Virus record (IMG/VR): IMGVR_UViG_3300046479_000013
Location: 1 to 61,806 of that record
Length of the DNA: 61,806 nucleotides
Source of the DNA: a virus
Lineage: Duplodnaviria > Caudoviricetes
Strand: one strand, 5' to 3'
Part shown: positions 1 to 61,806 of the stretch, piece by piece
Layout: each line of letters starts with the position of its first letter
How positions within the stretch are numbered: position 1 is the stretch's first letter
Made by a program: the position numbers and the translations under genes
Notes under the pieces: generated by a model
The model's database searches: none
What the model saw: only the letters and a program-made list of their open reading frames with translations
Told to the model about the DNA's origin: nothing

Positions 1-8
1 TGAGAGAG

Positions 9-206
9 TTGGCCATAAAATGGACTCCCTTCATGCCAATGGGACCGGATGACTTGGATCTGGTTCACTACGTCCAGGTCCTCAACAGAAGCCGGGATAG
101 CAAATGGGTTTTGCACAACCTCCTGAAGCAATTGGCGGAGACGCCATTTGAATCCATTGAGGATCTAGCCAAGCCCCCAGTCTCTGAGATAAAGCGAAAG
201 CCTTGA
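9..206 (+). CDS. hypothetical protein (start uncertain, may begin upstream of window)
   Basis: ORF track; no recognised motif. Confidence 0.4.
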   Translation: MAIKWTPFMPMGPDDLDLVHYVQVLNRSRDSKWVLHNLLKQLAETPFESIEDLAKPPVSEIKRKP

Positions 207-268
207 TCTCAAAACTTTGACCCTGGTTGCTGACAATTAGCGTATAATAAGGTGCAGGGGGTACCATC

Positions 269-502
269 ATGATCCTGCTGAGGAGAACCATGCGTTTCAA
301 TGCCGTCAATGGGAGGGATGTCAGACAGCTAACCATATCCGAATCCGCACTCACCAATACTACATTCTCAGAGATAGACATTCACCTACGGGAGATGTTG
401 ATTGCTCAAGGAGTCCCAGAGGAAGAAGCCTATGGGTACACACTGGAACTCGTAACCCAACCCCATGAGGAAAAATCCCATGCCGAATACAAACCCATTT
501 GA
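269..502 (+). CDS. hypothetical protein
   Basis: ORF; TATAAT and GGGGG upstream; overlaps next gene. Confidence 0.5.
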   Translation: MILLRRTMRFNAVNGRDVRQLTISESALTNTTFSEIDIHLREMLIAQGVPEEEAYGYTLELVTQPHEEKSHAEYKPI

Positions 503-938
503 CTACTTGGCCTGGTTCAAGGTTCAGGTGATCGAGCCCAAGACCCGTGAGGTCTTCTACGAAGTCAACCTACGGGGTGAAGGCACGCTTGACGTCTGCG
601 AAGCTGTGCTCAAACTGCTCTGCATCTGCCCCAACACCGACAACATCATATCTCGCATCGGCCACGAGGAAGAAGGCTGGCGGCTCTACTCCATCAAGGA
701 TTTTGACATCCTGGTGACCGCTGCAGAAGATCCCGTGGACTTCGAGGGTCGGATCGAACTGGCGCTTCAGATCGCCAAAGACATCCTAAACCCTCGCAGG
801 GACACCGACAAAGCCATCCTTCGCTCCTCCCTGCTGGAGATGGTCCGGGCATTGCTTGGCGGCAAACCCAAGACCGGGGAGATCTACGAGATCTCAGAGA
901 CCATCGAATACGGCGAGTTCATGAAGGATCTGCAATGA
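480..938 (+). CDS. hypothetical protein
   Basis: GAGG upstream of ATG 480; ATGA overlap with next gene. Confidence 0.65.
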   Translation: MPNTNPFDYLAWFKVQVIEPKTREVFYEVNLRGEGTLDVCEAVLKLLCICPNTDNIISRIGHEEEGWRLYSIKDFDILVTAAEDPVDFEGRIELALQIAKDILNPRRDTDKAILRSSLLEMVRALLGGKPKTGEIYEISETIEYGEFMKDLQ

Positions 939-1525
939 GCTTGTTCCGGGTCCCAGCCCCAGAGGAATACCTCCGGAAATTCCCGAGAGGGCATTGCTCT
1001 GAGCTCCGGAACCTCTACGTCTACATGCTCCCCGGACTGGGAGATCATCCTGAAGGTACCCCGCTGGAATTCCAAGAGGCCCTCTGTGAGGTCGTGCGTG
1101 GCATGTGGATTCGTCCGCGCATGCGCTACCTCCAAGGGCCTCCAGATGTTCCGGCAACAATCTGTGACTGGTCATACAAGAAGATTCCCGAGGGATCCAT
1201 GCTGGTGGGTATGGGCCTTGGAGGCACGGTGGCTTGTGGACTCCAGGACTACGTTAAGGATCTGATCGTATTTGCCATTAACGCCCCAATGGTGGTTGGG
1301 GACTACCGGGTTCACCCAGCTGGCCTACCAGGTCAGCGAGTGGCCCTTTACAACTCAAATTTGCCAACCCTTGAGGGATCCTCCTCCTGGGCTGGATGCT
1401 GTGACGATCATGCAGATCTGCCTTTTCTTACCCAAGACCTCAAGGGCCATCTGCCCTTCCTGGCTACCCTGATTGCAATCAATCTGAGGGGGCAGAACAT
1501 GCATGAGGCATTGAAGCTTCTGTAA
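935..1525 (+). CDS. alpha/beta-hydrolase-like fold protein, apparently lacking the nucleophile Ser
   Basis: YMLPGLG and LVGMGLGG resemble the oxyanion and nucleophile-elbow motifs, but GxSxG is GMGLG. Confidence 0.45.
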   Translation: MSLFRVPAPEEYLRKFPRGHCSELRNLYVYMLPGLGDHPEGTPLEFQEALCEVVRGMWIRPRMRYLQGPPDVPATICDWSYKKIPEGSMLVGMGLGGTVACGLQDYVKDLIVFAINAPMVVGDYRVHPAGLPGQRVALYNSNLPTLEGSSSWAGCCDDHADLPFLTQDLKGHLPFLATLIAINLRGQNMHEALKLL

Positions 1526-1552
1526 AGCTGAGTAACCTGTCCTGGAGGGTTT

Positions 1553-1756
1553 ATGGACAGGCTACGAATCGGCCTTGCTTTGGCCATATTGGTCCTAGGG
1601 ACGGGGTGTGCCTCGAACCAGGTGATGCGTCAGCGGTTAGGGGATGGCTGTCCTCACCTCATGACGGACACCCATGGAAACACTTACGTGGTTGAACACC
1701 ACTTAGGGGACACCTACCACATCACCCCACTGGAATCCTATCCGGTGCCCAAATGA
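1553..1756 (+). CDS. small putative lipoprotein
   Basis: Basic N-terminus, hydrophobic stretch, lipobox-like LGTGC; GGAGG RBS. Confidence 0.6.
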   Translation: MDRLRIGLALAILVLGTGCASNQVMRQRLGDGCPHLMTDTHGNTYVVEHHLGDTYHITPLESYPVPK

Positions 1757-1901
1757 TGGACGATGATGATCTGTCCATCCTGGGTTGGATTTTCCTTGCT
1801 CTTACGGCGATCACCGTGATCGGTTTATGGGCGCATTATAATCCACACTCCGCTCAGAGAATTCTGGGCATCGTTCAGCAGCTTGCTGACTAGGAGAAGT
1901 C

Positions 1902-3257
1902 ATGGACGTAGTTCGTAAGACAATTCTGAATTTGCTGGCTGAAGGTAACGAGGACATTCGGCGATCAGTGATCAACCAGATCCCCTTTGAGGTCCGAGAC
2001 CTCCTACATAGCTTGCACATGAAGAGCCACAAGAACAATGGCTTCTTCCTGGTCGGTGGCTGCATCCGGGACATGCTCCTGGGTCGCACGCCCAAGGACT
2101 GGGACATGGTGACCACGGAACCCTATGTGGTCAAGGGCCTCTACCCGATGATCGGAAAGGACTTTCCGGTGTGGCAAGTCAAGCTGGTCAATCATGTCGT
2201 GGAACTGGCCTCGGCCCGCACAGAGCGGAAGATCGGAGACGGACATACCGGCTTTGAATGTACCGAGACCAACGACATTAATCAGGACCTGCTCCGGCGG
2301 GACCTCACGATCAACGCCATTGCCTTGAGCGACAGCGGAGATATCTTCTATGCTCCCAATGCGTTGGAAGACCTCAAGGATGGTGTGCTCCGGCATGTCA
2401 CCAAGGCCTTCGCCGAGGATCCTCTGCGAGTGTTCCGGGTGGCCCGGTTCGCGGCCCAGCTGGGTTTCACGGTGCATCCTCACACGACCAGGTTCATGTT
2501 CATGCTGCGTCATGAGCTGAAGACCCTGAGTCCGGATCGAGTCCGGGTGGAACTGGAACGGGCCTTGATGGCTCCCCATCCCAGCCAATTCTTCCGGGTG
2601 CTCAAAGAGGCTCGCTGCTTGGATCACTGGTTCCCCGAAGTGGAGAGCCTGATCGGATCAGAACATAGCCTCAAACATCACCCGGAGGGGGACGCCTTCG
2701 AGCATGTCATGCTGTGCATGGAGACCATGCGCAAGAACCCCTCCTGCACGCTGGATCATATGTTGGCCATCCTGGGCCATGACTTCGGCAAGGGTCTCAC
2801 CGATCCTACGATGTGGCCTAAGCACATAGGTCATGAGCAAGGCGGGATCCCGTTGATCATCAACTTCTGCAACCGTCTGGGCTACGGCAGACAGACGATC
2901 CATCAGATGACCCAGGTGGCTGCCAATCACATGGTGATGCATAAGATCCAAGAACTCCGGCCTAGCACGCTGCGCAAGCTGCTCTTGGACACCCGACGTT
3001 CTGTGTTAGGCATCAAGGGTTTCGGCGATGTGTGTCAGGCTGACCACAATGGTCGGGGTGGTTTTGAGAACTATGAATACAAGAGCACTCAATACCTCCT
3101 GGACGCCATGGAGGCTCTCAAGGCCGTGAAGATCGTTCCGGGTTTGACTCCAACGCAAATTGAACAGACTCAGAACATCACCATGAAAGCCTGGAAGAAC
3201 CAATACCTCAAGGACCCCGAGAACGTACGGGGAACGTGCGTGGAGCACAAACCTTGA
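1902..3257 (+). CDS. cca: multifunctional CCA-adding tRNA nucleotidyltransferase with HD domain
   Basis: LVGGCIRD..DWD, DLLRRDLTINA, EDPLRVFR, HHPEGD, HDFGK motifs. Confidence 0.95.
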   Translation: MDVVRKTILNLLAEGNEDIRRSVINQIPFEVRDLLHSLHMKSHKNNGFFLVGGCIRDMLLGRTPKDWDMVTTEPYVVKGLYPMIGKDFPVWQVKLVNHVVELASARTERKIGDGHTGFECTETNDINQDLLRRDLTINAIALSDSGDIFYAPNALEDLKDGVLRHVTKAFAEDPLRVFRVARFAAQLGFTVHPHTTRFMFMLRHELKTLSPDRVRVELERALMAPHPSQFFRVLKEARCLDHWFPEVESLIGSEHSLKHHPEGDAFEHVMLCMETMRKNPSCTLDHMLAILGHDFGKGLTDPTMWPKHIGHEQGGIPLIINFCNRLGYGRQTIHQMTQVAANHMVMHKIQELRPSTLRKLLLDTRRSVLGIKGFGDVCQADHNGRGGFENYEYKSTQYLLDAMEALKAVKIVPGLTPTQIEQTQNITMKAWKNQYLKDPENVRGTCVEHKP

Positions 3258-3331
3258 TTTGAATCCATAAGCTCTAAACCCTGGGGTTGAGTTCTTCAAC
3301 CCCAGGGTATCGTATACGGGAGGAGAGAAAC

Positions 3332-5773
3332 ATGAAGCTGCAAGCCAGCGGGGTCAAGGTCGAAACCTTTGGGGTTGAGGAGTCCAGCGACTCTGACTTC
3401 ATCATCCACAACAGTGCTATCGCATTCAAGATCCTGAGCTCGGGTCTCTACAGCGATCCTGTCCGTGCCATTCTGCGTGAGTTGGGTACCAATGCCATGG
3501 ACGCGCACATCATGGCCGGGAAGCCTGAACTGCCCTTTAAGATCCACCTGCCCACTCGGTTTGAGTCCTGGTTCTCCATCAAGGATGAAGGCATCGGGAT
3601 GACCGAGGAACAGATCCGCACCAACTACTGTGGCTATTTCGGCTCCACTAAACGCTCCGACAATGCAGTCACTGGATGCTTCGGCCTGGGTAGCAAGAGT
3701 CCCTTCTCCTACACCGAGACCTTCTCAGTCACCAGCGTGATCGACGGTGTCAAGTCGGTCTACACGGCCTATGTGGCACCTGAGGGCAAGCCTAAGGTCA
3801 ACAAGCTCTCCATGGAGGAGACTGAGGAACCCAACAGCGTCGAAGTAATGTTCCCGGTCCGCACTGAGCACATCTGGGACTACACGCAGAAGGCCAAGTC
3901 CGTCTACCGTGATTTCCCGGTGTGGCCTGAGAGCAATGTCCCTCTGGAGTTGGTCCGGGTGGAACATTCACCGGAAGGGACCGCCAAGTATGAAGTGAAG
4001 CTGTTCCGGGACCTGGAAGACGGATCAGATCCCATCGAAGAGATCGAGGAGCATGAGCTCACCTGGGGAATCCGCAAGGGGAACTGGAACAACCCAGTGG
4101 GTGATGGTGTCCGAGTTATCCTTGGGCCGGTTGCCTATCCTCTGGACCAAGCCCAGATAAGCTTCACCCATCCAATGCTGAAGTCCAACCTAGACATCCG
4201 GATCGCCATGGGTGATGTGGAGATGACTCCCAGCCGTGAGAGTCTCAACTACACAGACTTCACCAAGGCCAATCTCAAGAGCGCCTTCGAGGCCATCGGC
4301 AAGAGTATCTCCACTGCCTACCTGACTGAGCTCAACAAGTGCAACAAGCGCATTGAGGCCCTGATCCTCATGAGCCGTTGGAGGAACAACAACCAGCAGC
4401 TGTACAATGTGATCTATGAGGCGGCCAAGGGTTTCGATTTTGAGAAGTTCAAGATCTCCTCTGACAAGATCACCATCAACCAGACGGAGTTCCTGGGTGT
4501 GGGAATCTACGAGCTGGATTATTACCACAATGGCCCCAAGCTGAACCCCAAGACCAACAGCAAGAACGAGCGACTGGAACTCAAGGCCGGTCGCAACTCC
4601 TGGTTGGAGAAGGACAAGGTGTTCCTGATCAGCAAGGAGTTGGTGCTGGTCTACCAGGATGTGCGTAAGGCTGGCTTCAAATCAATGGTCCAACGCGCTA
4701 AGAGCCAAGGGGAATTCGAAGGTAAGGAGCTGCTGATCCTGGTGCCTACTAAAGACGCTGTCATGCAGCCTACTGGGAAGAACAAGTGGATTGAAGACGT
4801 CAATGCCTTCGACGACGCCATGCTCCTGTCAGCTGAGTTTGACACAGAGATCACCCTGGCCTCTGAGTTGTTCGTCAAGTATCCGGCTCCCAAGACCGAG
4901 AAGGGAAAGGTCAAGAGCACCCGCACCAGACTGCTGGAAAAGTCCCACCGGGGTGACGGCTCTGACTTCTGGAAGCTGACCTACGAAGATGTTGAGGACA
5001 CGCTGGCCAACCTTGAAGGGGACACCAAATACTTCTTCTATATCACTGGGTTCTCCGTGGATGATACCATCACCTACAAGGAAGTAACCCAGAAGAACCC
5101 GGACACCGGCCTGGATGAGAAGGTCATGGTCCCCGATGACCAGATTGCGAACAACCAGACCCTTGGGAATATCTTCGAGAAGCTGCAGGAGGCAAAGATC
5201 TTGGAGGCTGATGATGTTCTCTTCGGGGTCAACACCAAGGACAAAGACAAGATCAAGGACGATCCGGAGTGGGTGAATATCTTTGAGTATGCTCGCGAAT
5301 ATCTCGCCAACTCCCTCTCCCAAGAAGACAAGGACCGGCTGGAATTCTCCAAGTCCAAGCACACCGAATCCCTGGTGAGCATCATTGACATTGGCAAGAA
5401 GCAGGTGCTCGAAGGGACCTTGTTCAAGGAGCTCATTGAGCCCTTCACGCCCATTGCCCAGGTGATCAAGGACGCGTATCAAAGTGCATATCAGAGCTGG
5501 CACACCACCACGCAGACCAGGCGCATCCAGAAGCTGAATGATCTCTTCAGTGTCCTCCATGTTCCCCATCCTCCGGTGCGGGAAGCCATCCAGGAAGTGG
5601 TGAGCCAGATCTCAGAAACCTATCCCTGGTTGTTCAGTGGGGTGTTTGAACGCAATGACACCAAAATGATCGAATACATCCTCCTGGTAGACAATGCCGA
5701 AAAGGCAAAGCAGCGTATCCTTCAACTTGAGTCCGATCTTTCCGAAGCTCGTTCCTACGTAGTCCAATCATAA
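3332..5773 (+). CDS. rIIA: rIIA-like protein (N-terminal GHKL ATPase)
   Basis: LSSGLYSD..AILRELGTNAMDAH, DEGIGM, GCFGLGSKSPFSY; directly upstream of rIIB-like gene. Confidence 0.9.
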   Translation: MKLQASGVKVETFGVEESSDSDFIIHNSAIAFKILSSGLYSDPVRAILRELGTNAMDAHIMAGKPELPFKIHLPTRFESWFSIKDEGIGMTEEQIRTNYCGYFGSTKRSDNAVTGCFGLGSKSPFSYTETFSVTSVIDGVKSVYTAYVAPEGKPKVNKLSMEETEEPNSVEVMFPVRTEHIWDYTQKAKSVYRDFPVWPESNVPLELVRVEHSPEGTAKYEVKLFRDLEDGSDPIEEIEEHELTWGIRKGNWNNPVGDGVRVILGPVAYPLDQAQISFTHPMLKSNLDIRIAMGDVEMTPSRESLNYTDFTKANLKSAFEAIGKSISTAYLTELNKCNKRIEALILMSRWRNNNQQLYNVIYEAAKGFDFEKFKISSDKITINQTEFLGVGIYELDYYHNGPKLNPKTNSKNERLELKAGRNSWLEKDKVFLISKELVLVYQDVRKAGFKSMVQRAKSQGEFEGKELLILVPTKDAVMQPTGKNKWIEDVNAFDDAMLLSAEFDTEITLASELFVKYPAPKTEKGKVKSTRTRLLEKSHRGDGSDFWKLTYEDVEDTLANLEGDTKYFFYITGFSVDDTITYKEVTQKNPDTGLDEKVMVPDDQIANNQTLGNIFEKLQEAKILEADDVLFGVNTKDKDKIKDDPEWVNIFEYAREYLANSLSQEDKDRLEFSKSKHTESLVSIIDIGKKQVLEGTLFKELIEPFTPIAQVIKDAYQSAYQSWHTTTQTRRIQKLNDLFSVLHVPHPPVREAIQEVVSQISETYPWLFSGVFERNDTKMIEYILLVDNAEKAKQRILQLESDLSEARSYVVQS

Positions 5774-5784
5774 AGGAGCCACCA

Positions 5785-7110
5785 ATGGGCGCACCTTCAA
5801 TCATCAAGGCCGGTAACACCCTTACCGTCCACTTCCTCGGCAAGAAGATCTTCGCCGTCACGGACAGCGTCAAGAACTGGAAGAAGATCCTGGAGACCAT
5901 CAAGGCCAAGGACTGGGACGAACTGCTGCTCCAGCTGGACCTGACCCAGGCCGTGGCCACCAAGAGCAAGGGCCGTGCGGAGATCATCAAGGACCAGGTG
6001 TTCCTGGACGGTCGGCCCGTGAAGAACGCCGTGTCCGAGCGGATCCTCGAGATGGTCATGGACGACTGGGACTTCAACCCGCTGCTCCGCTTCCTCGAGA
6101 ACTCCTACGCCAACCCGGCTCCCTGGGCGGTGAATGAGCTGTTCTTGTTCCTGGAGACCAACAAGCTCCCCATCACCGAGGACGGGTGCTTCCTGGCCTA
6201 CAAGGTCGTCAACCACGACTACACCGACTGCTACACCAGCAAGATCGACAACTCCATCGGCCAGGTGGTCACCATGGAGCGCCAGTCCGTGGACGCTGTC
6301 CGTGATCGAACCTGCAGCTATGGCCTCCACTTCTGCAGCTACGAATACATCAAAAGCTTCTCCAGCTGGTACAACGACAAGAAGCCTCGGCTCATGCTGG
6401 TGAAGATCAACCCAGTGGATGTGGTCTCCATCCCCAGCGACTACAGCAACACCAAGGGCCGGTGCTGCAAGTACGAAGTGATCGATGAAGTGGACATCAA
6501 CACCCGTGAGTCCCACAATGCCTCCGCTCCTCCAGTGGTCGACCTGCGGCCTCTGGAAGGTCCCACCGGGAAGCCCACCCCGGCTCCTGCTGGCCCGGTG
6601 CTCAACATCGACATGATCATCGACATGCTCGTCGAGGAGATGAAGAATGCTCATCTCGACACTTCCATCAATCCAAGCTTCTCCTTCAACTACTACGGGG
6701 ACTCCATCGACCTCGAAGAGATCCTCACTGCCCTGGACCTCAAGCTCGAGACCGAACTGGCGGGTGCCGACTGGCCGGAAGACATCGAGGATCGCTCCCT
6801 GGACACCCTGGCCGAATGGATCCTGGAACAGAAGCTGGCCGGTCCGGTGGACATCAAGAAGGGAGATGTCTCTGAGGACGACTACAGCTTCGAGGGCCTG
6901 TGCAAGCACTTCAACGTCTCCAAGAACGCTTCCGGCACCGCGCTCAAGGGTCTGCGGGAAGGCCTGAGCATCACTGGACAGGCCCTGGCTGACAAACTGG
7001 ATCGCAGTCGCTCCTCCGTGTGGTCCTTCGAGAACTCCCTCAATCCCAAGCAGGAGACCATCCACGCCGTGCTCACCGCCCTGCGGGATCTGGAGAAGGC
7101 CGAAGAGTAA
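5785..7110 (+). CDS. rIIB: rIIB-like protein with C-terminal ACP-like and XRE-HTH-like extensions
   Basis: LPITEDGCFLAYK, CSYGLHF, VKINPVDVVSIPSDY..KGRCCKY; AAGGAG RBS. Confidence 0.9.
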   Translation: MGAPSIIKAGNTLTVHFLGKKIFAVTDSVKNWKKILETIKAKDWDELLLQLDLTQAVATKSKGRAEIIKDQVFLDGRPVKNAVSERILEMVMDDWDFNPLLRFLENSYANPAPWAVNELFLFLETNKLPITEDGCFLAYKVVNHDYTDCYTSKIDNSIGQVVTMERQSVDAVRDRTCSYGLHFCSYEYIKSFSSWYNDKKPRLMLVKINPVDVVSIPSDYSNTKGRCCKYEVIDEVDINTRESHNASAPPVVDLRPLEGPTGKPTPAPAGPVLNIDMIIDMLVEEMKNAHLDTSINPSFSFNYYGDSIDLEEILTALDLKLETELAGADWPEDIEDRSLDTLAEWILEQKLAGPVDIKKGDVSEDDYSFEGLCKHFNVSKNASGTALKGLREGLSITGQALADKLDRSRSSVWSFENSLNPKQETIHAVLTALRDLEKAEE

Positions 7111-7130
7111 TCCCTACTAGCTCTTCATAT

Positions 7131-7160
7131 AAGCCCGGTCCTCGGATCGGGCTTTGTTTT
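7131..7160 (+). terminator. intrinsic terminator after rIIB
   Basis: AAGCCCGGTC/GATCGGGCTT hairpin followed by T-rich tract. Confidence 0.75.
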
Positions 7161-7203
7161 GTCTTGAAACCAAGTAACCTCTCTTACACCCCTAGGAGGT
7201 TAT

Positions 7204-7482
7204 ATGTGGATTGTAATTGTTGTTGCGGCCCTGCTGGGCCTTGGTCTGTGGCTCAAGTACGGCGGTAAGGTCAAGCAGGAAGAGGCTGTGGTGGTAGCGG
7301 ATGTCACCACTGACGTCAAGGATGTGACCAATGTGGTTACCCCCATCGTCGCTGATGTGACCAAGGACGTAGCCGAAGTGACCACCGACGTCAAGGACAT
7401 CACCGAAGTTGTGACCCCGGTTGTGGCTGACGTGACCAAGGATGTCACCGCTGTGGTTGACGATGTGAAGGGCAAGGTCTAA
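7204..7482 (+). CDS. small membrane-anchored protein with V-A-D-V-T-K-D-V repeats
   Basis: N-terminal TM helix, ~29-aa internal duplication; AGGAGG RBS. Confidence 0.75.
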   Translation: MWIVIVVAALLGLGLWLKYGGKVKQEEAVVVADVTTDVKDVTNVVTPIVADVTKDVAEVTTDVKDITEVVTPVVADVTKDVTAVVDDVKGKV

Positions 7483-7510
7483 CCCCTGCGCTCAACCTAG
7501 ACCAAGAACG

Positions 7511-7530
7511 AGGCCCCCAATTGGGGGCCT
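7511..7530. terminator. hairpin terminator between convergent genes
   Basis: AGGCCCCCAA/TTGGGGGCCT inverted repeat. Confidence 0.65.
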
Positions 7531-7535
7531 TAGTT

Positions 7536-9059
7536 TTAGCCTCCACCACCGTTGTTACCTGGCAAGGGGAAAGTGGCATTCCCGATTGCAATCCCAGAGA
7601 CCAACCCTGTGGGGGCTGTGACGTTAGGAACTTGGAATTGACCATAGTTGATGAAATCCAGGAGCATCAAGACGCCGTTGCTCATCAGAACGTAGCGATA
7701 CTGTTCATCTCCGGTATCTCCCCAATAGGAGAAAGTGAAAGAGGGGGTGAGGGTGACTAGACTTGGATCAACCAGCTGATACCAGGAACTCCCATCTCGG
7801 CTGATAAGGATTTGGTTCCCATCAGCCGTATCTCCATTTGTATCAGAAATGTAGAAGTTGTCTGAGACCATCACTCGCATGGAGTCATCACCACTTGAAA
7901 ATACAGCTTGCTGATTGATCTGACCCACCCCGATGATGGTGTTGACGGCCTGAGCTTGATATCCTGGGAAACTCTTGCTGGAAGGAAGAAGTGGATATAC
8001 GGTGGCATTGTAAGGACCGGAGGGAACCTCTCCCCCACTCATGAATGTCAAGGTTAATGCAGTATCAGGGTCTGCTGCTAAGAAGGGGCCATAGGTGTTA
8101 TTTCCACTATAGAAGTTGCGATTGACAAACACCCCAAGGGGATCATTGGTTCCGGGAACTACACCACTAGCGACTGTGGACATTTCTCCATGCTGCTGAT
8201 TCCAATTGTTATAGTCAGAAGCAAATACGATTCTTCTCTGTTGATTGGTGGTCTCTTGGACTTCGAATCCGCAATACTCTGCCCCACTACTGAACCCATT
8301 GAAATATTGGGGGTTACTCATATTGCTTGTTTGCAGATAGGGAGTCCCTGGGATGAAATGCTCAAAAGCATTCTTTCGACCATCCCAATTACAATTCTGA
8401 GGGTTGCACTGTTGTGGTGTGCTAGAGCCACCATTCCAATACCAAATATTATTGCTAGAATCCAAGAAAACGAATACACCAGAACCATAGTCATAATAGG
8501 TTTCAGGACCACCCAGGGTTGGAATTGGATCCCCAAAGCCAGGGGTCATATCTGTCCAAACCGCTGTAGGAGCAGCATCGGGGGAAGTATAGAATTTAAA
8601 ATTCCCATCCGACCCGGAGACCATCACAGACAGGCCGGGATAACCCAAACCTGTAGCTGCTCCTAAGATGGTTTCTCCAGAGACAGTGGTGACCTGGGAA
8701 CGAACAAAGGTGGTTTTGCTAGTGGGGAGGAAGATACTCTGCTCATCCTCGGAAATGATAGCACTACCATCCCGGACGGGTAAAAGACCTCCAGTCCAAG
8801 GGGTTACTCCATCTGTGTCAAACACACTGGCAACCGTTAGAGCAGAGAGATTGTTCGAAGGGGAAAGGTTGTTGAAGTAATTTTGATAGTTACTTCCCTG
8901 ATACCAAGTCCCATCGGTGGGAAGCCAACCAGCCGGAAGAGGCATGTCCTTGGGGAAGCTCATCACTGCCCCCAAGGGGAGCATACCCACTCCGGATGTG
9001 TAGGCTTGAGATAGAAGAGCTACTCTATTGAATAGCCACATGGATTCAGCACTGAACAT
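7536..9059 (-). CDS. tail fibre / tail-collar domain protein
   Basis: LPLGAVMSF...PAGWLPTDG collar-like motif; beta-rich; follows long fibre gene. Confidence 0.7.
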   Translation of the reverse strand: MFSAESMWLFNRVALLSQAYTSGVGMLPLGAVMSFPKDMPLPAGWLPTDGTWYQGSNYQNYFNNLSPSNNLSALTVASVFDTDGVTPWTGGLLPVRDGSAIISEDEQSIFLPTSKTTFVRSQVTTVSGETILGAATGLGYPGLSVMVSGSDGNFKFYTSPDAAPTAVWTDMTPGFGDPIPTLGGPETYYDYGSGVFVFLDSSNNIWYWNGGSSTPQQCNPQNCNWDGRKNAFEHFIPGTPYLQTSNMSNPQYFNGFSSGAEYCGFEVQETTNQQRRIVFASDYNNWNQQHGEMSTVASGVVPGTNDPLGVFVNRNFYSGNNTYGPFLAADPDTALTLTFMSGGEVPSGPYNATVYPLLPSSKSFPGYQAQAVNTIIGVGQINQQAVFSSGDDSMRVMVSDNFYISDTNGDTADGNQILISRDGSSWYQLVDPSLVTLTPSFTFSYWGDTGDEQYRYVLMSNGVLMLLDFINYGQFQVPNVTAPTGLVSGIAIGNATFPLPGNNGGGG

Positions 9060-9061
9060 AT

Positions 9062-12000
9062 TTATACTCCACCCTCTCCACCAGGATTGCTGGAGATTCC
9101 ATAATTTTGATTGAAGTAATAGTCAAACTTTACCCCCATGATGATGTTACCAACTGAGAGGTAGCTCTGGAAGAATGCCACATGCTTCTCACTCAGAGCA
9201 CCACTGGAGTTATAGACGTAGTTGATAGCATGATTCTTTCCAATGATGGTCTGCAGAATTCCATTGGCATCAAAGAGCATCTGATCACAGAAACCCATGT
9301 TGGCCAGATTGGTCATCTCACTGGGGGCTGTGTTGAACGCTGGACTAATGTTTACCACTGTGCCTGGGAAGAAAAGTCTAAACTCAATTGAGTTGCTCTC
9401 AAAAGGAACACGATAGTAACAGTATTCTGATGGACTGTAATTTGGACTGGATTTGCTCCCAATGTTTGTATCAGCGGTATCCGTTGGGTTGGGAACAATC
9501 TGATATTCCTGAGGAGTAGTGTTCATGTATGGGAAGCATTCAAGCTCGGCTACATCTCCTAAAGCTCCCTGAGCGGCTGCATGGAACAGGCGGCAAGGAA
9601 TACCATCTCGGAGGATAGTCAAGCTGGTCTCACAGATCCCATCGGGAGAATACAGAGGATTGAACACTGGAATGTTAATGGGTTGAGACCACCACAATGT
9701 CCCGGAACCATCCCCAATGAATCTCAAGACCATTCCCTCAGAAGGAGTCCAGGGCCGGATAGATCCTGAATAGTTGTTCATGGATTGCTGAATGGCATTA
9801 GCGTTATCCAAGTAGTCACCCTTGGCGTAGACGTCCCCATTGTAATTCCAAGTGGGGAAAGAGGGGCAGCAGAGGTTATTGCGATTGATGATAATCTTGA
9901 CGGTCATGGAGTTGAGACGAATCTGAACCACATAGGGTGAGCTTCCAGTGAGATACAGGGTCGGACCATTAGCCTCCTGGCGGAAGGTCAGCTGAGGATT
10001 ATCCCCAACGTTGAAGCATACAGGATCATTGATTCCACCTTCTACTGGATTGCTGGGGTAGTTGTTACTCGCTGTTGTAATCGTGTTGGGGAACAGAGGA
10101 GTGAATCCAGCGTAGGGATTGTATACAGTAATAAAGTTCTGCTCATACACGGTCATGGTCATCAGGGTGTATTGACCTGTAAGGAGATAGACAGTATCAC
10201 TCTGAGTAGGATCCATGGTTGAGCAGAGAATGTTACTAGGGACTGGGTTTGGAACCCCGGCAGGAGGTGAGGTTCCAAAGATCTCTCTGGTCGGAGCGTT
10301 TGAGCCATCATTCTTGTAACGAACGACACCCTCAAAATAGTTCTCGTAGTAACCAAGTCCTATTACAGTCCCGTCATCCGCGAAGGACAGATGATAATTT
10401 GGGGCTCCAGCAGACGGGAACACAATGGGTCCCAGGATCGGATTGATGAATCCATCATTAGGAGAGAACACACAGTATTCATCTGTACTCCCTGTGCTTC
10501 CAGTTCCTCCACGATAGGTGACAATGATGTTACCGTCAGTGTAGCAAAGATTCATGTTATTACCACCAGCAGCGGTAACGGGAGACATGGAAATCATTCT
10601 GGGTTTTGCATAGTAATTCAGAACACAGGGGAAGACAAAGGATCCAGGATTCCCAGTGGAGTTGTACCATAGGGTAGGTGGATTGTTACTGCTGTAGTTC
10701 TGTGGATTGGTCATGCCAATCATCTGATATTGAGGAAGGTTTTGATTGTAGGGATCAAAGGGGTCCGTGGAAGGGTTAGTCAGAGAAGGAACATAAGTGA
10801 TCATGCTCATGCTGACGCTATCCGCCCCATTATACTCTATGTTCGGGAAATAATTTGGCTGGTCATAGTACACACCCATGTGCTTGTGTACCTCGTGGAC
10901 TTCCCCGGTGCTCAAGGTGATTACGCAAGTGAGGTCAATATCACTGTAGATCTGTGCCACATATAGAACCCAGTTTCCCCCATTCATGACCATCTCAACA
11001 CCAAGGGAATTAACCCAGGCACCCTCGACGGTCCAGACGTAGCTAGCTCCAACGAAGGTGGGAACCTTAGCCTGATGCCAGGATTCAGCATAACCTGGTA
11101 TAGACCAATTACCTTCGGTCATAGTTGCTTCAGGAGTGTCCTTCCAAGGAGGGCTGGTTTCCCCATTGCAAGGGATAGAGATTCCAGTGTTCGGAACACC
11201 CCCTATCCAACCGGGGGTGGCAGTCTGACCTACAGGCTGGATAAAGATGTAGTTGGTATCTGGTGTGGTATCAATGGTGATACCACTCATCTTATAGCTG
11301 TAATCCCACTGCTCTGTGTAGATCTCTGTGTTGAATGCCTGACCATTTCCGTTCAGGAATTGAGGGGTATACTGAACCATATCAATATTACCATTGTTGT
11401 CATCAGAGTAGAAAACAATAGAATTGTCTACTCCACCATTGATCTGAACGGTGATGTTGATTGGATCAAGACTGGTCGAACGCAACTCATAGGTGAACTG
11501 ATTGAAGGAATAAACTCCCGGCTGAGATGCCCCGTTGCATACGGGAATCTGCCAGCTGGGATCCCAATTGGCTTGTGTGTTAGCAACGGAAACCCCGTTG
11601 ACAAGGATTTCAACCAAGTAACTAGAACCATTACCCCCACCAGTAGTGTCAATGGCTAGACCCATAGAGTCAATTCCATTCCAACTTCCGGCACCGCCAA
11701 CTGTGATCTTGAAGGTATTTCCAACCGTCAAGGGGACCAACTGGAAATTCATACTTGATTGACCCTGACCCCAACCCCCTTGCTCATCAGAGGGAGCCCA
11801 GAAATTGTCATTTTCAGTAGTCACCAGCATAGCAGAAGCTGGGGACACACCAGTGGGAGACACATAGGTGGGGATACCACCGGAGATCCCTAGAATCTGC
11901 CCTTCCAGACCAGGAGCTAGACTGACAGGAGTTCCTGCATCACCACCGATGATTAGGTCACCAGGATCGGTCATTGGGTTGGTGAGCTCAGCGCCTACAG

Positions 12001-14767
12001 GAGCGATGAACTGAGGCATGCCATTCACAACCGTGAGGATCTGCCCATTGTAACCAGCACCAATAGCCTGAGGAGCACCATTAGTCCCACCTACGATCAT
12101 CTGACCCTGAGCAAACATTGGGTTGGTCATCCCACTTGAACCAGAGCTAGGAGTTACCCATGAGAGATTGGTACCATCGGTCTCCAGGACTTTGCCGGCC
12201 TGACCCGAGACAGGGGGAAGACCATTGGATGGAGCTACCCAAGAGGCTGTGGTACCATTGGTCTCCAGGACTTTACCGGACTGACCCGTCTGAGACGGCA
12301 AAGAGAACGGGGTGACCCATGAGAGATTGGTCCCGTCGGTCTCTAGGACCTTACCGGCATTGCTGGTCTGATCCGGGAGGGTTGTTCCTCCTCCACCGGA
12401 GCCAGAAGGTGCGGTGATCCACTGGAGATGGGTCCCATCAGTGGACAACACTTTGGTGGCATTGCCGGTCTGAGAAGGAATCTCCGTGGGAATTGCAGTC
12501 CATTGAGCCACAGTGCCATTGTTGGTCAACATCATCCCACTGGTCCCAACGGACATAGTCGGAAGAGAGGTCGGGAAGGCAACCCAAGAGGCTGCAGTAC
12601 CATTGTTGGTCAATGCCATCCCGTTGGTCCCAGTGGACATTGTGGGAAGCTGGGAGGGGAGGGTGGTCCAAGCCGCTGTAGTCCCATTGCTGGCCAAGAA
12701 TTGACCATTGTTGGCAGCGATTTGAGCTGGGATGACACTGACGGTTGCCCAAGTGGCGGACGAGCCATTGGTGGAGAGGAACTTACCGGAGTTTCCAGAT
12801 TGCGCCGGGAGGGCATCAGAGGGAGGATTGACCCAGGTGGGTAGACCATTGGAGCCCACAGCGAGAAGCATACCATTGGTAGCTCCAATGGCCAGACGAT
12901 CTGGAACATTGGAAGCGTTGCCGATGAGCAAGTCGCCCTCGGTGGTGATCGGAGTGGCGGTGATCCATACACCAGTATTACCATCAGTAGACAGGATCTT
13001 CCCGTTCATACCCGTCATGTTGGGTAGGCCAGAGAAGCCGTCAGCTACGGATGCCCAAGCGGCGTTGGTGCCATCAGTTCGGAGGAAGTAACCAGTGTGC
13101 CCCGTCTGAGCAGGGAGCGCAGAGGTAGGAGCAGATACCCAAGCGGGGAGGCCATTGGTACCTACAGCCAACAATGCCCCTTCAGTACCAATACCCAATC
13201 TGGTGAAGGTGGTGGAAGTGTTACCAAGGATCAGATCTCCATAGGTCATTCCACCAGGAGCAGTGAGGCCTTGGAGCCATTCTAGATTAGTTCCATCAGT
13301 AGACAGGAACTTACCAGTCTGGCCAGTGAAGGAGGGAATGGCGGCTAGACCTGCTTCCAAGGCAGTCCATTGGGCAAAGGTGCCGTTGGTGGATAGGTAG
13401 AAACCATTCTTACCAGACTGAGCTGGGAGAGCTGAAGTGGGCGCGGATACCCAAGCCGGGAGACCATTGTCCCCCACAGCCAACAGAGTTCCAGCAGCAC
13501 CAATGGGGAATCTCACTGGGACAGCGGGGTTACCACCAGCAGGAGCGTAGATCATATCCCCAGCAGTGGTCATGGGGTTGGTCATTCCATTGAAGGTGAA
13601 GGTAGCCCAGGTGGGAGCGGAACCGTTGTTGGTCAAGAACATCCCACTAGTGCCAGAGGACACAGCAGGAAGGGCAGAGATGGCTTGCCAAGAGAGCGCA
13701 GTGCCGTTATTGGTCAGGAAGGATCCAGAGACCATAGTCGGCAATGGGCTGGGAACTGTGGACCAGGAGATCGCGGTACCATTTGTGGTCAGGAACTTAC
13801 CACCGGCTCCACCTTGAGAGGGAAGCTGATTGGGGATAGCGGCCCATGCAGCGGTTGAGCCATTGGTAGTGAGAACCATTCCGCTCTCGCCAGCGGTCTG
13901 GGTGGGAAGCACCTGAGGGAAAGAGGTCCAGGCACAAGTAGATCCGTTGGTGGTAAGGTAGTAACCGTTCTCCCCAGCGGTCATAGCCGGGAGCTCCTGG
14001 GGCAATGTAGCCCAGGACAATCCTGTACCATTGTTGGTCAGGAACTCACCAGAGACCAGGGAGGGGAAGAAGCTAAGGAAGGTGGTCCAGGAGGCATTAG
14101 AGCCATCGGTAGTCAGTAGGTCCCCATTGGCCTGACCAGCAGGGAGACCGATGAGGTTGGACCAAGCCAGGGACTGGCCATCAGGGGTGTAGAGGAATTT
14201 ACCGGCTTCACCTGCAGGACTGGGCAGAGAGTCCGGCTGGTCGAACATCTTAGCCATCACAGTCACAGTGGAAGCATTCACGGCGATGATGGTTCCAAGG
14301 ATCTGCTTTGCTTGAGAGGCTGTGGTGGGTACAGTGGTCTGGGCCGCACCAGGGACGGATGTGCTCAAATACACATACTGACCAATACTGGCTGAAGTAA
14401 AAGCCCCCAGGGGCATCTGGGTGTTGGGGCCAGCGTAGTAGACCAGAGCTTCAGCTCCAGAGGCTACAGCGGCTAGGACATATCCGTGAGCTTCTTTGGT
14501 CTTGTCGGCGGCCAATGCCTTCTGAACCATCTTGGTCCCGTTGCTGGAGAACACATTGACCCAGTCACCGGCATTGAGGGCTGTGGCGGCAATGATGTTC
14601 TCGGCATACTCGGAGACTGAAGGTGGAATGACCCCATCAGAGTTGGTCTCAACGATGCTCCCTGGTGCGGGGGCATTAGGATTGATTGCAGGCTGCTCTA
14701 CAACTAGCCTGGAAACGGGATCGAAAATCAATGGGTTGGTCAAGACTATACTCCCAGGGGTGCTCAT
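9062..14767 (-). CDS. long tail fibre / adhesin (1901 aa)
   Basis: Many LPxQxGxxGxxLxT[ND]GTxxSW and NPMTxxGDLI repeats; G/T/S/N-rich; beta-rich C-terminal region. Confidence 0.8.
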   Translation of the reverse strand: MSTPGSIVLTNPLIFDPVSRLVVEQPAINPNAPAPGSIVETNSDGVIPPSVSEYAENIIAATALNAGDWVNVFSSNGTKMVQKALAADKTKEAHGYVLAAVASGAEALVYYAGPNTQMPLGAFTSASIGQYVYLSTSVPGAAQTTVPTTASQAKQILGTIIAVNASTVTVMAKMFDQPDSLPSPAGEAGKFLYTPDGQSLAWSNLIGLPAGQANGDLLTTDGSNASWTTFLSFFPSLVSGEFLTNNGTGLSWATLPQELPAMTAGENGYYLTTNGSTCAWTSFPQVLPTQTAGESGMVLTTNGSTAAWAAIPNQLPSQGGAGGKFLTTNGTAISWSTVPSPLPTMVSGSFLTNNGTALSWQAISALPAVSSGTSGMFLTNNGSAPTWATFTFNGMTNPMTTAGDMIYAPAGGNPAVPVRFPIGAAGTLLAVGDNGLPAWVSAPTSALPAQSGKNGFYLSTNGTFAQWTALEAGLAAIPSFTGQTGKFLSTDGTNLEWLQGLTAPGGMTYGDLILGNTSTTFTRLGIGTEGALLAVGTNGLPAWVSAPTSALPAQTGHTGYFLRTDGTNAAWASVADGFSGLPNMTGMNGKILSTDGNTGVWITATPITTEGDLLIGNASNVPDRLAIGATNGMLLAVGSNGLPTWVNPPSDALPAQSGNSGKFLSTNGSSATWATVSVIPAQIAANNGQFLASNGTTAAWTTLPSQLPTMSTGTNGMALTNNGTAASWVAFPTSLPTMSVGTSGMMLTNNGTVAQWTAIPTEIPSQTGNATKVLSTDGTHLQWITAPSGSGGGGTTLPDQTSNAGKVLETDGTNLSWVTPFSLPSQTGQSGKVLETNGTTASWVAPSNGLPPVSGQAGKVLETDGTNLSWVTPSSGSSGMTNPMFAQGQMIVGGTNGAPQAIGAGYNGQILTVVNGMPQFIAPVGAELTNPMTDPGDLIIGGDAGTPVSLAPGLEGQILGISGGIPTYVSPTGVSPASAMLVTTENDNFWAPSDEQGGWGQGQSSMNFQLVPLTVGNTFKITVGGAGSWNGIDSMGLAIDTTGGGNGSSYLVEILVNGVSVANTQANWDPSWQIPVCNGASQPGVYSFNQFTYELRSTSLDPINITVQINGGVDNSIVFYSDDNNGNIDMVQYTPQFLNGNGQAFNTEIYTEQWDYSYKMSGITIDTTPDTNYIFIQPVGQTATPGWIGGVPNTGISIPCNGETSPPWKDTPEATMTEGNWSIPGYAESWHQAKVPTFVGASYVWTVEGAWVNSLGVEMVMNGGNWVLYVAQIYSDIDLTCVITLSTGEVHEVHKHMGVYYDQPNYFPNIEYNGADSVSMSMITYVPSLTNPSTDPFDPYNQNLPQYQMIGMTNPQNYSSNNPPTLWYNSTGNPGSFVFPCVLNYYAKPRMISMSPVTAAGGNNMNLCYTDGNIIVTYRGGTGSTGSTDEYCVFSPNDGFINPILGPIVFPSAGAPNYHLSFADDGTVIGLGYYENYFEGVVRYKNDGSNAPTREIFGTSPPAGVPNPVPSNILCSTMDPTQSDTVYLLTGQYTLMTMTVYEQNFITVYNPYAGFTPLFPNTITTASNNYPSNPVEGGINDPVCFNVGDNPQLTFRQEANGPTLYLTGSSPYVVQIRLNSMTVKIIINRNNLCCPSFPTWNYNGDVYAKGDYLDNANAIQQSMNNYSGSIRPWTPSEGMVLRFIGDGSGTLWWSQPINIPVFNPLYSPDGICETSLTILRDGIPCRLFHAAAQGALGDVAELECFPYMNTTPQEYQIVPNPTDTADTNIGSKSSPNYSPSEYCYYRVPFESNSIEFRLFFPGTVVNISPAFNTAPSEMTNLANMGFCDQMLFDANGILQTIIGKNHAINYVYNSSGALSEKHVAFFQSYLSVGNIIMGVKFDYYFNQNYGISSNPGGEGGV

Positions 14768-14793
14768 AGAGATCTTGGGAGTCGTGAGAGCTA

Positions 14794-15147
14794 TTAAGGT
14801 TTCGGTCTATGTAGGTATAAAACAGTGCTTCCAAACTTGGTCTTATGACATCCGAGAACTAACATATTATCCTCAAAATCTTTGAGCTGCTCGATGGTCA
14901 ACACCTTAGATCCAAATAGCATAGGCTCTGGCTCAAAGGCCCATGTGGGTCCCCCTTCCCAAGAGCAAGTGAATAAGGATCCAATGAGGCACAAACCAAA
15001 ATCCTCTACATTTTTGTTGATGAATACTTTTGAGGGATAAACCGTGGTGGAGAATCCCTCACCAAGGAAATCAATAATGCTTGAAGCGGCATCTACTAGC
15101 ACCTGAGGATCCTCAGCAGCTCTGAGTAGTTTAGCGGTTAGTTTCAT
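14794..15147 (-). CDS. KLL-leader family protein
   Basis: Starts MKLTAKLLRAAED; ATGA overlap with upstream gene. Confidence 0.75.
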   Translation of the reverse strand: MKLTAKLLRAAEDPQVLVDAASSIIDFLGEGFSTTVYPSKVFINKNVEDFGLCLIGSLFTCSWEGGPTWAFEPEPMLFGSKVLTIEQLKDFEDNMLVLGCHKTKFGSTVLYLHRPKP

Positions 15148-16796
15148 TCCCATTGCCCTCTGTAGTAGACATCCCCACCACTGGTGTAGGATTCTCTGTA
15201 ACCATTTGCAGTCATCCAATCCAGGATGACATCATACTGCTCAGCGGACCCCTTGAAATTCTTAGGAAGAGAAATGGAGTTCAAGGAAGCATCAAAGGTG
15301 AGGAGATATGAATTTGGACTCAAGAAAACCATATAAGTGGTTCCGATATTGGTTATGTTAGAAGTCAGCCCTGGAACAGGGGCATCCCAATCGATTCCCA
15401 GGGTCTGTAGCAAATCCTTTAGTTCAGAAAGATATTGATCCTTGGTGGCACGCTTAAGGAGTTTGGCCTGCATTCTAGTTTTACCCTTGGCCTCCTGCTC
15501 CGGCGTGAAGGGATATCGGTCAAAGAACACTATGGTGCTGTGCTTGTCCCCCTCCAGGACCTTCCCGCCCATGGCGTAGCCCCAATCAAGGAAATCAGCC
15601 TTGAGCTCTTGATCCCCAGGGCCTCTACCAATGCACAGAGTGTAACTCCACAGCCGATGAGTGAGCGCAGCGATCATGTTGTCCTCTTCAGAACGAATGA
15701 ATACTTGCTTATCATCTATCTTCATCTGGCTGTCTTTGATCCCTAATCCTCGGGCATATTCAGCGAAATCATCTAAGGGAACCTTGTTGAGTTCCGGAGT
15801 CTGATCAGCATTTGTCAGACGACCCAGAACCGGCTTGAAAGATCCCGCTGGCTTAGGTGTGTTCTCCCAACGCTCACGGCCACCCAGATCTCGGAAGACC
15901 ATCTTGAAGTTATGCACGGCTAGCCAGTCTTCAATAGCCTCACGATCTGAAGGTGTAAGGTTAGGTTCTACATGAACCTCGTAGTGATATGTTAGGGGAT
16001 CAGAGAGCTTGGCGGCGAAGCCCTGGAAGGTAATACGGAGGATCCTCTTCTCATCCTTATGATAATCTCTTCCTCTATACAACACGATGGCTACAGGGGC
16101 CTCTTCGGTCTTGAGGGTCTTGTCCCCAAGAGTGGTCTTGAGCTCTTGGACCATCTTACGGGTATCCGCCATTGGAGCATCAGCGTAAGATTCAGCGCAC
16201 TTGAGCAGTTTGGAGGTCAAGGTTTTCTGTGGGTGGATGAAGAAATGAAGCTCACGTGTTGCGGTAGCATCTGAAGCTCGGCCACCCTTGGACAAAGCCC
16301 AATCATACAATTCTTCGAAGACTTCACTCATACCAGATTCCTCAAGCCATTTCTTATTGCTAGACAGAACCAATGTTGCTCCTTGCCCGTATGCCACGAA
16401 GGACACCAGCTTTCGATGAAACTTATCTCTGACTTGAACCCACCCATTCTCGGAAGCGATCAAATTGTCAGGAACACCTAGATCCCGGATGAAGATATAG
16501 AAATCTCGTTCCAGATCATTGTCTGGGCGAACGAAGACATCTTCCCCTCTGTCCGTGAATTCATGATCAAGAGCCCACTGCTTAGCAGAGGCTATGATCT
16601 GTTCATCTTGAGGAATCAATCCATGATTCTCCAAGATCTCTAATCTGAATTGTTTGTTAACTCTGCTGAGTTCTAGAATTGCGTATGTGTTGTTGGAATT
16701 CTGAACACGTATACAATCCCCTACATTACGAATGCGCTTAGGAGAGACATGTAGCTCGGCTAGGAGAACCTTGAATTCTTTAATCATCTGGGCCAT
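15144..16796 (-). CDS. multidomain (polyprotein-like) member of the KLL-leader family
   Basis: Internal LTSKLLKCA and MQAKLLKRA; five DWxxxxG[FY]-type repeats. Confidence 0.75.
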   Translation of the reverse strand: MAQMIKEFKVLLAELHVSPKRIRNVGDCIRVQNSNNTYAILELSRVNKQFRLEILENHGLIPQDEQIIASAKQWALDHEFTDRGEDVFVRPDNDLERDFYIFIRDLGVPDNLIASENGWVQVRDKFHRKLVSFVAYGQGATLVLSSNKKWLEESGMSEVFEELYDWALSKGGRASDATATRELHFFIHPQKTLTSKLLKCAESYADAPMADTRKMVQELKTTLGDKTLKTEEAPVAIVLYRGRDYHKDEKRILRITFQGFAAKLSDPLTYHYEVHVEPNLTPSDREAIEDWLAVHNFKMVFRDLGGRERWENTPKPAGSFKPVLGRLTNADQTPELNKVPLDDFAEYARGLGIKDSQMKIDDKQVFIRSEEDNMIAALTHRLWSYTLCIGRGPGDQELKADFLDWGYAMGGKVLEGDKHSTIVFFDRYPFTPEQEAKGKTRMQAKLLKRATKDQYLSELKDLLQTLGIDWDAPVPGLTSNITNIGTTYMVFLSPNSYLLTFDASLNSISLPKNFKGSAEQYDVILDWMTANGYRESYTSGGDVYYRGQWE

Positions 16797-17170
16797 TATA
16801 TTCTCTTGAGCAGCTTGGCTCGTAAGGACTTCTCTGGATTCGGGATCTTCATGAGTTCCCACATAGGGTAGGATGACACAAACTTCTTACCCCCATGAGC
16901 ATAGCCCCAATCGATTACAGCCTCCAGGATCCCCTGCTCCCATTCAGAAAGAGAGAATCCCGGTTGGAAGACCAGAAGCTCATAGAAGTTGAAGAGGGTC
17001 GTTTCATTCGTAAATTTAAGAAGATAGTCTGGATCGTCACCATACACTCTATTAGTGTCTTGATGACCAGGACGTAGAACAACGATCTGACGAGAGTCAT
17101 GGCGCATGGACTTCCAGTCCAATCCAAGATCAGAAGTAATGAAAGCATCAAATTCTTTAAACGGATCCAT
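16796..17170 (-). CDS. DWxxxxG-domain protein ending in the KLL motif
   Basis: IDWGYAHGG; C-terminus SLRAKLLKRI; TAATG overlap with next gene. Confidence 0.7.
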   Translation of the reverse strand: MDPFKEFDAFITSDLGLDWKSMRHDSRQIVVLRPGHQDTNRVYGDDPDYLLKFTNETTLFNFYELLVFQPGFSLSEWEQGILEAVIDWGYAHGGKKFVSSYPMWELMKIPNPEKSLRAKLLKRI

Positions 17171-17196
17171 GAACCACCATATCTAAAAGGACATAG

Positions 17197-17221
17197 AAAA
17201 TCCCCGGACTGGGCCGGGGAT
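17197..17221 (-). terminator. intrinsic terminator after tRNA-Trp
   Basis: TCCCCGG/CCGGGGA hairpin followed by TTTT on minus strand. Confidence 0.65.
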
Positions 17222-17225
17222 ACAT

Positions 17226-17301
17226 TGGCAGGAGTGACCCGGATCGAACGGGCAACCAGGGGATTTGGAGTCCTCTGCTCTACCTTCTGAGCTTCACTCC
17301 T
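17226..17301 (-). tRNA. tRNA-Trp(CCA)
   Basis: Cloverleaf, loop CT-CCA-AA, encoded CCA. Confidence 0.92.
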
Positions 17302-17306
17302 ATGTG

Positions 17307-17477
17307 TTACGAACTAGGCATGGCCAACCAGAGAATAAAATAGACAAGCAAACCAGGACCAAAGATCAAGAAGATCAGGAAGAGGATCCGCATCACAGCT
17401 GGATCAACGTCGAAATAGTCAGCGAGTCCACCGCATACCCCGGCGATCTCTCCGTTCTTACGAACTAGTCTATCCAT
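17307..17477 (-). CDS. pspC: PspC-domain membrane protein (56 aa, below ORF-track cutoff)
   Basis: Manual translation MDRLVRKNGEIAGVCGGLADYFDVDPAVMRILF...YFILWLAMP; GAGGAG RBS. Confidence 0.88.
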   Translation of the reverse strand: MDRLVRKNGEIAGVCGGLADYFDVDPAVMRILFLIFLIFGPGLLVYFILWLAMPSS

Positions 17478-17478
17478 A

Positions 17479-18120
17479 CTAACTCCTCAAAAGGGGAAGC
17501 TCTTCCAGACAAGTCTTGCAAGCGCCACAAGCCACGTAGACACCATTATCCGTCCGTGGAGTCCGACATGACCAGGAGAGATCCCGAACCTCCTTGGGGA
17601 GGAAATCATAGATTTCACGCTTAGTGTATTTGACAACCGGGAAAAGCTTCTTCACGATTGTGAACATTGAAATCACATGACAGCTACGTTGGAACCGCCA
17701 TTCAGATACTGGATCATAGGGGGCACCGTCTGACTTGGTTCTTCCAATGGCAATGTGCTTAACATCTGGCCAGAAGGAACAGATGTTCCCGGCAGTGAAA
17801 GCTACAATGTCGGTATCCCAGGGGAACCCTCCGTTGAAGGTTGGGAAGGCACAGGTGGATTCTGAATATGACAACCTAGGATTAGGACTGTAATAGGCAA
17901 GGATATCCTCCACAGCTCTACTCTCTACCTCATCCCTACCCTCTTGGTTGAGGATGTTGATGTGATGGACATGTAGATCATATTGAGAATACTCTGGTTG
18001 ATTGAGGAGCACATGAAGCATCCCCAAGGAGTCCAACCCTCCCGACAACATCACAAGGATGGTTGGGGAGGTAGGATTCGAACCCACGGATGACGGGATC
18101 AAAACCCGTTGCCTTACCAC
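17479..18120 (-). CDS. QueC-like PP-loop ATPase (start either GTG inside tRNA-Gln or near 18050)
   Basis: SGGLDS PP-loop; WSC...CGACKTC zinc site. Confidence 0.75.
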   Translation of the reverse strand: MVRQRVLIPSSVGSNPTSPTILVMLSGGLDSLGMLHVLLNQPEYSQYDLHVHHINILNQEGRDEVESRAVEDILAYYSPNPRLSYSESTCAFPTFNGGFPWDTDIVAFTAGNICSFWPDVKHIAIGRTKSDGAPYDPVSEWRFQRSCHVISMFTIVKKLFPVVKYTKREIYDFLPKEVRDLSWSCRTPRTDNGVYVACGACKTCLEELPLLRS

Positions 18121-18134
18121 TTGGCGACTCCCCA
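18060..18134 (-). tRNA. tRNA-Gln(TTG)
   Basis: Cloverleaf, loop TT-TTG-AT, CCA. Confidence 0.92.
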
Positions 18135-18135
18135 G

Positions 18136-18564
18136 TTAAAGCTTGGCCTCGTCCTGATAGATCTGGCGTAGATGCATCAGGAGCTTGCCGAGCATATTCT
18201 TCCCCGTCCCATCCATGGTCCCCCAGTAACGATCACCCCAGGTGTTGCCTTCTTCCAGGTGAGCATCTCCGGTTAAGAGAAGATCTTTTCGTAGGTCCTC
18301 GTGCTGGTCAAACTTGGCCTGCAGGACTTCCCACATGATGTCGTCCTTGACTTCATCCCAATCAGAGCGGAGAGTGATCTTACGACCAAGCTTCTTGCTC
18401 AGACCAGCGGTGAGAATCGTGAACTCCTTAGCCCGAGCGGGTTCTTTCTGAGACTGGTATGCAGCCTCGGTGCTCGGAAAGGTCAAGCCAAAGACCGTCA
18501 CGGGAGCTTCATGAAAGTTGCTCAGGAAGCGATAGACGCCACTGAACTCTTTGATGCTGTCCAT
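18136..18564 (-). CDS. NADAR (YbiA-like) family protein
   Basis: FLSNF, TEAAYQSQK, DWDEVKDDIM, KFDQH, WGDRYWG, GKNMLGKLLM. Confidence 0.92.
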   Translation of the reverse strand: MDSIKEFSGVYRFLSNFHEAPVTVFGLTFPSTEAAYQSQKEPARAKEFTILTAGLSKKLGRKITLRSDWDEVKDDIMWEVLQAKFDQHEDLRKDLLLTGDAHLEEGNTWGDRYWGTMDGTGKNMLGKLLMHLRQIYQDEAKL

Positions 18565-18578
18565 GATGGTCTCCTTGA

Positions 18579-18656
<78 letters not shown>

Positions 18657-18822
18657 ATGATACCCCAGTTGTGCTACTCCGCTGAGGGGCCGGAGGTATT
18701 CAATCCCCTTGCGAGGACAGGCACTAGAACGTCCAAGACTATCAAGACCATACCTACTTGGCTAGGTGAGGGGCTAACCGTGAACCAAATCCCCTCGGGT
18801 CAGAGATCTAAGTTACCGGGGT

Positions 18823-19206
18823 TCATAAACCCTGGATCCCCTTGAGGAAGTCTTCATCATCTTCCAGAGCATTAGCATCCAAAGGAGAATCCACTAGTTT
18901 CGCTGTAATGGTGTCCTCTAAGGCTTCTTCATGATCCTCATTGTTCTCATAATCGAAATCTGCTTTCCATGAGACCCATTCGAACTCATGCTCTTCTACA
19001 TCTCCACCCATGGATTCAAACCCATCTAGGTAATCACCAAGGACCTTCTTCATTTCCCGCCATAATCTACGCTCAATCTCAAATGGGACTTCTGTTCTCT
19101 GCCCCATTTCCACTTTGACCAAGAAGGGTTTGAACTTTCCAGCCTTGGATCTGATTGTGTAGCCCCAGAGGGAAGCGGTGAGGAGTTTGGCTGTGAATCG
19201 GATCAT
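18823..19206 (-). CDS. KLL-leader family protein
   Basis: MIRFTAKLLTAS; acidic. Confidence 0.75.
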   Translation of the reverse strand: MIRFTAKLLTASLWGYTIRSKAGKFKPFLVKVEMGQRTEVPFEIERRLWREMKKVLGDYLDGFESMGGDVEEHEFEWVSWKADFDYENNEDHEEALEDTITAKLVDSPLDANALEDDEDFLKGIQGL

Positions 19207-19538
19207 TTGTAGATCCCCTTGATGGTGTGAAAGGTGGGGACGTAATAGGATCGCACAGCATCCTTTACACGTGTGAAATTATGAGTGACCAGCCAGTCTT
19301 CTACAGCATCCAGATAGTCTTTTGGGACAGTGTCATACACGTAGATGGTTGGCCGTTGGGCCGTTGTGTCCATGTCCTCATTGGAAACCGCCATAATCAT
19401 CTTGTTTCTAAAATGGATGGCCCTACCCCAATGCTCCCCTTGATTTCTAAACCCAAAGGTCTGTTGAAGACTCTTGGCGAGAAGCCAGACATCGTTCTTG
19501 TTGAAGGCGGCTTGTAGAAGTCTAGAGGTCAATCTCAT
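19203..19538 (-). CDS. KLL-leader family protein
   Basis: MRLTSRLLQAA; EDWLVTHNF. Confidence 0.75.
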   Translation of the reverse strand: MRLTSRLLQAAFNKNDVWLLAKSLQQTFGFRNQGEHWGRAIHFRNKMIMAVSNEDMDTTAQRPTIYVYDTVPKDYLDAVEDWLVTHNFTRVKDAVRSYYVPTFHTIKGIYK

Positions 19539-19942
19539 TTCGTATCTTCCATCACATCTATGAAGCCTTCATCGTCGTCCGGGGTCAAGTAGAAATCTAC
19601 CATCTTGTGCTTGGCCATTCCTAATGTGTAGGGTCCATCCCACTCATGGACGCCCTCTTGATAGTTCCCGTTGTAGACGGTTATAGAACATACCCAGTAG
19701 GTATGCTCAGCATCTTCCTCGGCAGCAGCCTCACCCCACATTTCGGCGTCAATCTTGGCCTTCACAATTATGGCGTAATCCACAGAGTCCTGCTCATCAC
19801 TACGCTCACTACCCACGATCTTCTTAAAACCCACAAGCTTGATGGGTGGCAGAAAAGGTGCGTAGTTCTCGTTCATGGATCGCTCCAAGGCTTCCTTGGT
19901 GATCTCTGTGGCACGCTTGAGGAGTTTAGCAGACAGTCTCAT
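19535..19942 (-). CDS. KLL-leader family protein
   Basis: MRLSAKLLKRATE; start placed downstream of tRNA. Confidence 0.75.
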   Translation of the reverse strand: MRLSAKLLKRATEITKEALERSMNENYAPFLPPIKLVGFKKIVGSERSDEQDSVDYAIIVKAKIDAEMWGEAAAEEDAEHTYWVCSITVYNGNYQEGVHEWDGPYTLGMAKHKMVDFYLTPDDDEGFIDVMEDTK

Positions 19943-19962
19943 AGTTAAGGCTGGTAAAGATT

Positions 19963-20040
19963 TGGTCGGTGTGGTTGGATTCGAACCAACGTCCTCTCGC
20001 GTCCGAGGCGAGTCGTCTGACCAGGCTGGCTTACACACCG
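19963..20040 (-). tRNA. tRNA-Pro(CGG)
   Basis: Cloverleaf, loop CT-CGG-AC, CCA. Confidence 0.85.
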
Positions 20041-20044
20041 TGAT

Positions 20045-20123
20045 TGGTCGGGATGAGAGGATTCGAACCTCCGACTTCCTGTCCCCCAGACAGGCGCTCT
20101 AGGCCAGGCTAAGCCACATCCCG
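20045..20123 (-). tRNA. tRNA-Pro(GGG)
   Basis: Cloverleaf, loop CT-GGG-GG, CCA. Confidence 0.9.
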
Positions 20124-20127
20124 ATGA

Positions 20128-20201
20128 TGGTTGGGGTTCTCCGATTCGAACGGAGGAAGGGTGGTTCAGAGCCACCTGGTTTACCACTAGCCTAAACCCC
20201 A
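20128..20201 (-). tRNA. tRNA-Gln(CTG)
   Basis: Cloverleaf, loop CT-CTG-AA, CCA. Confidence 0.9.
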
Positions 20202-20209
20202 ATTGTGAA

Positions 20210-20285
20210 TGGTGGACCGAGAGGGATTTGAACCCCCGACACCTGGATTTTCAGTCCAGTGCTCTACCCACTGAGCTATCGGTCC
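20210..20285 (-). tRNA. tRNA-Phe(GAA)
   Basis: Cloverleaf, loop CT-GAA-AA, CCA. Confidence 0.93.
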
Positions 20286-20401
20286 TTGATAAGTTGATTG
20301 TTTTGATACGTGAAATAAACTTTGCTTTTCCCTTACGTAACGGGGATAATCGTTGCGTCCGGAAAGACAGTTTGGACTCTTTACCTTACCTTGGAGCGGT
20401 T

Positions 20402-20701
20402 ATGGTAGTAGAGTTGGAGAGAAGCCAGTTTTCGACCCAGTGTGCCTGGTGCAAAAGAGTTCGCATTGGGGACAAATGGAGACCGGAGCGCAGGGGTGAG
20501 CCCTGCTACACTCATGGGATCTGCCCACATTGCATCAAGAAACTCTACCGTGAGGGCGTGAACACCAGATTCAAACTCCGAAGGGCCTATGTTGCCCATT
20601 GGGCCTCTGGGATAGTCCCAGACAACCTTCATTGCTACATCGCTGGAATTGTGATTGTATTGCGGCACATCCACCGGATCACCGGGATGTTCAAGCGTTA
20701 A
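20402..20701 (+). CDS. small zinc-binding domain protein
   Basis: CAWCKRVR...W...THGICPHC; GGAG upstream of ATG 20402. Confidence 0.65.
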   Translation: MVVELERSQFSTQCAWCKRVRIGDKWRPERRGEPCYTHGICPHCIKKLYREGVNTRFKLRRAYVAHWASGIVPDNLHCYIAGIVIVLRHIHRITGMFKR

Positions 20702-21162
20702 GCTGTCCGCTGGTTGACACAGTCCTGATATTCCACGACGTTCATCTCCATGAAGTCAGCACCCTCCATGAGGGCAGCAGAGACACGGTGGTTACCGTCC
20801 TCGATCAGGTAACGGCCAGAGGGCATGTGGATCACCTGGGGTGGAGTGATCTTAAAGACCATACCAGGGTTGTTCATGATCCCACTGAGCTTGTCCGTGA
20901 AGATGTACTCCTGATCAGATTCTACCTTGTTGAGCGGAACGTTACGGCGTTGTGAAGTGACATACTTGAGATACCCATCCGGGATAGTTTCTCGGGCCTC
21001 CATGTCCCCTTTTGAGGGGATGATCCAGGGGAAGAGCTTGGCGAGCTTGATCCGGCCTTGGTAGTCTGTGAGGGCGTCGATCTTCTCCATGAGAGCCTCA
21101 GCACCGGGGGCATCTTCTTCTAGATCAGCTCGCTTGAGTAGTTTTGAGGTTAGACTAAACAT
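20698..21162 (-). CDS. KLL-leader protein with ParB/Srx-like domain
   Basis: MFSLTSKLLKRAD; PQVI...YLIEDGNHRVSAA. Confidence 0.75.
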   Translation of the reverse strand: MFSLTSKLLKRADLEEDAPGAEALMEKIDALTDYQGRIKLAKLFPWIIPSKGDMEARETIPDGYLKYVTSQRRNVPLNKVESDQEYIFTDKLSGIMNNPGMVFKITPPQVIHMPSGRYLIEDGNHRVSAALMEGADFMEMNVVEYQDCVNQRTA

Positions 21163-21472
21163 ATTTGCACCAACAATCTGATTCCTCATCGTAGCTGTTA
21201 GCTACGAGCCAATCCTTCACATCTTCCACCACAGAGGGATCTAGATTCTGAACAACATAGAAGTAGAAGGTTGGAAGGAAGGATACCTCCTTGAAATACC
21301 CTACATACGAGCCGTTTACTGAGATCCGATATCTGCTTATCTGCGACTCATGATCGTAGGCGTCTTCAACGGAGCCTCCAATGGACTCACACAGTTCCTG
21401 AGCGTCCTTGTAGGCCGCATCATCGGAATCTTGCGTGTCCGCTCGTTTGAGTAGCTTGGCGTTAAGTCTCAT
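21155..21472 (-). CDS. KLL-leader family protein
   Basis: MRLNAKLLKRAD; KDWLVANSY. Confidence 0.75.
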   Translation of the reverse strand: MRLNAKLLKRADTQDSDDAAYKDAQELCESIGGSVEDAYDHESQISRYRISVNGSYVGYFKEVSFLPTFYFYVVQNLDPSVVEDVKDWLVANSYDEESDCWCKYV

Positions 21473-21524
21473 ACTAAGGGGAACCGAAACCCTCTATCCG
21501 GTTCCCCTATACGCCCTTGCTGAT

Positions 21525-21600
21525 TGGTGGAGCCACTGGGAGTTCAACCCAATCCTCAAGCTTGCAAAGCTAGCGTGCCACGCCTCAACACTTTGGCCCC
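21525..21600 (-). tRNA. tRNA-Ala(TGC), atypical D/T loops
   Basis: G3:U70, loop TT-TGC-AA, T-loop TTGAACT, CCA. Confidence 0.75.
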
Positions 21601-21605
21601 AGGGG

Positions 21606-21699
21606 TCTGAACGTTCTGTCTATAGGGTCTACGATCGATGCCCTATAGGTCCTTGATCTGTTCGAATTCGCCTCAAGTCAGCGCCTCGGAACATTCAGA
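21606..21699 (-). ncRNA. candidate structured RNA between the two tRNA-Ala genes
   Basis: ~12-bp closing helix enclosing CTTGA/TCAAG and CTATAGGG/CCCTATAG hairpins. Confidence 0.35.
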
Positions 21700-21700
21700 T

Positions 21701-21776
21701 TGGTGGAACTTACGGGAGTCGAACCGCTGACCTCCTGCATGCCATGCAGGCGCTCTCCCAAATGAGCTAAAGCCCC
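21701..21776 (-). tRNA. tRNA-Ala(GGC)
   Basis: G3:U70, loop AT-GGC-AT, CCA. Confidence 0.92.
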
Positions 21777-22156
21777 TATTGATTATGACGTGGAATTATT
21801 AAAGTCAAACACTTCGCTACATCGTCTGGACCCTCACCGGGGATCTGCTCTTCATCAGGAAGATCTTCCAAACGATACCCCTTGGCAGCGATCCAGTCCT
21901 GAACTAAATCGTTGATTTCAGGATCAGGAATTCCTCCAAATTTAGGATTCAACCCCACATAATGGATTTCCTCTGTTCTAGTCTTCCTGTAGTCAAAGAT
22001 CATAAAGGAGGGAGGTTGAGTTTTGAAATCCACCCTAGCCCAGTTAGGCCCGGTCCCACTTTGAATCCCGGTCCCAACATAATCAATCATGTCCCTTGCC
22101 ATATCTCTGGCATCAAGGGAAGAAGCTAGAAGGAGTTTAGCAGAGAGTCGGATCAT
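21776..22156 (-). CDS. KLL-leader family protein
   Basis: MIRLSAKLLLAS; QDWIAAKGY; GGAG RBS. Confidence 0.75.
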   Translation of the reverse strand: MIRLSAKLLLASSLDARDMARDMIDYVGTGIQSGTGPNWARVDFKTQPPSFMIFDYRKTRTEEIHYVGLNPKFGGIPDPEINDLVQDWIAAKGYRLEDLPDEEQIPGEGPDDVAKCLTLIIPRHNQ

Positions 22157-22181
22157 ACTAAACTCCAGACAACTCTTGGAT

Positions 22182-22258
22182 TGGGGGGAAGGAAGAGATT
22201 CGAACTCTCGCCGAACAGGATCACAGTCAGGCGCTCTAACCATCTGAGCTACGGTTAC
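22182..22258 (-). tRNA. tRNA-His(GTG)-like, chimeric/mispaired (possible pseudogene)
   Basis: Intact D and T arms, GTG loop, C73-CCA; acceptor and anticodon stems do not pair. Confidence 0.55.
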
Positions 22259-22260
22259 AT

Positions 22261-22347
22261 TGGTTGGGATAGGGGGACTCGAACCCCCACGGCCTTGCGG
22301 CAACAAGCACCTCAAGCTTGCGCGTCTACCAGTTCCGCCATATCCCA
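22261..22347 (-). tRNA. tRNA-Leu(GAG)
   Basis: Long variable arm, loop TT-GAG-GT, CCA. Confidence 0.92.
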
Positions 22348-22359
22348 CTTGTGTTACAT

Positions 22360-22446
22360 TGGTGCGCCCGGAAGGATTCGAACCTCCGTAGAGTTTGACT
22401 CGGCAGATTTACAGTCTGCTGCTTTTAACCACTCAGCCACGTGCGC
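22360..22446 (-). tRNA. tRNA-Tyr(GTA)
   Basis: Long variable arm, loop CT-GTA-AA, CCA. Confidence 0.92.
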
Positions 22447-22456
22447 ATTGTTAAAA

Positions 22457-23272
22457 CTATTGGTGCCCATGGTCGGACTCGAACCGACAAGCTTGCGCGG
22501 AAGAACCTAAATCTACTGTGTTTGCCATTTCACCACACGGGCAAAGATCCTTGAACTTAGGGATACTCTGGACATCCCCAGAAGATTCGAACGCTTCAAG
22601 GGCATGGAGCTTCCAAAGCATTCTCAAATCTATTCTAGGATTATCCTCTAAAGCCTTGTTCATCTTTAGGATGTCATTTTGCTTCAAAAGACCCTTGACT
22701 TCTAGAAATACTCGAAGATCAATGAGATAGAAATCTGGGGTGTATCTTCTAATCTTATCAAATCGAATAATCCTTCGTTCCCAACGAATTCCAAGTTGGT
22801 TCAATTTCTCAGCCACTCTTCGTTCCCAGGTCCCTTGAACTCTGATTTGTTTATCCCCACACTGAACTTCGTAGTAAGGGACATTTCCACCCGTTCTTTG
22901 AACATACTTTGTTCTAGAAAGAGACATCTTGTTACGAGATTCAAGAGAGTGAGGTTTACCCTTCTTCCCTATTCGAGAAGCAGAAACCTTCTTTCCATAA
23001 GACTCGATACGAGGATCAATCTCCTTAGTCAACCCTTTATTCCAAGGGATTGAAGGGAGATGGGTTTGTTTTCTCTCTTTACCACAATGGGATCTGTGCC
23101 CACAATAGGATTGTTTATTACTAAATTCAACCCCACATTTATCACAGACATATTTATCGTGAGGAACGGCCCTAAGAGATCTAGGACCGTTACCATCACA
23201 ACCGTTAGCGTGTCTGGAAAAATTGGCTGCTTGGATTTCAAATCCGCACTTATCACATTTGATAGATCTCAT
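22457..23272 (-). CDS. homing-type endonuclease (Zn fingers, NUMOD3-like, PD-(D/E)XK-like C-terminus)
   Basis: CxxC motifs, PWNKGLTK, HSLESRNKMS, YTPDFYL..LEVKG; last codons run through tRNA-Leu(TAG). Confidence 0.8.
   Translation of the reverse strand: MRSIKCDKCGFEIQAANFSRHANGCDGNGPRSLRAVPHDKYVCDKCGVEFSNKQSYCGHRSHCGKERKQTHLPSIPWNKGLTKEIDPRIESYGKKVSASRIGKKGKPHSLESRNKMSLSRTKYVQRTGGNVPYYEVQCGDKQIRVQGTWERRVAEKLNQLGIRWERRIIRFDKIRRYTPDFYLIDLRVFLEVKGLLKQNDILKMNKALEDNPRIDLRMLWKLHALEAFESSGDVQSIPKFKDLCPCGEMANTVDLGSSAQACRFESDHGHQ
22461..22542 (-). tRNA. tRNA-Leu(TAG)
   Basis: Loop TT-TAG-GT, variable arm, CCA. Confidence 0.85.
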
Positions 23273-23300
23273 GAGAACCTCTAAGAGGAATCCAGAAGTC

Positions 23301-23335
23301 TACCCAGGGCGTCTCGCCAATTCCGCCACACTCGC
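23301..23335 (-). pseudogene. 5' half of a tRNA-Leu-like gene
   Basis: GCGAGTGTGGCGGAATTGGCGAGACGC (acceptor 5' strand + D arm); no 3' half follows. Confidence 0.6.
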
Positions 23336-23487
23336 TATATGGACCGCATGCCACGAAGTTATAGCGCGGGGTGATAAACCTGAGTCCTAAGACCATTGAG
23401 CATATCCCTACTACCGCAACCTTTCATTCTGTCCTTACGGAGCAGAACCATCCGGTCCACCTTGCCTATTACGTTATCTAGTTGTCA

Positions 23488-23516
23488 AATAAATCAGGCC
23501 CCTCGAAAGGGGCCTG
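23488..23516 (-). terminator. intrinsic terminator
   Basis: CAGGCCCCT/AGGGGCCTG hairpin followed by ATTTATTT. Confidence 0.65.
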
Positions 23517-23615
23517 GGGAGGTCAAAATCTTTGTTCTCTTAGATTATTCGGTCCCCAGACCCTTACCGCTTGCGGGATACGCAAGTAGCTGTTGGGCAA
23601 ATGGGGCGAAATGGT

Positions 23616-24236
23616 TCATAATAAACTAGTCCCTGAAGCTAGGCAACGTCTCTCGTTGTCTCTTTTCCGTTTGGATTCAGAAATCTTCCTTTTGTGCTCT
23701 TCGGAAAACTCCCTTCCTTTCAATAAGGATACTCTACCTTTCATGGTATCTGAGATTTTCTGTCTAGATTCTTCCGAGAGGGATCTTCCTTTAAGAGCAT
23801 TAGACATGTTCTCAACATGCTCATCCGAATGCTTAATCCCTTTCATAGTTTCAGATATCTTGGTTTTGGTTTCTTCTTTGTGTATTCTTCCGCACATTGA
23901 ATTAGATATCCTGATCTTCGTTTCTTCGGAGCATTGTCCTGGACCTTCAGCTGACTTATTTATATTATAGCCTTTGTCTCGTTTCCAAGACTGAAATAGA
24001 TCAATATAATAATTTTCCCATAAATCCAGTTGTTCCAAAGAACATTCCAATAAAATCTCAAATGAGAAAGATTCCGAACCATATTTATTCCATGCCGCCT
24101 GAAAGTGTTGCGTGTTATTCCCGCTCTTTAATTTGCTGATGTGTCTTCTATATCTTCTATCAATATCCTTACTTTGACCAATATAGACTTTACCATTTAT
24201 CTTGTTGGTAAAAATATAGATACCGATTTTAATCAT
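23616..24236 (-). CDS. GIY-YIG homing endonuclease with NUMOD3 repeats
   Basis: GIYIFTNKINGKVYIGQS, KGYNI, repeated SEETKxKIS. Confidence 0.92.
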   Translation of the reverse strand: MIKIGIYIFTNKINGKVYIGQSKDIDRRYRRHISKLKSGNNTQHFQAAWNKYGSESFSFEILLECSLEQLDLWENYYIDLFQSWKRDKGYNINKSAEGPGQCSEETKIRISNSMCGRIHKEETKTKISETMKGIKHSDEHVENMSNALKGRSLSEESRQKISDTMKGRVSLLKGREFSEEHKRKISESKRKRDNERRCLASGTSLL

Positions 24237-24245
24237 TCCTTGCCT

Positions 24246-24560
24246 TCATATCGATCTCTGGTCTGCCGGGATGGCTTCTTCTAGCTGATGGGCCTTAGCG
24301 GATGTGAGCACCTTGACCAAGGCTAGCCGGAACGTGGAGTCATTGAGGGTCATCTGCACCCGCTGCACCACGATGGGGGCTACGATCACTGCCAGGTCTG
24401 CCATCGGGGAACTCTCCAACACGGTCACCATCTTGGTTGCCCCGTAAGGCATCATCAGGGTGGTGCGTAGCTTGGACATGTTCTTGCGCACGTAGGCGAT
24501 CATCTCTTTGACCCTGGGATCCTCAGCACGCTTGAGCAATTTAGCCATTAGGATCATCAT
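24246..24560 (-). CDS. KLL-leader family protein
   Basis: MMILMAKLLKRAED. Confidence 0.7.
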   Translation of the reverse strand: MMILMAKLLKRAEDPRVKEMIAYVRKNMSKLRTTLMMPYGATKMVTVLESSPMADLAVIVAPIVVQRVQMTLNDSTFRLALVKVLTSAKAHQLEEAIPADQRSI

Positions 24561-24903
24561 GGGACTCCGGGTTCTTTCCGGGACTGGAAATCTCTTCAGA
24601 TGATTCGATATTGAATCTTGCAATGCTAGCCAAGCAGATTTCACTACCCGGCTGGACCTCTCGACAGATGCTAGGACGGGTGGGGTAGATGGCACAGAGA
24701 CAACGCTCGCCTAGATTGCCCCGTAGTGTCACACAACGACCATTACATTGGCGCATCGCGTAGGTCTCGATGTCACCCTGCTGGAGCAGAGTCAAGTCAA
24801 TCTTAAGCACAGCATCTTGTTCTGTGACCTCGATCCACTTTGGATCTTGTTTATTTGAACAGCAGACCCCACAGGTCATGCAGTCCGGGTTAAGCTCTAA
24901 CAT
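24541..24903 (-). CDS. YkgJ-like cysteine-cluster (CxxCxxCC) protein
   Basis: CMTCGVCC...RCVTL...CAIYPTRPSICR; GAGG RBS. Confidence 0.85.
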   Translation of the reverse strand: MLELNPDCMTCGVCCSNKQDPKWIEVTEQDAVLKIDLTLLQQGDIETYAMRQCNGRCVTLRGNLGERCLCAIYPTRPSICREVQPGSEICLASIARFNIESSEEISSPGKNPESHDDPNG

Positions 24904-25330
24904 CCTTACCTCTTTGGTTGAGGAATTCTGACAAGGCTCTGTCATCCTCAGACTTGAGTAGGGAAGGGATAAGGTCAATCATGATCTTCTTCAGCCAAAC
25001 GGCGTTTACCCTCTCCACCAATAGCTGACCCTGCAACTGATTCAATTCCTCCCGGATCATGTCATGGCCCATGGTGTGTCTGAACTCAAGAGGGTAATGG
25101 GTTTCCCCCATGAGCCGTTCTTCCATGAAGAAGTGCATGTCCACGAACATCAGAATCATGGTCAAGATGTTACGGATCAAGCTCTCAGAGGCTGAGGTGG
25201 GGTTCTCCAGGTGAGCATCCAAGGCCCTACCCGCCTTGCGCAGCAGATGGCCAATCTTAGCATGGTGAGCATCAATCTTTTCAAACCCTGTAGGGCTGAA
25301 CGTGTAGGGTTTCGTTGCTGGAGTTTCCAT
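24890..25330 (-). CDS. hemerythrin-like protein
   Basis: TGFEKIDAHH, HFFMEERLM...YP...HxxxH; terminal HxxxxD motif degenerate. Confidence 0.8.
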   Translation of the reverse strand: METPATKPYTFSPTGFEKIDAHHAKIGHLLRKAGRALDAHLENPTSASESLIRNILTMILMFVDMHFFMEERLMGETHYPLEFRHTMGHDMIREELNQLQGQLLVERVNAVWLKKIMIDLIPSLLKSEDDRALSEFLNQRGKDVRA

Positions 25331-25353
25331 AGGCTCTTCTTGTTGTATCTAGA

Positions 25354-25917
25354 TTACTCATCGCCCTTAAAACGAATCCAAGTACAGGAACCATCTTTAC
25401 CAGATTCCAATGCTCCCCCTTTGGTGACGAGCCAATCCATTATCCCTTCTCGATTTCTAACGTTATTTCCTATCCATACCTGATATGAAGTGAACGTGAT
25501 CATCTCACTATCCCCAGAGAAATCACTGACCTCACCGGCGTTCTGCCCCGTACGGTTATTGTAGATGTGTCCAAGGTAAGCTTCCTCCTGATCCAGATCC
25601 ATGTCCCAATTCAGAGCATTAGGGTCTATCTCATAGGTCTCGGGGTCTAACTTAAACATTCTAGTAAAGATGCGCACCAGCAACTCAGCATTGAACACAT
25701 CCTTACCCTTGAGTGTGATCTCTTTCTCAACCCGATCTCGCTTAACATGTAAGTGACGATCCTGGGGATAAAAGATCATGGTCGAATATTCTTGGGAGAT
25801 CAATTGCTCCGCACATTCAGGATCGATCTCTGCCAGGTAGGCTCTCAGATCCTTGGTCATCTGATCCGGATCTATTTCCCCTGTAGCCTTCTTGAGCAAC
25901 TTAGCATTAAGCCTCAT
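25354..25917 (-). CDS. KLL-leader family protein
   Basis: MRLNAKLLKKAT; MDWLVTKGG. Confidence 0.75.
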   Translation of the reverse strand: MRLNAKLLKKATGEIDPDQMTKDLRAYLAEIDPECAEQLISQEYSTMIFYPQDRHLHVKRDRVEKEITLKGKDVFNAELLVRIFTRMFKLDPETYEIDPNALNWDMDLDQEEAYLGHIYNNRTGQNAGEVSDFSGDSEMITFTSYQVWIGNNVRNREGIMDWLVTKGGALESGKDGSCTWIRFKGDE

Positions 25918-26384
25918 TCTGAAGTCTCACGAAAGCTCTTTTGATAGGCTGATGGATACCCAGGAACATTGTGGAACCCGTCGGAGATCAGAAAATCCAG
26001 GAGATTTTCTTTGAAATCCTTATAGGTCTCATTCCAAGCCTCCTGCTCTTCTAGGTTGTCAAGAGAATAGATATTCACTTCAAGGAAATCTACTTTCCCT
26101 TCAAATTGATTATAACATTCGATAGAAAGGAGTGTCTTAGCATAGAAATAAGGATACTTGGAAGAGGATCCCTCCCCATTCTGTGCTGAGGGTGCAAATA
26201 TTCCTACACGGCCTTCCTGAAAAGTTAAGGCTTCAAATTTAATGGTTGGGCGGGAAGCCATAGAGTGTGGTGCGGGGGCCTTGATTGAACACTCATTTAG
26301 GAAATCCACTATCTCTCTAGCTAGTGCATTCTCCGCCCTATCATTTTCATCTGCGGTCTTGAGTAATCGAGCTGTGAATTTCAT
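25914..26384 (-). CDS. KLL-leader family protein
   Basis: MKFTARLLKTAD; LDFLISDGF. Confidence 0.75.
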   Translation of the reverse strand: MKFTARLLKTADENDRAENALAREIVDFLNECSIKAPAPHSMASRPTIKFEALTFQEGRVGIFAPSAQNGEGSSSKYPYFYAKTLLSIECYNQFEGKVDFLEVNIYSLDNLEEQEAWNETYKDFKENLLDFLISDGFHNVPGYPSAYQKSFRETSE

Positions 26385-26695
26385 ACTGTCTTCTCAAATG
26401 TTAATCCATTATGTTGAAACCCGATTGAGATGAGAAAATCTGTTAGATCTTCGAGTAGGAGCTCATTGGTGGTATAGTTCTTATTGATATCCACCTTGAG
26501 TACATTATTGAGATGAGTTATGTAGGCGAGGACCTTCATGCCCTCCATGATGCAAGCGTGTACGGAATCCCGACCGTTGTGCTTGATTCTGAACATTCCA
26601 TCAGGATCAAACTCCTGAAGGAACTGAGTTATCTCCGTGGTCTCTGGAGCGTTGACCACGGCTGTCTTGAGGAGCTTGGCTGTGAGGCTTACCAT
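26381..26695 (-). CDS. KLL-leader family protein
   Basis: MVSLTAKLLKTA; TDFLISIGF. Confidence 0.75.
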   Translation of the reverse strand: MVSLTAKLLKTAVVNAPETTEITQFLQEFDPDGMFRIKHNGRDSVHACIMEGMKVLAYITHLNNVLKVDINKNYTTNELLLEDLTDFLISIGFQHNGLTFEKTV

Positions 26696-27774
26696 TCGTG
26701 GCCTCCGATGTTGTTGAATTGCTTCAGCACCTTGACCAGCTGCTCTTGAAGGGAGTTCATCAAATCTCTCTGCTTTCGATGATCGGTCTCTTGATTGATC
26801 TTATTGATTACTTCTCTTGAGTTGAGGTAGTTGTAGCGATCTCCAATGGTCTTGCGAAGCAACTCAATCCCTGCATTATGCATTTCAGGGCTCAAGTCTA
26901 GAAGATTCTGAAGCCCATTGAACTCAAACAGCTTGTTGGGATTCTTCTTCACCAGGTCTTTGAGCTGACGCATGATCTTCTTAGCAATCTTGCTTACCTC
27001 AGCCTCATCTTGAGCATTGAAATATCCCTTGCCGCATAGGAAGAATAACAGGTCTGGGATCCGGACACGGATGGTGCCCTTGATGCCCAGACTGAACAGA
27101 TCTTGCTCAGTCTCATATCTGCCCATTGGGGAATCTTCAGTATCAATATTTCGAATAACAATCCAGTTATGTTCCTCTGAGAATTTCTTCAGCTGTTGAA
27201 ACAGCAGATGCTTGATCTCTGGGGATTGCTTGACCTCGGCTTCGAATTTCTGAACCATAGTCAGGTAGGAAGTATAGTTGGAATCCCCTTGTTCAAAGCG
27301 AGCCTTGAACTCCTCAAGAAGATCCTGGACCACATCAGTGTTTTCAGATTTCTGATAACTACCCAGCGAGAATTCAAACCCAATAGCATCCCCACCGTAA
27401 GCCGGGTGAGGCTCCATCTTAAAGCCCGCACTGATGAATAAATCGGTTACATCCTCTGGATCGATATCAAATTCCTTGCTAGGATTATAGGATCCCTGGA
27501 GCACCGGAAAACCATTGGCTGGATCTACGTCATGGGATCTAATCCAGAGCGTGAACAGATCCTTGGTATAACCTCCTTCATCTCTGAACCGGATGGTAAC
27601 CTTTGATCCATTGTCACTGCTTCTGTAATCACGACCGTCATCTACCAACTTGTAAATGTCCTTGTCGGGGAATGCGCTCTTAGCCCATTGATAGATTCGC
27701 TCACCCATCTTGATCATGTAGGCGGTCAGTTTCTTATCGTCGGCAGCTACTAAGAGCTTGGCTGTGAATCTCAT
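26689..27774 (-). CDS. KLL-leader family protein
   Basis: MRFTAKLLVAADD; TDLFISAGF. Confidence 0.75.
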   Translation of the reverse strand: MRFTAKLLVAADDKKLTAYMIKMGERIYQWAKSAFPDKDIYKLVDDGRDYRSSDNGSKVTIRFRDEGGYTKDLFTLWIRSHDVDPANGFPVLQGSYNPSKEFDIDPEDVTDLFISAGFKMEPHPAYGGDAIGFEFSLGSYQKSENTDVVQDLLEEFKARFEQGDSNYTSYLTMVQKFEAEVKQSPEIKHLLFQQLKKFSEEHNWIVIRNIDTEDSPMGRYETEQDLFSLGIKGTIRVRIPDLLFFLCGKGYFNAQDEAEVSKIAKKIMRQLKDLVKKNPNKLFEFNGLQNLLDLSPEMHNAGIELLRKTIGDRYNYLNSREVINKINQETDHRKQRDLMNSLQEQLVKVLKQFNNIGGHEW

Positions 27775-27790
27775 TCGTCACCATCACTAC

Positions 27791-28321
27791 TTAGAAGGCT
27801 AAATCTACCCGATACCATTTACTCCACTGACGGGTGCAACCTTTCCGGAGGCCCGGATAGGTCTTGGCGATCAGCTTGAGCACTCGCATACGAATGATCT
27901 CCTTGGCCGCCCTACCACCGAAACGATCATCACAAGAATCCATGAGCTTGTCGTAGTTGCAGAAGTGGTGGCGGATAAACGCTACCAGGGTTTGGTCATC
28001 CTCTGTGTGCAGGGACTCTGCTAGTGCCAATAGCTCAAGGTTGTCGGTCAAATTGATCTTGACGTTCCTAGCCCATTTATTGGTGGCGGCTTGCTTAGCC
28101 TCTTTGGTTCGGATCCTACCTAGCTTCTCACGGAATTCTGGGGAGCGTTCCACCCGGAGGACTTCATCTTCATCATAGAGGTTCATGAACGCCCCATTGG
28201 GCACATCAGCGTTGATTGCTAAGCAGCGAGGCTCAATAAGGGTCTTGATCATCTTTCTTGTCCAACCTCTGGATTCGAGATCTCTACGAGTGAAATACTT
28301 GAACTCAATCTCGTGTGTCAT
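27791..28321 (-). CDS. hypothetical protein
   Basis: LESRGWTRKMI, FIRHHFCNYD; in frame immediately after the upstream TAG. Confidence 0.7.
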   Translation of the reverse strand: MTHEIEFKYFTRRDLESRGWTRKMIKTLIEPRCLAINADVPNGAFMNLYDEDEVLRVERSPEFREKLGRIRTKEAKQAATNKWARNVKINLTDNLELLALAESLHTEDDQTLVAFIRHHFCNYDKLMDSCDDRFGGRAAKEIIRMRVLKLIAKTYPGLRKGCTRQWSKWYRVDLAF

Positions 28322-28987
28322 CTAGCTTTGCCCATCAGTAAGTCTCCTATAGACCTTAGATAAAAACTTCTTCTTAATCCGTTCACCTAACCCGTCTATG
28401 TACCATCGCTGCACCCTAGGATATACCTCAGGGATCTTATCCATAGATAGGTTGAGAAACTTCAGTTTCATTGCGGTCTCGTAGGCATATGCATCAATCT
28501 CAGCTGTATCTGAGTAATATGCCTCGTCACCATCCTGAACAAAGAAGCCCAATTCTATATAGAACTCTTCTGCCTCACAATAGCTCTGAAGATTATTGTG
28601 AGCTTGCTGGAGTTGTTGATGCACATGTCTCAGCTCATGCAGGAAGGTGAAGAACATTTCGTTCCGGTCTTCCCGATCGGCTATCTGGATCCTCCAGAGG
28701 AATGAATTCCTAGAAGGGATATATCTACATTGTGTCTCCCCGCTGAGTTCCATCCCTGAGACCAATTCAAACCTGCTGGCATGGCTAGGACGCATCTCCA
28801 GATTACGAACGTCTAGGTTGATCCCCTTCCGGGCGATCTCCAGAGATGCCTTCAGAAGGTGCTTGTCATTGGATAGGAATGCGGAACGGATCTCTTGGAG
28901 CATTAATCTCCAAAATCCAGAGGAGGCGCTGTGGGCTCTCCCTCTTTCCAAAGTTCCCTGGGTGTCCCAGCCCATAGGAGCGTCCAT
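28322..28987 (-). CDS. putative zinc metallopeptidase (start uncertain)
   Basis: HELRH (HExxH) and downstream EIDAYA. Confidence 0.7.
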   Translation of the reverse strand: MDAPMGWDTQGTLERGRAHSASSGFWRLMLQEIRSAFLSNDKHLLKASLEIARKGINLDVRNLEMRPSHASRFELVSGMELSGETQCRYIPSRNSFLWRIQIADREDRNEMFFTFLHELRHVHQQLQQAHNNLQSYCEAEEFYIELGFFVQDGDEAYYSDTAEIDAYAYETAMKLKFLNLSMDKIPEVYPRVQRWYIDGLGERIKKKFLSKVYRRLTDGQS

Positions 28988-29199
28988 AGCCCTGGACCAC
29001 GATCACTCTTACGGACCTCAACGGCCACATAGGGTTGGTCGTTTAAGCTGTCCAACATCGTCCCCTTGACGCTGGGTGGGTAGACCCACTGGCCATCAGG
29101 TAGGACAAAATGAGTGGGATTAAAGGTGACCCGGACCCAGATGGTCTGAGCTCTCCGTCTAGCTGCTAGTTTGGATCGCCAAGGCATAAGCATCTCCAA
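28903..29199 (-). CDS. hypothetical protein
   Basis: ORF in gene run; start uncertain. Confidence 0.5.
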   Translation of the reverse strand: MEMLMPWRSKLAARRRAQTIWVRVTFNPTHFVLPDGQWVYPPSVKGTMLDSLNDQPYVAVEVRKSDRGPGLWTLLWAGTPRELWKEGEPTAPPLDFGD

Positions 29200-29210
29200 A
29201 ACAGCAATGG

Positions 29211-29231
29211 AAAGGCCCCCAACTGGGGGCC
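29211..29231 (-). terminator. intrinsic terminator
   Basis: GGCCCCCA/TGGGGGCC hairpin followed by TTT. Confidence 0.55.
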
Positions 29232-29262
29232 ATTCGCAAGCATAGATTGTTAGGGATGCTTG

Positions 29263-29448
29263 CTAGACTTGATCGAGTTCAATCTCGCTAGCATTGGCCC
29301 AGCCGAATTCCTTCTCGGCGTCTCCGTTGACGGCAGCATAGACCAGGTGGAAAGGATCCTTGGCCTTGGGCTTGATCTCTTTGACCTTGAAGCGCACTCG
29401 GGCATATCCGGTGACGTAGACTATGTCGTCCTTCTTGATGTCACTCAT
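29263..29448 (-). CDS. hypothetical protein
   Basis: ATGA overlap with upstream gene. Confidence 0.6.
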   Translation of the reverse strand: MSDIKKDDIVYVTGYARVRFKVKEIKPKAKDPFHLVYAAVNGDAEKEFGWANASEIELDQV

Positions 29449-29678
29449 GGCTTCTTGACCTCAGGCTTGAATGCGAAGTGCTGCTCCAGATACCATCGGA
29501 GCCTGGTGAGATCACCCCGGATATCCTCGATGACATCCTTCTCGTCCTTGCGTTCAGGGCCGAGCATCTGCTTGTAGACATAGAGGTTGGAGATCATCCT
29601 TGTCATATCTGCAGAGACCACCTGCTCAGGGCTTAGAGACCCATCCTGTTTGTTGACCAATTCAAGTGTGCTGGCCAT
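29445..29678 (-). CDS. hypothetical protein
   Basis: GGAG RBS; helical composition. Confidence 0.6.
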   Translation of the reverse strand: MASTLELVNKQDGSLSPEQVVSADMTRMISNLYVYKQMLGPERKDEKDVIEDIRGDLTRLRWYLEQHFAFKPEVKKP

Positions 29679-29695
29679 AGAGGCTCCACATGAAT

Positions 29696-29715
29696 GAGGC
29701 CCCCGAAGGGGCCTC
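29696..29715 (-). terminator. hairpin after Ro60 gene
   Basis: GAGGCCCC/GGGGCCTC inverted repeat. Confidence 0.55.
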
Positions 29716-29729
29716 GTAGGTTGAAGGGG

Positions 29730-31301
29730 TTAGCCCTTGGCGAAGGCCGTGACCACAGCCGGGGCCGCAGTGTCGAAGCCGACCACATCGAGCATGCCGC
29801 CGTCACTGGGATCGGCGATGGAGAACTCGGTGGCGGTCATTCCGTAGACGACCAGCTTGGCGGGGATGCCCATGGCATTGCGGTAGGACTTCAGCGCCTG
29901 GAAGGGGTGGATTGCGCCAGCCCAGGTCTCGTTGTCGGTGTAGACCTCGAAGACCTCGACGGGGATCTTGTTCTTCTGGGCCCAGACCATCGGCAGGGAG
30001 CAATCGGTGCCTCCCATGGAGATCCCGGCGATCCGCTTGGTGACGGCGTCGAGGCTCATCTGCTTGGTGAGCGGGATGTCCACGAGCCGAGTGGAGAAGC
30101 CCATGGTGTGATGCTGCTCTTCCACACGCACACGGAGCATCGCCATCGCAGCGGAGGCCTGAGCCGGGGTGAGCGGCAGACCGGCGATGTTGCCCCAGCC
30201 CATGGAGCCGGAGACATCGAGGGCGCTGAGGGTCTTCTTGCCCATCGGTTCGACGGTGCCGAAGGAAAGGTAGAAGGCCTCGTCGAGAGCGGAGACGATC
30301 TTGGGGTTGGCGGACCAGGTGAGACTTCCCTTGTCGCCGTGACCCTGCTCGTAGGTCTTGAGGGCCACGAGGAGGTTGAGCGGATGCAGACGGGCCTTCT
30401 TGATGGCCTCCTGATCACCGAGGAGCTTGGTGATCCGCTGGGTGGCATCGCTCAGAGGGCCGGTGAGACCCAGGGCACTGAGACGACCGAGGTTGCGGAC
30501 CATGGCACCCATGGGGATGTTCTCCATCAGTGCTTCCCAGACCTTGGACTCTTTGAGCCATTCGGTGGGCAGGGCCTCCCAGGGGAGCCGGTTGTCACGC
30601 ACGAGGCTGATGACTTCCTTGGCGCTCTGGGTCTCCTGCAGCCGGATGAAGGCTTCGATCATGGGATGGAGCTGATTCTCCACTTCCTTACCGACGGACC
30701 AGCGGAACATGTCGTTCATCACGCCAGTTGCGGAAGGATGGGCGAGGCGCAGAACGTCCCGGTGGGTCCAGCCGCCACGCTGACGGTACTTGATCAGCTG
30801 CAGGGCCACCTGGTCCTCGGTCTTGTTGGTGTAGAACTTACTCACACCACGACGGAGACCTGCGGACCAGCCGCGCATGGCAACCACGGCGTCGCAGAAC
30901 TGGAAGATGTGAGTCCCGATTCGGCACACCTGGGGGATGGAGGCGTATGCGGCCTTCTTGGTGTTCTCGTCACCGTAGGTGGCGCAGAGGGCGAGGACGA
31001 AGATCGCGGGATCGTTCTTGGGTGCACGACCGGCGTCGGAGACCTGCACGACGAACTGCACCACGGCCTCACCGTTGTGCTTGATCATCTCGATGATGGT
31101 CTTGGCAGCGTCCTGGGTCATCTTGCGTTCCCCGGCGTAGTAGCTGCCCTTCTCGGTTCCCAGGATGAGGAACCTGTTCAACAGCGCCTGGTCGTCGATC
31201 TTGAAGACGAAACCACCAGCGTTGTTCTTGACCTGGCTCTTACCGAAGACCTCTTCCTGCTGAGAAGTGACCTTCTGAGAAACGTGTTCCTGGTAACGCA
31301 T
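29730..31301 (-). CDS. rsr: Ro60/Rsr RNA-binding protein (TROVE + vWA)
   Basis: QVKNNAGGFVF, RFLILG, KYRQRGGWTHRDVLRLAHP, AMVRNLG, LDVSGSM, GGTDCSLPM, TDNETWAG, GMLDVVGFD; AAGGAGG RBS. Confidence 0.96.
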   Translation of the reverse strand: MRYQEHVSQKVTSQQEEVFGKSQVKNNAGGFVFKIDDQALLNRFLILGTEKGSYYAGERKMTQDAAKTIIEMIKHNGEAVVQFVVQVSDAGRAPKNDPAIFVLALCATYGDENTKKAAYASIPQVCRIGTHIFQFCDAVVAMRGWSAGLRRGVSKFYTNKTEDQVALQLIKYRQRGGWTHRDVLRLAHPSATGVMNDMFRWSVGKEVENQLHPMIEAFIRLQETQSAKEVISLVRDNRLPWEALPTEWLKESKVWEALMENIPMGAMVRNLGRLSALGLTGPLSDATQRITKLLGDQEAIKKARLHPLNLLVALKTYEQGHGDKGSLTWSANPKIVSALDEAFYLSFGTVEPMGKKTLSALDVSGSMGWGNIAGLPLTPAQASAAMAMLRVRVEEQHHTMGFSTRLVDIPLTKQMSLDAVTKRIAGISMGGTDCSLPMVWAQKNKIPVEVFEVYTDNETWAGAIHPFQALKSYRNAMGIPAKLVVYGMTATEFSIADPSDGGMLDVVGFDTAAPAVVTAFAKG

Positions 31302-31354
31302 GTCCCCTCCTTCGATCCCGTCATGGGATGCATGGACACTAGGTTACACAGGTG

Positions 31355-31624
31355 TTAGGAGAGTCTGTCGAAATCCTTCAAGATTTGTAGAAGCACACGC
31401 TTCTCATGGTCTTCAAGTCCAAGGACGGGATTCACACCCCATCTTGTGAAGTCAATTGGCCACAAAGCAACCAAAACAGGATTCCCCATCTGCATCCGGA
31501 ACAACATCTCTGTCTTACCTTTGTTGATTTGCAAATCCCCATTCTTGTCCTTACCCGCCGGAACCCATTGGAGCGGCTGGTTGATCAGATTTCTTAATAC
31601 AGAGAGGGTCGGTGTGTAGTCCAT
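31355..31624 (-). CDS. hypothetical protein
   Basis: ORF in gene run. Confidence 0.55.
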   Translation of the reverse strand: MDYTPTLSVLRNLINQPLQWVPAGKDKNGDLQINKGKTEMLFRMQMGNPVLVALWPIDFTRWGVNPVLGLEDHEKRVLLQILKDFDRLS

Positions 31625-31628
31625 CAGG

Positions 31629-31985
31629 CTAGGTTAGCGGGAGCACCCACCAGCCTGGGGCCTTCTTATTTTCCCTGAAACCTTTGGCGAGCAACCAAGT
31701 CTCATAAAGATCTCCGTAGACAGGAGCATCAGAGGAATCTACAAAGGCCTGTACGACCTCACCAGACAATCTGAAATCTGTAGGCTCCACTCGAAGGTCA
31801 TTCTCTCTAACCTTATATCCAACACGATATTGCGTGAGGCCTGTCAGAACAATGAGTTCAAGATCTGGGTTATCTTCTTTCAAATAGGCTTCAAACTCTA
31901 GGACTAGATCGGCAAATCTCCGCTTATGCAAAGCGGAGCGATCCATCCCGTCAGCGGAGACTAAGAGTTTGGCCTGGAAGATCAT
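31629..31985 (-). CDS. KLL-leader family protein
   Basis: MIFQAKLLVSAD; ETWLLAKGF. Confidence 0.75.
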   Translation of the reverse strand: MIFQAKLLVSADGMDRSALHKRRFADLVLEFEAYLKEDNPDLELIVLTGLTQYRVGYKVRENDLRVEPTDFRLSGEVVQAFVDSSDAPVYGDLYETWLLAKGFRENKKAPGWWVLPLT

Positions 31986-33106
31986 GCCTCTTCAGCCCCT
32001 TTGAGCAGCTCTTCAAGCTGGGTGTCCATGTGTTCGTTGAAACCCTTGGTGGTGAGCCAATCTCGGACATCCTCAGGATTATATTCAAGAGATGGATCCA
32101 TCCCATAGCCCTTGAAGATCAGGTACATGTCTTCCTTTGTGGCTAATCCAGCGTACAATTCTGACAGGTCTGTCATGATACCTGTATTAAATAGTGTCCT
32201 AAGATCTGGACTTAACTGAGGGAGTCTAGCGGCGATAGCTTTCTTGAAACCCCTTTCAAATCTACCACCATCCCGATCTTGATTGTAGCATTGACCGAAA
32301 TATTCATCTATCAGGTCATCCACACTCCAATTTTCGATCATCACATCAGTGGGGAAATGCATCCCAGTGCTGCCCCCAATGACCTCCTCACTCTCAAGCT
32401 CAGACGGGCACAGAGCCTTAACAATCCCATGGTCTGGACACAGGGGTTTGAGGGAAGCGGAATTCTCAGAGAGCCTTTCCAGATAAAGATTCTTGGTGTC
32501 ATTTGAACAAAGCCCAAGATCCTCGGGATCCAGGTCCTTTATGAACTCAACAAAGTCTTCACCCTTCAGATTCAACGCTCGTTTAATAACTTGATCCTCT
32601 TCAGAATCGTCGCTATCGTCTTCTTCACCCCCATACTCTGGAGGATACTGATCCCCAGGAGCAGCGGTCTTGTCTGAACCATCCTTGGGCAGGGCCGGGT
32701 CATAGAAGGTTCTGCGCTCCTTCTCTGCAGGGAGATCCTTACGCTGGTTCACCTGAGGCACAGTGGCCTCTGCAGAGAAAGGTTCGAAGTGATCGCCCAT
32801 GTCCACGAGATTCCACACCTGGACCTTGTTGTTGTAGACGTCCACGGTATCTCCACTCCAACGGGGAGTCTGGGTCAGGAGATCAAATCCACGATCCGTG
32901 ACCTCATAGAGATACTGTCCATTGAGCTTCAACAGATCCTTACCCATCAACGCCTTGAGGGTCTTAGCCGCATGGGGGATCTTACTGATATCCGTAGGCT
33001 TGATATTAGGATTGTCCCAAACTCGCTTGAGAAGCTCAAGCATATCAGGAGTGATGGAGATGCGCTTCTTGGCAGCGGACATAAGGAGTTTGGAGGTAAG
33101 CTTCAT
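31982..33106 (-). CDS. KLL-leader protein (wHTH-like N-part, YFGxCY domain)
   Basis: MKLTSKLLMSAA; IDEYFGQCY; RDWLTTKGF. Confidence 0.75.
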   Translation of the reverse strand: MKLTSKLLMSAAKKRISITPDMLELLKRVWDNPNIKPTDISKIPHAAKTLKALMGKDLLKLNGQYLYEVTDRGFDLLTQTPRWSGDTVDVYNNKVQVWNLVDMGDHFEPFSAEATVPQVNQRKDLPAEKERRTFYDPALPKDGSDKTAAPGDQYPPEYGGEEDDSDDSEEDQVIKRALNLKGEDFVEFIKDLDPEDLGLCSNDTKNLYLERLSENSASLKPLCPDHGIVKALCPSELESEEVIGGSTGMHFPTDVMIENWSVDDLIDEYFGQCYNQDRDGGRFERGFKKAIAARLPQLSPDLRTLFNTGIMTDLSELYAGLATKEDMYLIFKGYGMDPSLEYNPEDVRDWLTTKGFNEHMDTQLEELLKGAEEA

Positions 33107-33120
33107 TATAATTCCTGTCT

Positions 33121-34005
33121 TCACTCGTTGAATCGTAAAGTGCCACGCTGGATCCAATACTCGTAAGGATCCTTGAGCTCATCGTTGAGATAGAGCACGG
33201 ACCTACCGGCCTCCCGTAGACGGTCCGTGTATTTCTTCCCTACCTCATCGGAGTCCAGGACAAAGACCAATTGCAGCCCATCTAAGAACCGCTCATGCGC
33301 TTCTGAGATGAAGGCACTACCAAGGCCAATGGTGTTGGTAAAACCCATTTCTACCATAGCAATGTAGTCAAAGAACCCCTCTACGACATACACCGGCTTG
33401 GTAGGATCTATTCGGTCCAATCCAAATGTAGCTTGCCGGCCATGAGAGAACAACCACTTGGCCATAATCTTAGCCACCGGCCCCTCGGTGAAGCGGAACA
33501 CAATGTTGTTCACCTGACCCTGACGATCCCGGCTCAGGCAGGTCATGGTCTCCTCTAATGGGAGGATCACAGGCAGACCATGTTGGATGAGGCCCACAGA
33601 GGCTCGGTTGAGAGCCTCCAGGTTGAAGGGGAAATAGTTGGCCAGGGACTGAAGGTTATGGTGCTCATACTTCCAGGAACTGATTCCATACTTGGGGATC
33701 AACTCCAGCGGGAATTTTCGATCCTGAAGGAACCCTTGGATCTTAGTCGAGACTGGACGGGCCATCAGAGCCTCTACGTCCTCAGATCTAAGCTCTGGAT
33801 ACACACATGGATGCTCAACATGCATTCGATCAGCAATATGTCTGGCATATGTTGGATCAATCGTGTGAATGGAGATTGCTTCCTGAACTCCCTCTTCACT
33901 CATAATCGCTTGGATCAAGTCGTAGTCATCATCACGCATGAAATAGTCTAGGATCGGAAGGGGATCCACGAGCAACTTCAGCAGGAAATTCTTCTTACTC
34001 TTCAT
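33121..34005 (-). CDS. DnaG-like TOPRIM domain protein
   Basis: VYVVEGFFDYIA, LDSDEVG, KDPYE. Confidence 0.8.
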   Translation of the reverse strand: MKSKKNFLLKLLVDPLPILDYFMRDDDYDLIQAIMSEEGVQEAISIHTIDPTYARHIADRMHVEHPCVYPELRSEDVEALMARPVSTKIQGFLQDRKFPLELIPKYGISSWKYEHHNLQSLANYFPFNLEALNRASVGLIQHGLPVILPLEETMTCLSRDRQGQVNNIVFRFTEGPVAKIMAKWLFSHGRQATFGLDRIDPTKPVYVVEGFFDYIAMVEMGFTNTIGLGSAFISEAHERFLDGLQLVFVLDSDEVGKKYTDRLREAGRSVLYLNDELKDPYEYWIQRGTLRFNE

Positions 34006-34033
34006 GGTAACCTTTGAGTTAGCTCTAGGTTAT

Positions 34034-34768
34034 CTATTGGCCATCAAAGTCTTCAAAATCAGGAAGCTCTGCCTGATGCCCACCGGGGTTAAAAGCATTA
34101 TCGAGCGTTTCCTCTAGATAATCCACGTCATACATGAACTTAGCTTTAAACGCAGGGAAGTCAACATTAGCCCACCACTGCTCCAAAGGTTCCCGACCAT
34201 AGATCAAGATCAGGTCATCGGCGTTAGCCACAGCTAGACCCGAAGAGACCACTTCCTCTTTGGTCGCAGCCTGCATGATCGCATTGGGATCAGGATAGGC
34301 GGCTTTGATTCTGGAGATGAGAACCTCTTTGATTCCGGGCTGGAATCGTTCATGCTCACGCTCACGATGATAACACATTCCAAAGTATTCATCTACAGCT
34401 ACAACCAGAGGTGCCGTGATGAATGCTCTGTTGGGAAACTTTAACCATTGATTAGCCCATTTGGTGTTCCCTGGATCTAGCGTTGAGGGAGCGATGAGCC
34501 AAGGGATTCCCCCGTAGGTAGTGTTCTTGATGCAACGTCCAAGCTCTTCTCCCTGAGCAAGGAGGAGATCTCCGAAGTTTTCTTTAGCCTCATCGGAGAC
34601 TGATTCCCAGATTTCACAACACCCATAACCAAGATCGTTATCAATCTTGTAAGCCAGATTAGCTACAGATTTAATACTCCCTTTTGCAATGGCTCGCTCA
34701 AGAAGCTTTACCACTTGGGCCTCATCCATAGTGTTTGCTTTCTTGAGAAGCTTAGCCGTCAATCTCAT
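34034..34768 (-). CDS. KLL-leader protein (YFGxCY domain)
   Basis: MRLTAKLLKKAN; paralog of 34752..35522. Confidence 0.75.
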   Translation of the reverse strand: MRLTAKLLKKANTMDEAQVVKLLERAIAKGSIKSVANLAYKIDNDLGYGCCEIWESVSDEAKENFGDLLLAQGEELGRCIKNTTYGGIPWLIAPSTLDPGNTKWANQWLKFPNRAFITAPLVVAVDEYFGMCYHREREHERFQPGIKEVLISRIKAAYPDPNAIMQAATKEEVVSSGLAVANADDLILIYGREPLEQWWANVDFPAFKAKFMYDVDYLEETLDNAFNPGGHQAELPDFEDFDGQ

Positions 34769-35522
34769 TGCCATCCTGATCTATATCTGGGGGATTGTTA
34801 CCGTTGTTACCCAAGGCCCCACCAGGGGCATGGTTGTTCGGGAGATGTTGTGCTTGCTGAATATCGTTCATACCCTCAATGAAACAATCGGCTACACCAC
34901 ACATGAGACTACGTTCCCATTCCTGAGGATCCACAGTATCCCACCAGCTCATGACATCTTTCTCACCATAGATATCAATCAGAGCCTCTGGCCCAGAGCA
35001 AGAGATTCCAGACAGACAAGGTTCAGAAGATAACGCCATCAATTTGGAACATCTGCGATAGGTGCCCTTGATGCGCTGCATCATAATCTTCTTGGAACCC
35101 TTCTCAAAGCGATGACCATCTCTCTGATCCTGGTAGCAGATACCGAAATAGGCATCCAAGACAACCGTGATTGGGGCGGTCATGAAGAAACCACGTGGGT
35201 AGGGGGTAAGTTCTTCAATCACGGACGGAGCAATGAGCCAGGGGATATCCCCACCCTCATTACCATCTTCCTCGATCAAATCTCCAAGCTCTTCTCCCTG
35301 AGCAGTCAGCATGTCCTTGAGGGTCTCAAAGGATTCTGGGTGGACTCTAGCAAGCTCCTCCCACTCCTCCGTGACAGCATAGCCACGCATTCCCTTCTCG
35401 GACTCTAGCTGATAGGCCAGCTTGACAAGATTGTGAATATCCCCAGTTGAAAGGACCCGATGGATTCTCTCCACCAGGTCCGGGTTTGCATCAGCACGTT
35501 TGAGTAGACGAGAAGTTAGCAT
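34752..35522 (-). CDS. KLL-leader protein (YFGxCY domain)
   Basis: MLTSRLLKRAD; AQGEELG, IPWLIAPS and YFGxCY shared with neighbour. Confidence 0.75.
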   Translation of the reverse strand: MLTSRLLKRADANPDLVERIHRVLSTGDIHNLVKLAYQLESEKGMRGYAVTEEWEELARVHPESFETLKDMLTAQGEELGDLIEEDGNEGGDIPWLIAPSVIEELTPYPRGFFMTAPITVVLDAYFGICYQDQRDGHRFEKGSKKIMMQRIKGTYRRCSKLMALSSEPCLSGISCSGPEALIDIYGEKDVMSWWDTVDPQEWERSLMCGVADCFIEGMNDIQQAQHLPNNHAPGGALGNNGNNPPDIDQDGNEIDG

Positions 35523-35550
35523 TTATCATTCCTAGGTTCAGGAATGATTC

Positions 35551-36207
35551 TCAAAGGCCAGCTTCGTCCTGTTTGGATCGATCTTCGGCGTCGAAGGAGA
35601 ACGTGGCTCCTCTGGCGACGTCAGCCTGGGCCAAGCAACGATAGGTTCCCAGCTTGTTGCTCATGCTCTTGTAGGCTTCCTGTGTGCCTTTGGCGTTGTT
35701 GGCGAAGGTCATGGAGCAGTCAGCGGAGATCCCCATGGCCCCACCGGCCTGGATGGCATCCTGATTGGAAGCCAGGAACACGAACACCCACTTGTAGACC
35801 TCGGTCTGCTGGGTGATGAGCTCACGGACCTTCTCCAAGGTGTACTCCCGGCTGGCGTTCTCTCCGCCATCTGTGGTAATTACAACAATTACCTTTTCTG
35901 GACGCTCTTCCTCCGGAAGAGAGGCATAATAAGCTCCCCTAGCAGTGATGGTCTTACCAATTGCATCCAAAAGGGCTGTCATTCCACGGGGGTGCAGCAC
36001 AAAGGCCGGAACCTCACTCAATGCGAGATTTTCATACAGCGTCTCGTATTGATCGTCGAACAAGTAGTGCGACATGTTAGCCACACCTGGAACCAACTTC
36101 TGTTCATCGACAAATGCGTTGAATCCACCTTCCGCATCCGTTTTGATTTGACGCATTGAACCACTGATATCAGTCAATGCAATGATGTCTGTAAAACCTG
36201 CCTTCAT
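35551..36207 (-). CDS. vWA-domain protein
   Basis: DISGSM MIDAS, GMTALLDAIG, TDGGENASREY, WVFVFL; GGAGG RBS. Confidence 0.88.
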   Translation of the reverse strand: MKAGFTDIIALTDISGSMRQIKTDAEGGFNAFVDEQKLVPGVANMSHYLFDDQYETLYENLALSEVPAFVLHPRGMTALLDAIGKTITARGAYYASLPEEERPEKVIVVITTDGGENASREYTLEKVRELITQQTEVYKWVFVFLASNQDAIQAGGAMGISADCSMTFANNAKGTQEAYKSMSNKLGTYRCLAQADVARGATFSFDAEDRSKQDEAGL

Positions 36208-36278
36208 ATTCTACCTCCACGGTAATCTGATTAGGATACTGGGCTGTGGAACCCCTTTTAGATGGAGTTGGCTTCAAC

Positions 36279-36770
36279 ATGATTAGACCCAATGAGCTTC
36301 CCCTTGTGATCACGTGCTTGACTCGGTTCAAGTTCAAGTCCACGGCTGTCGCGGAATACAACAAGGTTCTCACCGAGAAACCTGCAGGCATCATCTACCA
36401 GGTGCGCAAGACTCAGCAGCGTGCAACCCCTGCCCAGGAAGAGATCCTCCTCTCTAGCGACAAGGGCACCGCCCAGTCCCTGAAGACCTACATGGAGATC
36501 TGCAAGATCAAGGACGCTTGGCCCAAGGCTGAGCCAGTGTTGGCCAAGGATCCGGAGGTAGCTGTATGGTATGCCCTGCAGACCCAGAAGCCTTTCAAGG
36601 GTGGAGAGGCGTCCATTGCCACCAACGCTCGTTATAGCTTCGTATACGCCAGAGATGTGCTCCACGGAAGATTTCAGGCCGGTGAACCTGCAATCCAACA
36701 GAAGAAGAATTCCCCCAACGGGAAGGCAATTCTATGGGAAGCATACTGCAAAGAATTCGGAGTTCAGTAA
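36279..36770 (+). CDS. hypothetical protein with short helical repeats
   Basis: Repeated [WF]xxxExxI[A]xxxxxxxxYA units. Confidence 0.65.
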   Translation: MIRPNELPLVITCLTRFKFKSTAVAEYNKVLTEKPAGIIYQVRKTQQRATPAQEEILLSSDKGTAQSLKTYMEICKIKDAWPKAEPVLAKDPEVAVWYALQTQKPFKGGEASIATNARYSFVYARDVLHGRFQAGEPAIQQKKNSPNGKAILWEAYCKEFGVQ

Positions 36771-38020
36771 TGAAATTCTCATCCAAACTTCTCGTCACAG
36801 CCGCTTCCAATGCCGTCCTCAACGACGCCAAGACTCAGTTCGGGAAGAATCCCAACTTCCCTAAGGACGATGAGAGTCTGAAGGCCGTTGGTGCCTTGTT
36901 CGACAAGCTGCTCCCCACTGAGGCTCAGACCAACTCCAAGGGCAAGCTGTTGTATATGTTCCTCTTCAAGTGCATGTACGGCCCGGAGCCTTCCATCCTG
37001 ATGGAAGACGCTGAGGATGGCTTCACCATCAAGCCCTTGATGCAGAACACCTGGGACTGCCTCAAGAAGAACATGCTCGTAGGTCAAGCCGCCAACATCG
37101 CCATGTATAAGAACCTGACTGAGTTGGAGACCGCTGTCGACGAGGCCATGGGCAAGAAGAAGGGTGAAGGCGACCGAGAGGATGACGTCTACACCCCGGA
37201 GGAGTGGAAAGAGATCAAGGCCGGTGCCAAGCTGATCTATGACCAGGGTGGTTGGCAGCTGTGGAAGTGCGCGGCTAGCAGCAACACCACTGTGCTCCGT
37301 GCCGCCAATCTCCTCTGCGACAACACCAAGAACCCTCCTGCGACCTGGTGCGTTGGTTGGCCCTGGCCCTCTCGGTCTCTGGCCAAGAACTATATCCCCC
37401 AGGGTGACTTCTTTGTCTTCCGTCGTGGCAACGTCTCCCGTTACGCTGTGAGTTCCCAGAAGGGTAGACTGCTCCAGATCTGGACTACTCCGGATGCGGT
37501 TTGCTATGAGACTGCATCCTCGGGCTATGGTAGCCAGAGAGGTAAGTCGGACATCCCCTCTCTCCGTGCAGCGGCAAAGCAGCTGGGCCTCCCTTACGTA
37601 GACATCGCCTCTTCAATCCCTCCTGCGCTGGTCCCCATCATCAAGGCTGTCCGGCCCACTGAAGAGACTTGGCAGATGGTTCCTGAATCAGCCCTGGTCA
37701 CCCTGGACGACAACTCCCAGAAGAACCTGGACAAGATGATCTACGCTGCGGATCCCCACGCGCTGATCAAGGACATCAACTCCTTGTCCGGCAGCGCCTA
37801 TACGGTGGCTATCGCTCATGCGATCCTGGTGGCTGCTTCTAGCCCCAAAGTGCACAAGGACTTCGGAGAGGCCTACAAAGACTTCTCCAGCAACACCCTC
37901 CAGGCTTACATTGAAGCCATGGCAGGTCACAAGGTCACTCGTCTCCCCGATGGGTTGGAAGCCATGCTTATGGAAGCTGTCCGTGAGTGGGAGAAGGCTG
38001 TGGAGAAGGGCGAGAGCTAA
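36770..38020 (+). CDS. KLL-leader family protein
   Basis: MKFSSKLLVTAA; TAATG overlap; TWCVG motif. Confidence 0.75.
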   Translation: MKFSSKLLVTAASNAVLNDAKTQFGKNPNFPKDDESLKAVGALFDKLLPTEAQTNSKGKLLYMFLFKCMYGPEPSILMEDAEDGFTIKPLMQNTWDCLKKNMLVGQAANIAMYKNLTELETAVDEAMGKKKGEGDREDDVYTPEEWKEIKAGAKLIYDQGGWQLWKCAASSNTTVLRAANLLCDNTKNPPATWCVGWPWPSRSLAKNYIPQGDFFVFRRGNVSRYAVSSQKGRLLQIWTTPDAVCYETASSGYGSQRGKSDIPSLRAAAKQLGLPYVDIASSIPPALVPIIKAVRPTEETWQMVPESALVTLDDNSQKNLDKMIYAADPHALIKDINSLSGSAYTVAIAHAILVAASSPKVHKDFGEAYKDFSSNTLQAYIEAMAGHKVTRLPDGLEAMLMEAVREWEKAVEKGES

Positions 38021-39126
38021 TGCGGCTTGCAGCACCCCTGCTCAAGAGAGCAAATCAACCGGCTCCGCCACTCGTGGTGGAGCTAGTTGCATATCTGAAA
38101 GATATCTCTGGGCGGGTGACAACCCAGAATCTCCTTGAACGTTGGGACATTGACGCTAAGCCCGTTGACTCAGATCCCTTCGGTGCCTCAGAGTGGGTGA
38201 GTCTGCGTTACTCCCGCAATACCGCCGGTGAGGCTACGTTCCTGATGGTGGCTGAGAATGAGCCAGCACCAGGCTACCAGGAGTTATTGGACAACATCAA
38301 GGACTGGCTAATTGCCCAAGGGTTCCAGGAGAGGGAGAACGGAAGATACATCCAACCTAGACCCGGCAAGACATTCTCTAAGCTCAAACTTCTGACTCAT
38401 CCTCCTCAGATTGTTCGAGATCTAGCTCATGCAATCGAGGAGGTTGAAGAGGTAGATGAGATCACTATCCAGAGATCCTACGAGGGTGGGTTCCTAATGT
38501 TTGTGAGCTTTGATGATGCTTCGTTTCCAGAAGATAATTCCTATGGCGTGAATCTAGAAACCGGAGAAGTGGATTGTCTCAATCTGGATATCACCCCCGA
38601 TGAAGATGGTAAGTGGTGGGTACACACTCAGGTAGAACCTTTGGACTATAATGGCCCAGCCATACGCTCAGTCCTAGAGATCATCCAAGACTGGTTAGTC
38701 GCCAATGGATTCCGTCAGGACGGCCGAAGCAAGATTGATTGGAAGCAAGCGGCTGCAGTCAACAAGGAATACGTGAATTCCGTTGATGAGTGGTTTCAGA
38801 ACCTATGTCTGGGCATCAAGAACCAGATCAAAGAGATTAGTCCAGATCTCAAGAACATTGAATGCTCATTCTTCCACCGTAACGCCAGCATCATGGTTTA
38901 CAGCCCAGAGGCCACCTACGACAAGAAGGCCGTGGATCTAAATCTCCAATCAGATGCTGAGACCATCTTCGCAACCATCCTGGGATGGGTAGCCCCTGAG
39001 GTCAAGGAGAACATTATTGATGTTCTAACAGCCGCTGGCTTCCGAGACACCTGGGGACCTGAGCCCAAATACCATTACATGGTTGGTGTGTTCACAGACG
39101 AATTAGAAGATCCAGACAGCTTCTGA
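38020..39126 (+). CDS. three-domain KLL-leader protein
   Basis: MRLAAPLLKRAN; DWLIAQGF, DWLVANGF, DVLTAAGF. Confidence 0.75.
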   Translation: MRLAAPLLKRANQPAPPLVVELVAYLKDISGRVTTQNLLERWDIDAKPVDSDPFGASEWVSLRYSRNTAGEATFLMVAENEPAPGYQELLDNIKDWLIAQGFQERENGRYIQPRPGKTFSKLKLLTHPPQIVRDLAHAIEEVEEVDEITIQRSYEGGFLMFVSFDDASFPEDNSYGVNLETGEVDCLNLDITPDEDGKWWVHTQVEPLDYNGPAIRSVLEIIQDWLVANGFRQDGRSKIDWKQAAAVNKEYVNSVDEWFQNLCLGIKNQIKEISPDLKNIECSFFHRNASIMVYSPEATYDKKAVDLNLQSDAETIFATILGWVAPEVKENIIDVLTAAGFRDTWGPEPKYHYMVGVFTDELEDPDSF

Positions 39127-39684
39127 AGGTGCAGTGAGGTTGTCGGCCAGATCCTGAAGAGCCTCTCTGGAACCTGATGATTGATAGAACCATGCCGCAG
39201 TGCCGTGCCTCTGCATTGCCTCAATACCACATTGCTCCTGAAGCGCCAACCGGGCCTTGAGGGCCTCATAGGGTGTCCAGGGTTCCCGCTGGATCAGTCT
39301 TGCAATGAGTAGGGCATCATCAGCCATAAGCTGGACGACTTTGTCTGGTTCCAAACCAGACGGTAGGCTGTAGCCTTCAACGACCACATTGTTGTGACGT
39401 TTCATTTGGTCGCGCAGAGCATCCCACATGGGATCCTGAAAGATGGCGTTTAAGCGATCCAATGCCTCTTTGGACGCGAAGGCTACCTCGGCCAGCCCCT
39501 TACGGTCTAGGACACCATTGTTGACCAAATGACCCCCAAATTCCTTGGCGATCTGCGGGAGGAGATGCGGTGTGAGGTCTTTGGCAAGATCATCCAGGGA
39601 AACCCGAAAGAACCCCTTGGCCTCGATGAGCTTAGCCAACGTGGTCTTACCGGACCCACTCTTGCCCTGAATTCCGATTAACAT
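39103..39684 (-). CDS. coaE: dephospho-CoA kinase-like protein
   Basis: IGIQGKSGSGKTT, LDRKGLAEVAF...LDRLNAI. Confidence 0.8.
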   Translation of the reverse strand: MLIGIQGKSGSGKTTLAKLIEAKGFFRVSLDDLAKDLTPHLLPQIAKEFGGHLVNNGVLDRKGLAEVAFASKEALDRLNAIFQDPMWDALRDQMKRHNNVVVEGYSLPSGLEPDKVVQLMADDALLIARLIQREPWTPYEALKARLALQEQCGIEAMQRHGTAAWFYQSSGSREALQDLADNLTAPSEAVWIF

Positions 39685-39727
39685 AACAATACCCTCCATG
39701 AGGGAGGGTACAGTAGTGTTGAATACA

Positions 39728-39802
39728 TGGAGCCCACATCCGGGTTTGAACCGGAGACCCCCACCTTACCAAGGTGGTGCTCTACCACTGAGCTACATGG
39801 GC
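39728..39802 (-). tRNA. tRNA-Thr(GGT)
   Basis: Cloverleaf, loop TT-GGT-AA, CCA. Confidence 0.9.
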
Positions 39803-39808
39803 AACTTA

Positions 39809-40282
39809 TTAAGATACCTGAAGTGCTTTCTTCTTCCCTCTCCAAGTTGGAGTGATGCTATGGCAGTTAGGGCAGAGGGCGATCAGATTCTCTCTCAACT
39901 CATTCTTATGATCCCCGTCAATGTGATCCACTTCAAGGCTCAAGGGTTCTCCGAGCCATTCATTAGCCCCACATCTTGCACAGGCCCCGGATTGATCTCT
40001 AAGCACCCAATTCCGTTTACCTCCCCATTTGAGATTGTCCCAACCAACAGCCTCTGCTTGCTTGATTTTAGCTTGAGTGACTCTACCCCTATATTCTGGA
40101 TCTGCCCATTTTACTTTATTGGCGATTGATTTAAGCTTGCTGGATTCTAATGTTCCACCAGACGAGGCCGCAATCTTCTTCTTGGTCTCTTCAGAATGAG
40201 TTCGCTTGTTGGCACAGGATCTTGAACAGAACCCGGAGGGAGTTAAGATTTCTACTTCTTGATTACATTTCTTACATTTCAT
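39809..40282 (-). CDS. HNH homing endonuclease
   Basis: CARCG...LEVDHIDGDHKN..RENLIALCPNCH; FCSRSC; HSEETKKKI. Confidence 0.9.
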   Translation of the reverse strand: MKCKKCNQEVEILTPSGFCSRSCANKRTHSEETKKKIAASSGGTLESSKLKSIANKVKWADPEYRGRVTQAKIKQAEAVGWDNLKWGGKRNWVLRDQSGACARCGANEWLGEPLSLEVDHIDGDHKNELRENLIALCPNCHSITPTWRGKKKALQVS

Positions 40283-40330
40283 CGGACTTCCATCCTCTCT
40301 GAATTGAGAGATTGGAAGTCCGATTACATT

Positions 40331-40406
40331 TGGTTGGCGCACCAGGGGTCGAACCTGGGACAGATCGGTTATCGGCCGATTCCTCTACCAGCTGAGGTAT
40401 ACGCCA
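40331..40406 (-). tRNA. tRNA-Ile(GAT)
   Basis: Cloverleaf, loop CC-GAT-AA, CCA. Confidence 0.85.
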
Positions 40407-40418
40407 TTAAGGTTTAAG

Positions 40419-40808
40419 TTACCGTTGTCTTTTGTACCAGGGAGCCGCTTTGGTAGGAGAGATTTCTTCGAAGACACTTACGATCTGGGATCGCATATCA
40501 GCTAGGGCCTGTTCCACCTGCAGGGCTGGATACTTCTTCAAAGCAACAATCTCAGAGTACATAGCGTCCACCCGACGCATGAGAGTGGCCTTGAGCTCAC
40601 CAATTGAAGAAGGGTTGAAGCGGGACTGGCCTTCATCCTGAATGGTCACAGTGATCTTGTTCTCTTCGATGATGATCTCAATGTCCCATGGGGACAGCTC
40701 GGGAATCTTGGATGTCACCTGGAATTTGATCACGCGAGACCCATCCGGAGATTCAACATCTGTAGTGCTGTGTGCAAGCAGGAGTTTAGATAGAAGCCGC
40801 ATATTCAT
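40419..40808 (-). CDS. KLL-leader family protein
   Basis: MNMRLLSKLLLAH. Confidence 0.7.
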   Translation of the reverse strand: MNMRLLSKLLLAHSTTDVESPDGSRVIKFQVTSKIPELSPWDIEIIIEENKITVTIQDEGQSRFNPSSIGELKATLMRRVDAMYSEIVALKKYPALQVEQALADMRSQIVSVFEEISPTKAAPWYKRQR

Positions 40809-40836
40809 CCTCTACCCGAATCTGAAAGCCTTTAAA

Positions 40837-40864
40837 TGGTACTCCCTGACGGGCTCGAACCGCC
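40837..40864 (-). pseudogene. orphan tRNA 3' fragment (T arm + acceptor strand + ACCA)
   Basis: GGCGG-TTCGAGC-CCGTC-AGGGAGT-A-CCA with no 5' half. Confidence 0.6.
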
Positions 40865-40870
40865 CAGAAT

Positions 40871-40947
40871 TGGTACCTCCACCCCGATTTGAACGGGGGA
40901 CCTAATGCTTCGTAGGCATTCGCTCTAATCCACTGAGCTATGGAGGC
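40871..40947 (-). tRNA. tRNA-Arg(ACG)
   Basis: Cloverleaf, loop CT-ACG-AA, CCA. Confidence 0.9.
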
Positions 40948-40983
40948 GTAGTTGAACTTCCTGTCCTTTGGTTAGGAGCGGAA

Positions 40984-41733
40984 GTGTTTATCAAACAATG
41001 CAAAAACTGTGAGAAGGAATTCCAGACTAAGGATCGAAGAAGAACATTTTGTGGTTGTGCTTGTTCTTCCAGCTTCAATTCAAAAGGTAGAATTCAACCT
41101 CAAGAAATGAAGGACAAAGTTCGATCTAAACTACTTGGAAGAAAGAAACCTTTCGAGGATAGAATTCAGCATCCCTGCTTGATTTGCAATAAGCCTTTGG
41201 TAGGTAAACTCAAAACATGTGAGGGAGAGTGTCGGAAAGAGATCCGTAAGAGATCTGCAGCAAAAGCGGGTTCAGCTCAAAAGAGTCATTGTGTAACACC
41301 TCAAGGTCATGATGGATATTATGACGGAGTGTTGTTCAATTCGAACTATGAGTTAGCGTTCTACCTGTATTGCAAAGGAATAGGAAAGAATATTACACGC
41401 TACAAAGGAGACCCTATTAAATATTTGGATCCAAACGGAAAAGAACACAATTTCTACCCCGATTTCATTGTTGACGGAGAGATCACGGAGATCAAAGGTT
41501 ATGAATCAGAGATCAATCTAGCCAAACAGAGGGCCTCAGCAGGGTCTGTAATCTTCTTCTATGGTAAGGATCTTAGAGAAAAAATATTCCCTTGGGTGGA
41601 GGAACACCACATGAAAATCAAGGATTTGCATTCTTTATTTGTACAAAAGAAGCGGGAAGTTGCCTCCCCGCCTTTGATCACAGCAACTTCAGACCACGGT
41701 GTTGTCCCGTCTCGGAGTTCTGAAACTCCTTGA
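40984..41733 (+). CDS. homing-type endonuclease (Zn fingers + PD-(D/E)XK-like)
   Basis: CxxC motifs; SNYELAF...FYPDFIV..ITEIKGY; AT-rich, opposite strand to tRNAs. Confidence 0.8.
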   Translation: MFIKQCKNCEKEFQTKDRRRTFCGCACSSSFNSKGRIQPQEMKDKVRSKLLGRKKPFEDRIQHPCLICNKPLVGKLKTCEGECRKEIRKRSAAKAGSAQKSHCVTPQGHDGYYDGVLFNSNYELAFYLYCKGIGKNITRYKGDPIKYLDPNGKEHNFYPDFIVDGEITEIKGYESEINLAKQRASAGSVIFFYGKDLREKIFPWVEEHHMKIKDLHSLFVQKKREVASPPLITATSDHGVVPSRSSETP

Positions 41734-42316
41734 GGATGCACACAGCAGTGATGGCGTTGTCCATGTCCGGCTCACGCCAGATGGTCATATACTTGCCTTC
41801 ACTGTTCCAGTGACCGTTCGCGTCCACAGGATGGAAGTCTTCCAGGGTGATACCCTTTCCGCGCCAATCCTTGTAGTTCGGATCCGGAGTCAAGAGCACC
41901 AGGGTGCCGTTGATCCAGGGAGCATGGGGATGCTCCTTAGCGAACTGGTGTGCTGCGTGCGAAGCCTGAACAGCCTTCTGCGAAGGAGACATTCCACCTT
42001 TGACGATGATGTAGAGCTTGTGAGCTCCAGGATCGGTGAGGTAGAGTTTCCATTCGTCGATCCGTTCCCGAAGGCGGATCTGAGAATCCAAGGACTCCTT
42101 CTGTCGGCGCTTGTCCGGCTTGGAGGAGGGCTGCTCAATGAGACCTTTGTGCTTCCTGAAGGTCCCTCTGAGCTCACTCATCGCGATGTGCAGAGCACGT
42201 AGGCGGGTCGTCTGGCCCTTGGCGATGAGATCCTTGAGAAGAAGCTTGGCTTTGTTCCATGCCTCTTTCTGTTCAGGGGTAAAAGTTGGACGAGTGGTGT
42301 TGGTGTTGGTAGTCAT
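41678..42316 (-). CDS. peptidyl-tRNA hydrolase 2-like domain protein
   Basis: LYIIVKGGMSPSQKAVQASHA...TLVLL...WREPDMDNAITAV. Confidence 0.7.
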   Translation of the reverse strand: MTTNTNTTRPTFTPEQKEAWNKAKLLLKDLIAKGQTTRLRALHIAMSELRGTFRKHKGLIEQPSSKPDKRRQKESLDSQIRLRERIDEWKLYLTDPGAHKLYIIVKGGMSPSQKAVQASHAAHQFAKEHPHAPWINGTLVLLTPDPNYKDWRGKGITLEDFHPVDANGHWNSEGKYMTIWREPDMDNAITAVCILKEFQNSETGQHRGLKLL

Positions 42317-42474
42317 CGTAGACTCCTATGAGAAATGGGTTTAACCGAATTGAATTGATTGGTGTTTGCCGGATCTCGTCAGAGTCAGGGTGGACGCTGC
42401 TAATACTTCATAGCTCCTCCTGGATGCTGTGTGCCTCGTTATTGAGGACTTGGAAAGCCTAGGTTACTTGATCT

Positions 42475-42550
42475 TGGTAGCCCCGGTGGAATTCGAATCC
42501 ACGACGCACGGATTTAGAGTCCATCGCTCTGACCACTGAGCTACGGGGCC
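42475..42550 (-). tRNA. amber suppressor tRNA (CTA anticodon)
   Basis: Canonical 76-nt cloverleaf, loop CT-CTA-AA, A73-CCA. Confidence 0.88.
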
Positions 42551-42563
42551 TTGAGATCTTAGG

Positions 42564-43082
42564 CTACTTGCTCACCTGGCACAGCAGGTTACGGTTGTAG
42601 TTGATCACCTGGCAATTGGGGTCATTGTAGAGCGCCCGGACTCGGGCCATGCGATCGGGAAGATCTAAGCACTCACCTAAGACCTCAGCGAAGAGATCGT
42701 TAGAGCGATTGATCTGGGCTTGAGTGGCCCTGATCCCAAACCACAAGGCCTCACTGACCTCCGAGATGAACATCCCAGAAGTATATCCGGTGAGACCCAT
42801 GCGAACCACGAAGGTGCTGGCGTTACACCAGATGTAGACATTATCCTTATTGGACAAGGCTAGCCGGTGCTCTGGATCAATGGCCATTGCGCCGGGGAAT
42901 TTGCCCAGGGAGAACAGCCCGTTGGGACTTCCATGGCCGAGCATGATCACTCGGTCGTAGTCCGGAATAGTGTGCCTTAAATCCTCACGGCTGGCCTTAA
43001 GAACGTCGAACCCCTTACCGGCGTAGATCGGGGTCAGAAAATCGGTTGACCGATCCTCGGGGTGAATTACCAGGGTTTTCAT
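42564..43082 (-). CDS. hypothetical protein, possible caspase/gingipain-like fold
   Basis: VIMLGHGS...VYIWCNA; GGAGG RBS. Confidence 0.6.
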   Translation of the reverse strand: MKTLVIHPEDRSTDFLTPIYAGKGFDVLKASREDLRHTIPDYDRVIMLGHGSPNGLFSLGKFPGAMAIDPEHRLALSNKDNVYIWCNASTFVVRMGLTGYTSGMFISEVSEALWFGIRATQAQINRSNDLFAEVLGECLDLPDRMARVRALYNDPNCQVINYNRNLLCQVSK

Positions 43083-43129
43083 CTATACCTCCAGGTCCAT
43101 TATACCTGATTCTGTGGAGAAACGAGTCA

Positions 43130-43537
43130 TCAGAGGTCAGAATACTTCTTAACACCCTTGTTCTCTGCATTAAGCGCCAGACAGGCATCATCAAAAGCCT
43201 CTAGAACCCCAGGATCAACATTGTATTGGGCTAACAGGCCTCTACGCTTCACTAAACTTGTGGCCGGGAGACGAATCAGCAGCAAAGAGATCTGAGCCTG
43301 GAGACCATCTGGATTGGTATCATCCAGGATGAATACGATTTCTCTTATAGCCTCACCCTTGTTGGGATTGATGACATGCATGGCTGGATTAGATCCTTCA
43401 TCCCACACATCGATCTCCCACATGGGATAGGCTTGTCGAACCGTTGGGGTGATATATTCCCTCAACTCATTGAAAAGGCGCAACAGTTCTGCATCTGGAT
43501 CATGATCTGCTCTGAGCAGCTTGGCCATGAACCTCAT
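43130..43537 (-). CDS. KLL-leader family protein
   Basis: MRFMAKLLRAD. Confidence 0.72.
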   Translation of the reverse strand: MRFMAKLLRADHDPDAELLRLFNELREYITPTVRQAYPMWEIDVWDEGSNPAMHVINPNKGEAIREIVFILDDTNPDGLQAQISLLLIRLPATSLVKRRGLLAQYNVDPGVLEAFDDACLALNAENKGVKKYSDL

Positions 43538-43953
43538 AGGGACCTCACGGAGTATTGCACTTTGTTGAGCGTGAAGCCAAGAGCTGTAGCTCCATCCTGG
43601 ACGGCCTCATAGAGTTCAGTTGGGGGAGGATAGGCGTAGATCTTATTGGTCTGCTGTCCATGAATTAGGTTGACAACCATCTCAAAATCTACAGTTCCAC
43701 CAGGGGCCTCTTGCCATTCATCTTCCATCTCGTTGTAAGCGAATCCAACAGCATTGACGTTGATGACAATGGAGAATATCCCTTCTTGATCTTCAGGGAT
43801 TCCTGTGTAGACAATGACCTCTTGCTTGTCTTGATTGTAGTAACGCTTCCAAGAAGGTTCCATCGCTGGAGTTATATATTCCCAAAACTCCTTGGTCTTA
43901 CCCTCCGTATCTGGAGCAGCAAGGAGCAGCTTAGATGAGAACTTAATAGGCAT
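43534..43953 (-). CDS. KLL-leader family protein
   Basis: MPIKFSSKLLLAA; QDGATALGF. Confidence 0.72.
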   Translation of the reverse strand: MPIKFSSKLLLAAPDTEGKTKEFWEYITPAMEPSWKRYYNQDKQEVIVYTGIPEDQEGIFSIVINVNAVGFAYNEMEDEWQEAPGGTVDFEMVVNLIHGQQTNKIYAYPPPTELYEAVQDGATALGFTLNKVQYSVRSL

Positions 43954-44338
43954 AACTACGCACACCCTGATCAATGAAGTTGTTGGCGGCTAGGAGATCC
44001 TTCCACAAATCAAGAACCTCTGGGTTGAGGATCGGCATAGGAACATCGCCGGTCTTATATAGCTGGATGGTGCCAGAGCCTCGATCAGAGCTTACCCTAT
44101 TCAGAGAGAAAACAATCTCTGTGGGACCTTCCTTGACAGAGAGGGCATTACCGTATTCATCCTGAGCATCCAAAATTGCATGCGGATAGCTGATCCGAAT
44201 TTGATCCAGCATCTCGTTGAAGATGTAGTTCATCCGACTATCAAAATCCCCTTGATCATCATCCCAAAATCCGGGATCCTTGTCATCGTCAATAGCACGC
44301 TTGAGCAGCTTGGCGGTGAAAGGCTGGTTGGTTCTCAT
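43943..44338 (-). CDS. KLL-leader family protein
   Basis: MRTNQPFTAKLLKRAI; KDLLAANNF. Confidence 0.72.
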   Translation of the reverse strand: MRTNQPFTAKLLKRAIDDDKDPGFWDDDQGDFDSRMNYIFNEMLDQIRISYPHAILDAQDEYGNALSVKEGPTEIVFSLNRVSSDRGSGTIQLYKTGDVPMPILNPEVLDLWKDLLAANNFIDQGVRSYAY

Positions 44339-44379
44339 TTCAGGCATAACTAAGGCCCTCATTGGGAGGGCCAAAGTGT

Positions 44380-44456
44380 TGGCTGAGGAGGAGGGATTCG
44401 AACCCACGACATCGTGCTTAACAGGCACGCGCTCTAACCATCTGAGCTACACCCCA
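44380..44456 (-). tRNA. tRNA-Asn(GTT)
   Basis: Cloverleaf, loop CT-GTT-AA, G73-CCA. Confidence 0.9.
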
Positions 44457-44464
44457 AGAGATTA

Positions 44465-44576
44465 TTCTTAACGATAAGAGGATTGGAATCGGAGAACGAG
44501 AAAGCTTTTCAGGCGATCTCGGTTGGGATTGAACCAACTTTAACCAGATAACCGATTGCCGTTCGACCGTTAAGAA
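44465..44576 (-). ncRNA. Y-RNA-like element 1
   Basis: TTCTTAACG-GTCGAACG...GGTTATC...T-arm GTTGG-TTCAATC-CCAAC...TTAT-CGTTAAGAA. Confidence 0.7.
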
Positions 44577-44580
44577 AGAT

Positions 44581-44657
44581 TGGAAGCGGGGAGTCGATTT
44601 GAACGACTGACCTCAAGGTTATGAGCCTTACGAGCTACCAGGCTGCTCCACCCCGCA
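44581..44657 (-). tRNA. initiator-type tRNA-Met(CAT)
   Basis: TGGAGCAGCCTGGTAGCTCG D arm, unpaired 1:72, loop CT-CAT-AA. Confidence 0.85.
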
Positions 44658-44685
44658 TCGGGTTGTAAATAAGATACACGGAAGT

Positions 44686-45063
44686 CTAGAGTCGTATGAT
44701 ACCGTATCCAATAGTATCTTTTTTCTTCCCTACTTGCCCATCATAGGTCATTGCTCTCTTTATGAGAAGCCAATCCTCCAGGAGATCCTCCACTTCTTGA
44801 GGATCTCCGTTCAAGGAAGGATATGTGTCAAAGCGCACTTCCTGCTCACCACGACCATATCCCCCTGGACCATCCAAGGCTTTACGAAGCAGCAGGACGT
44901 AACCCTCCGGGATTCGAACCACCCATTCTGGCGCAATACGTCTAGTTGCTACATCAAGAGTATCTGCATCGTAACCATTGTCAATCAAAAACCCTTTGAG
45001 CTCATTGGCTACCTCAAGAGCGATGTCTTGAGCAGCTGTGAGGAGTTTGGAGATAAGTCTCAT
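44686..45063 (-). CDS. KLL-leader family protein
   Basis: MRLISKLLTAAQ; EDWLLIK. Confidence 0.75.
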   Translation of the reverse strand: MRLISKLLTAAQDIALEVANELKGFLIDNGYDADTLDVATRRIAPEWVVRIPEGYVLLLRKALDGPGGYGRGEQEVRFDTYPSLNGDPQEVEDLLEDWLLIKRAMTYDGQVGKKKDTIGYGIIRL

Positions 45064-45065
45064 GG

Positions 45066-45290
45066 TTAACCCAGGGAGTTCTTGATCGTGCTCAACTTGC
45101 GAGCTGCCTGACCAATTAGATCCTTGGCCTCGTTGAGCTGAGAAGCCAGGACTGAACGGCCTGTGACGTCAGCACCAGCCAGGTCCTGGAAGGCACCCCG
45201 GAGCTTCTCAATGGCAGCGTCTAATGCAATCTTGGCCTCTTCCGGAGAGGCGGTCTTGGAAGTTCGTTTGATCAACTGGTTACTGAACAT
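45066..45290 (-). CDS. small helical protein with divergent leader
   Basis: MFSNQLIKRTSKTA. Confidence 0.6.
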   Translation of the reverse strand: MFSNQLIKRTSKTASPEEAKIALDAAIEKLRGAFQDLAGADVTGRSVLASQLNEAKDLIGQAARKLSTIKNSLG

Positions 45291-45327
45291 GGGCCACCAT
45301 AGTATGTCTACTAAGGATTGGGAACTT

Positions 45328-45412
45328 TGGTGGCAGGGGAGGGACTCGATCGGATCACTGACCCTCATCTCCAGGCGATGATTCCCGGTGTTCTACTTAA
45401 AGCTACCCTGCG
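45328..45412 (-). ncRNA. atypical tRNA-like RNA (8-nt CAT-containing loop, expanded T loop)
   Basis: GCAGGG/CCCTGC acceptor with C1xC72, CCGGG/CCTGG stem, ACCA end. Confidence 0.5.
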
Positions 45413-45413
45413 T

Positions 45414-45490
45414 TGGTACCAGCTAGTGGATTTGAACCACTGACCTGCGGGTTATGATTCCGCTGCTCTACCGGCCTGAGCTAAGCTGGC
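45414..45490 (-). tRNA. tRNA-Met/Ile2(CAT)
   Basis: Cloverleaf, loop AT-CAT-AA, CCA. Confidence 0.88.
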
Positions 45491-45630
45491 TATGCGTGCA
45501 AGGCGAGTCGAACGTTCTCTACCCCTTGCGGGGGTATGTCTGCCCCGGAGACGTTGTCCTTGCACTGGCCTAGAGAGATCCGGCGCTGAACCATGGAAGC
45601 ATCCGGAGGGATCATTAACTCTCAAAGGAT

Positions 45631-45706
45631 TGGTAGACCCGACCGGGATCGAACCGGCGATAACCAGGATGAAAACCTGGTGCCTTAACCACTTGGCTAC
45701 GGATCT
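45631..45706 (-). tRNA. tRNA-Glu(TTC)
   Basis: Cloverleaf, loop TT-TTC-AT, CCA. Confidence 0.9.
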
Positions 45707-45784
45707 ATAAGTGTCAGACTGAAACTTTAGTGGACCATCTGACTGCCGGTCTAGCCGGGTGCATATATCGCTTTGGTAGCCGAT

Positions 45785-45859
45785 TGGAGCGGGAAATGGG
45801 GCTTGAACCCACGACATCGACCTTGGCAAGGTCGCGCTCTACCACTGAGCTATTCCCGC
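45785..45859 (-). tRNA. tRNA-Gly(GCC)
   Basis: Canonical sequence, U73-CCA. Confidence 0.95.
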
Positions 45860-45860
45860 A

Positions 45861-45962
45861 TTAAGCAAAATCACTGAGCATCCACTCTAAGAGAAGAATG
45901 AGCGGAAGACAGAATAGGAATGCTGTAGCCTCTAGAAAAGTCATTCCTTTTAAGAACTTCAT
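45861..45962 (-). CDS. 33-aa hydrophobic peptide between tRNAs
   Basis: MKFLKGMTFLEATAFLFCLPLILLLEWMLSDFA; GGAGGT RBS; fills the Lys-Gly spacer. Confidence 0.55.
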   Translation of the reverse strand: MKFLKGMTFLEATAFLFCLPLILLLEWMLSDFA

Positions 45963-45975
45963 GATTACCTCCGAA

Positions 45976-46052
45976 TGGTGCCCTGGCGGGGACTCGAACC
46001 CCGGACATTTCGCTTAAGAGGCGAATGCTCTAACCGGCTGAGCTACCAAGGC
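45976..46052 (-). tRNA. tRNA-Lys(CTT)
   Basis: Cloverleaf, loop CT-CTT-AA, CCA. Confidence 0.9.
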
Positions 46053-46162
46053 TAAACAGGGATCACAGAAACTGTATTCCAGCCGGATGAGCTGGGCCAT
46101 GTCTAATGGCATACCCTGAAATAACATCCAACAATATCCCTATTGCCGGTTCAGAACTTGAT

Positions 46163-46239
46163 TGGCAGTCCCGACGGGACTCGAACCCGCGACCTCCGCA
46201 TAGACAGTGCGGCGCTCTAACCAACTGAGCTACGAAACT
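46163..46239 (-). tRNA. tRNA-Asp(GTC)
   Basis: Cloverleaf, loop CT-GTC-TA, G73-CCA. Confidence 0.88.
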
Positions 46240-46613
46240 ATGAAATGGTGACAGGGACCGGCACGACCCTAACCCGAACCAACCGAAACCTTAAACAGGG
46301 AGTGGTTGACTCTCATATACGTTGACTGAACCATACGGTCGTGTATTTGGCCCAGTTGGGATATCTGCTCTCCCCTGTCACCGGGGTGTCCCTCTATATC
46401 AGGCAGGGCAGACTCGTATTCAATTGGTCGAATCCGAGGGACATGCTCTGCTTTCTCCGGCTAGTCTGGGTCCCGACTAAGGACCACCGGGTCGATGGTG
46501 AGATGGATGGCCACCTGTGGTGGGATCTGTATCTCAGGGCGATGGCCGACCCTGGGATCCCCCGTAGAGAGGAGCGCATCTGAGGTATACGGGGTAGACA
46601 CCGCAGAGATGGT

Positions 46614-46850
46614 TTAACGCTTCTTAGTGGCTTTGGCCCGGTCCTGAGCCCACTTGTAGTCCTTGAGCTCTTCCAGATGGTCCTCCACCATCCTAATGAG
46701 ACGGGAGAGGTCTGCTTGGCTATCCAGACAGGCCACAGATGGATGTCCCTCCTTGATCACCAGTAGCAGATCAGGTCTGACTAAGGTGCAGGAGGGAGAA
46801 TGCACGAGGGGGACTTTGGTGGTGAAGAGCGGCGATTTGCGTTTGGTCAT
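46614..46850 (-). CDS. hypothetical protein
   Basis: AGGAG RBS. Confidence 0.6.
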   Translation of the reverse strand: MTKRKSPLFTTKVPLVHSPSCTLVRPDLLLVIKEGHPSVACLDSQADLSRLIRMVEDHLEELKDYKWAQDRAKATKKR

Positions 46851-46937
46851 ATGTTCTCCTATGAGTTACGTTGCCGTCGTAACAAATAAGATTATTTAAA
46901 CATCAACCCCAAAGCATGTCGTGCTCCTTAGAAAAGG

Positions 46938-47273
46938 TTACTTGAAGGTCTTGACCGTGGTTCCCCATTCAGCCTTAACTACTCGGCCAAAGATCCTGTG
47001 GGTCCAACCATTCTGATAGCCATGGTTGTTGGAAATCAGGTAGCCTCTGTTGGCGTCTTTGGCCGTTACCAGATGGGCGTCGATGAACCTACCACGGACA
47101 AGGGCAAAGACAATGTCCCCAACCTCATAGTCCTCTTGGCGCTCAAAGGTCATTTGCACAGAGGTCTTGGCTGGGAAGATTGGAGTCATGGAACCCCCAC
47201 CAGTGGTAAGGGTTCCAGTTCCGGTTGTTTCTAGCTCCTCTCGGAGTCTTTCGTATCGAGTTTTCATATTCAT
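46938..47273 (-). CDS. S24/S26 peptidase-like protein
   Basis: GGSMTP...GDIVF..H...IFGRVV. Confidence 0.6.
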   Translation of the reverse strand: MNMKTRYERLREELETTGTGTLTTGGGSMTPIFPAKTSVQMTFERQEDYEVGDIVFALVRGRFIDAHLVTAKDANRGYLISNNHGYQNGWTHRIFGRVVKAEWGTTVKTFK

Positions 47274-47286
47274 CTCTTTCTATTAG

Positions 47287-47373
47287 AGCCAAGAGAGGGA
47301 TTTGAACCCTCGACGGAGATTGCTCTCAAGGGATTTGCAGTCCCTACCCTTCGACCACTTGGGACACCTTGGC
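47287..47373 (-). tRNA. tRNA-Cys(GCA) with long variable arm, CCA not encoded
   Basis: Loop CT-GCA-AA, U73, GAGA-GCAA-TCTC variable hairpin, 3' end CTA. Confidence 0.8.
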
Positions 47374-47745
47374 ATGTTCTGTTACCTTGAAACCATCATT
47401 GCGATCGATGGCCATCAGTTCATACCCGACCATGTCAAAATCGTCAAGGGCCAGGAGGACTGATTCGTGATCGAAACACTTACAGGAATAGACGTCCATC
47501 TGGATCATTCCAGGAGAAGTCTCATCCCAAACATGAATCGCAATGTGTGAGGTCTCGATACCAATCTGCGCAGTCAACCCTTTGTTGCCTGGATTGTCCA
47601 CATAGACGGTTCGAGGTTCGATGCATACCTTCATGTCAATGGCAGATACGAGATCTCTAAGCCACTGATTCATTTCATCCTCGCTTCTCGGAGGGTTCAT
47701 GACCCAAGCCTTCACGAGCAAGTGCTGATGGAACAACGCTCCCAT
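47344..47745 (-). CDS. speD: S-adenosylmethionine decarboxylase-like proenzyme
   Basis: GLTAQIGIETSHIAIHVW...MDVYSC; stop codon lies inside tRNA-Cys. Confidence 0.8.
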   Translation of the reverse strand: MGALFHQHLLVKAWVMNPPRSEDEMNQWLRDLVSAIDMKVCIEPRTVYVDNPGNKGLTAQIGIETSHIAIHVWDETSPGMIQMDVYSCKCFDHESVLLALDDFDMVGYELMAIDRNDGFKVTEHAKVSQVVEG

Positions 47746-47803
47746 ATTCTCCCCTTTTGTAGTTAATACAAACAGGAAAGGGAAGTCAACACTTGAATAT
47801 TAT

Positions 47804-47935
47804 TTCTAGGTAAGAGGGCGCAAAAGGATGTGGGCTCCTGACTTACCACTTGTCCACATCCCCGTGAAGTGGGGATGGCACGGATTCGAACCGGCGAATG
47901 GGAGCATGAGGTAACCCTTTTGCAACGACCTAGAA
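47804..47935 (-). ncRNA. Y-RNA-like element 2 with circularly permuted tRNA domain
   Basis: TTCTAG-GTCG..GCAAAAGG-GTTACC..T arm, CATCCCC-ACTTCAC-GGGGATG, D arm..CCTTTTGC..TTAC-CTAGAA. Confidence 0.75.
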
Positions 47936-47939
47936 TATT

Positions 47940-48026
47940 TGGCGGAAGGTGAGAGGATCGAACTCCCGTATCCGTGAGGATGCTTCTGGTTAGCAACCAG
48001 ACCCATTACCACTCTGGCAACCTTCC
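47940..48026 (-). tRNA. tRNA-Ser(GCT)
   Basis: Long variable arm, loop TT-GCT-AA, G73-CCA. Confidence 0.92.
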
Positions 48027-48031
48027 GTAAA

Positions 48032-48121
48032 TGGCGGAGGGGACAGGATTTGAACCTGCGGGACGCTTGCGCGCCCACCACCTTTCCGAGATGGAGCTAT
48101 CGACCACTCTGCCACCCCTCC
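48032..48121 (-). tRNA. tRNA-Ser(GGA)
   Basis: Long variable arm, loop TC-GGA-AA, G73-CCA. Confidence 0.88.
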
Positions 48122-48299
48122 TAGTCGTGCCCTGGTTAGATTTGGTTAGCAATCACCAGGGCGTAGTAATGACAAACACAGACGCCTATCGTTTCAGCCT
48201 TCTGTACCGCTAACCTGTCATTCTCGTAAGATTTCGCAAGGAACATTCATGCCTGGTCCCTTGCCGGTATGTCGGTGACTTTGCAGCGTAGTTCCGTCC

Positions 48300-48473
48300 T
48301 GGCTAGCCCAAGGGAGTTGAACCCCTGCCCTCCTTGCCTTGCGGGAGAAGGGTTTTCCATGGCGTGACGTGTAGCGCCCGACTATAGACCTATGGGAGGA
48401 CTCCGTCCAGTCCCGTTACACCCATTGATGGAAACCAGCTCTAAGGTCAGAGATGACTGGCAACCATGGCCCA
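48300..48473 (-). ncRNA. large tRNA-like RNA with expanded anticodon-position domain
   Basis: TGGGCCA/TGGGCTA-GCCA ends, AGGGG-TTCAACT-CCCT T arm, TTTCCAT/ATGGAAA stem enclosing ~65 nt. Confidence 0.45.
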
Positions 48474-48590
48474 TCCATTCCCAAGGCACAAGGCCTCCTA
48501 CGGGATCCAAGTGGGTGCGGGACCATTCTCTAGCGGCCCACTCGGGTCTTCTCCCAAGCCGGGGTGCCAGCTGAAGAAGATAGAACTACT

Positions 48591-48683
48591 TCTGAAGATA
48601 AGGCAGTGTCGAAGGATTTAATTAGCCAGGTGGCCTTGCGGCACGGAGGCTTGGACGGTAACCCTTTGACTTCGACCTTCAGA
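48591..48683 (-). ncRNA. Y-RNA-like element 3
   Basis: TCTGAAG-GTCGAAG-TCAAAGG-GTTACC...CCTTCGAC..TTAT-CTTCAGA; contains GNCGAAG. Confidence 0.75.
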
Positions 48684-48697
48684 TGATCTGAAGAACT

Positions 48698-48822
48698 TTT
48701 CTGAGGTAAGAGGCGAGGAGGGTTGGGTGCTGCTTTGGTACTTCTGTGCTGCTAGGTACTGCTTGGTTGCGTTAAACTTCAACGCTATCAGGGAGATAAC
48801 CCTATCTCAACGACCTCAGAAA
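48698..48822 (-). ncRNA. Y-RNA-like element 4
   Basis: TTTCTGAG-GTCG..AGGGTTATC...CCCT..TTAC-CTCAGAAA. Confidence 0.7.
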
Positions 48823-49601
48823 TTAGTGGACATACCCGGATTCGAACCGAGGACCAGGGAGCTACCCTTTTGACCAGAATGGAACACTCTCAATCCGTGA
48901 GGAGGGGTCTCGATCCCCAGTGCCCTATGCCCATGAACTTTGGTGAGAAGATTTATGAAGTCCTTCCCGTATTTCATCTGGACATAATCCAGTATTGGTT
49001 TCATTTCTTGTTTTTCAAGGACCTGAATTGGATGAGGAAACGCTTGGAGTTTATACTCATGTTGAGAATTCTTCCAACCCTTTATCTCGATATAACTGCC
49101 GTCTCCAAGAATAAAATCAGGATGGTATTTCCTAGAGATTCCTTCTGCGTCCAGGTAGTCAAACCCCTGTTCGTTTCTCCTAAAGGATACTCCATGATCT
49201 ATGCTGAAGAGGATCCAAGCAAGTTCCCAACTAGAATCACACCAGATTCCAACATAGAAACCTTTCTTACCTCTACCTCCGTGTCTCATCCCTCCACCCC
49301 AAGCCTTTGGATCTTTCTTCCGGGCTTCTTGAAGGAGGATAGCCCTATTCCTTTTAGACCAGAGCTTAGAACATTCTCTGGAACAAAATACAATGGACCT
49401 ATATCCTTTATCATGACGATGAAACAAAGAACCACATTCTCTACAGAATCTGTCCACACAGAGATTATTTTGATTCTCATGAAGAGAGTTTGAGATCTTA
49501 TTTCTGGTCTCTGGGCTTAGAGTCCGATTCCGATTGGAACAAGAAGGGCTACAGAAATTTGGTTTCTGAGTTTCTTTCCCGCAATATTTACATTTATTCA
49601 T
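48816..49601 (-). CDS. homing-type endonuclease (Zn fingers + PD-(D/E)XK-like)
   Basis: CKYCG, FCSPSC, DSSWELAW...YHPDFIL..YIEIKGW; related to 40984..41733; C-terminus overlaps RNA genes. Confidence 0.82.
   Translation of the reverse strand: MNKCKYCGKETQKPNFCSPSCSNRNRTLSPETRNKISNSLHENQNNLCVDRFCRECGSLFHRHDKGYRSIVFCSRECSKLWSKRNRAILLQEARKKDPKAWGGGMRHGGRGKKGFYVGIWCDSSWELAWILFSIDHGVSFRRNEQGFDYLDAEGISRKYHPDFILGDGSYIEIKGWKNSQHEYKLQAFPHPIQVLEKQEMKPILDYVQMKYGKDFINLLTKVHGHRALGIETPPHGLRVFHSGQKGSSLVLGSNPGMSTNF
48824..48932 (-). ncRNA. tRNA-like RNA with Ala-type acceptor and non-canonical core
   Basis: GGGCATA/TATGTCC-A (G3:U70), TTCGAAT T arm, no normal D/anticodon arms, ends CTA. Confidence 0.45.
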
Positions 49602-49639
49602 TTCCACCTCAGGTATCACCTAGGAAGCAGAAGTTCGAA

Positions 49640-49714
49640 TGGTGACCCCGGAGAATTTCGAAATCTCGACCGGATGCGTGTAAAGCATCTGCTCTGCCTC
49701 TGAGCTACGGTGCC
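49640..49714 (-). tRNA. tRNA-Val(TAC)
   Basis: Cloverleaf, loop TT-TAC-AC, CCA. Confidence 0.87.
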
Positions 49715-49731
49715 AATATTTATTATATGAA

Positions 49732-49916
49732 TTTGTCTTGATAAAAGGTCGGCGTCCCAGATAGTATATTTAACGGCGCGGCTACCAGACTTCGCCACCC
49801 CTCGATGAAGTCGAGGGAGGAGGATTTGAACCTCCGACAGAGCAGGGTATATACAAGGCCCATTGCTCCAACCGTGCCCCAAGCAGGATAAGGGACATCC
49901 AGTCGACCAAGACAAA
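49732..49916 (-). ncRNA. Y-RNA-like element 5 with circularly permuted tRNA domain
   Basis: TTTGTCTTG-GTCGA..GTCCC-TTATC...T arm, TCCCTCGA-CTTCA-TCGAGGGG, D arm...GGGAC..TTAT-CAAGACAAA. Confidence 0.75.
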
Positions 49917-49923
49917 ACTGTTT

Positions 49924-49994
49924 CTCAAAGATAAGGGAACTCCAAGACGGAGGCATCATTAACAGGATAACCGTCAGCGGAAACGACCTTTGAG
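49924..49994 (-). ncRNA. Y-RNA-like element 6 (minimal)
   Basis: CTCAAAG-GTCG..GACGG-TTATC-CTGTTAA..CCGTC..TTAT-CTTTGAG. Confidence 0.7.
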
Positions 49995-49998
49995 TGAT

Positions 49999-50073
49999 TG
50001 GTGCAGGGGGAAGGATTTGAACCCTCGATTCCAGGACTTGTACCCGAAGCTTTGAACACTAAGCTACCCCTGC
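49999..50073 (-). ncRNA. tRNA-like RNA, non-canonical anticodon loop (TACAAGT)
   Basis: Perfect acceptor, D and T arms, ACCA; lacks U33. Confidence 0.65.
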
Positions 50074-50082
50074 TAGATAAAA

Positions 50083-50173
50083 TGGTGGGTAGGGATGGAT
50101 TCGAACCACCGACTACCAGGGTTTTACGCCTGGCGCTCTCAAGTCCTTGCGGAACCAACTGAGCTACCTCCCC
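50083..50173 (-). ncRNA. tRNA-like RNA with hairpin inserted in D loop and 8-nt anticodon-position loop
   Basis: TCC-GCAA-GGA in D loop; CCAGG-CGTAAAAC-CCTGG; ACCA. Confidence 0.65.
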
Positions 50174-50177
50174 AGAG

Positions 50178-50290
50178 TGACCCTGCCTTGATACTCGCTC
50201 TTTGGACCCGGCTGCGTGCAATAGCGGTTTCCACTGCGGGTATCCACTCCAACCTTATGCGTCTGTTATAGAGACAAGGTTACAGGGTCG
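50178..50290 (-). ncRNA. candidate rod-shaped RNA with large central bubble
   Basis: GACCCTG/CAGGGTC and CCTTG/CAAGG closing stems, TGGA/TCCA and CCCG/CGGG distal stems. Confidence 0.35.
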
Positions 50291-50294
50291 TGAT

Positions 50295-50372
50295 TGGTTG
50301 GGAGGGAAGGATTTGAACCCCCGACCTCTTAGGCTTGCGGCCTAGGTGCTCTGAACACTGAGCTACCTCCCA
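50295..50372 (-). ncRNA. tRNA-like RNA, anticodon arm replaced by longer stem with CGCAA loop
   Basis: TGGGAGG/CCTCCCA acceptor, TAGGC-CGCAA-GCCTA, ACCA. Confidence 0.65.
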
Positions 50373-50377
50373 ATTGA

Positions 50378-50793
50378 TGGTGGACCTGGAGGGAATCGAA
50401 CCCTCGTCCAAGAAGACTGACCTTGATAGGAATTACACGCTTCCTTGACCTTAGACCTCCTGGAGCCGGTGGTCAAGGAACCACTCCGGAGGGATCTGCG
50501 TTCGTCACCATTCGGGCCGCAACCCCTGTGATGGTCTATTCTCTAGCACAGAATCGGTAGGATTGCTCCACCCTATCTATGTTCGGAGTCAAGCGAGACT
50601 CATGACTCCTATCCTGCTTACGCTACTAGAGCGAGTTCGGAACCGGCGCGGACGCTGGAACCAATGAAGCGGGAGAGGGAACTAGCAACAAAGTTGGCAG
50701 TTTTGTTTCACATGATTATTAAAGTCGGCCATCATGCTTCCGCTGCGTGCCTATACAAGACCTAAATCAACCTGTCGAAACCGGGTCAGGCCC
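50378..50793 (-). ncRNA. ssrA: tmRNA
   Basis: 5' GGGCCTGACCCGGTTTCGAC, 3' GGACGAGGGTTCGATTCCCTCCAGGTCCACCA, G3:U70; tag ORF 50698-50618 ANFVASSLSRFIGSSVRAGSELALVA*. Confidence 0.92.
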
Positions 50794-50827
50794 CTTTGAA
50801 CTTCCTCGAACTAAGTAAGAGGAAGAA

Positions 50828-51568
50828 ATGACATATTACCTATTGTATAAGACAACATGCCAGATTACTGGAAAATTCTACTGCGGAATGCACAAGACAG
50901 AAGAACTGGAAGATGGATATCTCGGATCAGGAAAACGCCTCCGGGCTTCAGTTGCAAAGTATGGAAAGGAGAACTTCACCCGAGAGCTTATTTCTACCCA
51001 CGATAGCCAAGAAACTCTTTCCAAGGCTGAAGAGGAATTGATCACCCCCGAGATGCTATCTAACCCCATGTGTCTGAATCTTGTTCCAGGCGGGAAAGGA
51101 GGCTCAGGACCAGGGAAGCTTGGTGCTTCACTTGGGGGTCAAGCCTATGCTAAGGCGCTTGAGGAGAACTCTGCATTCAGAGAAGTTAAGATACCCCAAC
51201 TCTGTGCTGCCGGGAAGCTTGGAGGAGCCTTGGGAAGCAACCTTCAAATTGGAGAAAGGGGAAAGATTTCTGCTCAAACTCCAGAGGCCAGATCCAAGAG
51301 AATCTCTACCATGAGAGAACGGGGTCACCAGAAAGGTGCGAAGAACAGTCAGTCTGGAACCACGTGTATCTATCACCCAGAGCACGGAAACAAGAGGATA
51401 CCTCAACAAGAAATAGATTCCTGGATCACTCAAGGATGGTTACCCGGAGCTAATATTGGAACCTGTTTCATTCATCATCCTGAAGCGTTGAAGGGGAAAC
51501 TCATTCCCAAAGGAGACCTGGATTCTTGGACCGATCAAGGTTGGATCCCTGGAATGAAACCCAGATAG
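50828..51568 (+). CDS. GIY-YIG (Seg-like) homing endonuclease
   Basis: LLYKTTCQITGKFYCGMH...DGYLGSG...YGKENF...NLVPGG; two C-terminal xxxGW.PG repeats. Confidence 0.88.
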   Translation: MTYYLLYKTTCQITGKFYCGMHKTEELEDGYLGSGKRLRASVAKYGKENFTRELISTHDSQETLSKAEEELITPEMLSNPMCLNLVPGGKGGSGPGKLGASLGGQAYAKALEENSAFREVKIPQLCAAGKLGGALGSNLQIGERGKISAQTPEARSKRISTMRERGHQKGAKNSQSGTTCIYHPEHGNKRIPQQEIDSWITQGWLPGANIGTCFIHHPEALKGKLIPKGDLDSWTDQGWIPGMKPR

Positions 51569-51737
51569 CGCCGATTCTTGTCTTCGCCGCAAGCGTCTAG
51601 GACAATCTAATTGATAGACTACAGCGATCTACATCGGGAGATCAATCGTGCAGCCAGAGGGGGACAAGGGCTGTCCCACCGCCTCCACCATCTGGTCATA
51701 GGGGCCAGAACCATCCTCTCAAGGAGTGATTGGATAG

Positions 51738-51856
51738 TTTCTCAGATTAAAACGGGGTTGGGGTTTACGCGCTCTATCCACTAAGCTACATGGTGGGATT
51801 CGAACCCACGCCTCGCTGTTCGTAGCAGTTAACCAACACACCAACGACCTGAGGAA
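51738..51856 (-). ncRNA. Y-RNA-like element 7 (T arm joined to D arm, acceptor stem deleted)
   Basis: CTCAG-GTCG..GGTTAAC..GTGGG-TTCGAAT-CCCAC-CATG-TAGCTTAGTGGATAGAGC..TAAT-CTGAG. Confidence 0.7.
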
Positions 51857-51861
51857 TAGTT

Positions 51862-51997
51862 TCTCTGATGAAAACCGGAATGGAATTTTACGCGCTCTAC
51901 CAGACTGAGCTATACGAGGAAGAGATGCCCTCGCAGATGGATTTGAACCACCGACCACGCTCTTAACAGGAGATAATCCATTACCAACGACCAGAGA
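51862..51997 (-). ncRNA. Y-RNA-like element 8 with circularly permuted tRNA domain
   Basis: TCTCTG-GTCG..AATGGA-TTATC..T arm, TGCGAGGG/TCCTCGTA closed acceptor, D arm..TCCATT..TCAT-CAGAGA. Confidence 0.75.
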
Positions 51998-52031
51998 TAT
52001 TATTGTCACCGCACCAGGTGAACTAGATAAG

Positions 52032-52118
52032 TGGGGAGGGATGGATTCGAACCACCGACCTCTAAGGATTTGACCCCTTAGTGCTCTGCGCCCGAAGGCC
52101 CAACTGAGCTACCTCCCC
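52032..52118 (-). ncRNA. tRNA-like RNA with hairpin inserted in D loop, paralog of 50083..50173
   Basis: GGGGAGG/CCTCCCC, GCC-TTCG-GGC insert, CTAAGG-GGTCAAAT-CCTTAG; CCA not encoded. Confidence 0.65.
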
Positions 52119-52192
52119 TTTGATAGTTGCCCCTCAACCCACCACATGTGAGGGGCCAGCAGCGGGAAAGGAGGGAAACCGCTACTGAGAAT

Positions 52193-52260
52193 TGGCGAAG
52201 ATAAGGAGACCAAGATCGGGTTTCTTCAAAGGGTAACCGATTCCTGAACGACCTTCGCTA
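52193..52260 (-). ncRNA. Y-RNA-like element 9 (minimal)
   Basis: TAGCGAAG-GTCG..ATCGG-TTACC..CCGAT..TTAT-CTTCGCCA. Confidence 0.7.
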
Positions 52261-52721
52261 GATAGGGCCGGGTGAGAATCTCGATGTTGTTACCCGGATC
52301 GGAGCAGGACTACAAGCCTGTTCCTTCGCAACATCATATCAGTCCGCTTCGACCCCTGCCTGGGGAGGATGAACTGAGGAGCCTACGGGGTGTTCGCCGA
52401 ATCCCCGCCATCGTTCCCCTCTGTAAGTCAAGTTGGGGCCACTCTAGTTACCCTATCCCTCAAGAACCCAGCGGTAAACACTCTGTGGCTCTCATGTATC
52501 CCCTCATATTCCCTCACAAGGCTCGATGGATGGGGCACCACGGAGCCGAGGTAGCTAAAGCTTTCTGGCGCAGGACGTATAGCGGACCTGATGCGCATAA
52601 CCCTGGCACGAGGGGCATCCTTGTAATCTAGAGCTAGATCCTATCACTAATATGAACACTCTGGTTCTCATCTCCGGAGCTTGCACCAAGGGGGAGCGAT
52701 TGGAAAACCCCTTGATCTTAT

Positions 52722-52786
52722 GGTCTCGATGAGTTGGCGAAGACGGGTATATAAGCCAGATAACCGTTCCTCAGCGACCGAGAGCC
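52722..52786 (-). ncRNA. Y-RNA-like element 10 (minimal)
   Basis: TCTCG-GTCG..ACGG-TTATC..CCGT..TCAT-CGAGA. Confidence 0.65.
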
Positions 52787-52840
52787 TGATATTTGAGTTG
52801 GCGTTTCACAACGAGCAACTCGTTTGTCGTTGATCATTAT

Positions 52841-52858
52841 TGAACTTTCAAGGAACCG
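52841..52858 (-). promoter_or_regulatory. boxA-like antitermination site in RNA-operon leader
   Basis: GGTTCCTTGAAAGT resembles rrn boxA; lies just upstream of the first RNA gene. Confidence 0.4.
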
Positions 52859-53067
52859 AACACTCGAGACCTAAGTTACTCCACCTTGGAGCGTACCAGC
52901 ATCCTTGGAAGGAATCACTGTCTCGAACTATCAAGGCCACTCTAACTCTAGCCTTCTCAGCTTGTTCCGGCCTCAACCGTGCGGATGAGAGAGGATACCC
53001 CATGGTTTATGAAATTCCACTCTCGGTAAAGATTCTTCGGGAAGTCGTTTGATTGATTTGTGTCCAA

Positions 53068-53679
53068 TCACTCCTCATCATCTTCTTCGACATTCCCATC
53101 CCCGATTCCATCCTGAAGGTTCCCGTTCTCATCCACATGACAGACGCTCTTCAAGACGTAATTTTCCATTGAAGAAAGAAATGCTGTTCGACTACCAATC
53201 TGGAATTGGTAATTCCCCATGACGTCCCCCATCCCTTCAAAGGAGTAGGCCTCTAGATTTCTATCTTGGAAAACCAGCCAGGTGGTGTCATCTGACTCAT
53301 CGTTGCAACTGACCACCTGTATGTGTAGACTGTCTACATCTGGAGAGTTGTTCTTTTCATCATTGAAGATGGACCATACCAACTGGGTTCCGGGAATAGC
53401 TCGAAAACCTTGAACGAATTTTCTTACTTCTTCCTCAGGAGGAGCCATTTGTCCAATCTGAGCTCTGTATTCTTCAGCCTCTTCCTCATCAAAGAAATCT
53501 GGCTCTACCCCAGGCCCAGAGATATAGAACTCATAGGATTTAGAAACCTGTATTCCCAGGAGAGCCAGGACACCTTTTAAATCTGGATCTGCTTTCTTCA
53601 AGACCTTTGCTTCAAATTGCTCTGGGGTTAGAGCCTTGCGAGGCTTGGCGGCTTTCTTTAGAAGTTTAGATCCGAACAT
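53068..53679 (-). CDS. KLL-leader family protein
   Basis: MFGSKLLKKAA; acidic; AGGAG RBS. Confidence 0.72.
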   Translation of the reverse strand: MFGSKLLKKAAKPRKALTPEQFEAKVLKKADPDLKGVLALLGIQVSKSYEFYISGPGVEPDFFDEEEAEEYRAQIGQMAPPEEEVRKFVQGFRAIPGTQLVWSIFNDEKNNSPDVDSLHIQVVSCNDESDDTTWLVFQDRNLEAYSFEGMGDVMGNYQFQIGSRTAFLSSMENYVLKSVCHVDENGNLQDGIGDGNVEEDDEE

Positions 53680-53703
53680 GAGGTTCTCCTGCCTAAGAAA
53701 CTC

Positions 53704-53726
53704 AAAGGCCCCCATGAAGGGGGCCT
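53704..53726 (-). terminator. intrinsic terminator after NAD operon
   Basis: AGGCCCCC/GGGGGCCT hairpin followed by TT. Confidence 0.6.
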
Positions 53727-53731
53727 AAGTG

Positions 53732-54241
53732 TTAATCACGACCTTGACCTAAACCAGAACGGCTAGCCCGTTGCCTTCGAAGAGCAGCCAGAGCATCCTG
53801 CAGTGGATCCAGGTTGGTCTTACGCTCGAACTCCATGAGCCTCATCACCAGAGCGTTGTAGACCGCACGGTCTTTGGTTAACGTGAGATCCGTACGCAAT
53901 CCATTGATGAAAACATTAGAGCCCACATAGGGTTGGAAGACCAACCCCTTCCCCGAGGTCCAGGAGGAATACCCTTTGGTCTGCAGGGATAGACGAACCA
54001 GGGGATCCTTACCAGGACCTAACTGAAGGTAGTAGTTCGTCCCACCGGATCTACCGGGACCGTCATCATCGTAGTCCTCTGACACAATAGCCCAGCCGGT
54101 CTTGTCCTCGTTTAGCAAGGCGGCCACGGCCTCCGAGATTTCATTGAGAAGCCGGTTCTTGGCGTTCTCGTAGGCGGAGTCCGAAGTGAATTCTGGATGA
54201 TCAGGAACATACGGGGAAAGAATTGGGCGAACCATAATCAC
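53732..54241 (-). CDS. hypothetical protein
   Basis: Overlaps NAMPT stop; no recognised motif. Confidence 0.6.
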   Translation of the reverse strand: MIMVRPILSPYVPDHPEFTSDSAYENAKNRLLNEISEAVAALLNEDKTGWAIVSEDYDDDGPGRSGGTNYYLQLGPGKDPLVRLSLQTKGYSSWTSGKGLVFQPYVGSNVFINGLRTDLTLTKDRAVYNALVMRLMEFERKTNLDPLQDALAALRRQRASRSGLGQGRD

Positions 54242-55707
54242 AACTCCGTGTTGGCGCGGACCTCTTCGAGGGTCCAGTCCATGAGCAGGTTTCCGTTCTC
54301 CCAGACGGGGACGGTCAGCGGATCAGCGTTCTTCTCCTGGCCGACAGCAGAGAACATGAGGCCGTCAGAACGGCGAAAGGTCTTCACCTTACCTGGCTTG
54401 CTGATCTTGCCGAGATCCGTGATGGGCTTCTTGAACACTTCCACCCACTCCCCGTTGATGTCTAAGGCGCTGGCCTTGTGAGCATACTTGAGCGTGTCTC
54501 GGTCCACCTTCTGCAGCAGGGCACCACCCATCCCGAAGGCCCAGTTGTCAGCACTGTAGCCCAGGAGCATGGCACGGTTAAGGATCTGAGCGATGCTCTC
54601 AGGGCACACACCGTCACCCTGGATGATACGGACATGCTTGAGGACCTTGAAACCCTTGGAGTTCACGGTGGAGCCAAACTTGCGATCCAGGATTTCCACC
54701 AGGGCCATATTGACTTCCACGGGATCACCAGAATCAGGTCGGATCACCACGGTCTTGCCGGAGTCAATGACCTCTTGGCGAAGCTTGCCACCCCAGATGT
54801 TCTCGGCAGCGTTGAAGATATTATAGCTGTCACTGACACAGGCGATGAAGGGGAATTCCGGCCCATAGGCGTGAACCATCTGCTGCATCTGAAGCCATTC
54901 ACCAAGTGGGCCCAGGGCGGTCATGGTGCTGTGCTCGCTGGCGGGAATGGAGAACCCAGCCATCTCCGAGTGGTAGAATTCCGCTCCAGCGATGATGGCA
55001 TCAATGGTGTCCGTGCCTCTGAAGTGGGGAAGGTGAGACAGACCACCGATCTCACAAGTCTGCTCCGAAGAGCCACCGCGCATACCGAAGTCATGCAGCT
55101 TGAAGAGCAGACCAGACAGGTCGTCGGCGGTCACGGACAGATAGTGCTTGATGATCTGCTTAATGGTGTAGCTGATGGCCGAGACCGTGGTGGGATACCA
55201 GATGGCACGAAGCAGCTGGGTCTCAATGGGGCTGCAACCCCAAGCGAAGGCCGGGTCCGTGGCCTCCAGGATCACCTGGGGCACGAGGGTGTTGGTGATC
55301 ATCCCCTCGGGGAGAGCGGAGATCCGCACCGGGGGAAGGCCTCCATGACGCTCTACGACCTGCTTGTAGCCATCGTAGTTGAAGGGCTCACCGTGCCGGG
55401 TGACGATGTCCCGCATGACGTCCACGTGTTCCATCGTGATAGGCTTGCTGAGCACCTGCTTGAGCCACATCTGAGGGCCGAAGAACGGGAACCGGGTCAC
55501 ATTGAGGTGCTCGTCCAGGCCCAGGGCAGGAGAGATATCCCGGATGAGGTCATTGAAAGGAGCGAGTTCCTTGAGGGAGATCTTGCTGCCACGGCTCTCG
55601 GTGTAGCCGTAATAGCCTTGTAGGCCCTTGGGGTATTGGAGGAATTGGCTGTATTTGTAGCTGTCAGCACGGAGCCAGCAGTTGCGGAGGAGTTCATAGT
55701 TGGACAT
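54238..55707 (-). CDS. nadV: nicotinamide phosphoribosyltransferase
   Basis: DSYKYSQ..QYP, WYPTTV, LHDFGMRG, IPASEHS, VSDSYN, IRPDSGDP, IIQGDG, FGMGGALLQ; AGGAG RBS. Confidence 0.95.
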   Translation of the reverse strand: MSNYELLRNCWLRADSYKYSQFLQYPKGLQGYYGYTESRGSKISLKELAPFNDLIRDISPALGLDEHLNVTRFPFFGPQMWLKQVLSKPITMEHVDVMRDIVTRHGEPFNYDGYKQVVERHGGLPPVRISALPEGMITNTLVPQVILEATDPAFAWGCSPIETQLLRAIWYPTTVSAISYTIKQIIKHYLSVTADDLSGLLFKLHDFGMRGGSSEQTCEIGGLSHLPHFRGTDTIDAIIAGAEFYHSEMAGFSIPASEHSTMTALGPLGEWLQMQQMVHAYGPEFPFIACVSDSYNIFNAAENIWGGKLRQEVIDSGKTVVIRPDSGDPVEVNMALVEILDRKFGSTVNSKGFKVLKHVRIIQGDGVCPESIAQILNRAMLLGYSADNWAFGMGGALLQKVDRDTLKYAHKASALDINGEWVEVFKKPITDLGKISKPGKVKTFRRSDGLMFSAVGQEKNADPLTVPVWENGNLLMDWTLEEVRANTEL

Positions 55708-55723
55708 GGTGTATTCTCCTGGG

Positions 55724-56764
55724 TTAGCTGAGGCTGAGGAGGTTGAAGATAATATCGAAGTGGTCTTCGAAGATATTGTTACGTCTGGAAGCGAGGTCCT
55801 GCAAGGAGACCCACATGGCTGCATCAGCATCGTCGGCGGCTCGAACCTCCGGGAGTCTTCGGGTCTTGGGGTCCAGTTCCAGCCGGATCAAACCAGCATG
55901 GGTGATCACCCGGCCACGGAGAGACCGATTGGGATTGTCGAAGAACTGAATGGCCGACAAACGGTCATAGAGTTTCTCCTTGGAGACCTTGATCCCCGTC
56001 TCCTCCTTGAGCTCACGGATAATTCCGTCCTTTATGCGCTCCCTTTGGTCAAGGAAGCCACCAGGGAGAGCCCAGCTACCCTTTCCGGGAGCAAACTTGC
56101 GGCGCACCATTAAGATGTGACCGGCACAAACCACGACGGCGTCCACGGTCTGCATGGTGACCGGGAACTTCTTGGGGTCGTAGTCCTTGTAGTAGTCGTA
56201 TTCCTCCTTGCGCATCCCAAAGGCCAGGGTGGTCATCCATTTCTCGATGAACCCAATGACCCCATGGGGCACCTGGCCACGCCAGATCCCGGCCTTCTCC
56301 ACGCACCCAGGTTCTCCGAATTTGTATTCGAAGATCGCTTCCCGGATGGCCGTGGCATCCATTGGAATGGTCTTGTCCATGGCCTCGACGAAATCCCACT
56401 GGGGGAACATGTCGATGTAGTAGGAGGTCCGGTCCTTCTTGTGGCCGACCAGGCAGATGTTGGAATCCGAAGCGTTGGTGTGCTGGGAGATCACCTGCTG
56501 CACTGCGGCTGTCCAAGCGTCATCGTTGGAGTAGTCACAGATGGGGAGCACGGTGATCCGATCCCTCTCTTCCGGGAAGGTGCTCAGGATCATCTCCTTG
56601 CGATCCTCGAAGCTCCAGGGGTTCTTGGGGCTCAGGAACGTGAAGGCCGATCCTACCAGGACCAGGACGTTGTCGGCTAATTCCAGTGCCTTCTCAATCG
56701 AAGCCTTGTGGGCTAGATGAAGGGGCTGCATCCTACCGATGAAAACTGCAGTTGCGTATCGCAT
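55724..56764 (-). CDS. nadM: bifunctional NMN adenylyltransferase / Nudix hydrolase
   Basis: FIGRMQPLHLAH, KNPWS, GHKKD; WALPGGF..RELKEETG Nudix box; FEDH. Confidence 0.94.
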   Translation of the reverse strand: MRYATAVFIGRMQPLHLAHKASIEKALELADNVLVLVGSAFTFLSPKNPWSFEDRKEMILSTFPEERDRITVLPICDYSNDDAWTAAVQQVISQHTNASDSNICLVGHKKDRTSYYIDMFPQWDFVEAMDKTIPMDATAIREAIFEYKFGEPGCVEKAGIWRGQVPHGVIGFIEKWMTTLAFGMRKEEYDYYKDYDPKKFPVTMQTVDAVVVCAGHILMVRRKFAPGKGSWALPGGFLDQRERIKDGIIRELKEETGIKVSKEKLYDRLSAIQFFDNPNRSLRGRVITHAGLIRLELDPKTRRLPEVRAADDADAAMWVSLQDLASRRNNIFEDHFDIIFNLLSLS

Positions 56765-56821
56765 AGACTCTCCGTCTCTGTTGTTGGGACCTCTCTGGTC
56801 TCCAACTAGGTTACCGCAAGC

Positions 56822-57739
56822 TTATGAAATCGCAACGTGCTCCTTGAGCCACTTTTGAACACCAAACAATTGACCACAGCCTCCGCCGATATCATCCTGC
56901 CCTGCAGGGTCGAAGACTCGGGTGTTGTAGCCTTGTTGGGTGAAGATGCTGGCAATCTCCTGGATCCGATCAATGTGATGATACCCCGCTGACTTCATGG
57001 TTTCATTCTTTGAGCAAACCACGGAGAAGGTGAAGTAGAACATCTGAGGCGGGAAAAGAGTCACGAGCCGTTCAAAATCCTCGGGAGTCTGGTTGGAAGG
57101 GTCGATGCAATAGTTGAGGAACACCGGCCTACCAGTGGCCAGCCACCATTCAATCCCGCAATCCCGGATCTGCCGAAGATTCATCTTGTTCTCATAGGGA
57201 ATGAGCTTGCTGCGGGCCTCGTCCGTTGAGCGGTGAATCGAAAACTGCAGACCCAACTCTGGACAACCCAGGCGTGAGTAGCGGATGATGTCTTGGAACA
57301 CATGAGAATCGTTGATCCCTATGGTGGAGATCAAGAATTGAGTCCGGTTGTCAGAGCATACGCTGTGCTGGCGCAGCTGAGAGATGGAGTTGCGAACATT
57401 AGACCAGTTGAGCATGGGCTCACCCATGGACATGAACATGATCTGGGTCTTCTTACCCTTCCACTCGAACACGGCTTGGATATCCATGTCCCTCAGGATA
57501 TATTCCACCTGAGACACGATCTCCTCCGTGGTGAGGTTGCGGATGAAGTGGGCTCCGGTGCCACAGAACAAGCACCCTACGGGGCACCCACTCTGGACCG
57601 AGCAACAGATCACCGTGCGCTCCTCGAAGGAGTTGTAACGGTAGAGAACGGCCTCCACGATGGCATCAGCCTTGGTGAAGATATACTTCCAGACGTTCCC
57701 TTCTGAGGAATCTCGACGCTCTACGCTGTCCCAGACCAT
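56822..57739 (-). CDS. RlmN/Cfr-like radical SAM RNA methyltransferase
   Basis: SVQSGCPVGCLFCGTG, RNLTTEEI, FMSMGEPMLN, DIGGGCGQL. Confidence 0.88.
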   Translation of the reverse strand: MVWDSVERRDSSEGNVWKYIFTKADAIVEAVLYRYNSFEERTVICCSVQSGCPVGCLFCGTGAHFIRNLTTEEIVSQVEYILRDMDIQAVFEWKGKKTQIMFMSMGEPMLNWSNVRNSISQLRQHSVCSDNRTQFLISTIGINDSHVFQDIIRYSRLGCPELGLQFSIHRSTDEARSKLIPYENKMNLRQIRDCGIEWWLATGRPVFLNYCIDPSNQTPEDFERLVTLFPPQMFYFTFSVVCSKNETMKSAGYHHIDRIQEIASIFTQQGYNTRVFDPAGQDDIGGGCGQLFGVQKWLKEHVAIS

Positions 57740-57778
57740 AACCTCTCCTAGGCCACCATGACCCTATGGAGAGGTTAC

Positions 57779-58147
57779 TCAGTTGTGCAAGGCCCTTGGA
57801 GGAACGTTTGTGAGCTCAAAGATGTAACGGGCGTAAGTGAATCCCTGGGTGTCGATTACCCAGATCCGATTCCCAAAGCGCACGACACACTCATTGATGC
57901 CATCCAGACCAGCACCAGCGGCCACGGCAGCATCATACCTTAGAACCTCTTCTAGATCCGTGTGCAATGCAGCCTCGTCTTCGATGTCAATCACGGGCAG
58001 CTGTTTCAATGCAGCTTTCTGCTCTCGACGGAGGATTGAGTAATTGAACTTCAATGCCTCGTCCGGGAATGCCTTGCGATCCCAGAATTCGTGGAACGTC
58101 TCTTCCAGGTCCATCACAGATCCTCGTTTGAGCAAAACATTCTCCAT
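57779..58147 (-). CDS. acidic protein with divergent leader
   Basis: MENVLLKRGS. Confidence 0.6.
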   Translation of the reverse strand: MENVLLKRGSVMDLEETFHEFWDRKAFPDEALKFNYSILRREQKAALKQLPVIDIEDEAALHTDLEEVLRYDAAVAAGAGLDGINECVVRFGNRIWVIDTQGFTYARYIFELTNVPPRALHN

Positions 58148-58470
58148 ATGTTTATCTCCAGGATCCAAGTTCTATAAATTCCTGTGGTAAATTCTGTTTT
58201 CTGACTTTCTCGGAAACCCAGGATCACCAAAAGATCTCCCAATTGATCTTGTTGTTCTTTTGTGGACATTCTAGGATTTTCAAAGAAATCAATTGTTTCA
58301 CCCATTCGATTATAATACCAAAGAATGATTTCCTCAGAATCATTGTAGAGGTAACTGGCTCCTTCTTCAAAATTCAGTTTGGCAGCTGGAAAGATTCTCT
58401 TCAGACCTCTACGCAGAGAGGCCATAACAGCTGAATGACTGGATGCCTTTTTGAGTAGCGGGTTCTTCAT
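58114..58470 (-). CDS. KLL-leader family protein (divergent)
   Basis: MKNPLLKKAS; GDLLVILGF; GAGGAG RBS. Confidence 0.7.
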   Translation of the reverse strand: MKNPLLKKASSHSAVMASLRRGLKRIFPAAKLNFEEGASYLYNDSEEIILWYYNRMGETIDFFENPRMSTKEQQDQLGDLLVILGFRESQKTEFTTGIYRTWILEINIWRMFCSNEDL

Positions 58471-58485
58471 GTTACACTCCTCTAA

Positions 58486-58929
58486 TTAGTGGTGGAATGT
58501 TCGGTCCTGCATGAACTGTTCGATAGGCCGGGAACCTTTCTTGGTATTGCACTTGTCGCACATGGTGCGAAGGTTGTTGGGATCATCGGCCAGATGACGC
58601 TGCTCCTTGGTCCAGGAGGACTTAGGGATCACATGATCACAAGTCATCAGGCGACCATCCTCGGAGTAAAGATTGAGGTGCCACTTGCGCCCACCATGAG
58701 GCTGCAGATGACGCTGCACAGCGAAGAAGGCCCCTTTACGCCCACAGGCGTAGCACTTGAGGGACTCCGTGAAGGGGATCAGCCGGGGAGCCTGAAGGTC
58801 CACCCAGGACCCAAGGGTGTGGATGAACACCCGTTTGACGGATCCGATCATCGGGAGAATGTCCTGTACGGGAACATGGAAAGCAGTTTGGTAGCTGCGA
58901 TAGGCTTTGGTCATGATTGAATCAGACAT
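58486..58929 (-). CDS. HNH nuclease domain protein
   Basis: CYACG...MTCDHVIPKS...NLRTMCDKCNTKKG. Confidence 0.85.
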   Translation of the reverse strand: MSDSIMTKAYRSYQTAFHVPVQDILPMIGSVKRVFIHTLGSWVDLQAPRLIPFTESLKCYACGRKGAFFAVQRHLQPHGGRKWHLNLYSEDGRLMTCDHVIPKSSWTKEQRHLADDPNNLRTMCDKCNTKKGSRPIEQFMQDRTFHH

Positions 58930-59114
58930 TATTTATCCTCCTGGATTCCACTGTAGACCCAGTTGGGGTCAGCCGAAAGCTCAAGGAAGTTCTTTTCACG
59001 AGCCTCCTGGGATGCATTCTTATCTCCAAGAATGGCCCCATCCGCCATACATCCGATGGTGAACTTGTGGATTGAATCTTTCTTCCAGACGAACACATGA
59101 TGGAATTTGAGCAC
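58929..59114 (-). CDS. hypothetical protein
   Basis: AGGAG + GTG start; TAATG overlap. Confidence 0.55.
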   Translation of the reverse strand: MLKFHHVFVWKKDSIHKFTIGCMADGAILGDKNASQEAREKNFLELSADPNWVYSGIQEDK

Positions 59115-59123
59115 AGGTGACTC

Positions 59124-59327
59124 CTATTTGGTTTCAGATTTCCAATGGTTGCAGACGCTCATGGGGGTAGTCCGGAACTCACCCTCCAGGCAGTAATGGC
59201 AACGGATGGCTGGACGATTTGGATGGGGATCTGGCTTGTCCCACTTGTTGCAGTTGAGGCAATTCCCACAGCAGCGAGGGACCTCCTTGAAGCCCATCTC
59301 CCTCTTGAGTTCAGCGATCCGGCTCAT
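59124..59327 (-). CDS. small cysteine-rich protein
   Basis: CCGNCLNC...C..C...VCNHW; GGAG RBS. Confidence 0.6.
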   Translation of the reverse strand: MSRIAELKREMGFKEVPRCCGNCLNCNKWDKPDPHPNRPAIRCHYCLEGEFRTTPMSVCNHWKSETK

Positions 59328-59336
59328 TTCAACTCC

Positions 59337-59365
59337 AGAAAGAGGGCCGGGTTTCCCCGGCCCTC
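59337..59365 (-). terminator. intrinsic terminator after helicase
   Basis: GAGGGCCGGG/CCCGGCCCTC hairpin followed by TTTCT. Confidence 0.7.
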
Positions 59366-59371
59366 GGATGG

Positions 59372-61015
59372 CTACTGAACGGTGATGAAGACCAGTTCGT
59401 TCATGGAGCGGGTGACCGCGACATACATGAGGTTGTTTTCCTGCTGCATCTGCCAATCCTTCTTGGCATATTTGTTGGGCATATACTTGTTCATTCCCAG
59501 GATGAACACACGCTGCCATTCACGACCCTTGGACTTGTGGACGGTGCTCAGGGTCAGGACCTTGGTGGGCTCGCCTTCTTTGGAATCCCCGAAGAGACTG
59601 TTGACGAAGAACTCGAAATCGGCGACGGTGCGCTTACCTTCAGCCTGGAGGGAGTCAATGATGCAGATGATGGTGTCGGCCTTGTCCTCAACGCCCTGGA
59701 TCATGTCTTCCTTGTTCTTGGCCATGTACTTGGTGATCTCGCGCTCCTTCCAAGACTGGACCTTGGTCTTGAAAGCGTCCAGCCGGGTGACCTTCCAACG
59801 CTTGGCCATCGCCACCAGGCCCTGGCCGATTTCCCGACCCTCAACCCGGCAAGCGATGCCACGGCGGATCAGGGAGAATGCGAGGCTGACGAGGGGCTTG
59901 GTGTTGCGGCAGAGGATGGCGTCCGTGGTGAGGAGGGTCTCGTCGTCGAAGTCCGGGGTGAGCTTCTTACCCTCGGTGTTGAGCTCAGAAATCATGGGCA
60001 GGGAGCGAACGATCCCTTCGGGGTTGGACTCGTGCGCCTGGAAGTCCGGCACCCACTGCTGGGCCACGCGAACCACAGCCTTGGGGCAGCGGTAGGTCAG
60101 GTTGAGGGGAAGTTCGGCAGAACCCAGGGCGGCCTTGAGCTGGTCCATGGAGTCGCTGTCGGCACCCGTGAAACCGTAGATCGCCTGAGCGGGATCGCCC
60201 ACGGCGATGATGCGCCCGGTGGAACCGGCCATACGGATGGCAAGGAGGCGACGAGAGAGGTTGAGGTCCTGGGTCTCGTCCACGAGGACGAAAGACTTAG
60301 GCCAGAACTTGGCACGGTAGAACAGAGGGCCGAGGATCATGTCGTCGAAGTCAATGACGCCCTGAAGGACCTGCTCCAACGAGCGATTGTAGACGACGAT
60401 GCAGAGCTTGATCATGGAGTCGCTGTGCTTGAACTCATTCTCGTCCCAGTCCTCGTCCAGGCCGAAATGTTCAATGAGCTCATACCATTTCTCGATCTGA
60501 TCAACCGGGTGGGCCACGCCGAAGGCACGATTCTTGGCGAGGGACACGGCTTTGGTGACGAACCCCTTCTGGTTCTCGCAGATGTCGGCCTTCTCACGAG
60601 CGTCCATCATCTGCTCGGGGGTGATGCCTGAACGAAGAGAGGCTGTGGTGCAGGCGATCTGGAGGTCATTGACAATCTTCTCGATCTTCTTGTCGTCGGC
60701 TTCCTGCATTTCAACGTTCTTCATCCGCTTGAGGTAGCCCCGAAGAGCGGTGGAACCTGCGCTGTGCATGGTGACGGCGCGGACGTTCTTGCCGTAGTTA
60801 CCCTTGGAGATCTTACCTTGAAGTTCCTGGACGATGGCCTTGTTGTAGGCGACCAGGGCGACTTCATTGTTCATGTTCTGCTTCATGACGGCGTCCACGA
60901 TTGCCATCAGGGTGAAGCTCTTGCCACAGCCCGCACGTGCGACGACGTTGAGGTGGCCACCGTCCGGAACGAGGGCGTAGGCGACGACTGCAGACTGTTG
61001 GGTGCTCAGGGCCAT
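59372..61015 (-). CDS. UvrD/Rep-like superfamily 1 helicase
   Basis: ARAGCGKS, LVDETQD, VGDPAQAIYGFTGA, TYRCP, STVHKSKGREW, MYVAVTR; AAGGAG RBS. Confidence 0.93.
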   Translation of the reverse strand: MALSTQQSAVVAYALVPDGGHLNVVARAGCGKSFTLMAIVDAVMKQNMNNEVALVAYNKAIVQELQGKISKGNYGKNVRAVTMHSAGSTALRGYLKRMKNVEMQEADDKKIEKIVNDLQIACTTASLRSGITPEQMMDAREKADICENQKGFVTKAVSLAKNRAFGVAHPVDQIEKWYELIEHFGLDEDWDENEFKHSDSMIKLCIVVYNRSLEQVLQGVIDFDDMILGPLFYRAKFWPKSFVLVDETQDLNLSRRLLAIRMAGSTGRIIAVGDPAQAIYGFTGADSDSMDQLKAALGSAELPLNLTYRCPKAVVRVAQQWVPDFQAHESNPEGIVRSLPMISELNTEGKKLTPDFDDETLLTTDAILCRNTKPLVSLAFSLIRRGIACRVEGREIGQGLVAMAKRWKVTRLDAFKTKVQSWKEREITKYMAKNKEDMIQGVEDKADTIICIIDSLQAEGKRTVADFEFFVNSLFGDSKEGEPTKVLTLSTVHKSKGREWQRVFILGMNKYMPNKYAKKDWQMQQENNLMYVAVTRSMNELVFITVQ

Positions 61016-61129
61016 GGTAGTTCTCCTTCTGAACCCTAATCTACGGCTCAGGGGGTTATATGGGGTCATTCACACGCACCTTTGCCGGGAAACGGAGTTC
61101 CCGGCTTGGTGGGGGAGCATTGGGTGCTC

Positions 61130-61564
61130 CTAGTTGTTGACCGCTTCGGGGGTGGCTTCGGCAGCAGGAGCGGCAGGAGCGACGACCTTCTTCTTGTGGC
61201 TGCGCTTGGGCTTGGGGGCGTCGACCTTGACCGGGGCCGGAGCGGGGGTGGGCTCGACCTCGGGAGCCTCGGGAGCCGCCTTCGGGGCCTTCTTGGCCAC
61301 CTTGGGGGTGATGGTGCGGGTGATGGTCAGGCCGAGCTCTTCCATGGTGGCCAGAGCAGCCTTGCTGCGGCTGACCTGATAGCTGGCACCGCGACGATCG
61401 CCCTTCATGGTGATCAGCCCGTCCTTCTTCAGGGTCTGGAAGGCGCGACCGACGACCGGGGTTTCCAGGCGGGTGGCCTTGGCGTATTCGATGCGGCTGC
61501 AGCCGGGGGTGGTGGCGATCGCCTTGAAGACCTTCTCGGCGGGGGTGAGGTTGCGCTTGGCCAT
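61130..61564 (-). CDS. winged-helix DNA-binding protein with K/A/P-rich tail
   Basis: wHTH-like pattern (TPGCSRIEYAKAT...LKKDGLI..G); low-complexity C-terminus; AAGGAG RBS. Confidence 0.65.
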   Translation of the reverse strand: MAKRNLTPAEKVFKAIATTPGCSRIEYAKATRLETPVVGRAFQTLKKDGLITMKGDRRGASYQVSRSKAALATMEELGLTITRTITPKVAKKAPKAAPEAPEVEPTPAPAPVKVDAPKPKRSHKKKVVAPAAPAAEATPEAVNN

Positions 61565-61806
61565 GATTTTCTCCTTGGGGAGGGTGGGTTGTGGTGGGTT
61601 CTGGTTCGTGGGGTTCCTGACCCCGATGAACCTATATACGAGTATGCTCTCGTTCCAAGGTCAAAGGCGCCAAAATTATTTTTATGCGCCTTCAAAATAG
61701 TGACCGATACTTCACCTAGGAGGTGCACTATGGCCAATAAGCTCACCAAAACATCAATAACGCCACTCCCATCCCTAAGGGAGGACACGGTCAAAGCCGC
61801 ACAAAA

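Follow-up and report, generated by a model that had tools for sequence, protein, structure and literature searches.

Four paralogous tRNA look-alike genes lacking a standard decoding loop in a large peat-soil phage: possible tRNA-body mimics

Phage tRNA genes are now regarded as weapons against host tRNA-cutting immunity. The closest described systems are the phage tRNAs that escape host nucleases (van den Berg et al. 2023, PMC10264068), including the tRNA-Lys, tRNA-Thr, and tRNA-Asn of phage T5 set against AriB of the PARIS system (PMC12409363). As these two reports describe them, such tRNAs have altered anticodon arms, occur in tRNA-rich phages with RNA-repair genes, and are changed where nucleases read or cut, as in the four genes examined here, which we named TL1 to TL4. 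The published escape tRNAs, however, keep a canonical 7-nt loop and a correct anticodon and still decode (PMC10264068, PMC12409363), whereas TL2 and TL4 have 8-nt loops and U33 is found in none of the four. All the published escape cases are subtly changed tRNAs that still work; the TL genes may go further.

YrlA and Yrn1 RNAs are likewise tRNA-derived and non-decoding, retain the D arm, the T arm, and the tertiary positions of a tRNA, and are encoded in phages with rsr. The TL genes share the arms, the positions, and the company of rsr, and presumably the lack of decoding, but have a plain 7-bp acceptor with A73 (plus CCA in three), an anticodon loop of 7 to 8 nt, and an unpermuted order. M. 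smegmatis YrlA is cleaved by RNase P and acquires CCA (Chen et al. 2014, PMC4201824). The irregular tRNAs and allo-tRNAs described from bacteria of soil and peat (Mukai et al. 2017, PMC5389517) resemble the TL genes in being polycistronic and in coming from forest or peat soil; as that paper describes, some were charged in vitro but unused in translation, and regulatory or toxin-antitoxin-linked roles were discussed. They have 8/4 or 9/3 acceptor/T geometry, long variable arms, or an extra loop, whereas in the phage-borne TL genes the geometry is the standard 7/5. The tRNA-Thr1 of yeast mitochondria (Su et al. 2011, PMC3113583) shares with TL2 and TL4 an 8-nt anticodon loop in an otherwise normal cloverleaf, but it is a proven triplet decoder. 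The literature searched yielded no description of expanded-loop phage tRNAs or of tRNA-like decoys or sponges; phage RNAs of relevance may be listed in the supplementary tables of two papers cited above (van den Berg 2023, Chen 2014).

The four genes are located in the window (the whole stretch of phage DNA analyzed, 61,806 nt) as follows, with bit scores for the Rfam tRNA model.

TL1, 49999..50073, minus strand: tRNA look-alike of 75 nt; 50.7 bits over 50002-50073
TL2, 50083..50173, minus strand: tRNA look-alike of 91 nt; 47.9 bits over 50086-50173
TL3, 50295..50372, minus strand: tRNA look-alike of 78 nt; 50.7 bits over 50298-50372
TL4, 52031..52118, minus strand: tRNA look-alike of 88 nt; 48.7 bits over 52032-52118

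We tentatively favor reading them as non-decoding tRNA-body mimics, probably serving as decoys in a tRNA-centered conflict between phage and host. A preliminary description of this DNA had reported four tRNA look-alikes, three of them encoding CCA, and both statements were borne out, as were the locations it gave. When RF00005 (gathering score, 29 bits) was searched against the whole window, all four passed with E-values of 6e-8 to 4e-7, and the cloverleaf was the minimum-energy fold of each. Shuffle z-scores of the minimum free energy (MFE) were -2.6 for TL1, -1.1 for TL2, -2.1 for TL3, and -3.4 for TL4, with none of 200 shuffles as stable as native TL4. All have a 7-bp acceptor stem followed by A73 in the 7/5 arrangement and keep the core positions U8, A14, G15, A21, and C48 and the T-loop UUCRAAU. 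CCA is encoded by TL1, TL2, and TL3; TL4 ends in ...CAC-UUA without CCA, and the TL2 acceptor has a single mismatch, G4.A69. A plus-strand reading was rejected, since T loop, D loop, and CCA agree with the minus strand only. The ARAGORN check suggested earlier succeeded in part: it reported TL1 as Leu-CAA, TL3 as Cys-GCA, and TL4 as Leu-CAG, the last solely by mistaking the D-loop hairpin for the anticodon arm, and TL2 was absent from its output for the window. Standard annotation would take three of the four for ordinary Leu or Cys tRNAs, and such genes are therefore probably undercounted. A GCA tRNA separate from TL3, with U73, lies at 47286-47373.

The anticodon loop of TL1 is the 7-nt UACAAGU, with A33, and that of TL2 is the 8-nt CGUAAAAC. 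TL3 has a 7-nt CCGCAAG with C33 when the C-G closing pair is open and a 5-nt CGCAA when it is closed, the latter being favored by the MFE. TL4 has the 8-nt GGUCAAAU, reduced to 6 nt if G.U closes, and the form N-G-U-N-A-A-A-Y is common to TL2 and TL4. The canonical elongator feature, a 7-nt loop with U33 and purine 37, was found in none of the four, whereas among the other 27 ARAGORN tRNAs of the window U33 occurred in 25 and U33 with R37 in 24. The earlier statement that no loop fits YUNNNRN stands for all four; the loop it gave for TL3, CGCAA, becomes the 7-nt CCGCAAG if the C-G pair opens. Of note, the ordinary Ile-GAU and Ser-GGA tRNAs of the window carry C33, and its tRNA-Asp carries U37; a deviation at position 33 is thus not confined to the TL genes.

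Segmentation confirmed the sequences earlier described as shared within TL1/TL3 and within TL2/TL4. TL1 and TL3 both have the D loop AGUGUUCA, which differs from the AGUGGUCA of the phage's own CUA tRNA solely by G19->U, with G18 kept, and their T arm is G[AG]GGG-UUCAAAU-CCUUC. The D-loop elbow bases, which in canonical tRNAs pair with the T loop, are G18 and U19 in these two but G18-G19 in TL2 and TL4, which are identical over their first 19 nt and share the T arm GGUGG-UUCGAAU-CCAUC. The tetraloop hairpins previously proposed for the D loops of TL2 and TL4 were recovered by folding the inserts, as UCC-GCAA-GGA and GCC-UUCG-GGC, respectively. The inserts were rejected as introns, being below group I intron size; the D-loop introns of archaeal type belonged to archaeal MAGs.

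A D-loop hairpin was also found at 11 IMG/VR loci of uncultured phages (L013-L015, L019, L020, L022, L023, L025, L026, L029, and L031), where each tRNA is in other respects a canonical tRNA-Lys(UUU); none of 50 hits in cellular genomes had it. No description of this tRNA-Lys family was found in the literature. As in TL2 and TL4, but not in TL1 or TL3, the hairpin has 2 to 4 bp and sits between G19 and A21, and A73 is present throughout; the inserts of TL2 and L026 are nearly identical. In the 12 distinct sequences examined (nine from the Lys loci, L016, TL2, and TL4), the inserts all fold as capped hairpins of 2 to 4 bp, with nine different stem/loop sequences among them. As for the anticodon loops, CUUUUAA is invariant in the 11 Lys loci, whereas TL2 (CGUAAAAC), TL4 (GGUCAAAU), and L016 have loops of 8 to 12 nt. 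A further homolog, judged by acceptor and T-arm identity only, lies on the metagenome contig L035 (578-666), with the TL4 acceptor stem (7/7), A73, CCA, and the TL4 T arm; in place of the anticodon arm it has a hairpin that is long, irregular, and capped by 4 nt. Without an anticodon loop, this homolog would be unable to decode, which favors a non-decoding role for the TL family. Exact-pattern scans of IMG/VR for the TL2/TL4 type and the TL1/TL3 type gave no locus each, the phage's own record possibly being excluded, and a scan for the acceptor and T arm that the genes have in common gave only two loci, both ordinary tRNA-Phe(GAA). No close relative of the phage turned up: the loci reached through protein anchors (one by Rsr, 51% identity; three by NAMPT, 36-40%) carried no TL-like gene, and no such look-alike was seen in a 24-kb region of Pumpernickel, the one cultured Rsr phage examined.

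Alternatively, TL1-TL4 could be working, unorthodox decoders whose anticodon and D loops were remodeled to evade host anticodon nucleases, TL1 and TL4 reading codons via CAA, TL2 via AAA, and TL3 via GCA. We regard this as a serious rival, although less likely than the mimic reading. Changes in the anticodon loop have been proposed as a nuclease escape of phage tRNAs (PMC10264068), two stem substitutions let T5 tRNA-Lys escape AriB (PMC12409363), and an 8-nt loop is known to decode triplets in yeast mitochondria (PMC3113583). The 11 Lys loci combine the D-loop hairpin with a canonical loop, so the hairpin does not exclude decoding. Furthermore, A73 in all four genes, encoded CCA in three, the C33 of Ile-GAU and Ser-GGA, and the U-NNN-A obtained in TL2 and TL4 when the extra base is placed 5' of U are compatible with decoding. 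A single substitution (U33A) separates the TL1 loop from a canonical one with CAA, TL3 is readable as C33-GCA, and the CAA or AAA present in all four loops could be either a remnant or a working anticodon. The putative anticodon, however, varies in position within the loop among the four genes, and TL2 and TL4, with near-identical bodies, would read Phe and Leu codons, respectively. Cys identity in E. coli uses U73, and TL3 has A73, whereas the separate GCA tRNA of the window has U73. In TL1 and TL3, G19U would weaken the elbow, and the L035 homolog lacks an anticodon loop altogether.

The four TL genes are paralogs within a single tRNA-derived gene family. MAFFT misplaced the inserts when aligning the paralogs and the hairpin-family tRNAs; the genes were therefore segmented manually in scripts, and 21 stem pairs were scored in each comparison among the TL genes.

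TL1 versus TL3: 12 pairs the same, 2 changed on one side and still paired, 6 compensatory, 1 unpaired in one gene
TL2 versus TL4: 18 pairs the same, 0 changed on one side and still paired, 2 compensatory, 1 unpaired in one gene
TL3 versus TL4: 17 pairs the same, 0 changed on one side and still paired, 3 compensatory, 1 unpaired in one gene

The stem-breaking changes and core loss that mark pseudogenes were thus not seen: no comparison had more than one nonpair in 21, and each had two to six compensatory differences, which supports the earlier claim that the stems are maintained and argues against simple decay. The oddities within pairs (G19U in TL1/TL3; the 8-nt loop and D hairpin in TL2/TL4) are most simply explained as predating the divergence of each pair, so that the compensatory changes came later. 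The 3' flanks repeat as well, UUAUCUAG following TL2 and TL4 and AUCAC following TL1 and TL3, suggesting duplication of a two-gene unit (hairpin type plus G19U type) with both copies of both types retained. The compensatory changes could nevertheless date from ordinary-tRNA ancestors, a point against our preferred reading. That the genes are neutral, newly disabled duplicates, tRNA pseudogenes too young to have decayed, seems very unlikely to us. tRNA arrays rich in homing endonucleases often duplicate and rearrange, a degenerate tRNA-like remnant without an acceptor stem lies at 22192-22252 of the window, and the mismatch in the TL2 acceptor and the missing CCA of TL4 would fit incipient decay. 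Set against this are the two to six compensatory changes following shared derived oddities with at most one broken pair per comparison, the retention of all four copies, the different but equally stable tetraloop hairpins at one D-loop site, and the homolog on another contig (L035).

All four genes lie within 49999-52118. They belong to a 2.4-kb block in which they alternate with a tmRNA gene and three Y-RNA-like genes of YrlA type; the remaining 27 ARAGORN tRNAs of the window lie elsewhere. The other features of the block are as follows.

49731..49917 (ends approximate), minus strand: Y-RNA-like C, by architecture only, from the fold of 49715-49998
50179..50289, minus strand: structured spacer with TL3 and TL2 on either side and a long terminal stem closing it; MFE -38 kcal/mol, z -2.5
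50378..50793, minus strand: tmRNA, full-length match to RF00023, 97.1 bits; 3' end 5 nt upstream of TL3
50828..51568, plus strand: GIY-YIG homing-endonuclease-like ORF; PHROG 314, 106 bits, and a weak Pfam SegE_GIY-YIG match
51741..51853, minus strand: Y-RNA-like B; Rfam YrlA 21.8 bits, E 0.21, and fold
51862..51996, minus strand: Y-RNA-like A, YrlA type; Rfam YrlA 31.5 bits (gathering score 69, thus not reached), E 3e-4

The GIY-YIG ORF, on the opposite strand, divides the RNA block. The spacer had no Rfam match at E<=1, and 4 of 200 shuffles were as stable as the native sequence. In the fold of Y-RNA-like A, a terminal stem (5' GGUCGUUGG) is followed by a T arm, a capped acceptor hairpin, and a D arm; the T arm is that of TL2/TL4 except for one base in the loop. 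The relative L004 has a similar RNA immediately upstream of rsr. Y-RNA-like B has the same 5' motif, GGUCGUUGG, and a T arm followed by a D arm without the acceptor hairpin; its thermodynamic signal is weak (z -0.3). Y-RNA-like C has a long terminal stem (5' GGUCGACUGG), a T arm, a capped acceptor hairpin of 7 to 8 bp, and a D arm, but no Rfam YrlA match at E<=1, so its identity rests on the reading of the fold.

TL1-TL4 are probably transcribed together with the tmRNA and Y-RNA-like genes. On the minus strand of 49.6-52.2 kb, no sigma-70-like promoter or terminator was found except a weak site at 50862-50829; over 47.0-53.2 kb, the scan gave no more sites than in shuffles. Contigs from four sequencing runs were also compared. 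In the DNA run, the only second sample with DNA of this phage, the pieces were identical to the window and thus provided no variants. In the three RNA-library runs, contigs of about 150-307 nt exactly matched parts of the tmRNA, and one contig matched the GIY-YIG ORF. Over TL1-TL4, the runs gave only pieces of 33-36 nt with three to five differences that ran into unrelated sequence; these are uninformative on expression and were read as tRNAs of other organisms.

This layout raises the improbable alternative that the TL genes are processing punctuation, RNase P/RNase Z signals freeing the tmRNA, Y RNAs, and spacer RNA from a single transcript. A TL gene or a tRNA borders each non-tRNA RNA of the block: Y-RNA-like A and B come after TL4, the tmRNA is followed after 5 nt by TL3, the spacer RNA has TL3 and TL2 as its neighbors, and Y-RNA-like C is placed between TL1 and tRNA-Val. 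The near lack of internal promoter or terminator sites, with the weak 50862-50829 as the sole one, would agree, but the scan was no better than shuffles. Moreover, punctuation implies selection on the acceptor/T body only, whereas anticodon stems and D-loop hairpins, needless for a cleavage signal, are also compensatorily maintained; ordinary tRNAs would suffice; and in the relative L004, where ARAGORN found no genes, Y-like RNAs stand beside rsr without tRNA-like neighbors.

The preliminary description had also offered the look-alikes as Ro60 partners, and the genomic context for this is real.

1902..3257, plus strand: 451-aa tRNA nucleotidyltransferase of the CCA-adding type; PHROG 2244, 307 bits; in Pfam, PolyA_pol head and RNA-binding domains
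29730..31301, minus strand: rsr, encoding a Ro60/TROVE RNA-binding protein of 523 aa; PHROG 850; in Pfam, 217 bits for vWA_Ro60 and 154 bits for TROVE, the latter also hit in the phage's own record

Rsr homologs with 38-46% identity were found in 368 phage records, mostly of actinophages. Genes of NAD salvage and conflict (NADAR, NAMPT, and NMNAT-Nudix by Pfam and PHROG) are also on the contig, and together with rsr and the tRNA nucleotidyltransferase they form the set described as an RNA-repair and counter-defense kit of jumbo phages (Iyer et al. 2021, PMC7824862). That TL1-TL4 are ligands of the phage Ro60/Rsr particle, as ring-threaded substrates or additional Y-RNA-like regulators, is nonetheless the least probable of the readings. 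Besides rsr itself, it could draw on the three YrlA-type genes among the TL genes, with the T arm of Y-RNA-like A close to that of TL2/TL4; on D. radiodurans Yrn1, whose tRNA-like domain has the normal order and a 6-nt "anticodon" loop (PMC4201824); and on L042, where an odd tRNA-like lies 2.4 kb from a YrlA-like RNA. However, although the Y-RNA-like genes adjoin the TL genes, rsr is about 18.7 kb away, and the TL genes lack the terminal Ro60-binding helix, having a 7-bp acceptor followed by A73 and, in three, CCA. The GGUCG motif is present in all three Y-like RNAs and absent from TL1-TL4, which keep the normal tRNA order rather than the permuted one (T arm, acceptor hairpin, D arm), and no YrlA (RF02553) match overlapped them at E<=1. 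TL1-TL4 were therefore rejected as Y RNAs. Furthermore, TROVE occurred in just one of 18 phage records with hairpin or insertion tRNAs, and weakly there, indicating that the D-loop hairpin is not tied to Ro60.

We return to the decoy reading, under which selection would preserve the tRNA body (acceptor with A73, stems of the D, anticodon, and T arms, and core tertiary positions) in the absence of a standard decoding loop. Lying among the phage's other tRNA mimics, the TL genes are probably look-alikes in a fight over host tRNAs rather than translation adaptors. We infer that they are expressed; their RNAs would then present an intact tRNA-shaped, possibly CCA-ended substrate to proteins that read shape, the candidate targets being host tRNA-targeting nucleases, toxins, or sensors, and, acting as decoys or inhibitors, would be competitors of real tRNAs. 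Each of the two subtypes would alter surfaces that such proteins read, one by the D-loop hairpin and the other by G19->U. AriB contacts the anticodon stem and D loop, and the authors of that report consider viral tRNAs as possible nuclease inhibitors (PMC12409363). The recurrence of the D-loop mini-hairpin in phage tRNA-Lys(UUU) points to the D loop and elbow as a surface that some host factor may read. The non-ribosomal role proposed earlier gains from the maintained look-alikes and the loopless L035 homolog, whereas its "non-decoding" part stays an interpretation given the C33 of Ile-GAU and Ser-GGA and the decoding 8-nt loop of yeast mitochondria. If decoys or inhibitors, the TL RNAs would be RNA-based anti-defense factors against tRNA-targeting systems. 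The locus may represent a stage at which selection went on preserving tRNA bodies whose decoding loop had been abandoned.

A different and decidedly speculative reading, to which we give little credence, is that the loops might kiss the anticodon loops of specific tRNAs, shielding these from anticodon nucleases or titrating host tRNAs. Every loop contains Y-NNA-A: U-ACA-A in TL1, U-AAA-A in TL2, C-GCA-A in TL3, and U-CAA-A in TL4. This is the exact complement of U33-UNN-R37 in U34 tRNAs, namely Thr-UGU, Lys-UUU, Ala-UGC, and Gln-UUG, with five to six contiguous pairs; the pattern was noticed post hoc, and the chance of all four being complementary to some canonical loop, roughly estimated at 2%, is inflated by A-rich loops. 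Lys-UUU and Thr-UGU are the prime AriB targets (PMC12409363).

The four minus-strand tRNA look-alike genes TL1 to TL4, which have odd anticodon loops, were found in the window with every detail that the preliminary description had quoted for them.

49999-50073, minus strand: TL1, anticodon loop UACAAGU (A33), D loop AGUGUUCA, A73, CCA encoded
50083-50173, minus strand: TL2, 8-nt anticodon loop CGUAAAAC, D-loop mini-hairpin UCC-GCAA-GGA, A73, CCA encoded
50295-50372, minus strand: TL3, anticodon loop CCGCAAG (C33) or 5-nt CGCAA, D loop AGUGUUCA, A73, CCA encoded
52031-52118, minus strand: TL4, 8-nt anticodon loop GGUCAAAU, D-loop mini-hairpin GCC-UUCG-GGC, A73, CCA not encoded

All four scored 47.9 to 50.7 bits on the Rfam tRNA model (gathering score 29), and the cloverleaf was the minimum-energy fold of each. 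The core tertiary positions U8, A14, G15, A21, and C48 and the T loop UUCRAAU are present in every copy, and the D loop of TL1 and TL3 departs from the ordinary AGUGGUCA by a G19-to-U change, G18 being retained. ARAGORN labeled three of the genes as Leu-CAA, Cys-GCA, and Leu-CAG and missed TL2; the Leu-CAG label of TL4 arose because the D hairpin was mistaken for the anticodon arm. Routine annotation would thus leave the oddity of these genes hidden. Assignment as canonical tRNAs was rejected on the anticodon-loop test.

ARAGORN predicted 30 tRNA genes in the window, all on the minus strand, and 31 Rfam tRNA matches exceeded the gathering score. The 27 ARAGORN tRNAs other than the TL genes fall within two stretches, 17.2-22.5 kb and 39.7-49.7 kb; U33 is present in 25 of them, and U33 together with R37 in 24. 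Individual elements of this complement are listed here.

22192-22252, minus strand: partial tRNA match (model positions 7-64, 31.4 bits)
40331-40406, minus strand: tRNA-Ile(GAU), C33, otherwise ordinary
42475-42550, minus strand: tRNA with anticodon CUA (amber-suppressor type)
46163-46239, minus strand: tRNA-Asp, U37
47286-47373, minus strand: 88-nt 'Cys' tRNA, anticodon GCA, long variable arm, U73, CCA not encoded
48032-48121, minus strand: tRNA-Ser(GGA), C33, otherwise ordinary
49640-49714, minus strand: tRNA-Val(UAC), unusual T arm GAGAU-UUCGAAA-UUCUC

The partial match has D and T arms but lacks an acceptor stem, and its anticodon arm pairs poorly; it may be a remnant or a further mimic. 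The GCA tRNA has a class-II shape, which is unusual for a 'Cys' tRNA. Recoding is not evident in the window, since its long ORFs are open under code 11.

The TL genes were then segmented by hand, and 21 stem pairs were scored in each comparison.

Stem pairs compared between TL genes
TL1 versus TL3: same, 12; one-sided but still paired, 2; compensatory, 6; unpaired in one, 1
TL2 versus TL4: same, 18; one-sided, 0; compensatory, 2; unpaired in one, 1 (G4.A69 in TL2)
TL3 versus TL4: same, 17; one-sided but still paired, 0; compensatory, 3; unpaired in one, 1

Judged by these stem pairs, all four genes are paralogs. TL1 and TL3 have G19U in common, and TL2 and TL4 share the D hairpin and an 8-nt loop N-G-U-N-A-A-A-Y. 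Because the oddities are shared within each pair, they are most simply taken to be older than the pair divergence, and the compensatory changes are read as later. This order is the main argument that the TL genes are not recently decaying; neutral decay, against which the compensatory pattern speaks, is very unlikely. Part of the TL divergence could nevertheless come from ordinary-tRNA ancestors. The D-loop hairpins of TL2 and TL4 occupy the same site with different stems and different stable tetraloops. Furthermore, the 3′ flanks repeat by type (UUAUCUAG after TL2 and TL4, AUCAC after TL1 and TL3), which suggests that a hairpin-type and a G19U-type gene were duplicated as a unit.

The minus-strand order around these genes is TL4, Y-like A, Y-like B, tmRNA, TL3, a 111-nt structured spacer, TL2, TL1, Y-like C, and tRNA-Val, with a GIY-YIG gene on the opposite strand between Y-like B and the tmRNA. 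The Y-like genes resemble YrlA-type Y RNAs.

49731-49917 (approximate), minus strand: Y-like C, recognized by fold only, architecture as in Y-like A and B, no Rfam match
50179-50289, minus strand: 111-nt structured spacer between TL3 and TL2, long-stemmed fold, z -2.5, no Rfam family match
50378-50793, minus strand: tmRNA, full-length Rfam match
51741-51853, minus strand: Y-like B, Rfam YrlA 21.8 bits, E 0.21, below the gathering score of 69
51862-51996, minus strand: Y-like A, Rfam YrlA 31.5 bits, E 3e-4, below the gathering score of 69

TL1 to TL4 lie inside a 2.4-kb block composed wholly of tRNA mimics; since paralogs arise in tandem, the clustering does not count as separate evidence that they share a function. 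Three metatranscriptome-labeled runs from three studies contained contigs that match 150-307 nt of the phage tmRNA exactly, though DNA carry-over is possible there. In the predicted folds of Y-like A and B, a terminal stem with the 5′ strand GGUCGUUGG surrounds a T arm and a D arm, between which Y-like A, but not Y-like B, carries a capped acceptor hairpin. In each of the three Y-like genes, a permuted tRNA body is enclosed by a terminal stem that carries GGUCG as its 5′ motif, and the T arm of Y-like A differs from that of TL2 and TL4 by one loop base. The TL genes themselves failed the helix, order, and Rfam tests and were rejected as Y RNAs.

A distance of about 18.7 kb separates rsr, the gene for the Ro60/TROVE protein, from the Y-like RNAs of the window. 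In L004, the sole relative recovered via Rsr (51% identity), two similar RNAs stand directly upstream of rsr, in agreement with the arrangement described in an excerpt of PMC4201824. The preliminary description had taken the TL genes for tRNA mimics with a non-ribosomal role, Ro60 partners included. Its view of them as maintained mimics gains from the conserved body and from the compensatory changes between paralogs, which speak against decay; a role as direct Ro60 ligands gained little, since TL1 to TL4 have no binding helix, and we regard it as the least probable account considered. That the TL genes punctuate RNA processing would fit the alternating gene order but would give no reason why anticodon stems and D hairpins are maintained, and the Y-like RNAs of L004 have no tRNA neighbors; this account is quite unlikely.

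An IMG/VR pattern scan for type-I tRNAs with a 9-22-nt D-loop insert matched 19 loci. Eleven (L013, L014, L015, L019, L020, L022, L023, L025, L026, L029, and L031; 9 distinct sequences) encode tRNA-Lys(UUU): the anticodon loop is CUUUUAA in every one, a capped hairpin of 2-4 bp is inserted between G19 and A21, and the insert of L026 is nearly identical to that of TL2. Several of these phages also carry an ordinary tRNA-Lys(UUU). One further locus, L016, has the hairpin, CCA, and a 12-nt loop, and the remaining seven are other insertions or duplications. TROVE was matched, weakly, in 1 of the 18 such IMG/VR records searched. Over one genome per species for 185,579 prokaryote species, the pattern gave 50 loci, which inspection traced to artefacts of scaffolding or duplication and to D-loop introns of archaea, with no hairpin tRNA-Lys among them by this one exact pattern; within its reach, the D-loop hairpin looks phage-specific. 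A metagenome scan returned 15 loci. On a 177-kb contig, L035:578-666 has the TL4 acceptor stem (7/7), A73, CCA, and the T arm of TL4; the anticodon arm takes the form of a long irregular hairpin capped by 4 nt. L042 carries an odd tRNA-like element with the TL2/TL4 T arm and, 2.4 kb off, a full-length sub-threshold YrlA match (32 bits). Among canonical IMG/VR tRNAs, the GGGGAGG acceptor occurred in tRNA-Phe(GAA) only (2 loci).

Several features speak for the TL genes as unorthodox decoders. C33 also occurs in ordinary tRNAs of the window, TL1 is one base away from a canonical CAA loop, CAA or AAA is present in all four TL loops, the D hairpin coexists with a decoding loop at other loci, and a yeast mitochondrial tRNA with an 8-nt loop does decode (PMC3113583, in part). 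We consider such decoding unlikely, although it carries appreciable weight. Because the body is conserved, the anticodon arm is free or rod-like within the family, and the loop is invariant in the decoding hairpin tRNAs, we tentatively favor, with somewhat less than even confidence, TL1 to TL4 as non-decoding tRNA-body mimics competing for proteins that read tRNA shape.

The mimic reading is also supported by the neighborhood of tmRNA, Y-like RNAs, rsr, a CCA-adding enzyme (tRNA nucleotidyltransferase), NAD salvage, and NADAR.

18136-18564, minus strand: NADAR-domain protein
29730-31301, minus strand: rsr, TROVE and vWA_Ro60 domains
54238-56764, minus strand: NAD-salvage pair, NAMPT and an NMNAT-Nudix fusion

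The NAMPT, NMNAT-Nudix, and NADAR genes are typical of the counter-defence metabolism of large phages, and a passage of PMC7824862 describes a set of the rsr, CCA-adding enzyme, NAD-salvage, and NADAR type as phage RNA-repair and counter-defence gear. Most concretely, TL RNAs would compete for proteins that recognize tRNAs by shape. For the PARIS protein AriB, contacts with the anticodon stem and D loop are reported, and the authors raise the possibility of viral tRNAs as inhibitors (PMC12409363, in part); both TL subtypes change the D loop and elbow, the surfaces that such proteins would read. Published nuclease-escaping phage tRNAs keep canonical loops, unlike the TL genes, and the closest analogues in print are irregular tRNAs from soil and peat, chargeable yet unused in translation according to PMC5389517. 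Phage tRNA mimics are a known kind, of which the TL family is a new variant. A literature search, supplements excluded, turned up no description of D-loop-hairpin tRNAs or tRNA-like decoys in phages, and the D-loop hairpin family appears undescribed so far; for this reason, and because the finding is directly testable, the TL locus is of good interest.

The window, 61,806 bp long, makes up an entire IMG/VR virus record, which is classed as linear with an estimated completeness of 35%. By Pfam and PHROG annotation, the window encodes RIIA/RIIB-like proteins and tail-fibre-like giants; many HNH and GIY-YIG homing endonucleases, a UvrD-type helicase, and a QueC-like protein are also encoded. Window DNA was found again in peat metagenomes, and no close relative was found among 50,697 deposited phages. 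Rsr has homologs in 368 phage records, the majority actinophages, at 38-46% identity, and the T arm of the window tRNA-Val(UAC) recurs in tRNA-Lys(UUU) of Microbacterium phage Pumpernickel (L099:12207-12281), so an actinobacterial host is possible on these resemblances. The 24-kb tRNA/Rsr region of Pumpernickel holds no TL-like gene; a YrlA-like RNA, RtcB, and a peptidyl-tRNA hydrolase are present there. In the metagenome contigs L036/L046, L038/L044, and L041/L043, we also observed tRNAs in which 12-20 nt are inserted within, or immediately 3′ of, an anticodon loop that is canonical in other respects; one of these tRNAs has a UUA (ochre-type) anticodon.
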